From NCBI GenBank assembly GCA_001029735.1, contig CP011213.1, positions 204,087 through 268,086 of the forward strand: a stretch of DNA of 64,000 nt, read 5' to 3'. Shown here in pieces: positions 1 through 64,000 of this stretch. A program made the position numbers and the translations under genes. Position 1 is the first letter of the stretch, and the number at the start of each line of letters is the position of its first letter. The DNA comes from Berkelbacteria bacterium GW2011_GWE1_39_12 (lineage in GTDB: Bacteria > Patescibacteriota > UBA1384 > UBA12157). A model generated the notes under the pieces. It had not been told where the DNA came from. It saw nothing but the letters and a program-made list of their open reading frames with translations, and did no database searches.

Positions 1-145
1 GACCTTAATTATCGATAATCAGGCGTTTGTTGGAAAACCTGCGACGAACAAAATTATAGAAATATTCGAAAGTTTCGCTTAGATAAGAATTGTTTCAAAA
101 ATTGTTACTTAAAAAACGAAAGGAGGGCTAAAAAAACATTATTAA

Positions 146-1264
146 ATGTACACAAACATGAATGATTCCGCTTTAAAAACACACAAAATAAACGCACATG
201 TAGATGGCAACGACATCGTTATCCTCAATAACGACGGTTGTTGCATTGCATCATCAAGCCATGAAAAAATTGGTTCTTTCATCGATTTTAATCCCGAAGA
301 ACAAAGCATAACTCAACTTATTATCGATAACCAAAAAAAGGCTTCCCTATCTTACAATTCAAAACAATTCAACAACAATGAAATTGAACTACTAAAAAAT
401 CTTGCCAAAGTTACTATTGAACAATATATCGGCAAGATTTTTTTGCCGACCACATCTATTGATCAGTTCGTGACTCAGATTTTAGAAAAACCATTATTAA
501 AAGAAGACATAGCTCTATTTAACGATCAGGCCCAGAGCTTTGGCTTAAATACAGAACTAAATCGAATCGCAATTTTAGTGGAAATAGAAAACTTTGCAGA
601 AGATATTTTAGACAGCGCTGATTCAAATTATAACCCTGATGAAATAATTAAGGATTGGAAAAACAAAATAAATAATTGTATTTGCGGTTTTTTTACCTTA
701 AAAACTGATATGTTTACCGCCTACACCGGACATGGTCGCTTTGTCGTGTTCAAAGAAATAAACACAAACATGGAAACCTTTACTAAATTAATGAAGAGCG
801 CCTACCTTTCAATTTTTGGACCAATCATAGAATCGGATAAAGATAATTTACATGTAGGTTTTTCCAACTGTCACAGAGGAATTGATGGCCTCAGGGAATC
901 TTATCAAGAGGCACTACAAGCTTTAACCTTGGGAAGAAAGTTCATTAGAAAGAAGGATCAAAGTTATTATTACGGCGATCTTGGAACATTAAGAATTCTT
1001 ACCGAAGAAGATGAAGGAAAGAAAAAATCGTTTGCGTTGGAAGTGTTAGAGCCTCTAGATAAAGAGGCTCTTCGTTTGACTTTAGAAACATTTTTTAACG
1101 AAGATATGGATATTAAAAAAACGGCCAGCAGGTTAAGAATCCATCCTAACACCGTAAACTATCGACTCGGCAAAATTGCGGAACATTTAGGCTTAGATCC
1201 TAAAATTTTTCGCCAAGCGTTTGAGCTACGGATTGCCCTACTTACGGATAGAATTTTTAATTAA
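146..1264 (+). CDS. PucR/CdaR-family transcriptional regulator (C-terminal HTH)
   Basis: C-terminal HTH ...KKTASRLRIHPNTVNYRLGKIAEHLGLDP typical of the PucR C-terminal domain. A bidirectional hairpin terminator follows at about 1283-1316. Confidence 0.55.
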   Translation: MYTNMNDSALKTHKINAHVDGNDIVILNNDGCCIASSSHEKIGSFIDFNPEEQSITQLIIDNQKKASLSYNSKQFNNNEIELLKNLAKVTIEQYIGKIFLPTTSIDQFVTQILEKPLLKEDIALFNDQAQSFGLNTELNRIAILVEIENFAEDILDSADSNYNPDEIIKDWKNKINNCICGFFTLKTDMFTAYTGHGRFVVFKEINTNMETFTKLMKSAYLSIFGPIIESDKDNLHVGFSNCHRGIDGLRESYQEALQALTLGRKFIRKKDQSYYYGDLGTLRILTEEDEGKKKSFALEVLEPLDKEALRLTLETFFNEDMDIKKTASRLRIHPNTVNYRLGKIAEHLGLDPKIFRQAFELRIALLTDRIFN

Positions 1265-1277
1265 TTATTTAGAAACA

Positions 1278-1316
1278 AAAATACGCCATTTCGCTCGGAT
1301 AAGGCGTATTTTTTAG
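1278..1316. terminator. bidirectional hairpin terminator
   Basis: AAAAATACGCC-N15-GGCGTATTTTTT. Confidence 0.6.
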
Positions 1317-1356
1317 ATATATTTAGTCTGAAACTCCGCGAGATTTATTAATTTTT

Positions 1357-2016
1357 TTATTTAGTAAACCGAAAAGTTGAAATCATCTGATCATAAACTT
1401 TTTGAACACCTTTATTGATTTCTTCGACACCAAAATTAGGTGTAACTATATCATATCTTTTATTACTATTCACTATTATCATAGATTTTTGCAAATAGTC
1501 CTGAATTTGGGCAGCTTTAACATTATCTACTATTGTCTCGGTTACAACTGGAGCCCCTACTGTCATATTGGCTTTTCTTTCGTTTGCCAATTCAAGCGCA
1601 GTCTTCGCTTGAACTTTATCATCTATGGCGATTACGATGGCATAGATGTCTGATTCTTCAATTGAATATGTTTTACCATTTTCTCTAAACTCAATCTGAC
1701 GAGGATTTGTACTGTTCACCAGCCAGTTGGCAGGATATTTAACCGAATATCCAAATGTTTTATCAGTATAGGTTTTCCAGTCGGCGGTGGTGGAAGTTGC
1801 AGCTGTTGTTGTTGTCGGCATAGTAGTTGTGGTTGGAGTCGTTGTTTCCGTCGTCGCCACTGTTTTTCCCGGACCGGATAGATAATACCAGGCGGCGAAG
1901 CCGGCGGCTAAAACGATAACAATGATTAGACTAATCCAAAGCCATTTGGAGACGGCTGGCTTGGATTGCATCCCCATGTTTGGTTCTTGATTCATGATAA
2001 TCCCTCCAGTAGACAC
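1357..2016 (-). CDS. membrane-anchored Thr/Pro-rich surface protein, WLWI-anchor family
   Basis: The N-terminal segment KPAVSKWLWISLIIVIVLAAGFAAWYYLSGPGK is shared with ORFs 10525-11562 and 11580-12881. A Thr-rich linker follows, and the C-terminal DWKTY..YGF..YP..W module recurs in the paralogs. Confidence 0.45.
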   Translation of the reverse strand: MSTGGIIMNQEPNMGMQSKPAVSKWLWISLIIVIVLAAGFAAWYYLSGPGKTVATTETTTPTTTTMPTTTTAATSTTADWKTYTDKTFGYSVKYPANWLVNSTNPRQIEFRENGKTYSIEESDIYAIVIAIDDKVQAKTALELANERKANMTVGAPVVTETIVDNVKAAQIQDYLQKSMIIVNSNKRYDIVTPNFGVEEINKGVQKVYDQMISTFRFTK

Positions 2017-2035
2017 ATAAAAGCGACTACATTAT

Positions 2036-2284
2036 TTAAACGAGTTTTTTTTCTAAACGAGTAATTCTTACTTCATGGCTATCAATATGAGAAATCACTG
2101 CCCGATTAATCTCTGCCGAGTCATTAATTTCCCGCGATAAAACAGATATGATTTCACCCTTTGCCTCATCAACTTTCTGATCGATCTTAAGTTCCAAACG
2201 CGATTCTAATCGCTGTTCGGAATCTTGAACGGTCGTTTTAACTATTTTTTCAAATTGTTTTAAATCATTCTCATTTAATGACAT
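2036..2284 (-). CDS. hypothetical small coiled-coil protein
   Basis: 82-aa charged heptad-like ORF in the operon with LemA. No recognisable domain. Confidence 0.3.
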   Translation of the reverse strand: MSLNENDLKQFEKIVKTTVQDSEQRLESRLELKIDQKVDEAKGEIISVLSREINDSAEINRAVISHIDSHEVRITRLEKKLV

Positions 2285-2291
2285 TACTCTC

Positions 2292-2846
2292 CTAAAACTT
2301 CACTTGAGGCAATTCTTTCTCTTCAGCTTTAGCTTCAAAAAGTTCGAAATCTTTAGATCCGGTCATACCAGCCACTAAGCTACTTGGGAATACTTGAATT
2401 TTTGTATTAAAGTCACGAACTTGACCATTGTAAAATCGACGAGCTGCTTCAATTTTGTTTTCTGTATCCGTTAACTCGTCCTGTAACTTTTGGAAATTTT
2501 CCGAAGATCGTAAGGTCGGATAACTTTCCGCCACGGCAAAAACAGATTTTAAAGCGCCTGATAAGACGTTTTCTTTTTCAGATGCATCTACCGGTCCTTT
2601 TGCATTGATCGCATTGGCGCGTGCTTCAGTTACTTTTTCAAAAACACCTGATTCCTGTTTGGCATAACCTTTTACAGTCTCCACCAAATTTGGAATCAAA
2701 TCATGACGTCTTTTCAATTGAACGTCTATATCTGACCAAGCCTCTTTGGTGCGATTTTTAGCGGTGATTATACTATTGTATACACCGATAAACCAAATCG
2801 CTGAAATTGCGATGACCGCCAAGATAATCCATAACCATATAGCCAT
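2292..2846 (-). CDS. lemA: LemA family protein
   Basis: N-terminal TM helix plus the ...SYPTLRSSENFQKLQDEL... motif characteristic of LemA. Confidence 0.75.
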   Translation of the reverse strand: MAIWLWIILAVIAISAIWFIGVYNSIITAKNRTKEAWSDIDVQLKRRHDLIPNLVETVKGYAKQESGVFEKVTEARANAINAKGPVDASEKENVLSGALKSVFAVAESYPTLRSSENFQKLQDELTDTENKIEAARRFYNGQVRDFNTKIQVFPSSLVAGMTGSKDFELFEAKAEEKELPQVKF

Positions 2847-2854
2847 ATTTTCTC

Positions 2855-3715
2855 CTATTGGCCTGCAGTGGCCGAACTACTCGCTGAAGTATCTGACGCT
2901 GTACTCGAGCTTGAAGACGACGTACCTGTCGCTGTGCCAGAAGTAGTCGTCGGAGTCGTTGTGGTACTCGGAGTAGTTTCTGTTGTATTAGTTAAATCGT
3001 TAGTTGTAGTAGTTGAACTTGGGGTGGTGGTTGTTGTGGTTGTCGGAGTTTCGACAGAAGTTTCAGTAACAGTGTAAATATTATTTGTTCCGGATAAAGT
3101 TCCAGACGTATCAGTCTTGTCCTCTAAAACTGCCGTCAAAGTAAAAGTTTCACCATCTGATTTATAGCCATAGTAGTTGGCTGGCGACAATGGATCAACT
3201 GGCAACTTTGCGATATAAGTGGGGATCAAGGCCGTTAAAGCCGAATTTGCATCTGAAGTTTTTTGAGGTACCGTGGCAACCGGATACGATTGATTAGCTT
3301 GGTAGTAACTTTTTAAAGCCGCTTTCAAACTAGCCAGATCAGCCTTTCTTTGTTTATCATTGACATTAGTTTTTGTTTCAGTAGTTACCGGTGTTGTAGT
3401 GGTTGTAGTAGTTTTTTTCCAAAACGCCAAGCTTCCTAAATTAATCCAGCCTTCCCAAGATGCAAAGACTAAAACTCCAATAAACAAAACAACAACTAGT
3501 ATTATAATCAGAGTCAAGCTGCTTTTACCCTTGGCTGGAGCCGGTTCCATTCCTGTAGGTTGAAATCCCGGTTGGGAACTCATAGGATCCATTTGTGGCT
3601 GTTGCTGAGGCGGAATTTGGCTCATCTGCGCTTGCTCAAATGGCACATTTTGTTGTGGTGCTGGTTGCTGCATCTGGTTCTGCGATGGGTCGTTTTGAAA
3701 AGGTTGATTCATCAT
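2855..3715 (-). CDS. GspG-like pseudopilin-domain membrane protein with Q/P-rich N-terminal extension and Thr/Ser-rich tail
   Basis: DKQRKADLASLKAALKSYYQANQSYP matches the conserved GspG/T2SSG region DKQKAVSDIVALENALDMYKLDNHHYP. About 60 aa of Q/P-rich sequence and one TM helix replace a classical G-FTLxE prepilin leader. The C-terminus is poly-Thr/Ser. Confidence 0.5.
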   Translation of the reverse strand: MMNQPFQNDPSQNQMQQPAPQQNVPFEQAQMSQIPPQQQPQMDPMSSQPGFQPTGMEPAPAKGKSSLTLIIILVVVLFIGVLVFASWEGWINLGSLAFWKKTTTTTTTPVTTETKTNVNDKQRKADLASLKAALKSYYQANQSYPVATVPQKTSDANSALTALIPTYIAKLPVDPLSPANYYGYKSDGETFTLTAVLEDKTDTSGTLSGTNNIYTVTETSVETPTTTTTTTPSSTTTTNDLTNTTETTPSTTTTPTTTSGTATGTSSSSSSTASDTSASSSATAGQ

Positions 3716-3832
3716 CCCTCCAATTAATAACTTATCTGAACAAAGTCCAGATTCTCCTTCTAAACTAATATAATAATATTATGGCTTTACTCGCAAATCG
3801 CGGAAATTAAATTCTATGATTTAATTATACTA

Positions 3833-4252
3833 CTATATATTTTTTATCTCAATTTGAATTTTTACAATTTCGTCGGCAATCGAAACCTCTAAGCTGTATT
3901 CACCAATTTCTTTATAGTGTTCTTTAAATAAGTTTTCGCTCAGCCCTGTTTCTTTCGCAAATTCTTTTGGTCCGATCGAACCGTACAAGTGACCATTTTT
4001 ATCTGCTTTGGTTAAAATTACGAATTTTTGCCCATTGATTCTCTGTGCCAATGCTCTTTGTTCTTCTATTTTCTCAGCTTCCTTTTTCTTTTTCGCCATC
4101 TTCTCTTCAGCCAATCCTTTCGCACTCGGATCACTTGGCAAAACCGCAATTTTTTTAGGTAACAAAAAATTTAGTGCAAAAGAATTTTTGACTTCTTTAA
4201 TTTCTCCAGCCTTGCCTAAATTTGCTACATCTTGTATTAAAAAGACTTTCAC
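3833..4252 (-). CDS. rplI: 50S ribosomal protein L9
   Basis: MKVFLIQDVANLGKAGEIKEVKNSFALNFLLPKKIAV is L9 N-domain consensus. Confidence 0.85.
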   Translation of the reverse strand: MKVFLIQDVANLGKAGEIKEVKNSFALNFLLPKKIAVLPSDPSAKGLAEEKMAKKKKEAEKIEEQRALAQRINGQKFVILTKADKNGHLYGSIGPKEFAKETGLSENLFKEHYKEIGEYSLEVSIADEIVKIQIEIKNI

Positions 4253-5457
4253 TTTTTTACCTCCTCGAGGGCACGATCTAGCTGTGGATCGTGACCCGCT
4301 TTAATATCATCTTCACTTATTATCACCTTAATATCTGGCTCTATTCCTTGCTTATCAATCGCCCGATCTTTCGGTGTAAACCAATGAGCAATGGTCACTC
4401 TTAAGGTTGAACCGTCTTTTAATTCTTCTAGGCCTTGGACAGAACCTTTGCCGAAAGTTTTTTCACCGATCAAAACTGAGTCATTAAGATCTTGTAACGC
4501 GCCGGCAGTAATTTCAGCTGCCGAAGCTGACCCACCATTAACCAAAACTATAACCTTGTAATCTTTCAAAATTGGGTCAAGGCTGGTTTTTTCTTCTGTA
4601 ACGTGTCCATTTTTATCTTTTTCCCGCACCACAACACTACCCTTTTTTACAAAAAAGCTTGTAACATCAACTGACGAATTTAAATAGCCGCCTGGGTTAC
4701 TGCGCAAGTCTAAAATTATCGCTTTTGGTTTTTTGTCGGCGATTTCTTTTGCCGCCTGCTGCATTAAAGGAGTAGTGTCGTCGCCAAACTGTCCAATTGA
4801 AATATAAGCAATATTATCATCTTTCATCTGCCAATTAACAGATTTTACTGTTATCTTTGCCCTGGTAATTTCGAATTCTTTTGAATCCGTCCAGCCCTTG
4901 CGCATAATTACTAATTTTACCTTTGTATTTTCGTCCCCACGAATCATACTGACAGCCTGATCAATAGTAAGAATGTTTGTGTCGGTACCGTTAATTTTTA
5001 ATATTTGATCTTGAGGTTTCAAGCCCGCTTTTTCTGCCGGAGACTCTGCAAGTGGAGCTACAATAGTAATAACATTATCTTTAACATCCAGCTGTGCTCC
5101 AATGCCAGAAAATTGTCCGGAAAGTTCGTCGCTAAAGGCTTTGGTTTCAGTTGGATCCATAAAGTATGTGTAGGGATCTCCGACTGCACCGACCATTCCT
5201 TTCATCGCGCCGTACAACATTTTTTGCGAATCGAAATTTCCCACATAACTACCGGTCACTTTGTTCCAGGTATCCCAAAAAAGGCTGAAATCTAGATCTC
5301 TCGGTTTATATAGTTCTTTATTAACAATTCTCGGCCTAAGAGTTCTTTCAAAAACTAAATTTTGATGCCCAATTAAATAACCAAAAAATCCAGCAACGAT
5401 GAAAATAGCAATACCGATCCCTATCTGAATACGTTTAATCCTGAGATTTTTCTTCAA
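4249..5457 (-). CDS. ctpA: S41 family C-terminal processing peptidase (PDZ-containing)
   Basis: PDZ segment (GIGAQL...ESPAEKAGLKPQDQILKINGTDT) and the S41 motif ILDLRSNPGGYL. N-terminal TM. Confidence 0.8.
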   Translation of the reverse strand: MKKNLRIKRIQIGIGIAIFIVAGFFGYLIGHQNLVFERTLRPRIVNKELYKPRDLDFSLFWDTWNKVTGSYVGNFDSQKMLYGAMKGMVGAVGDPYTYFMDPTETKAFSDELSGQFSGIGAQLDVKDNVITIVAPLAESPAEKAGLKPQDQILKINGTDTNILTIDQAVSMIRGDENTKVKLVIMRKGWTDSKEFEITRAKITVKSVNWQMKDDNIAYISIGQFGDDTTPLMQQAAKEIADKKPKAIILDLRSNPGGYLNSSVDVTSFFVKKGSVVVREKDKNGHVTEEKTSLDPILKDYKVIVLVNGGSASAAEITAGALQDLNDSVLIGEKTFGKGSVQGLEELKDGSTLRVTIAHWFTPKDRAIDKQGIEPDIKVIISEDDIKAGHDPQLDRALEEVKK

Positions 5458-5459
5458 AA

Positions 5460-6623
5460 TTAATCCTTCTGGTTATTAATTTTTTTAATTATTCCGCCAC
5501 CAACCATTTCGTGCTTGTGGTAAAAAACGATTGACTGACCAGGAGTGATAGCACGTTGGGGTTTTACGAAACTCACTTGGTATTCGCTGCCAACCTTTAT
5601 CGTTACACAATCTTCAATTGGATGGCCGTATCTTATTCTGCCGCCAACTTCTGCTTTTTCTTTCTTTGCAAATTCTGGGCTGATCCAATTAACGTCTTCA
5701 ACAATTAGATTTTTATGGAACAAATCCACATCTTCACCAACAACTAAGGCGTTTTTGCGGCTATCTAATTCTAACACATAGTAAGCATCCGGACCACCCA
5801 AACCGAGGTGCTCTCTTTGACCGATTGTGTAATTGATTAATCCGTCATGTTGACCGAGAACATTACCTTCTTTGTCTAAAATCGGTCCAGATTTAGCAAG
5901 CTTCTTACCGTGGCGACGCAAAAAGTCAGCTACATTACGGTCAGGAATAAAACAGATGCCTTGCGACTCACGCCGCTCGGCTGTCGGTAAATTCATTTTT
6001 CGAGCTAAATCCCTAACTTCAGGCTTTGCCAGATTACCAACCGGAAACAACATTTTAGCCAATTTTTCTTGAGTGAGTGTCCAGAGAAAATAAGATTGAT
6101 CCTTTTTTTCGTCTGAACCTTGATAAAAATGACAAATACCACCTTTTCTTTTTATCTGAGCATAATGGCCAGTGGCTAAGTAGTCTCCCCCCAAATCTAA
6201 AACTTTTTTTAGCAAAACCTCACCCTTAATATCGCGATTGCAAATCACGCAAGGGTTAGGAGTACGGCCCTCTTCGTACTCTTTAATATAATAATCTACC
6301 ACCGCTTTCTTAAATTCATTAGCGAAATTCACAACATAAAAGGGGATGCCCAATTTCTGCGCCACTGCTCTTGCAGCAGTCGCCGCATCTAATGAGCAAC
6401 AGATATTTTCACGTACTAGATCAGTTTTATCATTATCCTCTGTCCAGAATTTCATGAAAATACCAATGACTTCATAGCCTTGGTTTTTTAATAAAGCGGC
6501 AGCAACTGAACTATCAACTCCCCCGCTCATTGCGACAATTACACGTTTTTTCTTTTCGTCAGAAAACAAGGTTCCCTTATTTTTATTAGAAAACAAGCTT
6601 TGCTTATTTTTCATTTGAAGCAT
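5460..6623 (-). CDS. mnmA: tRNA-specific 2-thiouridylase MnmA
   Basis: PP-loop RVIVAMSGGVDSSVAAALL and conserved MnmA cysteines. Confidence 0.85.
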   Translation of the reverse strand: MLQMKNKQSLFSNKNKGTLFSDEKKKRVIVAMSGGVDSSVAAALLKNQGYEVIGIFMKFWTEDNDKTDLVRENICCSLDAATAARAVAQKLGIPFYVVNFANEFKKAVVDYYIKEYEEGRTPNPCVICNRDIKGEVLLKKVLDLGGDYLATGHYAQIKRKGGICHFYQGSDEKKDQSYFLWTLTQEKLAKMLFPVGNLAKPEVRDLARKMNLPTAERRESQGICFIPDRNVADFLRRHGKKLAKSGPILDKEGNVLGQHDGLINYTIGQREHLGLGGPDAYYVLELDSRKNALVVGEDVDLFHKNLIVEDVNWISPEFAKKEKAEVGGRIRYGHPIEDCVTIKVGSEYQVSFVKPQRAITPGQSIVFYHKHEMVGGGIIKKINNQKD

Positions 6624-7446
6624 CCACCAAATTTTTGAATAATTCTGCCACAGTTACCGGTCCGACTCCTCCTGGATTTGGCGTGAAACTTGCAACCTTT
6701 TCATAGACCTCGGGCGAAATATCGCCTACCATTTTTCCGCCAACTTCTGCGGTACCAGCATCGATTACGATAGCGTCTGGTTTCACCATATCTGGTTGGA
6801 TTAATCCCGGCACCCCTGTGGCTGAAATTAAAATATCCGCTAATAATGTTTTTTCTTTCAAGTTAGTAGTTTTAGAGTCGCAAATACTGGCGGTAATATG
6901 TCGCTTCAGAAGTAATCTTTCTAAAGGCTGGCCGACCAAACGGCCATGTCCAATAATTACAAATTTTTTACCTTCGAGATCAATTTTATAAAAATTTAAA
7001 ATATCCAAAATAGCTTGCGCTGTCGGAGCCGGAAATTCACCTATCCCTTGATAAGCGAAACCATCTGTGTCTTTCTTGGGATTGATCAAACCAATTATTT
7101 TTTCAGTCTCCATCCCCTCTGGGAGCGGTAATTGCACAACAATACCGTTTACGTATTTATTTTCATTTAATTCGGAAATAATTTTTTCAACACTTTCCTG
7201 GGAAGAAAATTCAGGCAAGTGATATAACTTAAAACCAATGTTTAATTTTTCTGCGATTTTTTCCTTCAGCTTGACATACGCCAAACTAGCCGGGTTTTCT
7301 CCGACTAAAACGATTGCCAAAAAGGGCCTATCCTTTAAGCCCTCCATTTCCTTTTGCATAGTTTCATAAATTTTTTCTGCTACCGGTTTGCCATATAAAA
7401 TCATTTTTATATTTTCCTCTAGAAAATTCCGCGGCATGCACAGCAT
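6604..7446 (-). CDS. folD: bifunctional methylene-THF dehydrogenase/cyclohydrolase FolD (true start probably about 7404 at MILYGKP)
   Basis: ILYGKPVAEKIYETMQKEMEGL...AIVLVGENPASLAYVKLK. The annotated 5' extension overlaps the upstream gene and covers a CGCGGAATTTTC motif. Confidence 0.85.
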   Translation of the reverse strand: MLCMPRNFLEENIKMILYGKPVAEKIYETMQKEMEGLKDRPFLAIVLVGENPASLAYVKLKEKIAEKLNIGFKLYHLPEFSSQESVEKIISELNENKYVNGIVVQLPLPEGMETEKIIGLINPKKDTDGFAYQGIGEFPAPTAQAILDILNFYKIDLEGKKFVIIGHGRLVGQPLERLLLKRHITASICDSKTTNLKEKTLLADILISATGVPGLIQPDMVKPDAIVIDAGTAEVGGKMVGDISPEVYEKVASFTPNPGGVGPVTVAELFKNLVDASNEK

Positions 7447-7448
7447 GA

Positions 7449-8402
7449 CTACCTCGCAAAAATCTGTGTCACCATTATACCATGATCTTTTGTTTCTATC
7501 ACCCCCACTCCCATTTTAGTGAAGCTAGGGTCTAAAATATTGGCTTTATGCTTTGGACTATTCATTAAGCCAATTTGTGCCAAATCGATCGTCGGTGCCA
7601 AAGCGATGTTTTCAGCAGCTGCGATATATTCTACATGTGCGTTATTTAGTCGATCTAAAAGAACTTCACCAGTCGGGGATTCGTGGGCAAAATAGCCTCT
7701 GATTAACATGTCACGACTTTTAACTCTTGCCACATTTCGAATTAAGATATCTTCCGCTAAAGGCACTAGACCTTCTTTGGCCCTTTCCAAATTCACCATT
7801 GCAAACATTTGCTTTTCAGAGTCACCATCGATAGCTGTATCTGTTGTCGTAAAATCCAATTTAGATGTTTGATCCAAAACAGGATTGGAGGTTAAGTATC
7901 CAACCGTTCCATTTACACCGGCGAAAACCGTTTCTACCTGCGCTTCAATTCTTGCCGTCTGATGGATTAAATATCCGCCGATTAACGATTTTGAAATAGT
8001 TGATTTTAATCCACCCCAGATCGGCATAATCATAAAAAGAATTAGCAAAACGGCGATAAAAACTATTCCCTTTAACGCCGCTGGAAACAAACCGAAATAA
8101 TGGTTTGGCGCCGACTCTTTCAATTTGGACGGAGTGTAGTAAGAAAGATATTTGCCGATAATGTAGAAAAACATTTGAGATAAAAACCAGATGGTCAAGA
8201 AGCTAACTGGCCTGGTATATGAATCTGAAAAATGAATATCTTTTAACAATTGTTCTAAATTCGGATAAAATTTTAAAGCAAAAGCAAATGCAAACAGCAG
8301 GCCGGCAAATTCCCAAGCCAACCTTAAAAAACCCCGTCTGTAACCATCCCAGACGTATATAACAAAAACCGTGATGATAATAAAATCAATCCAATTAGGC
8401 AT
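7449..8402 (-). CDS. polytopic membrane protein with C-terminal CAP/SCP (YkwD-like) domain
   Basis: Multiple N-terminal TM helices. C-terminal GYFAHESPTGEVLLDRLNNAHVEYIAAAENIA resembles the CAP domain. Confidence 0.5.
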   Translation of the reverse strand: MPNWIDFIIITVFVIYVWDGYRRGFLRLAWEFAGLLFAFAFALKFYPNLEQLLKDIHFSDSYTRPVSFLTIWFLSQMFFYIIGKYLSYYTPSKLKESAPNHYFGLFPAALKGIVFIAVLLILFMIMPIWGGLKSTISKSLIGGYLIHQTARIEAQVETVFAGVNGTVGYLTSNPVLDQTSKLDFTTTDTAIDGDSEKQMFAMVNLERAKEGLVPLAEDILIRNVARVKSRDMLIRGYFAHESPTGEVLLDRLNNAHVEYIAAAENIALAPTIDLAQIGLMNSPKHKANILDPSFTKMGVGVIETKDHGIMVTQIFAR

Positions 8403-8469
8403 TCTACCTACATTTTATAATTTTTAAAAATTTTTGTCTTTAATTTTTAAAAATTTCCGCGAATTAAGA

Positions 8470-8898
8470 TTATATCTTAATTCTACCTTTTTTTTTAACT
8501 TCTAAATAGTCGTTAATAGCTTTTTCCAGTGCTTCTTCAGCTAAAACAGAACAATGACGTTTAACTGGCGGCAATCCTCCCAGCGCCTCAATAATCGCTT
8601 GGTTAGAAACTTTCTTTGCTTCCTCGATTGTTTTGCCTATTATGAGATCGGTTAACATTGAAGAAGTAGCGATGGCAGCGCCACAACCGAAAGTTTGAAA
8701 TTTGGCATCGGTAATTATTTCCTTGCCTCCATCAGCTGACGGACTTTTTTCCACTTTTATTTGCAGTTCCATCAAGTCACCACAAACTGGGTTTCCCACT
8801 CTCCCTTTACCGGAGCAGTCTTCAACTTTTCCCATATTGTGCGGATGCTGAAAATGATCCATCACTTTTTCTGAATATAATTTAGAAATATCTGACAT
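8470..8898 (-). CDS. iscU: Fe-S cluster assembly scaffold IscU/NifU
   Basis: Conserved cysteines: GNPVCGDLMEL, FQTFGCGAAIA and the C-terminal HCS. Confidence 0.8.
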   Translation of the reverse strand: MSDISKLYSEKVMDHFQHPHNMGKVEDCSGKGRVGNPVCGDLMELQIKVEKSPSADGGKEIITDAKFQTFGCGAAIATSSMLTDLIIGKTIEEAKKVSNQAIIEALGGLPPVKRHCSVLAEEALEKAINDYLEVKKKGRIKI

Positions 8899-8909
8899 GT
8901 TTCCCTTTC

Positions 8910-10184
8910 TTACTTTTCTGGAACCAACGGACTCATCGCCCGAAGTTTTTCGACGATTTCTTTAATTTTTTCGACTGAGTAATCAATTTCTTCATTGGTT
9001 GTTTTTTCACCAATCGTAAAGCGAATAGAACCGTGAGCGCGTTCCGGATTATCGTAAACCGAAACCAAAACATGAGATGGCTCCAACGATTGAGAAGTGC
9101 AAGCCGAACCAGAAGAAGCGGCAATACCGACTAAGTCTAGGTTCAATAGAATCGATTCACCTTCAATATACTTAAAATAGAAATTAATGTTATTCGGGCT
9201 TCGAAGCTCCCTTGAACCGTTTAATTCTATATCAGAAATTTCTTTTTCTATTTTTTCGATAAAGTAGTTTCGCATCTTATTAACCGCCTCAACTTTTTCT
9301 GCCTTATTTTCTTGCAAAATTTCAATTGCTTTAGCAATCGCTGCAATTCCTGCGACATTTTCCGTGCCGGCTCGCAAATTCATTTCTTGTTCACCGCCAA
9401 AAATCATTTTCTGAAAAGGGAGATTTTCTTTTTTATATAAAACACCGACACCTTTCGGCGCACCGATTTTGTGTCCCGAAAAGGACAATAGATCGACATG
9501 CAGATATTCAACATTCATTTCTTGGTATTCAGTCGCCTGTACTGCATCGGTATGAAAATAAATTCTGGTTTCACGAATTGTCCGCTTGCGATTTTCCGAT
9601 TCAATCATCTTGCCGATTTCGCGAATTGGCTGAACGGCGCCGATTTCATTATTCACATACATTATTGAAACTAAAGCCGTATTTTCCTTGATCGCTTCCT
9701 TAACCTTATTTTGATCGATAATACCGTCAAGATTTGGCTTTAAATAGGTGACTTCGGCTAAACCGTTTTTTTCTAAATACTGACAAGTGCGCAAAACCGC
9801 ATGATGCTCAATCTGAGAAGTGATTATATGCATTGGCGCAGCTTCTTTCTTTAATCTCGCGCCCAAACCGATAATGATGCCGCGAATGGCCATGTTGTCC
9901 GACTCAGTCCCGCCCGAAGTAAAAATAATCTCCTTTTCTTTGACGTTCAAAAATTTAGCGATTAAGCGTCTGGAATCATCAACAGCTTGACGTGATTCCT
10001 GTCCCCAGGAATGCAAGCTTGAAGGATTGCCGAATTTTTCCGTTAAATATGGCAACATCGCATCTAAAACTTCTTTTTTGACAGGAGAAGTCGCTGCATA
10101 GTCTAAATAAACTTGCTTATCCAAGGACATTATTCCCCCGCTTTCTGTGCGATCTTTCTTAAATCGGCGATGCACCTGTGGCAT
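8910..10184 (-). CDS. nifS: cysteine desulfurase NifS/IscS (probable true start about 10130 at MSLDKQVYLDYAATSP)
   Basis: PLP-lysine motif SFSGHKIGAPKGVGVLY and class V aminotransferase fold. Confidence 0.85.
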   Translation of the reverse strand: MPQVHRRFKKDRTESGGIMSLDKQVYLDYAATSPVKKEVLDAMLPYLTEKFGNPSSLHSWGQESRQAVDDSRRLIAKFLNVKEKEIIFTSGGTESDNMAIRGIIIGLGARLKKEAAPMHIITSQIEHHAVLRTCQYLEKNGLAEVTYLKPNLDGIIDQNKVKEAIKENTALVSIMYVNNEIGAVQPIREIGKMIESENRKRTIRETRIYFHTDAVQATEYQEMNVEYLHVDLLSFSGHKIGAPKGVGVLYKKENLPFQKMIFGGEQEMNLRAGTENVAGIAAIAKAIEILQENKAEKVEAVNKMRNYFIEKIEKEISDIELNGSRELRSPNNINFYFKYIEGESILLNLDLVGIAASSGSACTSQSLEPSHVLVSVYDNPERAHGSIRFTIGEKTTNEEIDYSVEKIKEIVEKLRAMSPLVPEK

Positions 10185-10336
10185 TCGCCTTTTAACTTAA
10201 GATAATCTTCATAACCCAAAACTACCGCGACCGGCTCTGAATAGCGCATAACTTCATAAGTGTTACCATCCTGAACATCTTTGATTATTTTAGAAATCTG
10301 TGATTGCAATTCATTAATATTTATAATTTTTCTCAT
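10130..10336 (-). CDS. Phd/YefM-like antitoxin-fold small protein, translationally coupled to nifS
   Basis: MRKIININELQSQISKIIKDVQDGNTYEVMRYSEPVAVVLGYEDYLKL matches the Phd/YefM N-terminal pattern. No toxin partner is present. The stop abuts the nifS start. Confidence 0.4.
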   Translation of the reverse strand: MRKIININELQSQISKIIKDVQDGNTYEVMRYSEPVAVVLGYEDYLKLKGECHRCIADLRKIAQKAGE

Positions 10337-10524
10337 AAAGTTTCCCTTAAAAATTTCCGCGGCAAGTTCAAAATTTCAACAGAAATTTCTAACTTGGCTA
10401 TTGTTTTTTTCATATTTTTCTCCCACAACTAATGTAACATTCTATATAACAAAAGTCAATCGCCCCTTATATCAAAAATACGCCCTATATTTTCGGGCGT
10501 ATTTCTGGGTTTAAATTATTGCAA

Positions 10525-11562
10525 TTACAATGCCTTAAATGTTTTTACCAAATTTGGGATATAAGTGCTGTAGAATGTGCTATCCGGCTCGCCATTAAGA
10601 CCATTGCTTGGTATATAAGTATAAACATATTTAGGCGTTTGACCTATAACTTTACCTGGAGCTGGATCAGCGGCCGCTACAGCTTTTGCATAAGCATCTG
10701 GAGTGTAGATAATGATAGACATCACATCCTTATTATTTGTTGACGGTACAGCAATGATGTATCCAGCCGAACCGCCTGAACTACCTGTGGCCATTTCCTC
10801 AATAGCGTAATTTTTCCATGAATCCGTAAATGTCAATTGAAAACCATAAGTACTATTATTATAAGTTTTCCAGTCGGCGGCAGCAGAAGCGGTTGTAATT
10901 TTAACAGTCGGGGCAATCTTCTGAAAGGTCGCCGGCATATCCTTATCCGTGATACTAGAATCGAAATGACTTGAACCTAAGCTGTAAATATAGTTACCTT
11001 TTTCAACAACATAGTTTCGATCGACTCCTGCACAACAACCAATTGAGGAGTAATACCCTTTCAATCCTCCAAGACTTATTTCGGATCCTACTTGGTAATC
11101 CTCTAATTCAGTATTTGGTAATTTAAAAGTACTTACCAGCCAAGCATTTAAATTTGTAAAGTCTGAATTCTTTTTGTAGACTCGCATGTAAACATCGTCT
11201 GGAGGATTTGGACCCTCTTTTTTGACTGCATTAGGATCGTAGTATCGCACCTTAAACACTAAATCCTTAGCAATTTTTCCTTGAGATGATTCGGTGTTTG
11301 TTTCAGATTTAGTACTCGTCCACGTTTCAGGATACTGAAAATTAAAACCATAAGTATCATTGGAATACTTAGAATAACCCGCCAGCAGTTGATCCGGAGC
11401 TGCCGTCTCCACAGTTGCAGTAGCAGATGCCGTGGTTGCGGTCACCTTTTTACCTGGGCCCGATAAATAATACCAACTGAAAAATCCAGCAGCCAAAACT
11501 ACAATGATAGCAAGAATTATCCAAAGCCATCTGGATACGACGGGTCTAGTTTTTTGATCCAT
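10525..11562 (-). CDS. membrane-anchored surface protein, WLWI-anchor family
   Basis: The N-terminus RPVVSRWLWIILAIIVVLAAGFFSWYYLSGPGKK is nearly identical to 11580-12881. It has two copies of the (D)WKTY..YGF.F.YP..W module. Confidence 0.45.
   Translation of the reverse strand: MDQKTRPVVSRWLWIILAIIVVLAAGFFSWYYLSGPGKKVTATTASATATVETAAPDQLLAGYSKYSNDTYGFNFQYPETWTSTKSETNTESSQGKIAKDLVFKVRYYDPNAVKKEGPNPPDDVYMRVYKKNSDFTNLNAWLVSTFKLPNTELEDYQVGSEISLGGLKGYYSSIGCCAGVDRNYVVEKGNYIYSLGSSHFDSSITDKDMPATFQKIAPTVKITTASAAADWKTYNNSTYGFQLTFTDSWKNYAIEEMATGSSGGSAGYIIAVPSTNNKDVMSIIIYTPDAYAKAVAAADPAPGKVIGQTPKYVYTYIPSNGLNGEPDSTFYSTYIPNLVKTFKAL
11433..11547 (-). repeat. near-identical 115-bp 5' cassette (copy 1) shared by adjacent paralogs. 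Copy 2 is at 12731-12845
   Basis: A 97-nt run (tggttgcggtcaccttttta...atccaaagccat) is identical, with 3 mismatches in the next 17 nt. It encodes the conserved signal-anchor. Confidence 0.8.
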
Positions 11563-11579
11563 TTCTTTCTCCCTAATTT

Positions 11580-12881
11580 TTATTTAACAAATCTGAACGA
11601 CGATATTAAACTACTCTGAGTCATGCCTTGTCCAATTTCATACTGTTTCTTACCAGCGATATCATAGTAATAAAGTTTTTGACCCATAAAGTAGATGAAT
11701 GAACTCCCATCAAACGAGTTATTCACAATAAAGGCACGGTTATTTGAGTCTTGGCCATTTTTCATTTCTGTCGTAATAATCTGCTGCGATTTCCCTGTAT
11801 TGTAATCATATTCAACAATACCTTGATCTTTCGGGAGTGTATTTTTATCACCGTATTCCGCAACACCAAACAACAACTTCATCCCATCCGGTGACCATTG
11901 AATCGGAAAAACAACTTGGCCAATACCTTTGATTGTATAGGGGGTACTTATCTCCTGGTTTGCTAAATCAACTGTCTTCAAGGTATACACATCGCCCTCT
12001 TTAGAACTGCCTGCAGCTTTAAGCAACTTAGGACCAGCTGTAAGAAAATCTGCCGAAAACCACTCTTCGTTTTTTGTCCCTTGATAAATTAACTTTTCCC
12101 CAACTTTTTTACTGGTTAAATCTACTGTCTTTGCATAAAAATCTCTGTAATGATAACCACTATCGATTCTTTCTCTCGACTCAATGACCATTATCTTCGT
12201 TTCGTCGCTATTCAAGAATAATCTAGAATTGATCGCACCAAGCGAAGCGATATTTTCTTTTTGCAAAGTTTTTGTATCAACTGAAATAAGATTATAATCA
12301 TTTGTGCCTTTCGAATCTTTTGGCGTCGCCACATAAACTTTCACTCCAGCTTTGTTCAATCGCCAAACCGAGAAAGTTCCTTCTGTTTTTTCGTCAGTTT
12401 GAAAAATCAGCTTATCTGGAGACTGATAAATTCTTGAAACAACATAGGGTGACTCAGGCTCAGTTTTTGCAGGATCTTCGCCAGCGAGAAAGTAAGCGTT
12501 TCCATTTGTATCAAATTGAACATCGTCCATACTACTCATTGACGAACCGGTGAAGATATTCAAGCCCGTTTTATTATTTCCTGTCGTTTTACTTATAAGC
12601 TTGTTATTTGTCGTATCAAAGTAATAAAAAACAAGATCATTATTTTCAATATCAGCAGTAATAATCTGATTTGTTTGTTGAGTCATAACGGTCGTCGAAC
12701 TTGAATCATCTGCGGCTGTTGTTGTAGGAGTGGTTGCGGTCACCTTTTTACCTGGGCCCGATAAATAATACCAACTGAAAAATCCAGCAGCCAAAACTAC
12801 AATGATAGCAAGAATTATCCAAAGCCATTTGGATACGACTGGTTTAGAACCAAGAATGTTAGGATCCATAATCCTCCTCAA
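11580..12881 (-). CDS. membrane-anchored surface protein, WLWI-anchor family, with TolB-like beta-propeller
   Basis: Same N-terminal cassette. PD40/TolB-like repeats (DGMKLLFGVAEYGDKNTLPKDQGIVEYDYNTGKSQQIITT). Confidence 0.45.
   Translation of the reverse strand: MRRIMDPNILGSKPVVSKWLWIILAIIVVLAAGFFSWYYLSGPGKKVTATTPTTTAADDSSSTTVMTQQTNQIITADIENNDLVFYYFDTTNNKLISKTTGNNKTGLNIFTGSSMSSMDDVQFDTNGNAYFLAGEDPAKTEPESPYVVSRIYQSPDKLIFQTDEKTEGTFSVWRLNKAGVKVYVATPKDSKGTNDYNLISVDTKTLQKENIASLGAINSRLFLNSDETKIMVIESRERIDSGYHYRDFYAKTVDLTSKKVGEKLIYQGTKNEEWFSADFLTAGPKLLKAAGSSKEGDVYTLKTVDLANQEISTPYTIKGIGQVVFPIQWSPDGMKLLFGVAEYGDKNTLPKDQGIVEYDYNTGKSQQIITTEMKNGQDSNNRAFIVNNSFDGSSFIYFMGQKLYYYDIAGKKQYEIGQGMTQSSLISSFRFVK
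12731..12845 (-). repeat. near-identical 115-bp 5' cassette (copy 2)
   Basis: See copy 1 at 11433-11547. Confidence 0.8.
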
Positions 12882-12923
12882 AAATTAGTAAATACTTCTT
12901 AATTAATTATAGCTGAGCTGAAG

Positions 12924-13403
12924 TTATTTTAAAACTATCTTGTAAGTGGTTACGCCCGAATCGTTAGTACCAGAAATACTGACATTTTGAGCATTTTTGA
13001 AAAATACAATTGAATCGGAAGAGCTAGCACTTATGATCCAGCTCTCTTTAGCTAACTGAGTTTTAAAATAGCTCAATACCACGTTAACAGGTGCTAGGAC
13101 TTTGTATTCGGCGGCAACTGTGCCATCTGCCGCTTTTAAGAAAGAAACTCTCACAGCTTTCGGATATCGAGTTGTGCCAACCGGATCTTCGCCCGAAACA
13201 TCTGTTTTCGGTAAAGCGGCAGTATTTAATCCGAAAAGATTGGCGTTCTGAGTGGAAACACTCCCGACCGCATTTTTAGCTGAAGTACCTAAATTGTCTG
13301 CTTTAACCCTAGCCGAATAATATATAAAATATCCCGCGCCAAAATTTAGCGTTAAAAGGATTAAAATTAAAGATGTTACTAATTTTTTAGACATTAATAC
13401 CAT
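12924..13403 (-). CDS. hypothetical secreted/anchored protein
   Basis: N-terminal TM/signal sequence. No recognisable domain. Confidence 0.3.
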   Translation of the reverse strand: MVLMSKKLVTSLILILLTLNFGAGYFIYYSARVKADNLGTSAKNAVGSVSTQNANLFGLNTAALPKTDVSGEDPVGTTRYPKAVRVSFLKAADGTVAAEYKVLAPVNVVLSYFKTQLAKESWIISASSSDSIVFFKNAQNVSISGTNDSGVTTYKIVLK

Positions 13404-13441
13404 AATTTTTTCTGCAAATTTCCGCGATTAAAGTACTCTTT
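13401..13441 (-). promoter_or_regulatory. AAAGAGTACTTTAATCGCGGAAATTTG-N5-AAAATTATGG element abutting the start codon of 12924-13403
   Basis: Shares the AAAGAGTACTTT plus CGCGGAAATTTG extension with the metG copy. Confidence 0.45.
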
Positions 13442-13447
13442 AATCTA

Positions 13448-14401
13448 TTGTACAAGATTTCCATTAAGACTGCCATCTGCTACAATGAATTAATGAGAAT
13501 ATCCTACAGCGCTTACGACACATACAAAAAGTGCCCCCTTAAATACAAGTTTTCTTATATCGATAAAATCTCTGCACCAAAGCGGCCGGAGTTATTTTTT
13601 GGCGGATTAATTCATAGTGTCGTACAATATGCCTTAAAAAAAGATCCATTGATGCCGTCTTACGAAGAACTGATTAAGTTTTATGAAGAAAATTGGGAAA
13701 GCTCTTTATATAAAGACAAGGATCAAGAAAAGCAATATTTTGATTTTGGTAAAAATATGATTTTTCATTTTCACGGCACCCACAAACCCGGCCTTCGCGA
13801 TATTATTGCCACTGAAAAATATTTTGCCATTCCCCTGTCTGAAAAACACCAACTTTCCGGCGTCATCGATCGCGTCGATAAATTACCAATTGGCGCAATT
13901 GAAATTATTGATTATAAAACCAATAAGAGTTTACCGACTCAGCAGGATATCGATAATGACTTTCAAATGAATTTTTACCAATTAGCTGTTAAAAGCCTTT
14001 GGCCGGAAATCGATAAGGTAAAACTCACCTTCTACTTTTTAAAGCCGAATGTGCAAATGAGTACTACGCGCGACGACTATGCGATCGATATGGCAAAAAA
14101 AGAAATTATTGCAACAGCTGATACAATCACTTCGCAGAAAGATTTTTGCGCAACACCTAACCGCTTTTGTGATTGGTGTGACTTTCAAAATCGCTGCCCC
14201 GCCTTTGCCGATCTTAAAACCAGCGATGATAGAGAGAGTAAAATAATTGAAAAATTTCTCGCTGCTAAAAAAGCGATTGATGTTTTAGAACCAGAGATTA
14301 ATAAAATTATGAATAAATCCGGTAAAGATGTTCTAAAAAGCGGCCAAATTCGTATTTATCGAGATAAAGAAAACGATAACAAGCTCTCAATTAGGGATTA
14401 G
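13448..14401 (+). CDS. PD-(D/E)xK nuclease with C-terminal 4-Cys cluster (Cas4/AddB-like, standalone)
   Basis: N-terminal YKKCPLKYKF. IDRVDKL...IEIIDYKTNK fits the D..ExK motif. C-terminal C-x5-C-x2-C-x5-C (FCATPNRFCDWCDFQNRCP). No cas genes nearby. Confidence 0.55.
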   Translation: MYKISIKTAICYNELMRISYSAYDTYKKCPLKYKFSYIDKISAPKRPELFFGGLIHSVVQYALKKDPLMPSYEELIKFYEENWESSLYKDKDQEKQYFDFGKNMIFHFHGTHKPGLRDIIATEKYFAIPLSEKHQLSGVIDRVDKLPIGAIEIIDYKTNKSLPTQQDIDNDFQMNFYQLAVKSLWPEIDKVKLTFYFLKPNVQMSTTRDDYAIDMAKKEIIATADTITSQKDFCATPNRFCDWCDFQNRCPAFADLKTSDDRESKIIEKFLAAKKAIDVLEPEINKIMNKSGKDVLKSGQIRIYRDKENDNKLSIRD

Positions 14402-14439
14402 CTATTCTAGATAGAATAAAAATTAACATTTTTGATAAG

Positions 14440-14471
14440 AAAAAACCGCCTTTAATTTTGGCGGTTTTTAG
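14440..14471. terminator. bidirectional terminator between convergent genes
   Basis: AAAAAACCGCCtttaattttGGCGGTTTTT. Confidence 0.7.
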
Positions 14472-14488
14472 GAAACAAGGACTAATCT

Positions 14489-15130
14489 CTATGGACCATT
14501 TAAACCATGCAATCTGCGCTTCTCAGTATCCCATCTCGGAACATAGCCCAATCTTCGGGTAGCTTCACCCAATGCTTTGTTACGCTCATCTACTCTTTTT
14601 GCCTCATCTCGTGTATATAGCAACGCCCCAGCATGTATGCTTTCGCGGAAGCTATTCAAAATTAAAGAATCCAGCTCTGGAATATCTTTTAAACTTTCTC
14701 GGATCGGTGCATAAAGCCCTTTATCATCCTTATAGTATGTTATTGGTGTCCCTCCTTCAGGGTCATCAGTAACTTTATAAGAAGGAATTTTATTTGAATC
14801 GTATATTTTTCCGTTAAATTCTCTATCCTCGCCAGTATCATGACTATCTATTTCAAATCCCAAGCGGTTCCCAGATTCTACAATAGCATTTTTCCAAAAT
14901 TCAACATTTTTTTTGTAGTCGTCATTTTCATGCTGTAGATTTGAACTCAATTGTAAATTCATACCATCAAAAATGTACTTTTCAAGATCGTCTAATCCTT
15001 CACCAGAAACTAATCCGTTAGCATCGACGATCATTTTTCGTTTTTTTTCTTTTTCAACACCAGTCTCTGGGGCGACAAATCCTTCTGATTGCATGTCTTG
15101 GGTCGTTTCATCAAGTGTTTCGTCAGACAT
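14489..15130 (-). CDS. hypothetical acidic protein
   Basis: No recognisable domain. Convergent with the nuclease gene across a bidirectional terminator at about 14440-14471. Confidence 0.3.
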   Translation of the reverse strand: MSDETLDETTQDMQSEGFVAPETGVEKEKKRKMIVDANGLVSGEGLDDLEKYIFDGMNLQLSSNLQHENDDYKKNVEFWKNAIVESGNRLGFEIDSHDTGEDREFNGKIYDSNKIPSYKVTDDPEGGTPITYYKDDKGLYAPIRESLKDIPELDSLILNSFRESIHAGALLYTRDEAKRVDERNKALGEATRRLGYVPRWDTEKRRLHGLNGP

Positions 15131-15191
15131 TTCTTCCTCCTACTTATTATTATCATAATTAATTTAAGTTAACTCGACATTGCAAGCTTTG

Positions 15192-15956
15192 TCAAATCTT
15201 AAAAAATTCTTCTGCATTTTTAGTCGTTTGAGTTTCGACTTCTGAGAGTGGAATCTTTTTTAGTTCGGCAATTTTTTTAGCCACTTCAATTACAAAGGCC
15301 GGCTCATTTCTTTCTCCTCGATGTGATTCGGGCGTCAGCCACGGCGAGTCTGTTTCAATCATCATCCTGTCTAATGGAATATTTTCAACAGCTTTTAATA
15401 CATTTTGATCTTTGGTAAAAGTAATAATACCAGTAAAAGAAAAATAAAAACCCATCTCTAACAAAATCTTGGCATAATCCCATGTGCCCAAGTAACAATG
15501 CATGACCGCTTTAGGCAGATTATTTTCAGAGATTAAAACTGACAAAAGATCTTCATAAGCATCGCGGCAATGAATGATAAGTGGTTTATTCACGAACTTT
15601 GCTAGTTTAATATGCTTTTCTAAAACTTCTTTTTGCAATTCTGACGTTCCTCGATCGTAATAATAATCCATGCCAGTTTCGCCGATAGCAACAACCTTTT
15701 TGTTTTCTGCTAACTTCTTATACTCTTCTAATAGTTCGTCAAAGTTTTCATCTTTTACATGAATCGGATGCAGCCCCACAGCGGCAAAAACATTTTTGTT
15801 TTCTTTAGCAATTTGCACCGCTTTTTGTGATGTTTCTAAATTAGAGGCTGGCAGAATAAACTTTTTAACACCTTCTTTTTCGGCTCTCAAAATGGCCGAT
15901 GCATAGTCGGAGTTAAAAGCCTTAAAATTTAGATGTGCGTGCGTATCGATGAACAT
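15192..15956 (-). CDS. tatD: TatD family metal-dependent DNase/hydrolase
   Basis: MFIDTHAHLNF start and TatD-type histidine/aspartate motifs. Confidence 0.85.
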   Translation of the reverse strand: MFIDTHAHLNFKAFNSDYASAILRAEKEGVKKFILPASNLETSQKAVQIAKENKNVFAAVGLHPIHVKDENFDELLEEYKKLAENKKVVAIGETGMDYYYDRGTSELQKEVLEKHIKLAKFVNKPLIIHCRDAYEDLLSVLISENNLPKAVMHCYLGTWDYAKILLEMGFYFSFTGIITFTKDQNVLKAVENIPLDRMMIETDSPWLTPESHRGERNEPAFVIEVAKKIAELKKIPLSEVETQTTKNAEEFFKI

Positions 15957-15986
15957 TTTTTTCCTTTAAGAAATATTGGACAATGA

Positions 15987-16823
15987 TCATTTCCCTAAGA
16001 GAGTAGCGTACAAAATACAACCTAAAATAACAATGCCGCAGAAAACAGTTTTCGGTTTTAACTTTTCGTGTAGAAAAGTACTGGAAAAAACGTACACCAA
16101 TATTGGTGCAAGAATTAAAATTAAAGAAGTATAAACAACGCCATACTCAGTAAAACCGTAAAATTTAACTACCATTTGGATTGTGGCTAAGACGGCAGTA
16201 CCTAAAATTAAAGCCACATTAGTATTTGAAACTCTACTGATTTGCGGATGATAATAAAAATAAAAAAAGATAAAAAAGATGCCAGTGCGAATTGCATAAA
16301 GAGCGACCGGCGAAAGAACGTCCAATAAAACGCGGATAAAGATTAATTCAACTGACATAACAACAACAGCAAGCATCATTTGCAACGCACCGCTTGAACA
16401 AACGAGATGGTGTTTTTTCACTTGCGACAAAATTAAAGCGACAGCTGCAACAATAGCTGCGATTTCTATTCGAAAATTATTTTCACCCTTTAGAAAAATC
16501 GATGCTAAAATAATCGTAAACAAAGGCTGGAACATTAAAATTAGTTCAAAGTCTTGCACCTTTTCCGATTGAATTCCTCTGTAATAAAAAAGATTCCAAA
16601 TAATTCCGGTGATTAACATACCGAAAAACATGAGGATATATTTAAGTTCAAATATTTGTGGAGAAATTTTTCCTAAAAACGGAAAGAGAATAATCACCGT
16701 TAAAAATAAAAACATAAATAAAACCGGCACAACAACATGAATTTCCATTTTGCGCCGAGTGAGTATAAATTTATCCATAATCACGCCAGCGGCGGATGCT
16801 ATGGTAGCAATAAATGGTAACAT
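15987..16823 (-). CDS. polytopic membrane protein (possible DMT/EamA-like)
   Basis: About 9 predicted TM helices. No catalytic motif. Confidence 0.3.
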   Translation of the reverse strand: MLPFIATIASAAGVIMDKFILTRRKMEIHVVVPVLFMFLFLTVIILFPFLGKISPQIFELKYILMFFGMLITGIIWNLFYYRGIQSEKVQDFELILMFQPLFTIILASIFLKGENNFRIEIAAIVAAVALILSQVKKHHLVCSSGALQMMLAVVVMSVELIFIRVLLDVLSPVALYAIRTGIFFIFFYFYYHPQISRVSNTNVALILGTAVLATIQMVVKFYGFTEYGVVYTSLILILAPILVYVFSSTFLHEKLKPKTVFCGIVILGCILYATLLGK

Positions 16824-16880
16824 AGAACTCCAAAAGATTATATTTTTTTTGGGAAAAAATTTCCGCGGTCGCGGCGCGAC

Positions 16881-18287
16881 CTATTTTCTTCTTGGAAATA
16901 ATGGTTCAAAGTGACCAGTCGAAAGCTGCTCGGTCATTTTGCGTGAAGTGTCCGGCATAAATGGCTCTAATAAATTTGCCACTTCGGACAAATTGACAAG
17001 TAAGCCCTTGAGCAGTTCTGCTAACTTAGTTGGATTAGTTTTGGCTAGTTCCCATGGGCGTTCCATATCAATTTCTTGATTGGCTTCGGTGATCATTTTC
17101 CAAATTAAATTTAACGCCTCATTAAATTTTAAGTCTTCAATCGCTCTATTTATTTCGGGAAAAGTTTTTTCCGGCACAGCATATTTCCATTCAATTCCGT
17201 ATTTTTGTTGCATTACGAGCACTCTTTGAAAAAGGTTGCCCAAATCGTTAGCTAAATCTGATTGATAGCGTTTTTCAAAACGATCGATGGAAAAATCGCC
17301 ATCACCGCCAAACGGAATTTCACGGAACATGTAATAGCGCAATGGATCGACACCGTAAACCTTGGCAATCTCAATCGGGTCAATAACATTCCCAATTGTT
17401 TTAGAAATCTTCTGACCATTAACCGTTAAAAAACCATGAATAAATAATTTTTCCGGTAATTCATAACCCCCGGCAAGTAACATCGCTGGCCAAATAATCG
17501 CATGGAAACGAAAAATATCTTTACCGATTAATTGCAAAGTTGGTGGCCAAAGTCCGCGACTGCCCGTAATGTAATTTAGTAAAGCATCAACCCAAACATA
17601 AATTGTTTGTGTTTTGTCCCATGGCACTTGAATACCCCAATCAACTTTACTTCTTGAAATAGCTAAATCTCTCAAGGGTTCTTTGGCTAAAAATTTAAAT
17701 ATCTCATTTTTTCTTGATTCCGGTTCGATCACCAGCTGACCACTTTGGATCGCTTCCATCAACTGATTTTGGTACTTGGAAAGTTTGAAAAAATAAATGT
17801 TTTCCGATATCGATTCACATTTTTTCTTATGTAGCGGACACATATCGCCTGGCTCTAGATCTTCTTGCACTTTGTATTCTTCGCAGCCAACACAATACAG
17901 GCCCTCGTAATTGCCTTGGTAAATTTCACCGTTGTCATAAAGCTTTTGTAAAAATTCCTGCACGAATTTTTCGTGCGATGGATCTGTGGTTCGAACAAAA
18001 TTATCGTATTTTATATTTAAATAAGACCAAGCCGCTTGATACTTGAGCGCGATTTCATCGGCATATTTTTTAGGCGAAACGCTCATCTTTTTAGCAGCTT
18101 GAGCTACTTTCATGCCATGCTCGTCTGTACCCGTTAGAAAAAATACTTCCGCACCTCGGTTGCGCCAATAGCGAGCCAAAACATCGGCAGCCAGCTTTTC
18201 GTAAGCATGACCAATGTGTGGCGCCGCACTAACATAATCGATTGCTGTAGTGATAAAAAATCTTCCTGTTTCCATTAATAACTCCAA
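16881..18287 (-). CDS. metG: methionyl-tRNA synthetase
   Basis: HIGH motif (HIGHAYEKLAADV) and KMSKS-like KISKTIGNV. Confidence 0.9.
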   Translation of the reverse strand: MELLMETGRFFITTAIDYVSAAPHIGHAYEKLAADVLARYWRNRGAEVFFLTGTDEHGMKVAQAAKKMSVSPKKYADEIALKYQAAWSYLNIKYDNFVRTTDPSHEKFVQEFLQKLYDNGEIYQGNYEGLYCVGCEEYKVQEDLEPGDMCPLHKKKCESISENIYFFKLSKYQNQLMEAIQSGQLVIEPESRKNEIFKFLAKEPLRDLAISRSKVDWGIQVPWDKTQTIYVWVDALLNYITGSRGLWPPTLQLIGKDIFRFHAIIWPAMLLAGGYELPEKLFIHGFLTVNGQKISKTIGNVIDPIEIAKVYGVDPLRYYMFREIPFGGDGDFSIDRFEKRYQSDLANDLGNLFQRVLVMQQKYGIEWKYAVPEKTFPEINRAIEDLKFNEALNLIWKMITEANQEIDMERPWELAKTNPTKLAELLKGLLVNLSEVANLLEPFMPDTSRKMTEQLSTGHFEPLFPRRK

Positions 18288-18319
18288 AATTTTGTATAAT
18301 ATTAAAGCCTAGTTCATCT

Positions 18320-18372
18320 ATAGTATAATTTGTTTTACAAATTTCCGCGTAAAAGTACTCTTTTATTATACC
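18320..18372 (-). promoter_or_regulatory. conserved upstream element AAAGAGTACTTTTA-CGCGGAAATTTG-N5-CAAATTATACTAT, upstream of metG
   Basis: Near-identical GGAAATTTG-N5-CAAATTATA core at 26151-26178 and 58194-58220. Looser CGCGGAA(A)TTT copies elsewhere. Confidence 0.5.
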
Positions 18373-18416
18373 TTAAAAATCGTAAAATTAAAACTGTAAA
18401 TTTTAGTAAAATTAAG

Positions 18417-19895
18417 TTAGAATAACGAATAAATCGTAGCTGCCGCGACAATAATCATCACGCTAGCAGCGATCCACCCGATAGCCGTCGTGACAGGATG
18501 GTTTGTACGAGCTCCCATCACATGCTTTTTACTTGAAAGTAATACTATTAAAACCAGGATCACAGGAGCGACTAGACCGTTTGCAATAGCAGAATAAATT
18601 AAAGCTTTGATTGGATCCAAGCCAACAAAATTCATAATCAAGCCTATTAACATGGAAAAAATTATTACCCCATAAAAGGCTTTGGCTTGTGAAAATTTCT
18701 TATGCAAACCTTCTTTCCATCCAAAAGTTTCTGAAATAACATAGGACGTTGAACCTGCTAACACTGGCACACCTAACAACCCCACGCCAAAAATACCCAA
18801 AGCAAAAAGCAGCGAAGCATATTCCCCGGCCAATGGCTTTAATGCTGCTGCTGCATCAGATGCTGAGTTAATATTTGTTATCCCATTACTAAATAAAGTG
18901 GCAGCACAAACTGCAATGATAAAAAACATCGCCAAATTCGAAAAAAGCATTCCAACCCATACATCAACCCTCATTTTGTTTACTTCTGTTTGTGGCACCT
19001 CTTCGCGTGCAATTTGAGCCAGCGTTTTACCTTCTTCAATTTTTTCTTCTACTTCCTGAGAGGTTTGCCAGAAAAATAAATACGGTGAAATAGTTGTGCC
19101 GAAAATTCCGCAAATTAAAATAATCTTTTCTTTATCCATACCTTCAAAAGATGGGGTGAAAGCACTTCGGGCAACTTGGATCCAAGGAAAATCCCGAATT
19201 ACAAAAGCTGTAATAATATAAACTGAAAGAATCATAGCCAGATATTTCAAATAACGAGCGTATTTTTCATATGAAATAAAAATTTCCATCAATAAACAAA
19301 GGGCAGTAAAAGAAACCACTATTAAGCTATAGTTAGCTGTTGGAGCAAGAAGCTGAACCGCCTTAGCAAGCGCTCCTAAATCGGCACCAATATTAAAAGA
19401 GTTAGCAATTAAAACTAAAACTGCTACAGTAATTAATACCCAACGAGGGAAAAACTTTCGAATATTATAGGCCAGCCCACGGCCAGTCTGCATCCCGATT
19501 CGAGCACACATTTCTTGGACTACGGCCATCAAGGGAAAGGTGAAGGCCGCTAACCAAAGAAGACTAAAACCATATTTCGCACCTGTCTGAGAATAGGTCG
19601 CGATACCTGACGGATCATCGTCTGCTGCGCCGGTAGTGAGGCCAGGCCCCAAACCATACCAAAATCGTTTCACCTGACGAAGCGGCGCAACTTCCGTCGC
19701 AACATGAGCGGCTTGATGAACGAGTCCTAGACCATCTTTTTCGACTTGAATAGTTGCTTTAACTGCATCAACAGGAATCCGTGCGGCAGAAGCAAATGCT
19801 TCTTTCGTATCTTCAATGGCACGTTCGCCATATTGCTCTTGTATATCTTTGTTTTCCATATTTATAGTATATACTAACTTTTCTTGGCGATACAA
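18417..19895 (-). CDS. mntH: Nramp-family divalent metal transporter
   Basis: GPGLTTGAADDDPSGIATYSQTGAKYGF matches the Nramp consensus. Multi-TM. Confidence 0.75.
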   Translation of the reverse strand: MYRQEKLVYTINMENKDIQEQYGERAIEDTKEAFASAARIPVDAVKATIQVEKDGLGLVHQAAHVATEVAPLRQVKRFWYGLGPGLTTGAADDDPSGIATYSQTGAKYGFSLLWLAAFTFPLMAVVQEMCARIGMQTGRGLAYNIRKFFPRWVLITVAVLVLIANSFNIGADLGALAKAVQLLAPTANYSLIVVSFTALCLLMEIFISYEKYARYLKYLAMILSVYIITAFVIRDFPWIQVARSAFTPSFEGMDKEKIILICGIFGTTISPYLFFWQTSQEVEEKIEEGKTLAQIAREEVPQTEVNKMRVDVWVGMLFSNLAMFFIIAVCAATLFSNGITNINSASDAAAALKPLAGEYASLLFALGIFGVGLLGVPVLAGSTSYVISETFGWKEGLHKKFSQAKAFYGVIIFSMLIGLIMNFVGLDPIKALIYSAIANGLVAPVILVLIVLLSSKKHVMGARTNHPVTTAIGWIAASVMIIVAAATIYSLF

Positions 19896-20662
19896 TTATA
19901 GAGATTGAACCACTGGTCAAGTGTTAAATCTTCTGCTCTGAGGGTCGGTTTAATTTCTGACAGCTCTAAAATTTTAATCGTTTCTTCTTTAGTCCAATGA
20001 AAGGTTGCAGAAAGCGAATTGTGAATTTGTCGACGCTTAGCAGCTAAACCAGCTTTCACGATTTTAAAGAACATCTGCTCGTCAACATTTCTTTTTTCAT
20101 TTTTTATTTTTAATTTAATAACAGAGCTATCAACGTTTGGCACCGGATAAAAATCTTTTCTCGGCACTTGCAGAACAATTTCCGCGTCAGCGTAAAACTC
20201 TACTATTATAGTCAGTAGTCCCCGCTCGGAATTGCCTGGCGCAGCACAGATTCTTTCTGCCACTTCTTTTTGAACCATCAAAACCATTGACTCTGGTTTT
20301 ATCTCGCCTTCAATAAATTTACGGATCAAAGGCGAAGTAATGTTGTAAGGAATGTTGGCGACAACTTTGAATTTACCGGTTTCAAACAAAGACAGGTCAA
20401 ACCACAAAGCGTCTTGATGAACTATTTTTAAATTTTTAGGCTCACCAATATTTCTCTTAAGAGTCGTAATTAAATCGTAATCTTTTTCCACCGCAAAGAT
20501 AGCCGCGCCAGTTTTGATCAACGCTTCGGTTAAAATGCCTGTTCCCGGACCGATTTCAATAATTTTATCGTCGGCTTTAATTTCCGCCGCTTCAATTATT
20601 TTGGTGACGACTTCGGGATTTTTTAAGAAATTCTGTCCTAATTGTTTTTTAATTTTAAACAT
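19874..20662 (-). CDS. rsmA: 16S rRNA (adenine1518/1519-N6)-dimethyltransferase
   Basis: LGQNFL and EIGPGTGILTEAL SAM-binding motifs. Confidence 0.9.
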   Translation of the reverse strand: MFKIKKQLGQNFLKNPEVVTKIIEAAEIKADDKIIEIGPGTGILTEALIKTGAAIFAVEKDYDLITTLKRNIGEPKNLKIVHQDALWFDLSLFETGKFKVVANIPYNITSPLIRKFIEGEIKPESMVLMVQKEVAERICAAPGNSERGLLTIIVEFYADAEIVLQVPRKDFYPVPNVDSSVIKLKIKNEKRNVDEQMFFKIVKAGLAAKRRQIHNSLSATFHWTKEETIKILELSEIKPTLRAEDLTLDQWFNLYNCIAKKS

Positions 20663-20706
20663 AAAATTTTGTACTCAAACTAGTTTAAACATATTATTCC
20701 GATCAA

Positions 20707-21687
20707 TTATTTATCTGCGCATCCTGCGTATGGTGGCCATCGACGTGATTGGCCATGAGTTAATTCGTAAGCCGTCGTATAAATTTGAGCAGTGGCATCA
20801 TAAATACTGGCGCCGCTATAACCGGCTTTCGCTGAAGCCGAGACCCAGTATCCTTCTTCATATTGAAACAAACCCCTGTATTGAGCATCTGGATACCCTG
20901 TATCAGCGCCGCCGCCCGACTCCTTCAACATTAAACACATGAGCGCCGTACCATTGATTAAATATTTTTTTGCTGCTGCATTAATTGTGTCTTTGTAAGG
21001 ACCAGATTTGGCCAAACGCGGCCCGATACCGATAATTTGAACTTCCGTAACCGGCTCTTGTGTCACTGTAATACTCTTTACCACTCGCGAAACTTCCTCA
21101 CCGTCAATGCGCTTTACTATATATAGTACGTCTTTCGAACCTTTAACGCCTTTTGTCTCGATTCGTGTTTGGCCTTTTTCCAAATCCACAGAATTTTTCT
21201 TTGTCACTTTATAATCAATTGATTCTTTTTCCGTTACTTCTACTTCCGCCACTCGCGTAATTGTAATATCTAAAGCATAAGATATTGGGGTTGTTTCGAT
21301 CGGCGTGATACTATCTTTACCCAGTAACTCGATTTTCTTTTCAGTTAACAGATCAGCAATATTTGTCTGCCATGTGCGATAGGTGTATGACTTTTTGGCG
21401 TCCACCACTAGAACTGGAGTCGCCCGAGTAACGGTAATTTTACTGCCAACTCCCAGTGAAGGATCGGGAAAGGCTTCAATTTTATCTTCCGGATAAACCG
21501 TTAAATCGGAAGCCGAGATCATATCTTGGAGATTCGTTAAATTGGCTCCGGCATAAAAAACCTCAACTGGATGATTTGGGTCAGCTTTAACATCATTAGT
21601 TCCGGCAACTTGTTGAAACGGATGGAAAACCATCCAGAAAACAAAAAGTATGGGTAAAATATTTACTCCCATTAAGCTTCCTTGCAA
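20707..21687 (-). CDS. secreted DUF348/G5-like protein with C-terminal SLT-type lytic transglycosylase-like domain (YabE/RpfB-like)
   Basis: Signal peptide, a G5-like segment, and C-terminal ...KESGGG...GLFQYEEGYW resembling the SLT catalytic E and GLMQ motif. Confidence 0.45.
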   Translation of the reverse strand: MQGSLMGVNILPILFVFWMVFHPFQQVAGTNDVKADPNHPVEVFYAGANLTNLQDMISASDLTVYPEDKIEAFPDPSLGVGSKITVTRATPVLVVDAKKSYTYRTWQTNIADLLTEKKIELLGKDSITPIETTPISYALDITITRVAEVEVTEKESIDYKVTKKNSVDLEKGQTRIETKGVKGSKDVLYIVKRIDGEEVSRVVKSITVTQEPVTEVQIIGIGPRLAKSGPYKDTINAAAKKYLINGTALMCLMLKESGGGADTGYPDAQYRGLFQYEEGYWVSASAKAGYSGASIYDATAQIYTTAYELTHGQSRRWPPYAGCADK

Positions 21688-21906
21688 TCAGTTTGCCAAG
21701 TATTAGTAAAGGAAAAGCTTGTTTTAAAAAGCAAATCTTGCTTAGCAAGAAAGGCTTTCATTCCTGCGGCAAGCCGACAGGATATTCAACCTCTTGAAAA
21801 TAAAGTAGCTACTTATGATTCTAACAGAATAAAGTAAAATTTCAATCGACAATCCGAGAATACAAAAAACACGGTTTCCCGTGTCTTTTGTATTGTATTT
21901 TTGATT

Positions 21907-22623
21907 TTAAAACTTAAAATCGATGATTGACCCAGGCAAACTCAAAAGTTTAACATCATAAGCTGCCCCGTATTTAGCGATTGGTTTCTGAGTATTATCA
22001 TTAAAAGCTGCGCTTACATTATAATTTCCACCGCCTGCCAAGCATGAAAATTTGTAGTACCCATTTGCATCCGGGGACATGCTAGCCACCGTGATATTAT
22101 TGGTTTTTAAGGAAATCTTTGGACTGGCGTTAAGAGTAGACTTAACCGGAGGCTTGCCGTTCACTGTCATCTGACCTTTAATATAAGGCAATGAAATAAG
22201 TTTTAAAGTTTTTATTGTTTCAGTCCTTCCGGCATTTAAAAAAACTTCAGGAGAACCAGCGCCGCCGCCTACTGCACAATCGGAAGACATATAGACCATA
22301 ACCCGATATGTTGCCGGCGTTGCCACATTACTAAATGTATAACTACCTTTTGTTTTAATATTCCCTGAGCCAGCATAACCACCGCCCACTTGTTTTTTCA
22401 ACAGAAAGACAGTGTAGTCATGCGAGAGGCCGTCATTGCTTGTTACATTTCCAGTTATCGTACCAACCCCCATCTTATTAGAAGGTCTACTGCCTCCGTC
22501 CCGATTGGCAGCAAAAGTAGACAGGGTTCCATTAAGTATAGCGTTAGTTGCAAATCCGGCACCAACGAGTATTAGTACAACGAAGATAGATAACAAGATT
22601 TTTGCTCTTTTGCTCTTGAACAT
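21907..22623 (-). CDS. secreted protein with carboxypeptidase-regulatory-like beta-sandwich repeats
   Basis: Signal peptide and Gly/Ser-rich Ig-like repeats. A minus-strand terminator follows at about 21862-21886. Confidence 0.3.
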   Translation of the reverse strand: MFKSKRAKILLSIFVVLILVGAGFATNAILNGTLSTFAANRDGGSRPSNKMGVGTITGNVTSNDGLSHDYTVFLLKKQVGGGYAGSGNIKTKGSYTFSNVATPATYRVMVYMSSDCAVGGGAGSPEVFLNAGRTETIKTLKLISLPYIKGQMTVNGKPPVKSTLNASPKISLKTNNITVASMSPDANGYYKFSCLAGGGNYNVSAAFNDNTQKPIAKYGAAYDVKLLSLPGSIIDFKF

Positions 22624-22728
22624 TTTATGCCCTCCTACTTAAATTTACTTATCTCTAGAATAACTTTTCTAACAAATTAAATCAATTTTTTTAATTCTTT
22701 CGATCAACCACTCGGGATTTCACCACAC

Positions 22729-24588
22729 TCATATTCTTTCGATAAGGTACTCTGGTATTTCGCTTAAAAATCGCGAGGGCATGTTGGCGGATGTCGTACC
22801 AAAAATCATGCGGCAACGAGCGTGAGTCATATATAATCTTTTCTGTGCGCGCGTCATGCCGACATAGCAAAGGCGGCGTTCCTCTTCGACTTCGTTTGGA
22901 TCGGCCAAGCAATTGGAATGGGGGAACAAACCTTCCTCCATTCCGACCATAAAAACAATCGGAAACTCGAGTCCTTTAGCATTATGCAAGGTCATCAGTG
23001 TCACAGCTTCAGCGTCTTTATTATAATTATCAACATCGGAAACCAGCGCTACATTTTCCAAAAATTCTTCCAAGGATTCAGACTTTTGCGCTACCGATTT
23101 TAATTCCTCAATATTTTCCCAACGGCTCTCCCCTTCTTCAGTTCCATCTAAAATATAATTTTTGTAACCTGATTCGCGAGTGACTTCATCGATTAATTCA
23201 TCAATTTTTTTTTCTTTTGCCGCATTACGGAAATTTTCCATCATTTGCATGAAGACTTTAATTTTCGGATTTTCTAAATCAAACGCAGCCGCCGTTTTTT
23301 CCCCTATCCCACGAGTTGGGGTATTAATAATGCGACGCAAAGAGACTTTGTCCGATTCGTTATGGATCACTTTTAAATAAGCCAAAATATCTTTGATTTC
23401 TCTTCGGTCATAAAAACGCAAAGCGCCAATCAAGCGATAGGGAATTCGGTTTTGTAAAAAAAACTCTTCAATAATACGTGATTGGGCATTGGTTCTATAG
23501 AGGATCGTAAAATCGTTTAGTGAATTCATGTGTGAAAAAGCCACAATTTCATTTTTCACAAATTCAATTTCGTCGAGTTCGTTGTTTGCTTCATAAACAG
23601 AGGCTGGCATCCCCTCTTCGTTTTCAGTCCAAAGTTTCTTTTCACTTCTTAAAGTGTTTCGCTCAATCACACTTTGGGCCGCTTCCAAAATATTTTTAGT
23701 CGACCGATAGTTCTGTTCCATTTTAATCACCACGGCTTCCGGATAATCTTTTTCAAAATCTAAAATATTTTTAAAATTAGCGCCTCGAAAACCATAAATC
23801 GCCTGAAAGTCGTCGCCCACCACACAAATATTTTTGTATTTTTCTGAAAGCAAATTGACCAAACGATATTGGACCGTATTAGTATCTTGATACTCATCGA
23901 TTAAAATATAACGAAATAATTCCTGATACCGTTTTAAAATTTCGGGGAACTTTGTAAATAACTCGACGGTTTTAACTAGTAAATCATCGAAATCCAAGGC
24001 ATTAGCGTTCTTCAATTCTTTTTGGTATTGGATATAGACTCGGACTACTACTTCGCCAAAATGACCCTTGGAATATTTGGCATATTCTTTAGGATTCATA
24101 AGTTCATTTTTAGCGCCGGAAATAAAATTCTTGATAGTTTTTGGACTATACTGTTTTTTATCAATATTCAATTCATCCATCGCATTTTTAATGGCCGCCA
24201 AAGATTCGTCGGAATCATAGATTACAAAGCTTCGTCTGAATTCGATATTGTGAATTTCTTGGCGCAAAATCTTGCAGCAAATGGAGTGAAACGTCCCCAT
24301 CCAAGGAAGCAATGAAACAACTTGTCTGTAGGAGTTAACCGGCGCTTTTTCCCCCAATAAATGATTGATACGTTTTTTCATCTCCTCGGAGGCTTTATTA
24401 GTAAAAGTGACCGCCAAAATATTTTGAGGATGAACATTTTTCTCACGGATTAAATAGGCGATTCGATGCGTCAAAACTTTGGTTTTACCAGAGCCCGCAC
24501 CAGCCAATATCAAAACCGGCCCTTCGGTTTGAAGCACAGCTTTTTTCTGATCGACATTGAGCCCAGTTAAAATATTTTCATTTTCCAT
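22729..24588 (-). CDS. pcrA: ATP-dependent DNA helicase PcrA/UvrD
   Basis: Walker A LAGAGSGKTKVLTHRIAYLI and UvrD helicase motifs. Confidence 0.9.
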   Translation of the reverse strand: MENENILTGLNVDQKKAVLQTEGPVLILAGAGSGKTKVLTHRIAYLIREKNVHPQNILAVTFTNKASEEMKKRINHLLGEKAPVNSYRQVVSLLPWMGTFHSICCKILRQEIHNIEFRRSFVIYDSDESLAAIKNAMDELNIDKKQYSPKTIKNFISGAKNELMNPKEYAKYSKGHFGEVVVRVYIQYQKELKNANALDFDDLLVKTVELFTKFPEILKRYQELFRYILIDEYQDTNTVQYRLVNLLSEKYKNICVVGDDFQAIYGFRGANFKNILDFEKDYPEAVVIKMEQNYRSTKNILEAAQSVIERNTLRSEKKLWTENEEGMPASVYEANNELDEIEFVKNEIVAFSHMNSLNDFTILYRTNAQSRIIEEFFLQNRIPYRLIGALRFYDRREIKDILAYLKVIHNESDKVSLRRIINTPTRGIGEKTAAAFDLENPKIKVFMQMMENFRNAAKEKKIDELIDEVTRESGYKNYILDGTEEGESRWENIEELKSVAQKSESLEEFLENVALVSDVDNYNKDAEAVTLMTLHNAKGLEFPIVFMVGMEEGLFPHSNCLADPNEVEEERRLCYVGMTRAQKRLYMTHARCRMIFGTTSANMPSRFLSEIPEYLIERI

Positions 24589-24818
24589 TGCAAAGGCATT
24601 GTATCAAAATTTGAGGAAAGGAAAAAGCTCGCTCGGCGGTCTAAAGAATGAGACTCCCCGGACTCCGCTTCGCTCCAGCCGGGTTTCTTTAGGGAGCTGC
24701 AAGCACAGCTTACAGTTTATCAAAATGCGAGCATTTTGAGCGGAAGCCATTCATCCCCGCATTCCAGCGGGCTAAAAAAACCAGACGACGCCCGCTTACA
24801 TACGGGGTTTCCTGGCTT

Positions 24819-24842
24819 TGAAAAACCCGGATTTCTCCGGGA
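24819..24842 (-). terminator. rho-independent terminator after ORF 24859-25824
   Basis: Minus strand CCCGGAGAAATCCGGG followed by TTTTTCAAAG. Confidence 0.7.
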
Positions 24843-24858
24843 TAAAATAGATTATTCC

Positions 24859-25824
24859 TTATAGATCGAGCCCGACCTGTTGGGCTCTGAATATCTGGCC
24901 TCTTAGACTTGCGAGTTCCTCATTGAGTCCAATGCTTGCTTCCTCAAGTTCGGTCCTAGCCGTCTTGATTCTTACCGGGATCGTGACGTACTCGTCCCCA
25001 CCAGCTGAGCTTATGAACGCGAGCTCAATGGCTTCAATTTGTTGTCTTCTCTCTTCGGCCCGTCGTCGATATCCTTCCACACCCTGCCTAGCCCAACCGC
25101 GTTCGCTCTCAAGTTGCTCGTTAACCGCTGGCCACTCACTCGTATCTATCCCTAACATCTTTCCAAGATGATAAAGGTTTAGAATGTTGGCAGTGCCATC
25201 ACGCTCTAGCAATCTTCGAACTACGGCAGAATTGCCGATAAAAATCGCGCATTCATTACCATCGGGTCGTCGATTATCCGTCTCGGTTCGCATCCGCTCC
25301 AGCCACGTCAGGTAATTGAATAGGTCAGTATGCGTCAGTCTGATATGTGAGTATTTCTCGACACCGTTCATCTTGACGGCAGGTCCTACCAAATTCATCA
25401 AACCGTCTGAATTGTAGAGAACCGGCTTTTCCGAAGTGATCACCGAGAGGATTGAAGGCAATGTACTTGATGCCGGATGCTCGATAAAGAGAAACTGTCC
25501 GATATGTCGGCGGATTCTCCGCAGTAAGCGCGGAATCTTGGCCATTGCCTCTTCACGTTTACCAATGAAAGTTGCAACGCAAAAGTCGATGATTGGTCCG
25601 CCCAAAGTGGCTCGGCCTTCTTTGATTTCCCGTGATAGCGTCTGCATCCGGCTGCGTATTTCAGCAAGCTCTCTCACAAGTTGCTTGCTTTCGGTCTCAG
25701 CCCCACTTAGACAATCTTCCAAAACCATAAGATCTTTACGTCTGTTTATACGCATCTTCCAACCCCCAGATTTTTCACGTTCGACAATCAATATATTATT
25801 AACATATTCTAATCTGACCGTCAA
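24859..25824 (-). CDS. hypothetical R/E-rich protein in GC-richer island
   Basis: 321 aa with no recognisable motif. Codon and GC composition is distinct from the neighbouring genes. Flanked by rho-independent terminators on both sides. Confidence 0.3.
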   Translation of the reverse strand: MTVRLEYVNNILIVEREKSGGWKMRINRRKDLMVLEDCLSGAETESKQLVRELAEIRSRMQTLSREIKEGRATLGGPIIDFCVATFIGKREEAMAKIPRLLRRIRRHIGQFLFIEHPASSTLPSILSVITSEKPVLYNSDGLMNLVGPAVKMNGVEKYSHIRLTHTDLFNYLTWLERMRTETDNRRPDGNECAIFIGNSAVVRRLLERDGTANILNLYHLGKMLGIDTSEWPAVNEQLESERGWARQGVEGYRRRAEERRQQIEAIELAFISSAGGDEYVTIPVRIKTARTELEEASIGLNEELASLRGQIFRAQQVGLDL

Positions 25825-25844
25825 TCATATAATTGAAACTTTTT

Positions 25845-25871
25845 ACAAAAAAGGCGCGCAACTGCGCGCCG
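25845..25871 (-). terminator. rho-independent terminator ending a non-coding minus-strand transcript
   Basis: Minus strand GGCGCGCAGTTGCGCGCC followed by TTTTTTG. It lies upstream of the start of 24859-25824. Confidence 0.75.
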
Positions 25872-26211
25872 CTACAACAAGAATATTATAGTAAATTAAA
25901 AGGCGCGATCGAGATGCGGTCCATTAATTTTAATTATAAACCGATCGTCGCGCCCCTATGATGTGGGCAAAGTATTTGGCTTTGTCCCTATCACAGATTT
26001 TCATCTTCAATAAGGACCACCTAACTAAACCCGTTCTCCTACTATATATAAATACGGTAAGAGGAAAAGCTCGAGGTCCCTCCTTGAACTTTTCTCCTCA
26101 CCGTCTATTCCCTTCCTTTTTTAAAGATCTATCAATTCATCAATTCCATGATTATAATTTGTGAAGCAAATTTCCGCATTGATACTTAATTTATTAAGTA
26201 TCAATTATACT
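25872..26211 (-). ncRNA. candidate approximately 340-nt non-coding transcript (or micro-ORF RNA) between the sigma-factor gene and ORF 24859-25824
   Basis: Bounded by a promoter and a strong terminator. No ORF over 25 codons on the minus strand. Internal stems such as GGCGCGA...TCGCGCC. Family not identified. Confidence 0.35.
26179..26204. promoter_or_regulatory. perfect 12-bp inverted repeat TTGATACTTAAT-tt-ATTAAGTATCAA (operator-like)
   Basis: Read directly from the sequence. Sits between the promoter and the motif element. Confidence 0.6.
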
Positions 26212-26240
26212 ATTGTACAGCATTTTGACGAGCTTGTCAA
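26212..26240 (-). promoter_or_regulatory. sigma-70-like promoter TTGACA-17 nt-TACAAT for the non-coding transcript
   Basis: Minus strand TTGACAagctcgtcaaaatgctgTACAAT. Downstream are the IR operator 26179-26204 and a CGCGGAAATTTG-type element. Confidence 0.55.
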
Positions 26241-26245
26241 GCCAC

Positions 26246-26277
26246 CTTAATAAAAATACCGCGTAAAACACGGTATT
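26246..26277 (-). terminator. rho-independent terminator of the sigma-factor gene
   Basis: Minus strand ATACCGTG-TTTTA-CGCGGTAT followed by TTTTATT, directly after the stop. Confidence 0.65.
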
Positions 26278-26279
26278 GA

Positions 26280-26960
26280 TTATGCAGCTAGCACCATTTC
26301 AGACTCGTTAGAGTCTAAGAGATGTTCAAAATTTTGACGCAGAAATTTATCACGTCTCAATTTGTCCAACATCTTGACCTCACGTTTTGAAATAGCCGCT
26401 CTGGTGATATTTTCGTGCTTGCCGATAGCCGTCTGTGTCATCGGCTCATTATCATCGAAACCAAAACGAAGATAAAGATATTCTCGTTCTTTAGACTCAA
26501 GCCTCATTAAAGCTTCAGAAATTATAGTTCGAATCACGTCATTATCTAAAACATCAAGCTCAAACGCCTCAGGTTCGATCTCAACGTCTGAGAATGGATC
26601 ATCGAGTGAAGGCAAATCCGATTCACGACAGTCGTGGGCATGGATCTTTAACTCTGCCATCATCTTCCAGGTTGCCCAAGTGGAAAATCTTAAGTTCTTA
26701 TTAAGGTCGAAGTCTTCGATCGCTTTTAGTATACCCAACCGAGCAGCCTGGCAAATATCTCCAAATGACATACCTATCCTTGGAGATCTCGCAGCAAAGT
26801 TGACTACCAAACCTTCATTGCAATCCAGAAAAATGGCTGCAGCTTCCTGATCGCCTCCCCGGATTCGGAGTATCAAATTTCTTTCCTGCTCTCGAGATAA
26901 TAACGGACGACGAGCTGACCTAATGCGGCCGATAGAAGTGAAATCGTCGTTTCGAAACAA
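26280..26960 (-). CDS. sigma-70 family alternative sigma factor (group 3/4-like), TTG start
   Basis: Region 2 (DICQAARLGILKAIEDFDLNKNLRFSTWATWKMMAEL) and region 4 (YLYLRFGFDDNEPMTQTAIGKHENITRAAISKREVKMLDKLR). RBS AGGAGGTGA lies upstream of the TTG. GC-richer than background. Confidence 0.7.
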   Translation of the reverse strand: MFRNDDFTSIGRIRSARRPLLSREQERNLILRIRGGDQEAAAIFLDCNEGLVVNFAARSPRIGMSFGDICQAARLGILKAIEDFDLNKNLRFSTWATWKMMAELKIHAHDCRESDLPSLDDPFSDVEIEPEAFELDVLDNDVIRTIISEALMRLESKEREYLYLRFGFDDNEPMTQTAIGKHENITRAAISKREVKMLDKLRRDKFLRQNFEHLLDSNESEMVLAA

Positions 26961-27058
26961 TTAACTCACCTCCTAAAAAACCAAAACTATTGTATATCAA
27001 TTAACAATTTCAATCAAGAGGACCTCGCGTTTTGCCTGATGTCGTCAGCTAGCGCAAG

Positions 27059-27220
27059 TTTATTCGCTGGACTGCAGCTTTTTGTCCAGCGTCATAAAAT
27101 TAAAAATACAATTTATGACCTTACTCCGAAGACTGAAGTTTCTTGTCCAGCGTCATAAAATAATCACTAATTCATGACCTATTCAGATGATTGAAGTTTT
27201 TTATCTAAGGTCATGAATTT
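27059..27220 (-). repeat. three tandem copies of the dnaB terminal segment FMTLDKKLQSSE-stop with only synonymous differences
   Basis: Minus-strand copies: ATGACCTTAGATAAAAAACTTCAATCATCTGAATAG (in dnaB), ATGACGCTGGACAAGAAACTTCAGTCTTCGGAGTAA, ATGACGCTGGACAAAAAGCTGCAGTCCAGCGAATAA. Period is about 58-61 nt. Confidence 0.85.
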
Positions 27221-28525
27221 CATATACTCTGGTTTCCAGAAGAGACCAATGTCGCCGGTTGGACCGTTACGATGTTTTTTAATTAAAAGTTCGGCAATAT
27301 TTTGATTTTCGGTTTCTTTATCATAGTAATCGTCGCGATATAGAAACATAACAATATCAGCATCTTGTTCAATAGAACCTGATTCACGCAAATCGGAAAG
27401 CATCGGGCGTTTGTTATCTCGGTGCTCCACTCCGCGAGAAAGTTGAGATAAAGCCATCACTGGCACATTTAATTCACGAGCTAAGGATTTTAGATTACGG
27501 GATATTTCTGAAACTTCCTGCACGCGGCTATCGGATTGTTTGGAAGTGCCTTGTAATAGCTGCAGGTAATCGATGACGATTAAGCCCAAGCCATGATCGG
27601 CTTGAAGACGGCGGCACTTGGTGCGAATTTCCATTACGTTCACAATCGGTGAATCATCGATAAAAATTGGCGCTTCGGAAAGTACTCCCATCGCGTAGTT
27701 TAATTTGCCGAAATCTTCATCGTCCAAATTGCCGGTTCTCAGTTTCCACGAATCCACTGAGCCACGGCTGCAAAGCAAACGATCAATCACCTGTTCTTTA
27801 CTCATTTCAAGGGAAAAAATTCCGACTGGCACTTTTTCGTCACAAGCCACGTGGTCAGCAATGTTTAGAGCAAACGATGATTTTCCCAAGGAAGGACGTG
27901 CGGCCAAAATAATCAAATCGGATTGCTGCAAACCAGCCGTCAAATTATCCAAATCTCGCAATCCTGTCGGAACGCCGCGTAATGTCCCTTTGTCACGATG
28001 CAGTTTATCGATACGCTCAAAACTATCGGACAAAATATCTTTGATCGATGTAAAGTATTGTTTGATATAATTTTGTGAAACGCCAAAAAGTGAACTTTCC
28101 GCTTGATCCAAAATTGATTCAATTTCCGTCGTCTCGTCGTACCCTAATTGGGCGATGGTGGTGGCGGCGGAAATTAAGCGTCGTAGTGTCGCCTTTTGCT
28201 GAATAATTTGGGCATAGGTCACAATGTTGGCTGCTGTCGGCACAGAATTCACTAGCGTCGCCAAATAAGATGCGCCGCCAATTTCTTTTAACCTTTTATC
28301 TTTCTCTAAAAGATCAGTTAAAGTAACAACATCGATCGGCTGGCGTTTTTCATAAAGTTTTAAAATCGCTCGATAAATATCGCCGTGATCGGATCGATAA
28401 AAATCGTCCGGCTTTAAAAAATCCGCAATCTTTAAGAGAGCATCTTTATCCAACAAAAGAGAACCGAGAACTGATTGCTCGGCTTCAACATTTTGGGGCG
28501 GAATTTTTGCTATATCATTTGCCAT
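27179..28525 (-). CDS. dnaB: replicative DNA helicase DnaB
   Basis: DnaB N-domain, Walker A GKSSFALN and the C-terminal RNGPTGDIGLFW region. The 3' end is followed by two further copies of the last 12 codons. Confidence 0.9.
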   Translation of the reverse strand: MANDIAKIPPQNVEAEQSVLGSLLLDKDALLKIADFLKPDDFYRSDHGDIYRAILKLYEKRQPIDVVTLTDLLEKDKRLKEIGGASYLATLVNSVPTAANIVTYAQIIQQKATLRRLISAATTIAQLGYDETTEIESILDQAESSLFGVSQNYIKQYFTSIKDILSDSFERIDKLHRDKGTLRGVPTGLRDLDNLTAGLQQSDLIILAARPSLGKSSFALNIADHVACDEKVPVGIFSLEMSKEQVIDRLLCSRGSVDSWKLRTGNLDDEDFGKLNYAMGVLSEAPIFIDDSPIVNVMEIRTKCRRLQADHGLGLIVIDYLQLLQGTSKQSDSRVQEVSEISRNLKSLARELNVPVMALSQLSRGVEHRDNKRPMLSDLRESGSIEQDADIVMFLYRDDYYDKETENQNIAELLIKKHRNGPTGDIGLFWKPEYMKFMTLDKKLQSSE

Positions 28526-28638
28526 AATTTGAGATCCTTAACTTAATCTGTGCATTACTATCATTATGCTTTTGTTCTAGTAGCGTCAAGGCTGTGGAAA
28601 GTGTGGATAGTGGGGATAAACTACGTTACAATTAAAAC

Positions 28639-29259
28639 ATGAAACAAAACAAAAAAATAATCTCAAAATGGTTTAGTTTAATCTTAATCGTCGTTGCAGC
28701 CGCCGTTCTTATCGGAATCGGTTGGCTGGCTTGGTGTCAGATAAATCCTAAAGTTGTTGAGGATATTCCCAAGGCTTCGTTTTCGACCACAACCGAACCA
28801 TCGAGCGAACCTGTAGAAAAAAACAGCAGCACACCGAGCGACACAACAACCAGTTTAAAAAATTTTAGTAAGACCGGCTTTAGCTTTAACTTTAGCTACC
28901 CAAGCAGTTGGACGGTGACCTCTTCAACCGATGAAAAAGCTACGCCGAATGCAAAATTTTCTCAAGAAACTGTCAAAATCGTTTCTCCCTCCGGCATTGA
29001 ATTTAGATTTGATAACCCAACTGTTGCCACCGGCTTTGAGGAATATTCTGCCAATCACGCCAAAGATATTTCCGCCGGCAAACTAACTTTTAAACGAAAT
29101 TGGGGCGAAAATTTAGAAGGCACTACTCTCTATATCGCCACATACAATGATCCGCAAAACATCGACGCCCTCTCTGTTAGTTTCTATGGCACAGGCAAAA
29201 TCAGCGAGGAAGAAATTAGCACCTTGGACCAGATCATTGCTTCATTTAAATTTAATTAG
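28639..29259 (+). CDS. membrane-anchored secreted protein distantly related to the WLWI-anchor family
   Basis: N-terminal anchor KKIISKWFSLILIVVAAAVLIGIGWLAW and a FSKTGFSFNFSYPSSW module. Confidence 0.35.
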   Translation: MKQNKKIISKWFSLILIVVAAAVLIGIGWLAWCQINPKVVEDIPKASFSTTTEPSSEPVEKNSSTPSDTTTSLKNFSKTGFSFNFSYPSSWTVTSSTDEKATPNAKFSQETVKIVSPSGIEFRFDNPTVATGFEEYSANHAKDISAGKLTFKRNWGENLEGTTLYIATYNDPQNIDALSVSFYGTGKISEEEISTLDQIIASFKFN

Positions 29260-29284
29260 ATCTTTCAAGTTTTTTATAGAGCTT

Positions 29285-30871
29285 TTACAATTCAAAAACT
29301 TCTTTAGCATTATTTAATATCGCCTCTTCCACTTCGACGGGTTTTTTTATTTCTAAGTTTTTATCCACAATACAGTCGACTTTATAAGGAATACCGGCAA
29401 TTTTTAACACCGCTGCTTCGATTATAACTAAGTTCTTTTTATTACAAATTTGATCGGCGTGAAATTTAAATCGAGCTGCCAAATCTATTTGATTGGAAGA
29501 AACTTTTTGGACTACCGTACCACCAAGCAAAGCGGCTAAAGTATTATTCTGAGATTTCACCTCTGTTATTACGTCCGGCCACTTGTCAAAATCGACGCTT
29601 GGCGTTGGCGCTTTTGCTCCTGTGATCGATTCATTACTTTCTTTGTTTATCACGGGATCAGAGTTAACAACAGGCGCCTTCATTTCAATAACTGGGGAAG
29701 TAATTTTTATTTCTGCTGGAATGGAAATTTCGGGTTCCGCTTTTATTTCCTGAACTACCTCTTTTTTAACGGCTATTTCTTGATTCGAAGTTAGTTCGAA
29801 TACTACCATTTCCAAAGGCAGCTGGCCTAAAATGGAAGTTTTCACTTTACCTATTATTTCGGACAGTTTTTCGATAATTAAAACGATTTTCTCAAGCGAA
29901 AGTAGATCGGCCATCTCGGCGATCTTTTTTAAATCTTCTTTCGAGGCTTCGGAATCTAAGTTAAGATCAGCTTTTTTTAGTAAAACTACTCTAAAAATAG
30001 TAATGACTTGGGTAATAAAGTTTTCCAAGTCTTTACCTTCAAAGTATATTTTTTCAACCAGCTCCATTAGGGCTAAACGATTGTTTTTCGCTAAGTTTTC
30101 ACAAAATTCCCAAGCCAAACCTTCGGCTGTTTGACCCAAAACCGCTTGCACTTCGGAAAGTGAAATTTGGTGTTTTTCGTCGATTTGCAAAGAGCCTACC
30201 TGATCTAACATACTTAATGCGTCTCGATAAGCACCAAATGAAAGTCTGGCGATTAATCCTAAAGCTTGATCTTCTATATTTAGCTTTTCAGCTTTGGCTA
30301 TTTTTTTAAGCAAACTAATAATGTCTTCTTGAGAGGCTTTTTTAAATTCAAAGCTTTGCGTTCTGGAAAGAATCGTTGGCGGCACTTTATGAATTTCAGT
30401 TGTCGCCAAAATAAAAATGGCATGTGCCGGCGGTTCTTCCAATGTTTTTAAAAGTGCATTAAACGCTTCTTTCGTAAGCATATGACATTCATCAATGATA
30501 TAGACTTTGAAGCGGCCAGCCGATGGAGCAAAATGAATTTTTTCCCTTAATTCTCTCATTTCATCGATGCCGCGGTTAGAGGCGGCATCAATTTCAATCA
30601 TATCTAAATTTGCCCCGGTCATAATTTCTTTACAGGACAAACATTTATCGCATGGCTCAAAAGATTCTTTATTCAAGACTCTACCCTGACAATTCAATGC
30701 TTTAGCTAATAATCTAGCTGAAGAAGTTTTGCCCGAACCTCTGGGTCCGGAAAAAAGATAAGCATGTGAAAAAGAGCCACTACTTAATGCATTGATTAAA
30801 GTGGTGCGAATATGATCTTGACCGATTAAATCAATGAATTTTTGAGGGCGGTATTTTCTATAGAACGACAT
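29285..30871 (-). CDS. dnaX: DNA polymerase III subunit gamma/tau
   Basis: YRKYRPQKF..., Walker A GPRGSGKTSSARLLAKALNC, zinc-finger cysteines. Confidence 0.85.
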   Translation of the reverse strand: MSFYRKYRPQKFIDLIGQDHIRTTLINALSSGSFSHAYLFSGPRGSGKTSSARLLAKALNCQGRVLNKESFEPCDKCLSCKEIMTGANLDMIEIDAASNRGIDEMRELREKIHFAPSAGRFKVYIIDECHMLTKEAFNALLKTLEEPPAHAIFILATTEIHKVPPTILSRTQSFEFKKASQEDIISLLKKIAKAEKLNIEDQALGLIARLSFGAYRDALSMLDQVGSLQIDEKHQISLSEVQAVLGQTAEGLAWEFCENLAKNNRLALMELVEKIYFEGKDLENFITQVITIFRVVLLKKADLNLDSEASKEDLKKIAEMADLLSLEKIVLIIEKLSEIIGKVKTSILGQLPLEMVVFELTSNQEIAVKKEVVQEIKAEPEISIPAEIKITSPVIEMKAPVVNSDPVINKESNESITGAKAPTPSVDFDKWPDVITEVKSQNNTLAALLGGTVVQKVSSNQIDLAARFKFHADQICNKKNLVIIEAAVLKIAGIPYKVDCIVDKNLEIKKPVEVEEAILNNAKEVFEL

Positions 30872-31021
30872 AATTTTTCCTAAAATTAAAGCTACTCACA
30901 ACCTGACTATAGAGACAATTTTCGCAAAAGACAAGGCGGAAATTAGTCGTTAAAAGATAATGGATCACACTATCAGTTTTTGACATTTTTGTGATATGAT
31001 TAGCTTAAGAAGCGGAGGGGC

Positions 31022-32929
31022 ATGACTTCGAGCGAACTAATCAAACAAATTAAAGTTTCGACAGGTTTGAGTGCGGAAAAAATTAAAAGTGCACTCAATA
31101 ATTTTCAAAACATTATAGCCGAAGAACTAAACGCCGGACGGGAAGTTCAAATGCCAGGTTTTGGCAATTTTGTGATAGTGAGCTATCCTTCACGGACGGT
31201 TTTAAATCCCCGAGATCCAAAACAAAAAATTGTTACCATTGGCTCAAATGTACCAAAGTTCAGACCTCACCCAGATCTAACAAACGCAATTAAAAATAAA
31301 AATTACTTGCCTTCCGATATAAACTCTCAAACTGACATTCCACAAACTACACAGGCTAATCAGGACCAAGGCATACCCATTGCTTACGAGGATTTGTCCG
31401 GGCTAACTATCCCGAAGAAAATTCTAGCGCTCGTGCCGGAACACGTGGCGAGGCATTTCCAAGCAGTTCCAATTGGCGAAAAAAATGGCCGAATTACTCT
31501 TGCCATGATTGATCCTGAAGATCGTGAAGCCCTGGAATTTATCAAAAAGAAAACCGGTCAAGAACTTGATCTCAAAATTTGTACCAAAGCTGATATCAAC
31601 CATATTTTAGACCAGTACTCCGGCATCAGCGGTGAGCTTAAAAAAATTGTCGACGAAGTCGGTTCAGATGAAATTGACGGCGAAAAAAAATCTGACAATT
31701 CAGAAAAACCAAAAGTTGAGTCTGTCTCAACTGAAGAAATAACCGAAACCGCTCCGGCAGCAAAAATCGCCCAATCAATAATCAGAAGAGCCGTAAGAGA
31801 AAAAGCCTCAGATATACATATCGAACCAACCGAAGAAGAAGTAATTGTCCGTTTTCGCGTTGATGGCATTTTAAGAAAAATTATTTCTTTACCGGTAGAA
31901 ATTTTACCGGCTTTGGTTTCACGTATAAAAATTTTGGCCAATATGAAAATTGACGAAACCAGGCTGCCGCAAGATGGCCGTTTCCAAGAAATATTAGATC
32001 AAAATGAAGTCGACTTTCGTGTCTCAACTTTTCCCACAGTTAATGGTGAAAAAGTGGTGGCTCGTATTTTGGACAAATCTTCCGGCATTATTTCACTCGA
32101 ACAGCTTGGCTTTCGCGGTAGCGCCTATAAGATTTTAGAAGACAACATCACTAAAGCTCATGGTATGATTTTATCGACTGGGCCGACTGGTTCAGGAAAA
32201 ACCACGACGCTTTACGCCATATTGCAGAAATTAATGAATGAAAAAGTAAATATTGTGACGTTGGAAGATCCGGTTGAATACAAAATGCCGACTATCAATC
32301 AAGGACAAATTCAATCAAATATAGGCTTCTCTTTCGCCTCTGGTTTGCGTTCAATTTTGCGCCAAGATCCCGACGTTATCATGGTTGGTGAAATTCGTGA
32401 TTACGAAACAGCCGACATGGCCATCCACTCGGCACTCACCGGTCATATCGTGCTTTCAACGCTCCATACTAACGACGCTGCTGGCGCAATCCCCCGCTTT
32501 GTCGATATGAAAATTGAACCATTTTTGATTAACTCATCGTTAAATGTTGTAGTCGCCCAAAGACTTTGCCGCAAAATTTGTCAATTTTGCCGAGAACCAA
32601 TTGAAATTGACGCAGCTAATATGGATGTGACAAAAAAAGAAATTGAAAATCTACCCCAAGCCGAAGAAAAACCGAGTAAATTGCAGTTTTATCACGGGAA
32701 AGGTTGTGGCAATTGTGGCCAGACAGGATACAAAGGCCGAATCGGGATTTTCGAAGTTTTTGAATTGGCGGAAAATGTTAAAGAACTCGTCGCTAAAAAA
32801 TCTTCTGGTTCAGATATTAACAATATGGCAATTAAAAACGGCATGGTAAGTTTACGCCAAGATGGCATATTAAAAGCAATCGACGGCTTGACCACTTTAG
32901 AAGAAGTATGGCGCGTCACAAAGGACTAA
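31022..32929 (+). CDS. pilB: type IV pilus assembly ATPase PilB/GspE with N-terminal HU/IHF-like DNA-binding domain fusion
   Basis: Residues 1-90 align with bacterial HU (ELI..GLS...FGNF.....R..NP.....I.I....VP.F.P). Then a GspE N-domain, Walker A GPTGSGKTTTLYA and the tetracysteine CxxC...CxxC. Confidence 0.85.
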   Translation: MTSSELIKQIKVSTGLSAEKIKSALNNFQNIIAEELNAGREVQMPGFGNFVIVSYPSRTVLNPRDPKQKIVTIGSNVPKFRPHPDLTNAIKNKNYLPSDINSQTDIPQTTQANQDQGIPIAYEDLSGLTIPKKILALVPEHVARHFQAVPIGEKNGRITLAMIDPEDREALEFIKKKTGQELDLKICTKADINHILDQYSGISGELKKIVDEVGSDEIDGEKKSDNSEKPKVESVSTEEITETAPAAKIAQSIIRRAVREKASDIHIEPTEEEVIVRFRVDGILRKIISLPVEILPALVSRIKILANMKIDETRLPQDGRFQEILDQNEVDFRVSTFPTVNGEKVVARILDKSSGIISLEQLGFRGSAYKILEDNITKAHGMILSTGPTGSGKTTTLYAILQKLMNEKVNIVTLEDPVEYKMPTINQGQIQSNIGFSFASGLRSILRQDPDVIMVGEIRDYETADMAIHSALTGHIVLSTLHTNDAAGAIPRFVDMKIEPFLINSSLNVVVAQRLCRKICQFCREPIEIDAANMDVTKKEIENLPQAEEKPSKLQFYHGKGCGNCGQTGYKGRIGIFEVFELAENVKELVAKKSSGSDINNMAIKNGMVSLRQDGILKAIDGLTTLEEVWRVTKD

Positions 32930-32930
32930 A

Positions 32931-34127
32931 ATGGATTTCAACTATGTGGTAAAAAATCAAAAAGGCGAAGAAGAAAAGGGTGAAATTGTTGCCGCCAATG
33001 AAAAACAGGCTCTAGAGCTGTTAAAGCAAAGGGATGTAATTGTAGTAGAAATTACCGCAAAAAAGAATTACGTTTCAAACTTTAATTTTAAAAAGAAAGT
33101 TTCACTGAAAGATAAAATTATTTTCACCAAGCAATTAGCTGTGATGGTCAAAGGGGGTCTCCCTTTAATTGAAGCCTTGGAAGCATTGAAAATTCAAACT
33201 GAAAATAAAGAATTCTCTCAGGTTATTACCGATATCACTAATGACGTTCGAGGTGGTATGGCACTTTCAAAAGCATTCGGAAAACATCCTAAAGTTTTTC
33301 CCCAGCTCTATGTTTCGATTACTGCTTCTGGTGAAAGAAGCGGTAAACTTGACGAAGTCTTAAACCGTCTGGCCAGTCAATTGCAGAATGATTACGATTT
33401 AATTACCAAAGTAAAAAGCGCCATGACTTATCCGATCGTAATTGTTAGCGCACTTTTCGGCGTTGTCCTTTTGATGCTGATCTTTGTCGTTCCAAAAATG
33501 AAAACTATTTTCGACGAGATGGGTGTACCTTTACCCCTGCCCACCAGAGTTTTATTGAATATCAGTGCTTTTACCGTTCATTATTGGTATGCAGTAATAT
33601 TTGCTGTCGCCATAATCATTGTGCTAGTAAGAATATGGTCTAAAACCAGTAACGGCGGAATTGTATTAGATCAAGTTAAAATTAGATTTCCCATATTTGG
33701 CGCCCTAACAAAGAAAATTTACTTGGCTAGGTTCGCTCGCACAACTGCTACATTAGTTGCCTCAGGATTACCAATGCTTGAGATTATTGAAACGGATAAA
33801 GCTGTAGTCGGAAATAAAGTTTATCTACCGATTTTCGACACCATTTCCAATGACGTCGAAAGCGGTATTCCTCTCTCCAAGGCTTTGGCTAAACAAAAGA
33901 TATTTCCTATTATGATTTCTCAAATGATTTCGGTTGGTGAAAAAAGCGGAAAAATCGATGAAATTTTAAGTCAGTTGGCGGATTTCTACGATAAAGAAGT
34001 AGAGGCAACTACCGCTAGCATGGCCTCTCTAATTGAGCCAATTTTAATTATTATTATAGGTATAGGGATGGGTGTGGCTATCATCGCCGTGATTATGCCT
34101 ATCTATAGCATGGTAAATGTAATTTAG
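32931..34127 (+). CDS. pilC: type IV pilus inner-membrane platform protein PilC/GspF
   Basis: Two T2SF domains, three TM helices. The gene abuts pilB. Confidence 0.85.
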   Translation: MDFNYVVKNQKGEEEKGEIVAANEKQALELLKQRDVIVVEITAKKNYVSNFNFKKKVSLKDKIIFTKQLAVMVKGGLPLIEALEALKIQTENKEFSQVITDITNDVRGGMALSKAFGKHPKVFPQLYVSITASGERSGKLDEVLNRLASQLQNDYDLITKVKSAMTYPIVIVSALFGVVLLMLIFVVPKMKTIFDEMGVPLPLPTRVLLNISAFTVHYWYAVIFAVAIIIVLVRIWSKTSNGGIVLDQVKIRFPIFGALTKKIYLARFARTTATLVASGLPMLEIIETDKAVVGNKVYLPIFDTISNDVESGIPLSKALAKQKIFPIMISQMISVGEKSGKIDEILSQLADFYDKEVEATTASMASLIEPILIIIIGIGMGVAIIAVIMPIYSMVNVI

Positions 34128-34128
34128 C

Positions 34129-34593
34129 ATGAATTATCTAAAGCGCAAAAAAATATCCCAAGGATTCACGCTGATCGAATTAATTATCGTGATCGCCATC
34201 ATGGGCATTTTGACGGCCGCTGTCACTCCAACAGTTAGTAGCTATCTCCCTGGAATTAGGCTAAATGGAACGGCTAGAGGCTTAACATCAGATCTTAGAG
34301 AATCTCAAGAAAAATCAATTACTGAGCAAAAACAATATTTAATTCGATTTAACTCAACAAGTATTCCACCAACATACGATATTATCCGCTTAGTAGATGC
34401 CAATGAAGAATTACAAAAACAAATTATCTTACCAAACAATGAACAGTTAACGCTTGGCGAGACAATCACAAACAATCAGATAATTTTTTCTCCCGACGGC
34501 GGCCCAAGTTCTTCGGGCAATTTAACGCTTTCTATAAACTCAATTACTAAGGTAGTTAACGTTTCGCCGGCCGGCTTTATTTCTATTCGTTAA
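34129..34593 (+). CDS. type IV pilin (prepilin, class III signal)
   Basis: KKISQGFTLIELIIVIAIMGIL carries the G-FTLIE cleavage and methylation motif. Confidence 0.7.
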   Translation: MNYLKRKKISQGFTLIELIIVIAIMGILTAAVTPTVSSYLPGIRLNGTARGLTSDLRESQEKSITEQKQYLIRFNSTSIPPTYDIIRLVDANEELQKQIILPNNEQLTLGETITNNQIIFSPDGGPSSSGNLTLSINSITKVVNVSPAGFISIR

Positions 34594-34604
34594 AAGAGGA
34601 AATT

Positions 34605-35003
34605 TTGAAAAAAGGTCTTACCATAATTGAGATCATTGTCGCCATTACGGTTTTTACAATCGGTGTTTTAGGCGTAGCTGCGTTTTTTGGAAATTCTAGC
34701 CGGTTGGCAGGAGCGGCCGGAAGAATCAGTGTAGCCAGTAATTTAGCCCAAGGATTAATTGATCAAGAGGTGAATAAAAGCTATGACAGTTTAACTCCGG
34801 GTACCGGCATTAAAACTAATTTATCATTAGAAAATACTAACCCTTTTTATCAATATCAAAAACAGGTTGACATAATCTTAATAGATTCCAATCTTGCAAT
34901 CAGCGGTACCGATATCGGGCTTAAAAAAATTATTGTGACGATTTACTATAATGAAGGACAAGATGAAAAAAATGTTCAGATGGCCACAATTAAATCGAAG
35001 TAG
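34605..35003 (+). CDS. minor pilin/pseudopilin
   Basis: MKKGLTIIEIIVAITVFTIGVLG is a prepilin-type N-terminus. Confidence 0.6.
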   Translation: MKKGLTIIEIIVAITVFTIGVLGVAAFFGNSSRLAGAAGRISVASNLAQGLIDQEVNKSYDSLTPGTGIKTNLSLENTNPFYQYQKQVDIILIDSNLAISGTDIGLKKIIVTIYYNEGQDEKNVQMATIKSK

Positions 35004-35598
35004 CCAAGCCCAAGCTTGTCGCGGAATTTTCTGCGGAAAATATAGCCAAGGTTTAACTTTAGTCGAAGTGATTGTCGCTATCTCTTTAGCTAGCTTGGTG
35101 CTAATCAGCTTATACCAAGTTTATGCTACAAGCTATCAGTCATATCGAAGAAACATTAGTAAAGCCGAGATCAATCAAAATGCGCGAATTGCCTTGGAAA
35201 GAATTACAAGAGATTTGCGCCAAACTAATGAAATAGTTACCACTTTGCCAGCAACTAATACTGATCCCCTAAATCCAGCACCTTCCAATTTAGAGTTTGT
35301 AGATGGACACAATACCACTAAGCTTCAATACATTAATTATGTTTATGCAGAAGGAGAATTGCACCGCGAAGTTGTCCATTATTACTTCAGCACAAACACG
35401 AGTGAATGGGTGGCTTGGAACGCCAAAGATCAGTACGACAACCCACCGCAATCATCAATTGACGAAGATGCGATCAAAGCCGATAAACTCACTTCTTTGT
35501 CATTTTTCGGCACAAACATTATCAGTATTGTTTTAACTGTAGAAGAAAATGGACAAACTCAAACTTATCAAACGCAAGTCTTGGGGAGAAATATTTAA
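34975..35598 (+). CDS. minor pilin-like protein (long leader; start uncertain)
   Basis: ...SQGLTLVEVIVAISLASLV is a prepilin motif preceded by an approximately 20-aa leader. The 5' region contains a TTGTCGCGGAATTTTC motif. Confidence 0.45.
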   Translation, partial: FRWPQLNRSSQAQACRGIFCGKYSQGLTLVEVIVAISLASLVLISLYQVYATSYQSYRRNISKAEINQNARIALERITRDLRQTNEIVTTLPATNTDPLNPAPSNLEFVDGHNTTKLQYINYVYAEGELHREVVHYYFSTNTSEWVAWNAKDQYDNPPQSSIDEDAIKADKLTSLSFFGTNIISIVLTVEENGQTQTYQTQVLGRNI

Positions 35599-36785
35599 TG
35601 TTAATAAAACGCAACACTACTTCAAAAGGTTTCGTTTTAGTTTCCGTACTAGTCATCATGTCTGTTTTGTTAGTAATCGCCTATTATCTGGCCGATGTTT
35701 TGTATTCAGAGTACTCTATCGCGCGCAACCAGCGCAGCGCCTCGATTGCGCTAAACTTGGCGGAAGCAGGTACTCAAGAAGCCATTTGGCGAATTCAAAA
35801 CGATAGCTCGGCTCGGGATACATTCCTAAATTCCTTGGACGGTCAAACCATAATCCCTGCTAAAAACTTGACTACAGGAGGATCTTACACTGTTACAATC
35901 CAAAATATCGCTAAAGCAACCGCGACAATTACTTCTACTGGTTACGATAAATTGGGGACAAAAACCGCCCAGCGAAAAATTACTTTGAATGTTACCCAAT
36001 CGAATAAACCGACCACCTATCCCTATGAAGCTGCATTATTGGTCGGTGGACCTAGCTCCGGCAATATTTATCTTCACAACATGACCCTTAACTATGACGA
36101 CGGGTACGATCCTGCGTCCATAGCCAGCGCCGGTAATATAAATATCGGGAATGCGACAATCCATGTCTCTCAAGACATCTTAGCCAATAAGAGTATTGCC
36201 GTCCAAAATTCTACCGTTGATCAAGGTGGCACGCAACAACAAAATTATTCAACTCCTTTTGAAATGCCAGGAATCGATTTTAATTCTGACAGCCCTTCAT
36301 CGTATAAAAGTTTAGCGATTGCCCAAGGACATTACTATACTTCAGATCAATTTAATAATTTACTTGAAGTGCAAACCACTTTTAATGGCATTTTTTATGT
36401 AGCCGGGGCCGGCGGCGTAACAATTAAGAATAAAAGCATTACTTTTAATGGCGCCTTAATTAGTGAAGGATCCGTCAATGTCACCAATGCTAATCTAAAT
36501 ATTTTTCACAACCCTGCACCTTCTGGCCTTTTGACCTTGAGTAATTTTAATGTCACTAACGCAAATATCCATATCGAAGGATTGCTCTATGTTGGCGTAC
36601 TTTCAGCTGCTTCCAATAATGCCAATATTACCATTATTGGAGCCGTCTTAGCTCATGATTTTTCTGGCAACAACTGTAATATTACCTTAAATTTCAAAAA
36701 AGACTGGGTTAATGAAACACTTTCCGGCGGCGGTGTCCAAGGTACACCAGTTATCAAGTTCCAGCACTGGGAAGAAGAATATTAG
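35598..36785 (+). CDS. large minor pilin, PilX/PilY-like
   Basis: SKGFVLVSVLVIMSVLLVIAYYL pilin-like N-terminal helix and a large Thr/Asn-rich beta-rich domain. Confidence 0.45.
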   Translation: MLIKRNTTSKGFVLVSVLVIMSVLLVIAYYLADVLYSEYSIARNQRSASIALNLAEAGTQEAIWRIQNDSSARDTFLNSLDGQTIIPAKNLTTGGSYTVTIQNIAKATATITSTGYDKLGTKTAQRKITLNVTQSNKPTTYPYEAALLVGGPSSGNIYLHNMTLNYDDGYDPASIASAGNINIGNATIHVSQDILANKSIAVQNSTVDQGGTQQQNYSTPFEMPGIDFNSDSPSSYKSLAIAQGHYYTSDQFNNLLEVQTTFNGIFYVAGAGGVTIKNKSITFNGALISEGSVNVTNANLNIFHNPAPSGLLTLSNFNVTNANIHIEGLLYVGVLSAASNNANITIIGAVLAHDFSGNNCNITLNFKKDWVNETLSGGGVQGTPVIKFQHWEEEY

Positions 36786-36815
36786 TTTGATACAATAGAT
36801 ACATGGAGGGATTTT

Positions 36816-37736
36816 TTGTTTGAATCAGTTTTAGGCATCAAAAAACCAACTTTCGGACTTGATATAGGCTATCGAACTATGAAATTAGTCCAAATTAGTG
36901 GCACAGGTAAGAGAGCCGTGCTTCGAGGTGCTATTGAAGTTCCAATCGCTGAAGGGACGTTAACCAAAGAAGGCGTAAAGGAAAAAAATAAACTGGCTGA
37001 ACAAATAATTGCTGCCATGTCTCAAGCCAAACCTCACGCCATTTCAGCTAAAATCGTTTCGTCTGCTCTTCCAGAATCTCTTGTTTTCACCAAAGAAATT
37101 GATATGCCCAAAATGTCTTTAAAAGAATTAAATAAAAGTATTCCCTATCAAGCAACAGAATTTTTTCCTATCCCACCTGACGAGACTTACATGGATTGGC
37201 AAATTGTCGGACAAAAAGATAGTAATATTGAAGTTTTAGTGGTCGCGGCACCTAAAATTTTAGTTAATGCATTAGCAGAAGTTGTCTCTTTAGCCGGGTT
37301 AGAACTTATGGGACTTGAAACCAAGCCGGCAGCCTTGAGTCGCGCCCTGATTAATCCTCAAGATAAAGGCAGCTTCCTAATTTTAGATATAGGCGCCAAA
37401 ACATCAGGCCTTACTTGCTACGATCAGCAAACAATTAAACTTACCTCAACAGTTGCCATCGGCGGCGATAATTTACAAACCGATTTCGCCGGCAGCATTA
37501 GACTACTTTCTTCGGAAATTCTTCATCTGATCAAATACTATCAAAATCGAATTGGCAAAGCCCAAATAATAAACAAGATTGTTTTAGCAGGAGGCGGTAC
37601 AAATGTTGAAAAAACAATTGATTTAATTGAAAACCTGACAAAGATAAAAACGATTATTGGTCAACCGCAAGTCGATCTAAAGGGATACGACCCAAGATTT
37701 GCCACCGCAATCGGCTTAGCTGTTAAGGAAATATAA
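36816..37736 (+). CDS. pilM: type IV pilus assembly protein PilM (actin-like ATPase fold)
   Basis: GLDIGYRTMKLVQI... and ILDIGAKTSGLT actin-fold motifs. Position in the locus. Confidence 0.75.
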   Translation: MFESVLGIKKPTFGLDIGYRTMKLVQISGTGKRAVLRGAIEVPIAEGTLTKEGVKEKNKLAEQIIAAMSQAKPHAISAKIVSSALPESLVFTKEIDMPKMSLKELNKSIPYQATEFFPIPPDETYMDWQIVGQKDSNIEVLVVAAPKILVNALAEVVSLAGLELMGLETKPAALSRALINPQDKGSFLILDIGAKTSGLTCYDQQTIKLTSTVAIGGDNLQTDFAGSIRLLSSEILHLIKYYQNRIGKAQIINKIVLAGGGTNVEKTIDLIENLTKIKTIIGQPQVDLKGYDPRFATAIGLAVKEI

Positions 37737-37800
37737 AAGCGGAATTTATTGGAGAATAAATGATAAATATGGCCAAGCTATCGCTTGTCGCGGAGTTTAA

Positions 37801-38376
37801 ATGATAAACATTAACCTATTACCACCAGATATTAAAATCAGAGCTAAAAAAACAAAACAATCGGCTAGTGTTTTTGGGATTTGTTTAGTGGTTTTAATTT
37901 TCCTTGGCGTAACCGCTTTTCTTTTAAATAATTACAAAACAAGTATTCTACAAGCTGAACTAGACACAAACCAAGCTGACTTAACCAGAGCAAATCAAAG
38001 TTTGGGCAACTTCAATGAACTCCAGAAAAAGGCAATTTTTCTTAATGACAGAGCCCAATTAGCCACGACAATCGAAAATAGTCGCTCGCCATGGTCTGCC
38101 ATTTTACAAGAATTGATCAATTCAGTTCCGACTAACGTTCAGTTCGTATCGTTAAACGGAGATTTAACCAAAGCGCCAAACTTTACTTTACAAGGTACGA
38201 CCGACTCAGAGCGGGATGCTATAAAATTCAAGGATAAATTGGAAAGCTCCACTTATTTCAAGGATGTTGCATTTAAGAGTTCGTCGGCATCAGCTGCAGG
38301 TTCCAACACTGGTCTTAGTTTTAGTCTGGAATTTAACCTTGAGCATGTGGTAAAAACTAGCAAAGCGGCCAAATGA
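37801..38376 (+). CDS. pilN: PilN-like bitopic pilus alignment protein
   Basis: Short cytoplasmic N-terminus, one TM helix, a coiled coil and a periplasmic domain. Follows pilM. Confidence 0.55.
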   Translation: MININLLPPDIKIRAKKTKQSASVFGICLVVLIFLGVTAFLLNNYKTSILQAELDTNQADLTRANQSLGNFNELQKKAIFLNDRAQLATTIENSRSPWSAILQELINSVPTNVQFVSLNGDLTKAPNFTLQGTTDSERDAIKFKDKLESSTYFKDVAFKSSSASAAGSNTGLSFSLEFNLEHVVKTSKAAK

Positions 38377-39071
38377 ACCGATTAAGTTGGATTTTTATCG
38401 GCTCGACGTCGTTAATTGTAGTTTTATTTTCTTATTTTATTTTAAAGCCGATGGTGAATAATAGTTGGCAAATTCACAATGAGATTAAAAAAACCAAAAC
38501 CGATCTTCAAGACGCCTCAAAAAAGAAAGAGGTCTTAACTGCCCTTTCTAAAAATAATCAGTTAGATACACTTTATGGCATCGCTTCCAAATATATTCCT
38601 TTGAGCCAGAATTCTAGCGAACTGGTTATCGAAATGTCGGCTGTCGCAAATCAGGCAAATCTCAAAGTTGAACAATTCTCGCTTGATAATAGTGCACCTA
38701 AAGCCGCCACCACAACCACGCCCACCACTTCAACATCGGCTGTAAGCGGCGTGACCGAATTGAAATTTTCGATAAAAGTCTCTGGTAATTTCTCTGACTT
38801 TCTCACTTTTTTAAAAAATACCGAAACATCTTCAAGGCTAATCACATTCAACAGCATGCAACTTGCCACGACAGATAATGTCTTAAGTGTGCAACTAATC
38901 GGCTCGGCTTATTGGCAGAAAGACAGTAATTTAGATCAGACTTTAACTAATGTTACGGTCACTCAAAGTACGATTGATAAGTTCCAAAATCTAAAATCAT
39001 ACGGTACTCCAATCAATTTACCAGCTGAATCAGGCTTTGGTCGCACCAATCCGTTTGATGTTATAAAATAG
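38373..39071 (+). CDS. pilO: PilO-like bitopic pilus alignment protein
   Basis: Same topology as pilN. Overlaps pilN by 4 nt. Followed by a bidirectional terminator at about 39084-39114. Confidence 0.55.
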   Translation: MNRLSWIFIGSTSLIVVLFSYFILKPMVNNSWQIHNEIKKTKTDLQDASKKKEVLTALSKNNQLDTLYGIASKYIPLSQNSSELVIEMSAVANQANLKVEQFSLDNSAPKAATTTTPTTSTSAVSGVTELKFSIKVSGNFSDFLTFLKNTETSSRLITFNSMQLATTDNVLSVQLIGSAYWQKDSNLDQTLTNVTVTQSTIDKFQNLKSYGTPINLPAESGFGRTNPFDVIK

Positions 39072-39083
39072 TTTATATGTATT

Positions 39084-39114
39084 AAAAAAAGAAGGCTTTT
39101 ACCTTCTTTTTTTA
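39084..39114. terminator. bidirectional terminator after pilO
   Basis: AAAAAAAGAAGGcttttaCCTTCTTTTTTT. Confidence 0.7.
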
Positions 39115-39129
39115 ATATTGCTACTTTTT

Positions 39130-39507
39130 TTATTTCATTGCATTTCGGATTTTGGCGATAACTTCTCCAGGCATCGTTTCTGATTTAACAATATAATCAG
39201 TCGCGCCCAGTTTCTTTCCCTGAATACGATCCACATCTTGAATTAAAGCGGTCAAAACGATGACCGGCACATCCTTTAAATCTGGATCACTTTTTAAATC
39301 CTTTAGAACATCGAAGCCATTGATTTTCGGCATCATAATATCGAGTAAAATAATATTAGGCTTAACTTCTTTAGCTTTAGAAAGCGCTTCTTCGCCATTT
39401 GAGGCTTGAACAATCGTGAAACCTTCGGCTTTCAACCGTTCCTCGTACATTTCCCTTAAGGTCAGATCGTCGTCAACAAGCAAAATTGTTTTTCCTTCAT
39501 CCATCAT
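39130..39507 (-). CDS. single-domain response regulator (CheY-like receiver)
   Basis: ILLVDDDLTLREMY...ILLDIMMPKINGFDVL...KS receiver-domain motifs. Confidence 0.8.
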   Translation of the reverse strand: MMDEGKTILLVDDDLTLREMYEERLKAEGFTIVQASNGEEALSKAKEVKPNIILLDIMMPKINGFDVLKDLKSDPDLKDVPVIVLTALIQDVDRIQGKKLGATDYIVKSETMPGEVIAKIRNAMK

Positions 39508-39620
39508 ATTCTCCTATATAATTTCTAACTTGAATATACATTGTCAATTTTTACCTGTCAACCATTCGACATCACTGAGGTTGACCATGAGCCAGTCGAT
39601 GGGTCAAATATTTTACAAGC

Positions 39621-40565
39621 TTATTTATTTAAGAAAAAGAAATAAATCAAAATATCATTAACAAGAGCGGTTAATAAGATAGCCATTACCACGATCAACG
39701 CAACAGAGGCTGGTGATTTTTGTGTACTTTCATTAATATCTTTATTCGGTTCTGGTTCCCATGCCATTGTCGGCGCTGGCGGATGATTAATGACTGAAGG
39801 TTGAGGTGATATCTTTGGAGTTTCAAACGACCCTTGATTTAATTTAACCACTGGTACTTCATCTTCCTTATTTTCTTCCTTCGCTGGCACTGCGACAGGA
39901 CTTGAATCTGGAGATTTTAATTCATTTAAGCCTTCTGGTTCAAATATAACCTTGTCTTCTTGCTTTTTTTCTTCTGGTTTTGCGATTGCATCTGGCTGCA
40001 TGACTGATGGTTCAAGAGTAGCAACCGGTGTATTTACATGCGTGGCTGGCATTGGCGCAGCGGTAGGAATCGGCGAGGAAACTGGCGCTGTGGAAACTAC
40101 AAGAGGCGTTGGCATCACTGGTGGAGTGGCTGAAGGCGCTGTAATATTCGGCGCGATTTGGCCAGGCGCAGGAATGGTTCCTTTGCCATATTTGACCAAT
40201 ACTTGTTCGATTTTAGTTATGACGTCGGCTGGCATTGCTTCCGATTTAATCAAATAATCGTCTGCGCCGGCCTCAACTGCTTTCTCACGATTAAAATCAC
40301 GCATCAAAGCAGAAAGCATGATGACAGGAATATCTTTAGTGGCCGGATCGGATTTTATACTTGCCAAGGCTTCGTAACCATTAATTTTTGGCATCATAAT
40401 ATCCAAGAGAATGATCTCCGGTTTTGCTTCGCGAATTTTCCCTAACGCTTCTTCACCGTTACGACAAATTGTTACATTATAGCCAGCTAACTCAAGACGC
40501 TCTTTGTACATATCAATGAGCATCTTGTCGTCGTCAGCCATGAGAACACGACTACCTTTTGGCAT
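39621..40565 (-). CDS. receiver domain protein with Pro/Ala-rich linker and C-terminal transmembrane anchor
   Basis: N-terminal receiver (VLMADDDKMLIDMY...ILLDIMMPKINGYEAL), about 170 aa of P/A/T-rich sequence, and a C-terminal TM helix (SVALIVVMAILLTALVNDILIYFFFL). Confidence 0.7.
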   Translation of the reverse strand: MPKGSRVLMADDDKMLIDMYKERLELAGYNVTICRNGEEALGKIREAKPEIILLDIMMPKINGYEALASIKSDPATKDIPVIMLSALMRDFNREKAVEAGADDYLIKSEAMPADVITKIEQVLVKYGKGTIPAPGQIAPNITAPSATPPVMPTPLVVSTAPVSSPIPTAAPMPATHVNTPVATLEPSVMQPDAIAKPEEKKQEDKVIFEPEGLNELKSPDSSPVAVPAKEENKEDEVPVVKLNQGSFETPKISPQPSVINHPPAPTMAWEPEPNKDINESTQKSPASVALIVVMAILLTALVNDILIYFFFLNK

Positions 40566-40664
40566 TGCCCCTCCTCAATTTAACAAAAAATTTCCCGAAA
40601 AACAGGTTCCGTATCTAGTATACAACAAATATACTCGTCAAGCAAAAATTAAAAAACCCGGCGG

Positions 40665-41435
40665 TTAAACCGAGTTTGAGTTCTGAAGCCTAAGAATGTT
40701 TTGGTGCCGATTGTAGTTATCGCAGGCAAACTCGATCGCCTGAATCCAAATACCGTAGATCATCTGCCACTCGGCTGGGATAAATTTCGCTGCCCAGCGA
40801 AAGAATGGCAAGAAATGTGTCTCGGTTTCACCGAACAACCTGGCCTTGTCTTCGTCAGATAAGCCGGCTGTATCAGTCGTGTTTTCCAACCGATCAAGGA
40901 CTTTGATGATCGCCACTTGCCAGAGACCGGATAGAATGGCTTTTACCATATTATATATATGATCTATTAGCCGTTCCATCCTCGAGGAAAACAAAGCTTT
41001 GGGCCGTTTAGAAACCGGTATAACATAACTGGCAACTTCGGGCCCGAAAATTTTGATCAACTGCTCCTCTGTCCATCCATCATCTTCTTTAAACTCGTGG
41101 GCTAAGATGGCTGTAACTATATCAAGATCAAAACCAGCTTTCAGTGCTCTAGCAGCCACACGACAATCATGACGGTAGTAATTCTCGCCTGATTTGCGCA
41201 AAACCGTCGTGTGTTGCACCATCGAACAGTGGAAGGCTCGCGCAAAACGAGCCATTTGCGCATCTGATGCGCCGTTAAAGTCACCATCGCCCCAAAGTGC
41301 CAGGGCAATCTCTCGGACAGGAACTTCACTTAGAAATTCAAAATCGAACTTGAATTCCGGCTCCATTGCGCTCCCTCCCTCTGCAATCACAAAGCGTCCA
41401 ATTACGCCATTTGCTCTACTGCGAGTTGCCGTCAT
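40665..41435 (-). CDS. HD-domain SpoT/Mesh1-like (p)ppGpp hydrolase-like protein, possibly degenerate (HE instead of HD)
   Basis: YYRHDCRVAARALKAGFDLDIVTAILAHE...FGPEVASYV...IIKVLDRLENT parallels HPL.VA.IL..LglD...l.AALLHD...FG..VA.LV..VTKL...IKLADRLHN. GC-richer. Confidence 0.45.
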   Translation of the reverse strand: MTATRSRANGVIGRFVIAEGGSAMEPEFKFDFEFLSEVPVREIALALWGDGDFNGASDAQMARFARAFHCSMVQHTTVLRKSGENYYRHDCRVAARALKAGFDLDIVTAILAHEFKEDDGWTEEQLIKIFGPEVASYVIPVSKRPKALFSSRMERLIDHIYNMVKAILSGLWQVAIIKVLDRLENTTDTAGLSDEDKARLFGETETHFLPFFRWAAKFIPAEWQMIYGIWIQAIEFACDNYNRHQNILRLQNSNSV

Positions 41436-41570
41436 CGTAGCACATCAATAAGTTTTTGTAAACAGACGAACTTAGTTAAAAATACTCTTTGCAGCTGAGG
41501 GAAAAATACTGTATAATAATAACCAGTTGTAACCATAAACTTTACTTATTTTTTATTTTTAGGAGAAGCG

Positions 41571-42890
41571 ATGAAAACAAGAACTTTGATTTCAGAATTA
41601 CAAGAAAAGGTTGGGGAAACTGTTACCGTAGAAGGTTTTGTTGAAAAAATTCGCGACCAAAAAGCGATCCAGTTTGTTATCTTGCGCGATATCACTGGCA
41701 AAGTTCAATTGGTTAACGAACGCGAAAAAAACGCTAAATTTGCAGATATAATTTCTTCTCTTCCAATTGAATCAACCATTCAAGTTGCAGGCAAAGTAAT
41801 TGAAAACTCTCAGGTGAAACTCGGCGGTTTAGAAATTGCCATCGACGAACTGGCCGTAACCAGCACAGCTGAGCCAATGCTACCTATTCCAGTGATCGGT
41901 CAAGAACCAATCGCTCCAGAAAAAAGAATGGACTACCGCTGGCTCGATTTACGCCGATCAGAAAATCTTTTGATTTTTAAAGTTCAGACAACAATTGAAC
42001 GGGCCATGCGTGATTTTTGGACGAAAGAAAAATTTTTAGAAATTCATTCGCCAAAGCTGATGGGCGCACCGAGTGAATCTGGTGCTGAGCTTTTTGAAGT
42101 AAAATATTTCGATCGAAAAGCCTATTTAGCTCAATCACCACAGTTTTATAAACAGATGGCCATGGCAGCCGGATTCGACAAGATTTTTGAAATTGGCCCG
42201 GTTTTTCGAGCTGATCCTTCAGCCACTTCAAGACATTCAACTGAATTCACTGGCGTTGACATGGAAATTTCTTACGTTGAATCTCACCACGATGTGATGG
42301 ATTTGGAAGCCAAATTTCTAAAGCACGTTTTAGAAGTTGTCAAAAAAGAACACGGCGATGAAATCAAAGGGCTTTTCAATACAGAAATTGAAATTCCACA
42401 ACTTCCTTTCCCTGAAATTACCATGGAAGAAGCCCAAAAAATCGTAGCCGAAAGTGGCCACAAGTCAGAAGCCGCCATCAAAGGCGATTTGGATCCGGAA
42501 GGCGAAAGAATTGTTGCCAAATATATTAAAGAAAAAGAAGGCCATGATTTTGTTTTTGTAACCGATTACCCTGCCTCAGTCCGAGCTTTTTACCATATGA
42601 GAGATGAAAATACTGGCTTAACTAAAAGCTTCGATCTTCTCTATAAAGGTGTCGAAATCACTACCGGCGCACAGCGCGAGCATCGCTATGAGATACTAAA
42701 GAAACAAGCTGAGGAAAAAGGTGTTTCAGAAGAATCAATCAAATTCTATCTGGAATTCTTCCGATACGGCGTTCCACCTCACGGCGGTCTAGGCTTGGGA
42801 CTCGCTCGGTTATTGATGATCATGCTTAACCGCGAAAATATCCGCGAAGTCACTTACCTCTTCCGCGGCATGAATCGCTTGGAACCATAA
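41571..42890 (+). CDS. aspS: class IIb aspartate/asparagine--tRNA ligase (archaeal/eukaryal-type length)
   Basis: OB-fold N-terminus, motif 2 FRADPSATSRHSTEFTGVDMEISY and motif 3 GGLGLGLARLLM. Promoter TTGCAG-17-TATAAT at about 41500-41528. Confidence 0.7.
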   Translation: MKTRTLISELQEKVGETVTVEGFVEKIRDQKAIQFVILRDITGKVQLVNEREKNAKFADIISSLPIESTIQVAGKVIENSQVKLGGLEIAIDELAVTSTAEPMLPIPVIGQEPIAPEKRMDYRWLDLRRSENLLIFKVQTTIERAMRDFWTKEKFLEIHSPKLMGAPSESGAELFEVKYFDRKAYLAQSPQFYKQMAMAAGFDKIFEIGPVFRADPSATSRHSTEFTGVDMEISYVESHHDVMDLEAKFLKHVLEVVKKEHGDEIKGLFNTEIEIPQLPFPEITMEEAQKIVAESGHKSEAAIKGDLDPEGERIVAKYIKEKEGHDFVFVTDYPASVRAFYHMRDENTGLTKSFDLLYKGVEITTGAQREHRYEILKKQAEEKGVSEESIKFYLEFFRYGVPPHGGLGLGLARLLMIMLNRENIREVTYLFRGMNRLEP

Positions 42891-42935
42891 TAAAAAAAAT
42901 ATATAGTCTAACTAGAGATCATTGAAAGGCTTTTT

Positions 42936-44156
42936 GTGAAAAAAATTATAACCGACAAACAGACGATTGATAAACTAATCGAAGATTTTTCTCGCACTAC
43001 TGACGAGGTTTTTTCGCTTGAAGAATTTCGAAAATTACTTTCAAGCGGACACCAACTTAGATTTAAATACGGCGTTGATGTAACCGCGCCTGATCTACAC
43101 ATCGGCCATGCTGTAAACCTTTGGATGTACCGACGCCTTCAAGAATTAGGTCACAAAATTATCTTTTTGATCGGTGACTATACAACTCAAATCGGCGACC
43201 CAACCGGTAAGAGCAAAACGAGACCAATTATCCCGATTGAAGAAATTCAGCAAAATGCTGATGCCTTTATCAAGCAAGCGATGATGGTTCTTTACGATGA
43301 TCCCAACCTTGTCGAGATCCGCCGGAACTCAGAATGGTACGATCCAATGAAGGCGAAAGACCTTCTTTCACTAATGAGCTTAGTGACTCACGATCGATTG
43401 ATCTCCAGAGACATGTTCCAGAAAAGAATTGAAACAGGTCAGGAAATTTACGAAAATGAACTGGTTTACCCTATTTTGCAAGGATATGACTCTGTGGCTC
43501 TAAAAGCAGATGCCACTGTCATTGGTTCCGATCAACTCTTCAATGAGATGATGGGGCGTTTCTTCCAAGAAAAATATGGAGAGCCGGCTCAAGTTATCAT
43601 TACCACCAAAATTACTGCCGGAATTGACGGAAAAGGTAAACAAAGTAAGAGTTTAGGAAACTACATTGGTTTGAACCACTCACCTCGCGAAAAATTCGGC
43701 CGTCTAATGAGTATTCCTGACACTTTGATTATTGATTATATGAAAGTCTACACCGACGTTCCGCTTGATGAGATAGTCAAAATAGAACAAGACCTGTCTA
43801 CCGATCCAAAAAAATATAAATTAATGCTCGCTCAAGAAATAGTCAAACGATACCACGGTGAAAAAGTTGCAGAGGAAGAAGTTGAATGGTTTGAAAAAAC
43901 CTTCAGCCAAAAACAGGTTCCGGACGAAGCCATCCCTGTATCAATTGGCGCCGATTCAGCATCTTTGATTGATATTTTGAAGAAATGCTTTGATGACGAA
44001 AAAATGAGCAACAATGACTTAAGAAGGCTTATTACTCAAAACGCTGTCACTATCGATGAGCGCAAAGCAAATGATCCATTTGAACTAATTAAACTTTCTA
44101 GTAGTCCGCTTAATTTTAAAGTGGGCAAAAGAAATTGGTTTAAAGTCACGATCTAA
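42936..44156 (+). CDS. tyrS: tyrosyl-tRNA synthetase
   Basis: HIGH (DLHIGHAVNL), GDPTGK, KMSKS-like GKQSKSLGN and a C-terminal S4-like domain. Confidence 0.85.
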   Translation: MKKIITDKQTIDKLIEDFSRTTDEVFSLEEFRKLLSSGHQLRFKYGVDVTAPDLHIGHAVNLWMYRRLQELGHKIIFLIGDYTTQIGDPTGKSKTRPIIPIEEIQQNADAFIKQAMMVLYDDPNLVEIRRNSEWYDPMKAKDLLSLMSLVTHDRLISRDMFQKRIETGQEIYENELVYPILQGYDSVALKADATVIGSDQLFNEMMGRFFQEKYGEPAQVIITTKITAGIDGKGKQSKSLGNYIGLNHSPREKFGRLMSIPDTLIIDYMKVYTDVPLDEIVKIEQDLSTDPKKYKLMLAQEIVKRYHGEKVAEEEVEWFEKTFSQKQVPDEAIPVSIGADSASLIDILKKCFDDEKMSNNDLRRLITQNAVTIDERKANDPFELIKLSSSPLNFKVGKRNWFKVTI

Positions 44157-44179
44157 AGGAAATAAAAACCCGCTTTACA

Positions 44180-45181
44180 TTACAGCGGGTTGGTAGGAAA
44201 ATCAAAAGTCCAGGACCTGGATTTATCAGCTTTGTTATTGCAAAAGCCAGCTTGGTAAATCATGGGGTGACAAAACAGGCTAAGTTGATTACGGTCAGTT
44301 ATGATTACCTTCGTACACCCACAGTTCTTAGCTTTGGACAATATGTATAAAAGTAGTTCTGATACGACATCAAAATTTTGAATGTCGTTAGCGACAAAGA
44401 AATCAACATGCATCGCATTGTCTTTGATCACGCATAGAGCACAGCCATAAAGAGCGATATCGACTTCAAAAACTACGAAGCTGGAAATGGAAGATTCGAT
44501 GATCTTAAGCAAATTACCCTCAAAGTCAGACCGCTTGATTAGTGTGTTGATTTTTGCAATATCACTAGGCCGTGCCTCTCGAGATTGATTATATGAACCC
44601 ATCTGAGCACAGATCATTGTACCACTACCAGAACACGAGAAAAGTTCGTCAATGAGCGATTCCTTGGCAGCAATGTGAACTCTTTCAACTTGGTGATCAA
44701 GCGCCCAAATAGCCGCTAGGATCTTGTCACGCATTGTGCCAGTGACCAATTCTTTTTGATCGACCTTCTTTTTTTCAAGTAAGTCGACGGATTGCAATTT
44801 AGAGATTTGACGAATCAGGTTTCCATTCTCGTCCAAAACCCCAACTGAATCAACAAGATAGATCAGTTTCCGAGCATGAAGGGTGTTAGCTAATTGAGCA
44901 GTCTCCCGATCATTGCAAATGACTAGTGGGATGTCGTGCCTTGTTCTAAAAGCAATTCTCAACTTATTAGGAGCTACCTCTTTGTAATCAAAAACTCGAC
45001 ATTCCGGTGCAAACAACCGGCGTTCCGGATAACAAATCACTACTTTGACTCCCAGTCCGCGAAGCAACTGAATATCTTGATAGACAGCACTCTGCGTCTG
45101 GGGTATCCCGTTTCGATCAAGCTTTATCACGAAGATCTTACCGATATGCGTGGTAGCGTAAGCTAATATTTCTCGATTCAT
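44180..45181 (-). CDS. amino-acid-kinase-fold plus GNAT-like domain protein (ArgA-like)
   Basis: N-terminal carbamate/acetylglutamate kinase-like fold and a C-terminal acetyltransferase-like segment. GC-richer. Confidence 0.3.
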   Translation of the reverse strand: MNREILAYATTHIGKIFVIKLDRNGIPQTQSAVYQDIQLLRGLGVKVVICYPERRLFAPECRVFDYKEVAPNKLRIAFRTRHDIPLVICNDRETAQLANTLHARKLIYLVDSVGVLDENGNLIRQISKLQSVDLLEKKKVDQKELVTGTMRDKILAAIWALDHQVERVHIAAKESLIDELFSCSGSGTMICAQMGSYNQSREARPSDIAKINTLIKRSDFEGNLLKIIESSISSFVVFEVDIALYGCALCVIKDNAMHVDFFVANDIQNFDVVSELLLYILSKAKNCGCTKVIITDRNQLSLFCHPMIYQAGFCNNKADKSRSWTFDFPTNPL

Positions 45182-45182
45182 G

Positions 45183-46484
45183 TCAGCCCTCCTTGCAGCA
45201 GAAAAGTCTGATCAATTCAATGTAGGGATCGATGGACTCATTGGTCAACCATCTTTCACCAACAAATTCATTTGGTTGATGAGCCTGATTAATCGAACCA
45301 GGACCCAGAATTATCGACTCTGCACCTGCAGCATTATAGACGCCGCCTTCAGTATTATAGGAGACACCCTTCGCAAAATTGCGCCGTGTTGCCCGAATGG
45401 CGTTCCGAACCACTTCTGACCCATCAGGGGTGTCCATGGCCGGTGTAAAAAGCCTCATTGCTACAACCTGGGCTGAGAATTTTTCACTTGGATTGACTGG
45501 TTTGATCTTATCGATAACTTGAGTCAGCTTTCGCTGCATTAAGTCCCTGAGAAAATCGACTGGCGGCATCCCGGGAATAAAGCGAAGATCACAATCCAAT
45601 CTGACTTCAGTCGGGATAATATTCTTCATCGACCCAGGTGGCATTATGATATTGCCACCTATATTCATAGTGGGGTGCGCCAATTCGAATTTGTCGTCTT
45701 GAAAACGACGGAAACTCTTACGAAAGTCTTCTAAGGCCAAAGTCACTCTGGGTAATACCAACGCAACCACGTTAGTGGCTTTTGTGTCATCAGAGCTATG
45801 TAACTTCTTCTCGGCCACGTGCTTCGCGTGCTCATCTATAGTCGACTTGATAATCACACGGAAGTAATAGTAGCCTTTATGCTTGGAAACAGGTTCCATC
45901 ATAGTCGGTTCGCCAACAACGATGCTCTTTGCCAGCTTTTCTTTCGGCATCTGCGACTTTCTAGAAAAACCGGTCAAAGCTTTTGCTCCCAGACAACCAA
46001 TTTCCTCTTCTGCCGTAAAATACAAAGCAAACGGTCTCTTTAGATCGCTTAGTGGAATAGCCTCAGCAGCTTTCAAGGCAGCTGCCAAGAAAAGTTTCAT
46101 GTCGGCAACTCCTCGAGCAAAGTATTTACCGTTAGCGTAAGTCAATTTGAGTGGGTCACTCGCCCATTTGGCTGTTTCAAAACTGACTGTGTCAGTATGT
46201 CCAGATAGAGCAAGAACCGGCTCTTCGCCCCCAACAGTTACCACCAGATTTGACTGATTTACTCTCTTATCACCTCTATAGGGAAATCTCTGAACCTTAA
46301 AGTCAAGATCCTCGCAGTAGTTAGCGATAAAGTCGACTATTTCCAGGTTACTTTGGCCTGGACTAGTGTTGTAGCCGATAAGTTTGCGCGTCAGTTCTAG
46401 TAGTTCCATTTTGGCCCCTCCCATCAAGTTTTCAATGTGCGCTAAAATACCCTTCACCATATACGAAAAAAAAAAGAATGTCAA
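45183..46484 (-). CDS. M20 family metallopeptidase (ArgE/DapE-like)
   Basis: ALSGHTDTVSF metal-binding motif and M20 dimerisation region. Confidence 0.7.
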   Translation of the reverse strand: MTFFFFSYMVKGILAHIENLMGGAKMELLELTRKLIGYNTSPGQSNLEIVDFIANYCEDLDFKVQRFPYRGDKRVNQSNLVVTVGGEEPVLALSGHTDTVSFETAKWASDPLKLTYANGKYFARGVADMKLFLAAALKAAEAIPLSDLKRPFALYFTAEEEIGCLGAKALTGFSRKSQMPKEKLAKSIVVGEPTMMEPVSKHKGYYYFRVIIKSTIDEHAKHVAEKKLHSSDDTKATNVVALVLPRVTLALEDFRKSFRRFQDDKFELAHPTMNIGGNIIMPPGSMKNIIPTEVRLDCDLRFIPGMPPVDFLRDLMQRKLTQVIDKIKPVNPSEKFSAQVVAMRLFTPAMDTPDGSEVVRNAIRATRRNFAKGVSYNTEGGVYNAAGAESIILGPGSINQAHQPNEFVGERWLTNESIDPYIELIRLFCCKEG

Positions 46485-46561
46485 GTTCCAAGATTGACAT
46501 TTAACAGGAAAAATGGTATTTTAATTGGCTGTACGTTTACAATCAGCAAAGAGGAGACACA

Positions 46562-48460
46562 ATGAATATTCAGGATATCACTCTGAGAGTCGCCAGCTAT
46601 GTTCGTGGAGCGATCGCTGTAATCACCAATCGTCCGTTTGGCGAGATTCAGTTTAACCGACCGCCTAAGGTGGATCTAGGCGATTTTAGCTTTGGCTGTT
46701 TTGCCTTGGCTAAGGATTTGAAGACGAGCCCAAATAGTCTGGCCAAAGAGATCGCCAGCCTTATTCTCAGTGTCAAAGACCCCTTCATTCAAAAAGTCGA
46801 GGCCTCTGGCGCCTATGTCAATATTAAGGTCAATCCTACTTATATATTTGGACGGATTCTGATGGAGGAATGGCAGAGTGATTTCAAATGGCCGGTTGGC
46901 CCAGTGATGGTGGAATACCTTTCACCAAATACAAACAAGCCGCTTCACCTTGGACACTTGCGCAATGGCGCTGTCGGTATGGCTGTCGGCAACATTCTCT
47001 CCTTCAATGGCTACAATGTAGTTAAAGCCAACCTCATCAACGACCGCGGCATTCACATCTGTAAAAGTATGATTGCCTGGCTGCAATGGGGCGAAGGTGA
47101 AACACCGGAATTAACTGGGATCAAAGGCGATCACTTTGTCGGAAAATGGTATGTGCGGTTTGACCAAGAGTACAAACAACAAGTCGACGCCATGATTGAA
47201 GGCGGAGCGGAAAAAAAGGTCGCCGAAAAAACGGCGCCAATTCTACTGGAAGCGCAGGCAATGTTACTCAAATGGGAATCGGACGATCCGGAAGTTTTGG
47301 ATCTCTGGCGGACCATGAATAGCTGGGTCTACGATGGTTTTGAAAAGACCTACCAACGACTTGGCTTCAAATTCGGCCATTTCTATTACGAATCCAACAC
47401 CTACAAGTTGGGTAAAGATATCGTCGAGAAGGGTTTGAATGAGGGCATCTTCTATCTTGCTGAAGAAGCAGTAGAGGTCGAAGAGGGCGGCGAATTCGAC
47501 GAGAACAGAAGTGATGTCGGAATGACATTGGTCGATTTGCCGGCCACTCGCGAGGTCGTCGGCAAAGACGGGAAGACAAAAGTGGAAAATTGGTTCGGAA
47601 CCAATAAAAACGGTTCCACCAAGAAGGCGACAGTTTTGCGCGCCGACGGAACCAGTGTCTATTTGACTCAGGACCTCGGCACGGCTGTTCAAAAGTTCAA
47701 GGATTTCGGCCTGTCTAGATCAATTTATGTCGTGGGTTCAGAACAAGAGCCGCACTTTAAGGTATTGTTCGCCATCCTCACGATGCTCGGCTATAAGTGG
47801 GCCGATCAATGTTATCATCTTTCCTATGGTATGGTTTTCTTGCCGGAAGGCAAGATGAAATCACGAGAGGGCAAGGTCGTCGATGCAGATAACCTTGTTG
47901 ACGCCGTAAAGGAGATGGCGTCGATAGAGATTCGTAAACGTGACAAAGACAGCTTGCTGAGAGACGAGGAAATCAGTATTCGGGCAGAAAAAATCGCGCT
48001 CGGTGCGATCAAATTCTATCTACTGAAATTCTCTCCGCGCCAGGACATCAAGTTCAATCCCGCCGAATCCATCGCATTCGAAGGTCAAACCGGGCCGTAT
48101 TGTATGTACACATACGCACGCGGTGCGAGTTTACTTTCCAAAGCGAGTGAAGCTGGGATTACGACTTTAGACCCGGCGATCGAAGCCTTGGGTAACGAAG
48201 AGGAAATGTCTCTTGCCCATAAACTGATGGACCTTCCAACTGAGATGGAAATGGCCATGAAGGACCTGAACCCTTGCCGAGTCGCAAGCTATGTTTACGA
48301 CTTATGCAAGGTGTTCAACCAGTTCTATCACCAATGTCCGGTGTTAGACGCCGATAACAAGCCGCTTTCAGCGGCTCGCCTCTTGCTCGTAAAGAGCTCG
48401 ATCAAAGCGATCAAACAATGCCTCGAAATTCTCGGAATCGATGCATTAGAGACAATGTAA
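46562..48460 (+). CDS. argS: arginyl-tRNA synthetase
   Basis: SPNTNKPLHLGHLRNGAVG (HIGH-type) and ArgRS anticodon-binding C-terminus. Noticeably GC-richer than metG. Confidence 0.85.
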   Translation: MNIQDITLRVASYVRGAIAVITNRPFGEIQFNRPPKVDLGDFSFGCFALAKDLKTSPNSLAKEIASLILSVKDPFIQKVEASGAYVNIKVNPTYIFGRILMEEWQSDFKWPVGPVMVEYLSPNTNKPLHLGHLRNGAVGMAVGNILSFNGYNVVKANLINDRGIHICKSMIAWLQWGEGETPELTGIKGDHFVGKWYVRFDQEYKQQVDAMIEGGAEKKVAEKTAPILLEAQAMLLKWESDDPEVLDLWRTMNSWVYDGFEKTYQRLGFKFGHFYYESNTYKLGKDIVEKGLNEGIFYLAEEAVEVEEGGEFDENRSDVGMTLVDLPATREVVGKDGKTKVENWFGTNKNGSTKKATVLRADGTSVYLTQDLGTAVQKFKDFGLSRSIYVVGSEQEPHFKVLFAILTMLGYKWADQCYHLSYGMVFLPEGKMKSREGKVVDADNLVDAVKEMASIEIRKRDKDSLLRDEEISIRAEKIALGAIKFYLLKFSPRQDIKFNPAESIAFEGQTGPYCMYTYARGASLLSKASEAGITTLDPAIEALGNEEEMSLAHKLMDLPTEMEMAMKDLNPCRVASYVYDLCKVFNQFYHQCPVLDADNKPLSAARLLLVKSSIKAIKQCLEILGIDALETM

Positions 48461-48461
48461 A

Positions 48462-48526
48462 CTACCCGCTGGAAACAGCGGGTTTTTAAATATTTATTAC
48501 TAAAAATCCCGCAATTAAGCGGGATA
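48462..48526. terminator. two back-to-back terminators: plus after argS at 48464-48488, minus after 48534-49187 at 48500-48526
   Basis: ACCCGCTggaaacAGCGGGTTTTT and, on the minus strand, ATCCCGCttaattGCGGGATTTTT. Confidence 0.7.
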
Positions 48527-48533
48527 AATAAAA

Positions 48534-49187
48534 TCAGCGAGTAAAGACCCATAAATCCTTCGGACTCCAGAAACATCCGGGACGAGCATTATAAGCACCG
48601 ATGTGCTTAATGCCATACTCGACCATCAGTATTTCCGGATCACCATCACTATCAATGAGCGGTTCGGTCGCTACGCGTACGTCCTCTTTGAAATCAACAT
48701 CGGAAATCCGACACATGTGCAGTGCAGTCTCTTTTGGACAGAGACGATAGCCAAGACACATCGCCCTCTCGTAAAGACTCTTCGTAGTCGCACCTTCGAC
48801 AAGCCCCAGTTCTCCAACTGAATGCAGAAACAGACTGACATCAGCTAGCTCTGATACACCAATCATTTTCAAAATTACTGTTTCTGCAATGTCTCCGATT
48901 GAAAAACCGGCATCAATTACCGCTTCCCGTCTAAGGTCTTCGATAGAGCAAAAGGTGCCGATTTGAATCGACTCCCAAACCGGATTATCAGCCAAAAGCT
49001 GCTTTAGAAAGTCGGAAAAGCGATCATTGAACCTAGGTTGTTTCAAAATCACTTTAGCCTGTTTGTAAGTGGTGCCGCTCTCAATCAAAGCTGCTGCAAT
49101 CTTGCCTTCGAATTCTCTGATTTGAGTGCTTGACAGTGGTCTTATTTCGCTTGCAGCCATTTTCTTAACCCTTTCTGCGTTTTTCAA
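48534..49187 (-). CDS. hypothetical protein
   Basis: No recognisable motif. Terminator at about 48500-48526. Confidence 0.3.
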   Translation of the reverse strand: MKNAERVKKMAASEIRPLSSTQIREFEGKIAAALIESGTTYKQAKVILKQPRFNDRFSDFLKQLLADNPVWESIQIGTFCSIEDLRREAVIDAGFSIGDIAETVILKMIGVSELADVSLFLHSVGELGLVEGATTKSLYERAMCLGYRLCPKETALHMCRISDVDFKEDVRVATEPLIDSDGDPEILMVEYGIKHIGAYNARPGCFWSPKDLWVFTR

Positions 49188-49278
49188 GACACGCTCTCTG
49201 CTACGACTCTGTTGTTAATCTGTAAAAGTACACTCAATTGTATCAATTCAAGACTAAAAGTCAAGAAAAAGGAGCAAA

Positions 49279-49755
49279 TTACTCGCTCCTGAAAAATTGC
49301 ATAAATGTACAATGACACTTTGGCCATCGACCATAATCAATACAAGTCTGCTTACAAGGTTCCCAAAAACCATTCTGGACTTCGTCCTTTCTTGGCTTGT
49401 GCCGGAAACCCAGCGCTTCAAACAAACGTGTTGATCTTGGATTGGTCAACGCAATAATCGGCTTATCTCCCATCAACTTTGCAGCTGTGACCGCCTCATT
49501 AATTAATCGACTGGCATAACCTCGTCTTCGATATTCTTCTCTGGTTACCACTGATCCGATTTCTAAATATCTTGGCCACTCGTAGATAGCCACAAAACAA
49601 ATGACCATACCATTCTCCGCAATTACGAAACCTCTGCCCTTTTGTATTGCCATATGGATTTCTTCGGCTTTCCTGGGTAGCATATTACTACGACTTGCTT
49701 CTGGATTGATCAATGAAGCTATTTGCTCCGCTATCTCTTTTTCATCTTCCGTCAT
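49279..49755 (-). CDS. GNAT family N-acetyltransferase
   Basis: EYRRRGYASRLINEAVTAAK acetyl-CoA binding motif A. Confidence 0.7.
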   Translation of the reverse strand: MTEDEKEIAEQIASLINPEASRSNMLPRKAEEIHMAIQKGRGFVIAENGMVICFVAIYEWPRYLEIGSVVTREEYRRRGYASRLINEAVTAAKLMGDKPIIALTNPRSTRLFEALGFRHKPRKDEVQNGFWEPCKQTCIDYGRWPKCHCTFMQFFRSE

Positions 49756-49766
49756 CTCGGCCTCTT

Positions 49767-50903
49767 TCAGGGTTGATATTTCTCCAAGAAGGCGACGACT
49801 AGTTGTCGCATCTTTTTAATACTGTCAAGACTCACTGACTCTTCTGGAGTGTGAGCATCTTCGACTCCGTCGCCTAAGGTCAAAACTTTGACCCCGGCAG
49901 CGTTCAAAGAGTTTGCGTCACTAACGCCACTAACCTTCTCGCAAGACGTCACCACATCGTTTTCTTTATAGATATCTGAGACGAAGTTCACCCAGACATC
50001 ATCAGGTGTATACGAATAACCCGGACAATATCCATCAGTGGAAAACTCGATTTTGACAGCGTTTCCAACGATAACATTTCTCGCCTGTTGTTCGATTGCA
50101 TCAAGGTGCTTATCGAATAAAACTTTGTCAAAACTTCTAACCTCTCCAGATATCACAGCCTGGCCCGGAACCGCATTTACCACAGTCCCAGCATTAACCA
50201 GACCAACGTTTATAGTTGTCTGATCATCATCCAGCTTACCGATCCTTACCGATTGCAGGAACTTGGCCACTGGCTCCAAGACACTGATTCCCTTTTCAGG
50301 CGTGCTCGCATGTGCACTTTTGCCCTTAAACTCAATAACGAAATTGATGATATGTGGCGAAGCGATAGTAATGCCACCTATTGGCTTAACCATGTCAAAA
50401 ATGATGCCATGCTTTGACACGATCCTTTTTGCGTCAAATAATTCAACGCCACCGCCTGTTTCTTCTTTGACCGTAAATAGCAGTTCAATCGGTCGAGGAT
50501 TTTCAGTTTGTTTTAGATAATCTTCGACTCCAATCATAATGGCTGTCATCGGAGCTTTGTTGTCAGCCCCTAAAATCGTCGTTTTACCATCACTTTTGAA
50601 GACACCGCTTTCGAGAACAGGCTTTATCCCACAACCAGGGTTAACTGTGTCCATATGGGCACAGAAAAGCAATGGGTTGCCAGTCCCTGATTTGGTCGCA
50701 AAAATGTTACCAACCATATCTTGAGAATAGTCAAAACCGCTCTGCTTAAGCCAGTATTCCAAATATATCCCTAACTGAGCCTCTTTTCCGGAAGGGCTAT
50801 CGATTTGGACCAAGGTCATGAACGTTTCGAAAAGTCTAGATTCAATCGAACTGATTTCCATTATATTCTCCTTTGTTAAAGTGCGCCTGTGCGTCGGCTT
50901 CAC
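49767..50903 (-). CDS. M20/M42 family peptidase
   Basis: CAHMDTVNPG and further metal-ligand motifs. Confidence 0.65.
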   Translation of the reverse strand: MKPTHRRTLTKENIMEISSIESRLFETFMTLVQIDSPSGKEAQLGIYLEYWLKQSGFDYSQDMVGNIFATKSGTGNPLLFCAHMDTVNPGCGIKPVLESGVFKSDGKTTILGADNKAPMTAIMIGVEDYLKQTENPRPIELLFTVKEETGGGVELFDAKRIVSKHGIIFDMVKPIGGITIASPHIINFVIEFKGKSAHASTPEKGISVLEPVAKFLQSVRIGKLDDDQTTINVGLVNAGTVVNAVPGQAVISGEVRSFDKVLFDKHLDAIEQQARNVIVGNAVKIEFSTDGYCPGYSYTPDDVWVNFVSDIYKENDVVTSCEKVSGVSDANSLNAAGVKVLTLGDGVEDAHTPEESVSLDSIKKMRQLVVAFLEKYQP

Positions 50904-50933
50904 TTTAACACATTTTTCTATACCTGTAAAGAA

Positions 50934-52046
50934 TTAATTCCTGGGTTTTACACCCATTCCTGGCTGTTGTGGTACAAAAAATCGGTAATGTTCGACCTTT
51001 AATCCGCTAAACGGATCATTTTTTATCGTTTCTGGCTTTGTTAAATCAAAGCTGGCGAAGTTTCCTAGCGTGGCTAGATTTAAATTGGCAGCGGTACCAA
51101 GTTGAGAATGGATCATATCGCCCAGCATATATTTGATCTTATTTTTTTCGCAAAATTCAATCATTCTGAGTGCTTCAAAAATTCCGCCCGTTTTTGCTAA
51201 CTTAATATTTACAAGATCTACTGATTTTCTAAAATAAAGATTTTTTAAATCCTTTAGATCATGACAACTTTCGTCAGCCATGATCTTCAATTTGGATTTC
51301 TTTTTAAGAATAGATAGTCCTTCAAAATCAGCGTGAAAAATTGGTTGTTCAATCCAAGCAATGTTTTTGTGAAATTTTTCTAATTTTTTGATAATCGGCA
51401 AAGCTGTTTTTACGTCTTTCCAACCTTGATTGATATCAAAAACCAGTTTTATCTTTGGATATTTTCTGACTAATTCCTCAACTTTCGCTAATTCCTTATT
51501 GATGTCTTGGCCAAATTTTAATTTAATTATTTTAGCTTCGTCTTTAAAAGCATGTTCTAATTCAAGGTTAAATTCCTGAGAATTGAGATCGTTATACGTA
51601 AAAACTTGTTGAGCCGTGACAAATTCCAATGGTTTACCACCTAAGAGCTTCCAAACCGGTTGCTTTTTATATTTTCCCAAGAGATCGAGTAGCGCCATTT
51701 CAATACCAGCCTTCAGAGAACTGTTATCATAAATATAAAGATTTAATTCATCCATTAATTTTTCAATTGTTTGAATATTTGTAAATTTTTTTCCGATTAA
51801 AATTGGCTTAATGTACTTTAAAAGACCAAGAGCACCTTCTTGGGTTTCTCCGGTTACATCCCACGCAATTCCTGCCTCCCCAAAACCGACAAAGCCACTT
51901 TGGGATTCGATTTTGATTAATGCGTAATGCAATGTTTCAAGCTTCGCCGTAAAGTAAGTGAATGGCTCAGCCAATTTTAAATTGTATTTTTCGAAACTTA
52001 TATTTTTAATTATCATTATTTTCTCAATTCTAATTTGGGGGCTGGC
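50934..52046 (-). CDS. enolase-superfamily dipeptide epimerase-like protein (annotated ORF to 52187 has a spurious N-terminal extension)
   Basis: MR/MLE-family KxK and metal-ligand pattern (KLKFGQD..., LVFDINQGW). Start likely at MIIKNISFEKY. Confidence 0.55.
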   Translation of the reverse strand, partial: ASPQIRIEKIMIIKNISFEKYNLKLAEPFTYFTAKLETLHYALIKIESQSGFVGFGEAGIAWDVTGETQEGALGLLKYIKPILIGKKFTNIQTIEKLMDELNLYIYDNSSLKAGIEMALLDLLGKYKKQPVWKLLGGKPLEFVTAQQVFTYNDLNSQEFNLELEHAFKDEAKIIKLKFGQDINKELAKVEELVRKYPKIKLVFDINQGWKDVKTALPIIKKLEKFHKNIAWIEQPIFHADFEGLSILKKKSKLKIMADESCHDLKDLKNLYFRKSVDLVNIKLAKTGGIFEALRMIEFCEKNKIKYMLGDMIHSQLGTAANLNLATLGNFASFDLTKPETIKNDPFSGLKVEHYRFFVPQQPGMGVKPRN

Positions 52047-52071
52047 CGGGAAACCCCGGCCAGCACAGGAT

Positions 52072-52773
52072 CTACTCCTTCTTGAAGTAGAGACCATTAT
52101 GATCGACATGGATACCGGCATGACCGGTAAGGATGAGTGATGCAATCTTTTGATGCGCCTCAGCGTCGTGAGGACTATTGAAGTCAATCGGTACTAAGAT
52201 AGTACCTTCATGAATAGCCCCTATCGGTGGGAAGTCAGGCGAAAGCTTTTTCGACAAAAGCAATCGATTGTCTTTCGTCGGATCTTGGCCATAAAAGCCA
52301 GAGAGATAATCAAGGACTTTGTGCCCTAACCCAGTCATGACCCGCAGGCTGGCATAGTTTTCGATACGGATTGTCATTTCCATGACCTTCATACCCTTCG
52401 TTATAGCCAGCAACTCATGCTCTTTTGCTAACCTTCTCCCCAAGCCATGACCCTGATGGTCAGGGTGGATCGCAATACCATAGCAATAGCAGGTAGGACT
52501 TTCGAACTCATGCGGCAGTATGTCGGTAGATATAGATTCAGTTAGAATCTGAGATTCGCCCACTAATTCATCGTTCTCATTATAGAGCAGGATAACATAG
52601 CCGTGTTTGTGAATCTCTACCAACTCTTCCTGAGTAATGCCGTGATGAGAGCCGAAAGCGGCGTCATCAACTTGTTTTGCCAAACCCAGGTCTTGCAAGC
52701 TGCAAGCCAGTCTCATGTAGTAAGGCTTACCTCTTTGCAAGAAATATTTCCTGTCAGAAATGATAGTCATCAA
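52072..52773 (-). CDS. GNAT family acetyltransferase
   Basis: GHGLGRRLAKEHELLA motif A-like. Confidence 0.5.
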   Translation of the reverse strand: MMTIISDRKYFLQRGKPYYMRLACSLQDLGLAKQVDDAAFGSHHGITQEELVEIHKHGYVILLYNENDELVGESQILTESISTDILPHEFESPTCYCYGIAIHPDHQGHGLGRRLAKEHELLAITKGMKVMEMTIRIENYASLRVMTGLGHKVLDYLSGFYGQDPTKDNRLLLSKKLSPDFPPIGAIHEGTILVPIDFNSPHDAEAHQKIASLILTGHAGIHVDHNGLYFKKE

Positions 52774-54002
52774 GTGCCCCCCTCCAGAACTCTTTTCAGT
52801 TCTTCTTTCGTTGTTTCTTTGGCAATGTAGATTACTTTACCAAGGACTACACCGCTGGCTTCAACCTTCAAATCTGGACGACTTTGACAAAGTTTTTCTT
52901 CAAAACCATCTGCCAAGTTCGGCGCCAGTCGGCGGATGCCGTCCAAGTCCTTCATCCCGTTGCCGGTAAAAGAAACCATGACTTTGTCTTCAGGTTTGAA
53001 GAAATCGTTATCTTTCATCACTGAGGCCAAGCCCATAATTCCTGTTGGTTCCGGAATGACTCCACGACTGATCAAATTCTGGTCTAGATTCAGACATCGA
53101 TATGCTTCCGCAAGGTTATCGTTTAGAAGCCCGCCCAAAGGCTGACCATCTGACAATTTCATTGCGTGAATCAACTGCGGCATACTATAACTAGCGACCG
53201 CAATTGAACCTTCAGCAGCATCGATTAATGCTTCCTCTTCCAAAAAATCGTTATGCTCGTGGATCATCAAATCGTTTGCAAACGCTTGGGATACCGGAAA
53301 AGCTCCACTCATACCCACAGGAAGAATCTTTGGCATAAACCTTCCTAGCTCTTGATAAGCCAGGATAATCCCTGCCAAATAGCTGCCGTTACCGGCGCCA
53401 GCCAAGATGTAATCCGGCTGAATGTCATTGGTACTTAGATCCTCCACTATAGGAGAAAATCCAGGGAGTAATTCTTCGTTACTCACGTTGGCATTGTAAA
53501 CCCCATCCAACACAAGGTCGGCTGATAGACGATAGACGTCTTCGAATATCGCATCGTTTAGCGCCACTACCGTCACATTTTCCATGGCCGCTAGGTGTGG
53601 GATTTTACTTGAAGAAGAGGGTGTGAAACAGATCGCATCAAGGCCCTCAAGCGCCGCGTATCTGGCTAGAGAAAACGCATGATTACCACAAGAAACAACC
53701 ATCACTTTCCGGTAACCAGCTTCTTTAGCCAGCTTTACAGCGCGCTCAGTGCTATAGTCTTTCATACTGCCCGAAAGATTCTGTCCCTCGTCGCGAATCC
53801 AGACTTTTTCGACATTTAACGTTTCGGCTAAGATTTCAGATTCGTAAATCGGAATCTTCATCAAGTTCCTCGATTGAGGGACATTGTAGGAGTTTGGCCA
53901 CATCATACCGTAACCACTAAATTCGGGGTGATAAACCTGTTTATGTACCTCAATAAATGTGTAGCTTACCAAACGATTGCACAATAAACATACAAACTGC
54001 AT
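52770..54002 (-). CDS. PLP-dependent fold-type II enzyme (threonine synthase/cysteine synthase-like)
   Basis: SGSMKDY... lysine region and Gly-rich loop typical of the PALP domain. The exact start is uncertain. Confidence 0.5.
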   Translation of the reverse strand: MQFVCLLCNRLVSYTFIEVHKQVYHPEFSGYGMMWPNSYNVPQSRNLMKIPIYESEILAETLNVEKVWIRDEGQNLSGSMKDYSTERAVKLAKEAGYRKVMVVSCGNHAFSLARYAALEGLDAICFTPSSSSKIPHLAAMENVTVVALNDAIFEDVYRLSADLVLDGVYNANVSNEELLPGFSPIVEDLSTNDIQPDYILAGAGNGSYLAGIILAYQELGRFMPKILPVGMSGAFPVSQAFANDLMIHEHNDFLEEEALIDAAEGSIAVASYSMPQLIHAMKLSDGQPLGGLLNDNLAEAYRCLNLDQNLISRGVIPEPTGIMGLASVMKDNDFFKPEDKVMVSFTGNGMKDLDGIRRLAPNLADGFEEKLCQSRPDLKVEASGVVLGKVIYIAKETTKEELKRVLEGGT

Positions 54003-54044
54003 TTTCCGGTCCCCCTTTCATCCATGTCGAATTTTCAACGTACA

Positions 54045-54237
54045 AAACAAAAACGACCTTTCAGGTCGCTTGGTAGAATTCGTTTTAAATTTATTTAAAA
54101 GCTACGAGTGCTATCAAGCAACCAAAAGTGATAAATCAAATTACGACGACGAATATTTAACAAGTTCATGATCTTACTCTACATGAAAAACCCCGATTTG
54201 TCAACGTTAAATAAAAACCCCGGAATTAACCGGGGAT
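54045..54237 (-). terminator. two minus-strand terminators about 145 nt apart (54213-54237 and 54045-54070)
   Basis: Minus strand CCCCGGttaattCCGGGG+TTTTTATTT and CGACCtgaaaGGTCG+TTTTTGTTTT. The spacer could be a short transcript. Confidence 0.5.
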
Positions 54238-54738
54238 TTTCGTCAGGTTGAATGTTGCAATGGGAAAGAAATCTCCAGTTGCACTTGTCGCATACTGGGA
54301 AATCTCCAACAAATCTCGGAAACAATCAAAGGCTTGAAGGCCGTTAAACAGGAGGTTGGATCCGACAATATTCGTAAATCCAGGTGCGTCTTTTTTATAG
54401 ACACCGATGAAATCTGTGTCTGTGCCATGTCGACGCAAGAGAATCATTGGCTGATCGGAACGCGTAAACGTCACGTCATGTAACTCTTCTTGTTTTTCAG
54501 CAATCTGCATGTCCAGCTCGGCAAGATAGGCCTCCGTAATAGCCACATCCTTTCTTTGAGAAAGATGCAACAACATACTTTTAGCCGATTCAGCCGTTTC
54601 AAAAGGTGTTATACCATTGATCGCCAATGGTTCGTAAATGTTCTCCTCACCTACGGTCGCTCGCCCAAAAATAATTTGAGCAAATCCAACCATCATCTGG
54701 GCTTTAGCCACGCCCACAAAACCTCTGATTCTTTCCAT
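54226..54738 (-). CDS. hypothetical protein
   Basis: No motif. The C-terminus overlaps the terminator hairpin at 54213-54237. Confidence 0.3.
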   Translation of the reverse strand: MERIRGFVGVAKAQMMVGFAQIIFGRATVGEENIYEPLAINGITPFETAESAKSMLLHLSQRKDVAITEAYLAELDMQIAEKQEELHDVTFTRSDQPMILLRRHGTDTDFIGVYKKDAPGFTNIVGSNLLFNGLQAFDCFRDLLEISQYATSATGDFFPIATFNLTKIPG

Positions 54739-54838
54739 TTGCGGAGCCCCCTTTCTGAATTCTATCGATTGGAAGTATTCATTTTACATCAAAAAATAGC
54801 AAAAAGTCAAACATCTCTCATTTTTTGCTATTTATTTT

Positions 54839-56647
54839 CTAAATATCTTCTGCCATCTTCATAGGTTTGGCCAACGGCTTTAGTTTTTCTTTATCTTGCG
54901 GCACTTCTTTTTCTAATTCAACCACAGCTTCCTTAGAAGCATAATCAGGCAAAGTAAACGTAAAGGTGGAACCCTTGCCTTCACCCTCTGAATCCGGCCA
55001 AATGCGGCCATGGTGCAATTCAACCAGCGCTCGCGAGATGTACAAGCCCAAACCAGTCCCCTGCGATTCCTGAGTTGAATAATTACCAACGCGATGAAAC
55101 TTTTTGAAAAGCCGTGGTAATTCTTCTACTGGAATCCCAATGCCCTGATCTTTAATTTTAATAACCAATTGATTGTCTCCAACCAATTGTCGATAATGCG
55201 GATCAACCGCAGAATTAATCGCCTCCTGATCGTCTAAAGGTCTGGATTTAATTTCCTCTTCCAACTGATCCCATTTTTGCTGAATCTGAGCCGTTGGCAC
55301 TTTTTCCACCGTAACTGTAATTGTCCCAGGATCTCTGGAGTATTTAATAGAGTTACCGATAATATTAACCACAACTTCTTTGATTTTATCCGCATCGGCA
55401 TATGTCGCCCAAGGAATTGTGGCCGTATTTTCAAAAACGACTTTTTGCTTGCGTTCGTCAGCCTTAAATTTAACTTCGTCAATAACCTGGTGAATTAATT
55501 CGGTTAAGTTTACGTCCATTTTTTCTACCAACAAACGACCTTCTTCAATACGACTAATATTCAACATGTCGGCAATAAGTCTGGCCAATCGTTTAGCCGA
55601 TTTATAGACATTGTCCAGATATCGCAAAGCTTTCGGATCATCTACCCGAGCCATTTTTTCATCGAGCAACATAGACAAGTATCCTTCAATAGCTGAAACC
55701 GGAGTCAAAAGTTCATGAGAGGCCAAAGAAACAAATTCCGTCTTCATTTCGTCGAGTTCTTTCAAATGGTTGTTTGCTTGAGCAAGCTGAGTGGTTAACT
55801 CTTGAAGTTGTTCCTTTTGCTTGATTTCATGCTGAACAGATTTAATCAAATAGAGCCCGCCAACAAGAGCCAAGACAAAAATAAGTCCTCTAATTATGAA
55901 ATTGCTTAAATCGGAAGAAGTAAGAACTTGTATAAATAAAGCTAATAAAACAGAAAATGTTCCAATTTCAGTAGCAATGACTTTTATATTTAGTAGTTTG
56001 TATTTGAGAATGGCGTAAGCTACTAGTAGAGCATAAAGTGTTATTAATATATTCCCCCATGGCTGGATATCCACATCAAACCATAAAAAATAATTGGTAA
56101 GACCACCACCGTAACCCAATATAGTTCCCCACAATACAAAAGATATCTGTGTTTTTCTTAAGCCAGTATTTACCTTAAATTCTTTAAACAAAAGATATAG
56201 ACTGTACAGTACAATTAATACCCAAATGCCTAAAAATGGGCCAAATAAAGGACCGGCAGTTGGCCAAAATTCAAAATTAAGTCGAGATCTAACATCTAAT
56301 ATAAAATATGATGAAAAATTAATAACAAAAAACAAACAAGAAATTATCAAAAAAAATATTATTAAAGGTCTGTTGTATTTTTTCTCTAGAAACTTATATA
56401 TAAACCTAATATAGAAAACTGGGATAAATATAGCACCAGCCATTAGACTTCTACACCAAAACAGTGCTTCATCAGAACTATTTGAAATTTGCCAAATAAA
56501 ATACGAGAAACTCCACCATGTTATGGCAATCGTGTACAAAAAAAATGCTCTATTTACAGTCCCTTTCGTGTCTTTAAAAAAGACTATAGAACCTAGTATC
56601 AAGCTACTTATTGTGTTTACTAATGCAGCAATGGCAAAATATGTCAT
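54839..56647 (-). CDS. sensor histidine kinase with N-terminal multi-TM sensor domain
   Basis: About 7 TM helices, HisKA (FVSLASHELLTPVSAIEGY) and HATPase_c (GTGLGLYISRALVELHHG). Confidence 0.8.
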   Translation of the reverse strand: MTYFAIAALVNTISSLILGSIVFFKDTKGTVNRAFFLYTIAITWWSFSYFIWQISNSSDEALFWCRSLMAGAIFIPVFYIRFIYKFLEKKYNRPLIIFFLIISCLFFVINFSSYFILDVRSRLNFEFWPTAGPLFGPFLGIWVLIVLYSLYLLFKEFKVNTGLRKTQISFVLWGTILGYGGGLTNYFLWFDVDIQPWGNILITLYALLVAYAILKYKLLNIKVIATEIGTFSVLLALFIQVLTSSDLSNFIIRGLIFVLALVGGLYLIKSVQHEIKQKEQLQELTTQLAQANNHLKELDEMKTEFVSLASHELLTPVSAIEGYLSMLLDEKMARVDDPKALRYLDNVYKSAKRLARLIADMLNISRIEEGRLLVEKMDVNLTELIHQVIDEVKFKADERKQKVVFENTATIPWATYADADKIKEVVVNIIGNSIKYSRDPGTITVTVEKVPTAQIQQKWDQLEEEIKSRPLDDQEAINSAVDPHYRQLVGDNQLVIKIKDQGIGIPVEELPRLFKKFHRVGNYSTQESQGTGLGLYISRALVELHHGRIWPDSEGEGKGSTFTFTLPDYASKEAVVELEKEVPQDKEKLKPLAKPMKMAEDI

Positions 56648-56704
56648 AAAAAACTCCGACTTGTTGTATATAAATTATACACAACAAGTCGGAGTTATAC
56701 AAAG

Positions 56705-57571
56705 TCAGGAGATTACACCCCTAACTATCGAGAAGATACCATGAGGCTCTGTATAAAACTTTGCCTCTTCTATTCCACCCTCTCTGATAATGCGCTTGAA
56801 CTCTGGTAACGGCCGATAGATCATATCCCAATCAGCAATATCAGCCAGAAAATACATTTCAGAGTTGGGATGGATATGAGCTGACACAAGAACCGCTCCA
56901 CGAGTAGACATGGCTTCAATACTATGAATAAGTCGGACTATCATGCTGTCTTTGAGATAGTCGAAAAGTCCAACTATTTCAACGATATTTGGCTCAAAAT
57001 CCTTAGCAGTCGATCCTGGGCGAACTAGGTTTCCTTTGCGCCATTCAATGTTCTTTATACCATATTTAACAGCCAACTTCTTGCTGTATTCGATTGCGGT
57101 TTCATCAACATCTATCGCCAGAACTGAAACATTTTCATCGATACCTTCGATCGCTTCAAATACACTCTGAGCTGATCCACAAGCCAAAGAAAGTATCCTT
57201 GCTTCTCCATCAGTTCTGATCTTTTCAAGCACAGCTTCTCGGATTAACTTAACCACAATCTGTTTTCTGTTTCTAAGTGCTTGAGCGGATCGAACATTCA
57301 TCCAGAAGTTTTCAAGGATTCCCCAAATACCTTTTTTAGAAGGGCACCAGTTGTAAACAGCCTCAAGAGCAGGCCATCTTGCTGCCCCTTTGCGAACCTG
57401 CATTACAAACTCACTATACTTGTCGTAAAACCACGCATAGTACTCCAATTCACTAACTGATCTGAGCTTTTTCCATCTCACCCACCGTGCAAAAATCAGC
57501 GTAGGAATATAGAATAAGATGTACAACATTATCTTGTATTGAAACCTATAACCTTCAGGTCCTCGTTCCAT
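56705..57571 (-). CDS. class I SAM-dependent methyltransferase with N-terminal TM
   Basis: Motif I ILSLACGSAQ and motif II LAIDVDETAIEY. Confidence 0.5.
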   Translation of the reverse strand: MERGPEGYRFQYKIMLYILFYIPTLIFARWVRWKKLRSVSELEYYAWFYDKYSEFVMQVRKGAARWPALEAVYNWCPSKKGIWGILENFWMNVRSAQALRNRKQIVVKLIREAVLEKIRTDGEARILSLACGSAQSVFEAIEGIDENVSVLAIDVDETAIEYSKKLAVKYGIKNIEWRKGNLVRPGSTAKDFEPNIVEIVGLFDYLKDSMIVRLIHSIEAMSTRGAVLVSAHIHPNSEMYFLADIADWDMIYRPLPEFKRIIREGGIEEAKFYTEPHGIFSIVRGVIS

Positions 57572-57844
57572 TTTCCCCCACCTTTCCTATATTTTCAAAC
57601 TGCATCCGCATGAGTGCGGAATGAGTGTTTTTGAGCATTTTGCATACTCCAAAATCACCCATAATGTTACCATAAAAATAGGTAAAAGTCAAGGGTTTAG
57701 AGCACATTATTTGTTAGAGTATTGTTTTGATTATACTTTTATTTTGTCTGCCGGACATTTTTTTAGTAACATTAATTTAAGAAATGTCCTCATCTACTTG
57801 AAGCCGCACAACTTTTATCCTTCATGACTTTAAAAACTAGATTT

Positions 57845-58150
57845 TTAGACTTTTTCTAGCTTGAGTACCCTATCAGAGAGATCGTCAACAAATTTAATTT
57901 CGCTTTTGGCTAAAGTTTCCACTCGATTTAATGAAATCTGCAAATCATCAATTTTTTCCTCCTGTCCGTCAAGTCTTTCATCAATTCCATCTAGTCTTTC
58001 ATCAATTCCATTAAACCTTCCATCGATTATTTTAAATTGTTCATCATGTTTTTTTAGGGTATCTTTAATCTCTTGCATCTGCGGCAAAACAATCTGTTCT
58101 AAAACCTCTCCCATTATTAACCTAACATCCTTTTTATCTTCATTGGTCAT
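57845..58150 (-). CDS. small coiled-coil protein (annotated ORF to 58234. Start probably MTNEDKK at about 58150)
   Basis: IDERLDGIDERLDG repeats. RBS GAGGGAG plus ATG at 58150. Confidence 0.3.
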   Translation of the reverse strand: MTNEDKKDVRLIMGEVLEQIVLPQMQEIKDTLKKHDEQFKIIDGRFNGIDERLDGIDERLDGQEEKIDDLQISLNRVETLAKSEIKFVDDLSDRVLKLEKV

Positions 58151-58193
58151 TTTATCTCCCTCATAATTTCCGAAATTAAGCACCCTGGCTTTA

Positions 58194-58220
58194 ATTATAA
58201 TTTGCTTTGCAAATTTCCAC
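58194..58220 (-). promoter_or_regulatory. GGAAATTTG-N5-CAAATTATAAT element upstream of 57845-58150
   Basis: Minus strand GTGGAAATTTGcaaagCAAATTATAATTAAAG. A second partial copy, CGGAAATTAT, lies 16 nt before the ATG. Confidence 0.45.
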
Positions 58221-58318
58221 AAATTTTTCCTCAAAATTTTCGTGCCAAACAGCAGCGAATAGGGTTAAGAATTCTTGTACTAAAAAGGGAGAACTGACAA
58301 GCTCTCCCATACAGGTTC

Positions 58319-58561
58319 TCATGATTTTGCCACCATATAGGCGTCAATTGGCGCCCATACGTAGACAATGAGCAGCAACGGAACGCCGAGGATGGCGCCG
58401 ATTAAAGTGGAAGTTAGTCCCCACCCAAACAACGCCATGATCAGGAAGGCAATCCCTTTTCCAACTGACCCAGCATAGAATTGCCCAGCGCCAGGCCAGA
58501 GGATTGAAAGGATTGCTGCTACTATCGTGCTCTTTCCTTCTTTCTGCAACCAAATCACCAC
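58319..58561 (-). CDS. TM2 domain-containing small membrane protein
   Basis: LWPGAGQFYAGSVGKGIAFL matches the TM2 domain core. Confidence 0.4.
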   Translation of the reverse strand: MVIWLQKEGKSTIVAAILSILWPGAGQFYAGSVGKGIAFLIMALFGWGLTSTLIGAILGVPLLLIVYVWAPIDAYMVAKS

Positions 58562-58625
58562 CTTTTAAAACAGAATTATAACAGTGTCACATTGGGGAAT
58601 CGTGAGCTTGTTAGCTCCTTCTCAT

Positions 58626-58934
58626 TCACTTGCGTTGCATCTCTATTCTCATGGTACCATCCTGAACCACTAGCTTCCCGCTTGGGCTCAGTTTGGCCTT
58701 GACTGGGTCGCGGCCGCCGGCCATCGACATCACAATATGATCGCCTTCGGCGTGCCATTCCACCTTGTCGCCATGACCAGGTGCACCCTGAAATCCAGTG
58801 CCGTCTTTGTAAAGCGCAATTTCACCACCACCAGGAATTTGCCAATTACCGACATACTTTGACCTCGGGGACGAACATCCCACGATAACAACAAGAACAA
58901 CTGCGGATAAAAGTAATACCACTAAGCGTTTCAT
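58626..58934 (-). CDS. small lipoprotein (GC-rich)
   Basis: Signal peptide with lipobox LVIVGC. About 50% GC, unlike its surroundings. Confidence 0.4.
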   Translation of the reverse strand: MKRLVVLLLSAVVLVVIVGCSSPRSKYVGNWQIPGGGEIALYKDGTGFQGAPGHGDKVEWHAEGDHIVMSMAGGRDPVKAKLSPSGKLVVQDGTMRIEMQRK

Positions 58935-59087
58935 ACTTTACCTCCGACATAGATTTTCTTTCTTGGCTCAACAGCCGCCCATACTATACGCTTAACTCAT
59001 CAATAAGTCAACCCCCTTACCCCAATTTACCGATGCGCTTTCGTAGTAAATAGATTTGCGGTAAAATTAACAAATGGATACTTAATT

Positions 59088-59170
59088 TTGTCGCGGAATT
59101 TTCCTGGAAAGGAAAATATGGACAAAAATGATTGTCGCGGAATTTTCCTTGAAAGGAAAATATGGACAAA
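59088..59170 (+). repeat. 44-bp tandem duplication of the motif, RBS and start-codon region of the PaaX-like gene
   Basis: TTGTCGCGGAATTTTCCTgGAAAGGAAAATATGGACAAA (59088-59126) and TTGTCGCGGAATTTTCCTtGAAAGGAAAATATGGACAAA (59132-59170). The first ATG opens a 25-codon out-of-frame uORF. Confidence 0.85.
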
Positions 59171-59893
59171 CCACTTGATTTCAAATTATTAACTTATATC
59201 GGCTATAACCTAAAGCACAAGCATGTCTTTTCATATTTAGAGGCGCAAAAAGTTTTAGATGAAGTTTTTGGTGAAAAATACGAGCTAACAACTTTGCGCA
59301 AAGAGTTTTCAATTCTCAAGAAAAAAGAACTGATTACTTTTGCTACACATTATCGCAAACCATATCCAATTTTAACCAGTCAAGGAAAGATGGCAATTAA
59401 AACCGTTTTGCCATTTAAAAAATATGGGACATGGGATAAAAAATGGCGCGTGGTAATTTTTGATATTCCAGAAAAAGATCGTGCCATGAGAGTAAAACTA
59501 ACTGAAAAGCTGGAATCACTCGGCTTCGGTCAAATTAAAAATAGTACTTATATTTCTCCCCATTTGCTGCTTAGCCCAATTTCGCGCTATGCGACAAATT
59601 TAGGTATTCGAAAATATCTGAGTTTGATGACGGTGGATAATCTCCAAGATGAAGAAAAGATCGTTAAAGAATCTTGGAAATTAACCAATATTAACCGTCG
59701 CTATGAACATTTTCTGGTTAGTGCCATGAAAAAACAGGTCGAAGAATATTGGCCGCTTTATGCCAAAAAATTAGAGCATCAATTCGCCGATATTTATAGA
59801 ATCGATCCCCAACTCCCTGAGGAATTTCTACCGACTGAGTATTTGGGCACTGACGCTTACAAAAAATTTAAAGAAATTTCGAACTCATATTGA
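59162..59893 (+). CDS. PaaX-like winged-helix transcriptional regulator
   Basis: WDKKWRVVIFDIPEKDRAMRVKLTEKLESLGFGQIKNSTYISP resembles the PaaX central/C-terminal pattern. Confidence 0.4.
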   Translation: MDKPLDFKLLTYIGYNLKHKHVFSYLEAQKVLDEVFGEKYELTTLRKEFSILKKKELITFATHYRKPYPILTSQGKMAIKTVLPFKKYGTWDKKWRVVIFDIPEKDRAMRVKLTEKLESLGFGQIKNSTYISPHLLLSPISRYATNLGIRKYLSLMTVDNLQDEEKIVKESWKLTNINRRYEHFLVSAMKKQVEEYWPLYAKKLEHQFADIYRIDPQLPEEFLPTEYLGTDAYKKFKEISNSY

Positions 59894-59937
59894 TTCACGT
59901 CCTAAATAATTAAAAAACCCGGGGTGGTTACCGGGTG

Positions 59938-60261
59938 TTAGGTTTCTGGTTCGTTCAGTTTGTTCCGAATATCATTTCTTCGTTTTATGGACGAAGCATG
60001 AACCTCGGACAGAATTTGCATGGTTAGCTCCAGCAGATAGACTTCATCAACTCCTGCTGCAACAGCAAGAGTCACGACACGGTTTACAAAAGCATGCGTC
60101 AATTTGGTACGATGTGCTTTATTTTTGACGTTATCATCGTCATGTCTTTTGCTCATCGCCGCTATCGCAGCAGCGACTGCATCTGCAACACCCTTTATGC
60201 CCAAATCTTCAAGCGCTTGATTGCCCTTCTCTAATTCTGCTTCTTTCTCAGCACTGTTCAT
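59938..60261 (-). CDS. hypothetical Ala-rich small protein
   Basis: No motif. Confidence 0.25.
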   Translation of the reverse strand: MNSAEKEAELEKGNQALEDLGIKGVADAVAAAIAAMSKRHDDDNVKNKAHRTKLTHAFVNRVVTLAVAAGVDEVYLLELTMQILSEVHASSIKRRNDIRNKLNEPET

Positions 60262-60304
60262 ATGACACCTCCTTGACCTTAAAATTCTACTCTTTTTTCC
60301 TTAA

Positions 60305-60357
60305 TTGTCAAGATAAAGGCTTGATATCTTGACAAAACGCTACAATTGGTGCATAAT
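60305..60357. promoter_or_regulatory. palindromic divergent promoter region: TTGTCAAGATA-N9-TATCTTGACAA with flanking -10 boxes on both strands
   Basis: Plus strand: TTGACA(60329-60334)-17 nt-CATAAT(60352-60357) for the greA-like gene. Minus strand: TTGACA (RC of 60306-60311)-16 nt-TAGAAT (RC of 60284-60289) for 59938-60261. Confidence 0.5.
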
Positions 60358-60409
60358 AGCGGCGTCGGATCCCGACATTCCCAAAACTGACTAACACGGA
60401 GGTACGCAG

Positions 60410-60913
60410 ATGATCACAGAAAGAATTCCGACACATGGGACCATCCCGATCACGAAGGCAGCCCTAGAAGAGTTGAAAGTTCAACTTGAAGAAGCGAGAA
60501 TTAAGCGCAGAGAAAAGCGCGACGATTTGGAATACGCTGGCGTCCGACAGGCAGATGCGCTTGATGAACAAAACGCCCACCAAACGGCGTTTGAGAAGTG
60601 CATGCTTGAAGACAGAGTAAATCTAATCAGAATCATTCTGAACAATGTCAGCTTCGAATTCATCGACGATATGACAATCGATGAGACCAAGGTCGGCATC
60701 GGAACAATCGTAAGGCTCTTCGACATTGAGGCCAAAGAGCATCTTGACATCACATTCCTAGGGCCAATTGAAGCAGATACCGATCTGGATATCTATAACT
60801 TTGATCCCAAAGAAGTGCCAATGGCCATGGCCAGCAACGGCCTAGGTGAAGGTGATCGCTTCACCTGTAATAATCTCGAGTACGAGATTCTCGAGATCAA
60901 GCGCTGGAAATAA
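60410..60913 (+). CDS. GreA/GreB family transcription elongation factor-like protein
   Basis: N-terminal coiled coil and C-terminal FKBP-like segment (VGIGTIVRLFD...GDRF...YEILEI). GC-richer. Terminator at 60937-60962. Confidence 0.6.
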   Translation: MITERIPTHGTIPITKAALEELKVQLEEARIKRREKRDDLEYAGVRQADALDEQNAHQTAFEKCMLEDRVNLIRIILNNVSFEFIDDMTIDETKVGIGTIVRLFDIEAKEHLDITFLGPIEADTDLDIYNFDPKEVPMAMASNGLGEGDRFTCNNLEYEILEIKRWK

Positions 60914-61004
60914 TCCGGCGCACATCAACTTAGTTAAACCCGCCACTCGGCGGGTTTTTTAGTACATTTAAAAACCCCGCAACGTAAATTGCGAGGTGAA
61001 CCTC

Positions 61005-62594
61005 CTATTTATCAAAATAATACAGACTAAAGCAGGATTGCGAAATTCCATCCATAGATAACAAATAGCTGTCTGGATTACCTAAGTAACTTGGCACGCG
61101 TTCCATCTTAATTATCATGTCTGCATACGCAAAGTGGCAAAAATATCCCTTACTGAGATCAAAAGTGTTCGAATTGATCATATATCTATTCAGTTTAAAC
61201 TTACGTCTAGTTGTCTTATAAAGAGGACAATCAGACGAGCCGCTTCTAATCAACACATAAGTGGATTGCTTGATATACCAGACCACTGCAACTTTATTGT
61301 CTTCCCCGTAACGGAAAAAGCCGTAGGGCTTAGTCTTTAGTATCTCAGGCGGAACGATTTGATTGACCTTCAAAACCTTATCGAGCTTCTTTTCGTCGTA
61401 CGCAGCTTTAATCGAAACAAAACGAACCGTATTGTATGTCTTTTTCCAATCAACCACCTGTCTGCAAGGCGAAAAATGGACATGGGCATCGCATTCTTCT
61501 ACCGGCTTCATGCTATAAAAATAATGCGGCGAAGTCTTATTCAGTTTCTTTTTACTATAGTCACCAGCTGGAATATCACGGAACAATCTTACATCGCCCA
61601 AAATACTTTCGATCTCGCTGCGCGTTTTGCCCAATAGAATCTGAGGACCGGTGAAGTTATTTTGAAAAAGCGTGTCCTGCTTAGTAACAAACCATTTGTC
61701 TTTATCCATCCAATTGTCGATTGTGTCATAAACCTCTTGGTGAGCTTTGATATAATCGTGGTTCAAATTGAGTTGAGCCTTCTTGAATGAGTGGCAAACC
61801 TCCTTCAAATCATAGCCTGCGGAGGCCGCATCGACCAGCCCGTCATGAACCGAAAACGTTTTATCCTGCAGTTTTTTCAATATCACTGCAAGCGCTCCTG
61901 ATCGGCTGCGGCAAAACTTTTCCGGACGGTCTGATCGTAACCCGACAATCGAATAATAATCGCAGGGTACTTTCGGTTTTTGAGTATTGGTCAAGTTAAG
62001 CATCACCATGAAAAGACCGGCTGGATCCATGTCGCCGATTTCTATCGGCAGTTTACCCATCACAGTTTTGAAAAGATCAATTTCAGGCGCGCTAAAACCA
62101 TGATGAGGCGTTCCCATGGTTACCAGATGGCTGACTTTGTCGGCAATACCTTTGGTTCCTAAGAGAACCTTGGGGTATTCGATTGCGGTCCGAGCTACCA
62201 GTCCGCCCATGCTGTGAGCAAAAATATCGATTTTTTCTCCTTTCGAACATTTCGCATTCACGATATCCGCCAGTGCTGCCGCAGTATCTAATATATGATA
62301 GCCTGCAGGATATTCGACTGCATAAACAACCTTGTATTTCCGACTTAAATGTGTTCCTAAAGCTGTCAGATTTTTACGACTATCGCCGTGACTTAACATC
62401 GGCAAGCCGTGCACCAGTAGGGCGATTTTGCTACCCGACGGCCATTTCGCATCGTCGCTGATCCACGGGTCGATCGTTTTAATATCATTGTTTTGATATC
62501 GATAGAGAGTAATGTTTGGTGCTGCCATCGCAGCTCCGGAGAAAATCAAAAACAGAACTGCAAAGACCAGTGTTGGCTTTTGTAAAGAATTCAC
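61005..62594 (-). CDS. secreted alpha/beta-hydrolase (lipase/esterase-like) with large C-terminal domain
   Basis: Signal peptide and nucleophile elbow DIFAHSMGGLVAR. Confidence 0.55.
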   Translation of the reverse strand: MNSLQKPTLVFAVLFLIFSGAAMAAPNITLYRYQNNDIKTIDPWISDDAKWPSGSKIALLVHGLPMLSHGDSRKNLTALGTHLSRKYKVVYAVEYPAGYHILDTAAALADIVNAKCSKGEKIDIFAHSMGGLVARTAIEYPKVLLGTKGIADKVSHLVTMGTPHHGFSAPEIDLFKTVMGKLPIEIGDMDPAGLFMVMLNLTNTQKPKVPCDYYSIVGLRSDRPEKFCRSRSGALAVILKKLQDKTFSVHDGLVDAASAGYDLKEVCHSFKKAQLNLNHDYIKAHQEVYDTIDNWMDKDKWFVTKQDTLFQNNFTGPQILLGKTRSEIESILGDVRLFRDIPAGDYSKKKLNKTSPHYFYSMKPVEECDAHVHFSPCRQVVDWKKTYNTVRFVSIKAAYDEKKLDKVLKVNQIVPPEILKTKPYGFFRYGEDNKVAVVWYIKQSTYVLIRSGSSDCPLYKTTRRKFKLNRYMINSNTFDLSKGYFCHFAYADMIIKMERVPSYLGNPDSYLLSMDGISQSCFSLYYFDK

Positions 62595-62717
62595 TTCGTC
62601 CTCCCAATTTGTTTAGGTACGTACTTTCGAGATCATTTTAACTCATCAGTTAATGATAGTCAATTGTTTTACCATACAAAAAAGAGCCCTGAGGCTCTCT
62701 TTTGTATTTTATCTTTT

Positions 62718-63626
62718 CTATCGATGGGTGATTATATATTTCCAAGCGGACAGCGCGGCTGTTGCGCCCTGACCGGAAGCAATTATGCATTGCTTATACA
62801 AACCGTTTGTCACATCGCCTGCCGCATAGATTCCTTCTACCAAGGTCGCCATATTTTGGTCGACTTCAATCTCTTTGATTTCGTTCAATTTAACTAGATC
62901 TTTAACCATATCTGTTGCCGGCTGCCAACCAATTTCAATAAATACACCATCGCAAGCAATTTCCTTTACTTCGCTGGTTTTGGTGTCCTGATATTTTAGA
63001 CTTTTTACAAACTTGTCGCCCAAAATTTCGGTTGTTTTAGCATTATTGATAAGCTCACTTTTTTCTGACTGATCGAATCTGTCTTTTAAAATCTCGTCAC
63101 CTTGTAGATCTTCATTCAAGTTTAAAATGTAAACTTTTTTGGCATATTTTTCCATTTCTAAAGCCGCATCAAGCGCAGAGTTTCCACCACCTAAAACTAC
63201 GACGGTTTTATCGTGAAAAAGCGGCCCATCGCATGTTGCACAATAGCCCACACCTTTACCGGCAAATTCTTCTTCACCAGGAACACCAAGTTTACGAGGA
63301 GTCTTACCGGAAGCTAAGATGAGGGATTTGGCTTGAAATGTTTCTTCATTTTGCACTATCTCAAACCCATTCTCTATCTTGCGAACCTCTTTCACTTCGC
63401 CCATTTTAATTTCAACCCCGAGATTTTTGACCTGAGTCTGAAATTTATCACAAAGTTCGGCGCCGGAAATACTTTCAAATCCAAGATAGTTCTCAATATT
63501 ACCAGATTTAGCGATTTGTCCACCAAGATCATTTGATAAAATTAAAATATTCATTTTTTTGCGCGCCAAATAAATTGCAGCTGAATAACCTGCGGCTCCA
63601 GCGCCAATTATAATCACATCTATCAT
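62718..63626 (-). CDS. trxB: thioredoxin-disulfide reductase
   Basis: FAD motif IIIGAGAAGYSAAIY and redox CATC (GVGYCATCDGPLF). Confidence 0.85.
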   Translation of the reverse strand: MIDVIIIGAGAAGYSAAIYLARKKMNILILSNDLGGQIAKSGNIENYLGFESISGAELCDKFQTQVKNLGVEIKMGEVKEVRKIENGFEIVQNEETFQAKSLILASGKTPRKLGVPGEEEFAGKGVGYCATCDGPLFHDKTVVVLGGGNSALDAALEMEKYAKKVYILNLNEDLQGDEILKDRFDQSEKSELINNAKTTEILGDKFVKSLKYQDTKTSEVKEIACDGVFIEIGWQPATDMVKDLVKLNEIKEIEVDQNMATLVEGIYAAGDVTNGLYKQCIIASGQGATAALSAWKYIITHR

Positions 63627-63637
63627 TTTATCACTCC

Positions 63638-63841
63638 TTATTTTTTATTTAATTCTTCGAGCAAAGAATCTAAATCAACGCCATGATGGTCAGCTGCATC
63701 TTTTAAAGATTCAATTTGGCTCATCGGACACCCAAAACAAGTGGCCTTTAGTTTTTTAGCCATTATTTCTGCCTTTTCTGGATGACTCTCCAAAACCGAA
63801 CCGATCGTATCATCGGCCGTAATTTTTTTATCGTTTTCCAT
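63638..63841 (-). CDS. DUF1858-like small redox-associated protein
   Basis: TCFGCPMSQ...LKDAADHHGVDLDSLLEELN resembles the DUF1858 pattern. Confidence 0.45.
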   Translation of the reverse strand: MENDKKITADDTIGSVLESHPEKAEIMAKKLKATCFGCPMSQIESLKDAADHHGVDLDSLLEELNKK

Positions 63842-63850
63842 TATATTCCT

Positions 63851-64000
63851 TTAATTAGTTTGGGGTTCTTTTTCTACCCAAGAAATAGCATGGGCTGGGC
63901 AATTATCAACCGCTTCCTGGCAATTACAATTAGCACATGCACTACCATCCTTAACAAAGCTTTTGCCGTCATCACCGAGCTGAAAAACATCTGCACAAGT
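63851..64000 (-). CDS. ferredoxin-like 4Fe-4S protein (N-terminus beyond the window end)
   Basis: Minus-strand translation ...SACANCNCQEAVDNCPAHAISW... contains a Cys cluster typical of a ferredoxin. Confidence 0.45.
   Translation of the reverse strand, partial: TCADVFQLGDDGKSFVKDGSACANCNCQEAVDNCPAHAISWVEKEPQTN

Follow-up and report, generated by a model that had tools for sequence, protein, structure and literature searches.

Synonymously recoded gene ends stacked behind dnaB with hairpin joints in Berkelbacteria

In the 64-kb stretch of Berkelbacteria DNA analysed here (the window), the replicative helicase gene dnaB is followed by two further copies of its own last codons, which encode the same peptide in largely different codons and are set apart by short hairpin-forming joints. 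We conclude that the copies are alternative dnaB ends stacked at one fixed boundary, that they have been shaped by selection on the peptide, that the joint is a specific and conserved part of the arrangement, and that the arrangement extends across the clade, is dynamic, and does not represent the scar of an identifiable mobile element. As to what the stack represents, the reading we prefer, at a probability of about 0.45, is that it holds the current and former dnaB termini: only the first unit would function, and the two behind it would be former ends that persist as untranslated relics. Literature searches did not find this dnaB gene-end arrangement described.

The array in the window

The window DnaB matches at 100% identity a Candidatus Berkelbacteria protein named as replicative DNA helicase, and the nearest genome loci to its gene in a genome scan belong to Berkelbacteria or Patescibacteria. 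The features of the locus are as follows.

27179..28525, minus strand: dnaB, replicative DNA helicase of 448 aa (Pfam DnaB_C, 1e-111; DnaB N-terminal domain, 5e-38)
27218..27241, minus strand: last conserved DNA block of dnaB, TGGAAACCAGAGTATATGAAA, encoding WKPEYMK (clade-wide pattern TGGAARCCNGARTAYATGAARTTY)
27179..27217, minus strand: unit A, the working dnaB end, F MTLDKKLQSSE stop
27160..27178, minus strand: joint A, an inverted copy of the start of unit A, then the filler AGTGATTAT
27121..27159, minus strand: unit B, a displaced end with the same peptide as A
27099..27120, minus strand: joint B, right arm GGTCATAAATT, then the filler GTATTTTTAAT
27060..27098, minus strand: unit C, the terminal displaced end, with the same peptide as A and no joint after it
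26280..26960 (to 27017 with its promoter), minus strand: sigma-70-family gene, 226 aa, with a strong ribosome-binding site, outside the array

The repeated unit is 39 nt long (F+MTLDKKLQSSE+stop), with 19 nt between A and B and 22 nt between B and C. It reads TTC ATG ACC TTA GAT AAA AAA CTT CAA TCA TCT GAA TAG in A, TTT ATG ACG CTG GAC AAG AAA CTT CAG TCT TCG GAG TAA in B and TTT ATG ACG CTG GAC AAA AAG CTG CAG TCC AGC GAA TAA in C, the Phe codons thus being TTC, TTT and TTT. Over the last 36 nt there are 10 differences between A and B and 8 between B and C, as an earlier note on this DNA had counted; with the Phe codon included, the figures are 11 (A/B), 13 (A/C) and 8 (B/C). All are synonymous or exchange one stop codon for another, and the codon switches listed in that note are correct. 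A degenerate back-translation search with the tail peptide bears out its three copies, matching only 27179–27214, 27121–27156 and 27060–27095 and nothing elsewhere in the 64 kb, with 0 matches expected (100 shuffles). Only 18–20% of single substitutions in a unit preserve the peptide; when random substitutions were simulated, it was retained in 0 of 300,000 trials with 11 changes and in about 7e-6 of trials with 8. Search and simulation together rule out a chance origin of the window copies (below 1e-5).

The likeness resides in the peptide rather than the DNA, as had been claimed: the tail peptides are identical, and Tandem Repeats Finder reports no array in the window because the copies are alike as protein, not as DNA (67–79% identity among the 39-nt units). 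A simple recent tandem duplication is rejected on this lack of DNA-level likeness. Neutral decay of an in-place duplication is rejected because none of the 8–13 differences per pair in the window is non-synonymous, and also because identical 39-nt repeats would collapse before diverging. Nor is the array an assembly artefact, since it is identical in five independent metagenome assemblies from different samples (L081–L085). Within the window, unit A favours AT-ending codons and units B and C GC-ending ones (GC3 0.25, 0.67 and 0.75, respectively; dnaB 0.40). A codon-usage bias of displaced against active units was considered and rejected (GC3 0.46 vs 0.41, no overall bias). The “GC-rich island” reported downstream does have a higher GC content, though only modestly so (43–46% vs about 39%).

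Each joint repeats, in inverted orientation, the first codons of the unit it follows and the AA of the Lys codon ahead of that unit, and then continues with 9–11 nt of filler. Joint A gives a perfect 12-bp inverted repeat (27169–27180 vs 27208–27219) whose right arm overlaps the stop codon, and the corresponding RNA hairpin of unit A has 12+5 bp at −16.9 kcal/mol (z = −4.6). The arm of joint B is the perfect 10-nt complement of AATTTATGAC, i.e., of the start of unit B as it would read directly behind the dnaB Lys codon. Of the inverted repeat said to bracket every copy, that around unit A (AATTCATGACCT / AGGTCATGAATT, 12/12, 27 nt apart) and that around unit B (8–10 bp) are present, and that around unit C is not; unit C does carry the internal hairpin described earlier, CGCTGGAC-N11-GTCCAGCG (arms 27065–27072 and 27084–27091), in which its Ser codons (TCC AGC G) pair with its own Thr-Leu-Asp codons (CG CTG GA).

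Arrays, joints and codons among relatives

We gathered dnaB 3′ ends by genome scan, by metagenome scan (with a DNA pattern for WKPEYMKF) and by closest-DnaB look-ups; the pattern TGGAARCCNGARTAYATGAARTTY of the conserved block pulled out the entire clade. Two or three units occur in 13 of 30 distinct Berkelbacteria-type dnaB loci—three in the window, L064 and L087, and two in L010, L054, L056, L057, L069, L071, L074, L077, L080 and L086. The truncated start of a further unit is present in four or five loci (L051, L075, L069 and L077; L062 probable), and about half of the lineages have one unit only. No tail arrays occur at the Clostridia and other DnaB loci fetched alongside (among L009–L044), and against the 13 arrays at dnaB, all other genes sampled gave one decayed case.

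The boundary is fixed. Units begin at the Phe codon directly 3′ of the WKPEYMK block in every case, with boundary sequences A|TTYGGN, A|TTYATG or A|TTYACC, and dnaB homology between genomes stops within a few bases of the end of the block. From there, terminus modules (tail, stop codon and joint) of 46–93 nt are stacked head to tail, with gaps of 7–52 nt between units across all 13 arrays, and where loci differ by a module, they do so by a clean block with the 8–9 nt direct repeat TTYGGNAC at its flanks. Length differences between units are all in frame (L010, L054), and no intact dnaB unit is frameshifted. Residues specific to a lineage recur in all units of its array in differing codons (N-I-E-T in L010, EEYQ in L087). 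In L087, the second triple, all three peptides are the same (FGNLEKKREEYQ); there are 3 nt differences between units 1 and 3, and unit 2 differs from each at 8–9 of 12 codons. Two other arrays have units that encode quite different tails, with 4/11 (L074) and 5/10 (L056) residues identical.

The joint follows a simple rule, being found behind every unit that precedes another unit or a remnant and absent behind terminal units. Specifically, 15/16 loci with an array or remnant, vs 0/14 single-unit loci, have an inverted repeat of 7 bp or more behind the first unit. The inverted copy is 7–12 bp long and mostly perfect, and begins 0–35 nt past the stop codon or overlaps it. Its sequence differs between genomes (ATGACC / GGTCAT in the window, ACCACG / CGTGGT in L075, GGAAA / TTTCC in L010 and GGCACC / GGTGCC in L069). 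Across 15 genomes, 82% of cells are paired, with changes on both sides in 7/12 pairs (27 cells), and the covariation score is 0.394 vs 0.139 in shuffles (0/500 reach it; slid registers all score far lower), figures to be read with the caveat that right arms were located by their complementarity. With that same caveat on how the right arms were found, compensatory changes keep the arms paired across genomes, as in a conserved hairpin; in the front hairpin such changes already separate the window from L075, its 92% relative. Behind displaced units, the right arms match the front-of-array context (10/10 for window unit B), and this fit worsens with position (L064 unit 3).

Fillers fall into recurrent types: AGTGATTAT in the window, L080 and L087 (the joint A filler GAAT(T)AGTGATTA being shared with the latter two), AGTCATCAG in L010, L064, L069 and L071, GTAnTCTTAAT in window joint B, L075 and L077 (whose fillers, GTAGTCTTAAT and GTACTCTTAAT, the joint B filler resembles), and two more, TGnnnnTCTT and CGCnTnCAn. 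They are far better conserved than synonymous sites—L010, L064 and L069 share an identical filler-region 20-mer though their dnaB genes are only 78–81% identical—and this conservation suggests a function for the joint. Types of joint mostly follow clades, and the joint motif was found only at dnaB in about 800 kb of DNA examined.

Units within an array are alike as peptides and unlike as codons. Adjacent units of one array differ at 20% of residues vs 51% for units of different genomes; at positions with the same residue, codons differ in 69% of adjacent comparisons vs 57% between genomes (saturation). Twofold-degenerate codons differ in 60/87 cases between adjacent units vs 49% between genomes (binomial p = 2.6e-4), and among pairs with at most two residue differences the codons differ in 73% (adjacent) vs 55% (between genomes; Fisher p = 3e-4), the unit pairs in these statistics not being fully independent. 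The between-genome figure of 55% comes from 38 such pairs, e.g., the first units of L064 and L069, which encode identical peptides with 8/12 codons different. Within arrays, 8–9 of the 11–12 comparable codons differ between window A and B and in both L087 neighbour pairs, and 6/11 between window B and C.

Several observations concern the surroundings of dnaB. The sigma-70-family gene, preceded by a promoter-like site (TTGATT-17-TACAAT, 26989–27017, minus strand), is the first gene of a variable interval between dnaB and pcrA. The segment 24589–27059, with this gene, a non-coding unit and a 321-aa ORF (24859–25824), is present in the window only when compared with L075, L076 and L079; pcrA follows dnaB after 74 nt in L075, and its GTG start overlaps the dnaB stop codon in L076 (an 88% relative). 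The interval holds an HD protein in L001, L010, L056 and L071 and other genes elsewhere. The non-coding unit (25853–26240, minus strand) runs from promoter (TTGACA-17-TACAAT, 26212–26240) to terminator (25853–25870), some 340 nt in which neither an ORF nor an Rfam match is found. Its 3′ half (GTGRTAGGGACAAAGCCAATTACTTTGCCC...GGCGCGAC...TCGCGCCTTTT) is conserved beside dnaB in L047, L048, L054, L065, L068, L071, L074, L079 and L010, with two helices that show some compensatory changes (8/28 pairs), and it is probably an undescribed non-coding RNA or leader. Just downstream of its promoter lies a perfect 13-nt palindrome (ATTGATACTTAAT / ATTAAGTATCAAT, 2 nt apart; 26178–26205).

Behind pcrA (22729–24588), whose active end is EIPEYLIERI-stop, there is a relic of the last codons, 7 nt past the stop codon (22693–22761, minus strand). 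Its sequence, GAA ATC CC- GAG TGG TTG ATC GAA AGA ATT, has lost 1 nt, replaces Y by W at one position and departs from the active end in three further codons by synonymous changes; pcrA of L076, L079 and L054 shows no such relic, and a 238-aa ORF after pcrA is found only in the window. Downstream of the arrays of L064 (4846–4980) and L069 (4198–4334), a 137-nt stretch is 97.8% identical, with dnaB only 81% identical, and could represent a conserved RNA gene or else DNA that was exchanged recently. Longer DnaB proteins occur in L001 and L002 (868–872 aa) and in L080 (618 aa, with an Intein_splicing hit), and pcrA of L077 has an intein hit; intein presence does not track tail arrays. Two related metagenome contigs (L049, L050) have a perfect DnaA-box (TTATCCACA) 3 nt past the dnaB stop codon. 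At 31022–32929 (plus strand) the window encodes a type IV pilus / T2SS ATPase (T2SSE, 1.7e-129) with an N-terminal HU-type domain (PF00216, 3.9e-17) followed by MshEN, an unusual HU-MshEN-T2SSE fusion whose architecture recurs in L076, L079 and L086.

Readings of the stack

If the stack is one of current and former termini, units B and C would earlier have served as the real dnaB end, in this lineage or in close relatives, and each unit would have accumulated its differences, all synonymous, at a time when it was expressed as the end of this essential gene. Modules would be gained or lost as blocks of 46–93 nt at the last conserved block, with relics truncated by deletion. Relatives might supply a new front unit through short-homology exchange spanning the conserved block to the joint; or else the arrays may be ancient, with front modules repeatedly lost. 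The low DNA identity of neighbours would arise if arrays with similar neighbours collapse by slippage or recombine into replacement, such that codon over-dispersion would be a survivorship filter, and hairpin arms could stay complementary through selection or hairpin-templated correction.

Sister comparisons bear directly on this. In three of them the sister's working tail has its match in the second unit and not in the first, and in two of these the flank below agrees too. Unit 2 of L069 is identical to unit 1 of L064 at 33/36 nt, whereas unit 1 of L069 differs from it at 8/12 codons, and unit order looks cyclically permuted between these two loci. Unit 2 of L054 is nearer to the sole unit of L048 than is unit 1 of L054, with homologous flank and promoters below both. 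L074 and L079 differ by a clean 57-nt block flanked by TTTGGGACR; the unit 2 peptide of L074 is the working tail of L067, and its first unit encodes a quite different tail. These matches may equally reflect the gain of a new front module or the loss of the sister's front module by short-repeat slippage. No recombination tract was found in dnaB beside the new unit (L074/L079 and window/L075), identity being uniform.

We count in favour of the preferred reading this sister polarity, together with the joint rule, the arm covariation and the recurrence in relatives. The fit of right arms to the front context has the signature of a relic, and suitable donors exist, since peptide-identical tails with 8/12 codons different occur between genomes. 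The units have no consistent frame, start codon or ribosome-binding site, which argues against translation, and the frameshifted pcrA relic in the window indicates that relics do decay. On the other side, no recombinase lies nearby, there is no cargo, and we found no mechanism for front addition. Front-module loss explains the polarity equally well and implies old arrays whose relics stayed intact for long. Two triples combine perfect peptides with many codon differences, adjacent units are over-dispersed in codons, and lengths differ only in frame. The fillers are conserved, and the near-confinement to dnaB is not what a generic recombination accident would predict. Were B and C indeed relics, the locus would keep a record of how frequently uncultured relatives exchange the end of an essential replication gene, and would serve as a natural recombination marker in candidate-phyla bacteria.

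The weak points of the preferred reading (the adding step, the dnaB specificity, the filler and the two triples) keep alive a second reading, unlikely in our judgment yet the strongest of the alternatives, in which spare ends are kept in place by selection. In one version, the hairpin and the TTYGGNAC repeats would cause frequent slippage loss of the front module, fusing dnaB in frame to the next unit; a broken spare end would then cost fitness in proportion to the deletion rate, and selection against collapse would diversify the codons of neighbours. In another, the units would be translated—by reinitiation after the dnaB stop codon, or by recoding—into tail-mimic peptides or alternative DnaB ends. 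Such maintenance would account for units alike as peptides (20% vs 51%) while over-dispersed as DNA, for the three identical peptides in the window and again in L087, for lineage residues (L010 N-I-E-T, L087 EEYQ) shared by all units in different codons, for the in-frame length differences (L010, L054), and for conserved fillers and perfect front hairpins with compensatory changes even between the window and L075. Clade-specific joint types, moreover, suggest old, vertically inherited arrays. Yet the units are dispensable, as about half of the lineages have a single unit and several carry truncated remnants, and the units of L074 and L056 encode the divergent tails described above.

Translation in particular meets several obstacles. 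The earlier note had proposed that the copies are independent mini-ORFs, and as a general explanation this finds no support, there being no consistent start, frame or Shine-Dalgarno sequence across arrays. Window units B and C begin with ATG, with no Shine-Dalgarno sequence upstream, whereas genuine neighbouring genes have AGGAGG, and the Phe codon of B has an in-frame TGA 5 codons ahead of it. In relatives, units are offset by 0, 1 or 2 in frame; several have no canonical start codon, four offer ATT as sole possible start, and L087 unit 3, with an in-frame TAG directly before it, cannot be initiated. In favour of translation, L056, L057 and L087 have an ATG or TTG within the right arm, spaced alike from unit 2, which is suggestive but follows from the common ancestry of the joint. 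A +1 frameshift rescue at the A-run was considered and rejected: the gap is 1 mod 3 in 10/13 cases, but many of these are related by descent, and in the window, L077 and L080 the +1 frame is not open.

Tentatively, the stack behind this essential gene, with its recoded spare 3′ ends and hairpin joints, might be a selected device, held as peptide and driven apart in codons against collapse of the stack (or else expressed as tail-mimic peptides). In such a device, the hairpin and short repeats would allow in-frame loss or exchange of the front end. If selection does keep the ends, this would be a new way to buffer or switch the end of an essential gene, and, if the device is real, a new gene-end cassette system with concerted evolution at the protein level and repulsion at the DNA level. 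Annotators, for their part, should not by default take hairpin-flanked pseudo-ends behind dnaB for small genes.

Integration scars of the attL/attR type, also put forward in the earlier note, fit poorly, and we regard them as improbable. Elements carrying their own dnaB end would have integrated site-specifically at the dnaB 3′ end, their bodies later being deleted. Part of that proposal stands, in that the downstream copies do behave as displaced gene ends (sister matches, truncated remnants), and the highly variable dnaB–pcrA interval (sigma factor, HD protein, non-coding unit or nothing), the single codon position at which all units begin, and the known replacement of gene 3′ ends by element-borne copies with mostly synonymous differences would all suit it. 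The integrase-borne islands do not: none are present at dnaB 3′ ends among the called genes of eleven related loci, and the roughly 12 kb on either side of the window array contain no integrase, transposase, reverse transcriptase or tRNA. Pfam scans of 40 ORFs covering 146–39507 gave no recombinase or RT domain, and no recombinase is found in the called genes of L075–L080, L086 and L087 or in the gene lists of the P0003, P0040 and P0048 contigs. Units are 7–52 nt apart in 13/13 arrays (19 and 22 nt in the window) with no cargo or element DNA between them, and their joints are homologous, not random deletion ends. There is no unit-like repeat at the far end of the interval (24400–27040), and a site-specific recombinase leaves a single site behind when it excises an element, not several. 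None of the viral contigs searched carries the motif, on which ground a phage-borne dnaB was also rejected as donor, and anti-phage models gave nothing beyond generic sigma-factor homology.

A purely structural array, i.e., hairpins of the dnaB transcript or DNA (terminator, 3′-end protection or protein-binding) multiplied by local duplication, with the coding likeness a leftover, fits poorly too and is very improbable: the 193-nt array region folds well (−50.9 kcal/mol, z = −3.9, no shuffle equally good), units A and C form strong hairpins, C through its codon choice, and arms covary, but structure alone cannot confine changes to synonymous sites (Ser TCT to AGC, Leu TTA to CTG), the fold of unit B on its own does not surpass that of shuffles (z = −0.8), the unit hairpins have loops of 11–32 nt, no U-tract terminator is called at 27040–27220 (in a scan of 25500–27500, terminators were called only after the sigma gene and after the non-coding unit), and Rfam 15 has no match in window 20000–32000 or in L064, L069, L071, L074 and L079, beyond chance-level hits elsewhere. 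A hammerhead or other ribozyme in the antisense-joint CTGATGA was also rejected, as the core does not fit and Rfam is silent.

Comparison with known systems

Front stacking, the A|T boundary and a hairpin 9–11 nt from the unit end led us to weigh integron, IS200/IS605, Helitron-like and MITE readings, all of which we rejected, with no enzyme present, arms that vary per genome and a motif that is not dispersed. As in integron arrays, dnaB units seem to stack from a fixed point beside a resident gene, and each has a hairpin-forming imperfect inverted repeat whose structure is conserved and whose sequence is not. Unlike in integrons, there is no IntI-type recombinase, attI or R″/R′ core (GTTRRRY), and units are geneless and all encode one gene end; of the defining features (IntI, attI, attC RYYYAAC / GTTRRRY) none was found, and the boundaries A|TTYGGN, A|TTYATG and A|TTYACC do not fit GTTRRRY. 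REP/BIME sequences, MITEs and Rickettsia palindromic elements are dispersed families conserved as DNA, those of Rickettsia being compatible with coding sequence. They share with the dnaB arrays short hairpin-forming units at gene 3′ ends, but the latter are confined to dnaB in about 800 kb, their arms vary per genome and their loop encodes the host tail.

Diversity-generating retroelements, common in candidate-phyla bacteria, likewise place a near-copy of a gene's last codons close by, with a hairpin after the repeat. Here, however, adenine stands at just 5/10 of the A/B differences (copy A has C, T, A, T, A, A, A, T, A and G), and the copies encode the same peptide, not variants; with mismatches not specific to adenine and no reverse transcriptase nearby, we rejected such an element. 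Quasi-palindrome template-switch mutagenesis could keep hairpin arms complementary and could spread a GGN to ATG change across all arms of an array without selection. It would cover the arms alone, not the recoded loops or the origin of the units.

Closest, along with integron-like stacking, are the displaced gene ends familiar as integration footprints. When e14 or phage 21 integrates in icd of E. coli, the 3′ end of the gene is replaced by an element-borne copy with mostly synonymous differences, and the two copies flank a kilobase-scale element with an integrase. The dnaB arrays resemble such ends in having partial downstream copies of the last codons and a gene-fused copy that keeps the protein intact. 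They differ in having units 7–52 nt apart, up to three of them, with hairpin joints and with no element or integrase. What is otherwise a footprint of integration is here recurrent, element-less and found at one essential gene in about half of a clade; its hairpin joint is stereotyped, and adjacent copies resemble each other as protein yet are actively unlike as DNA.
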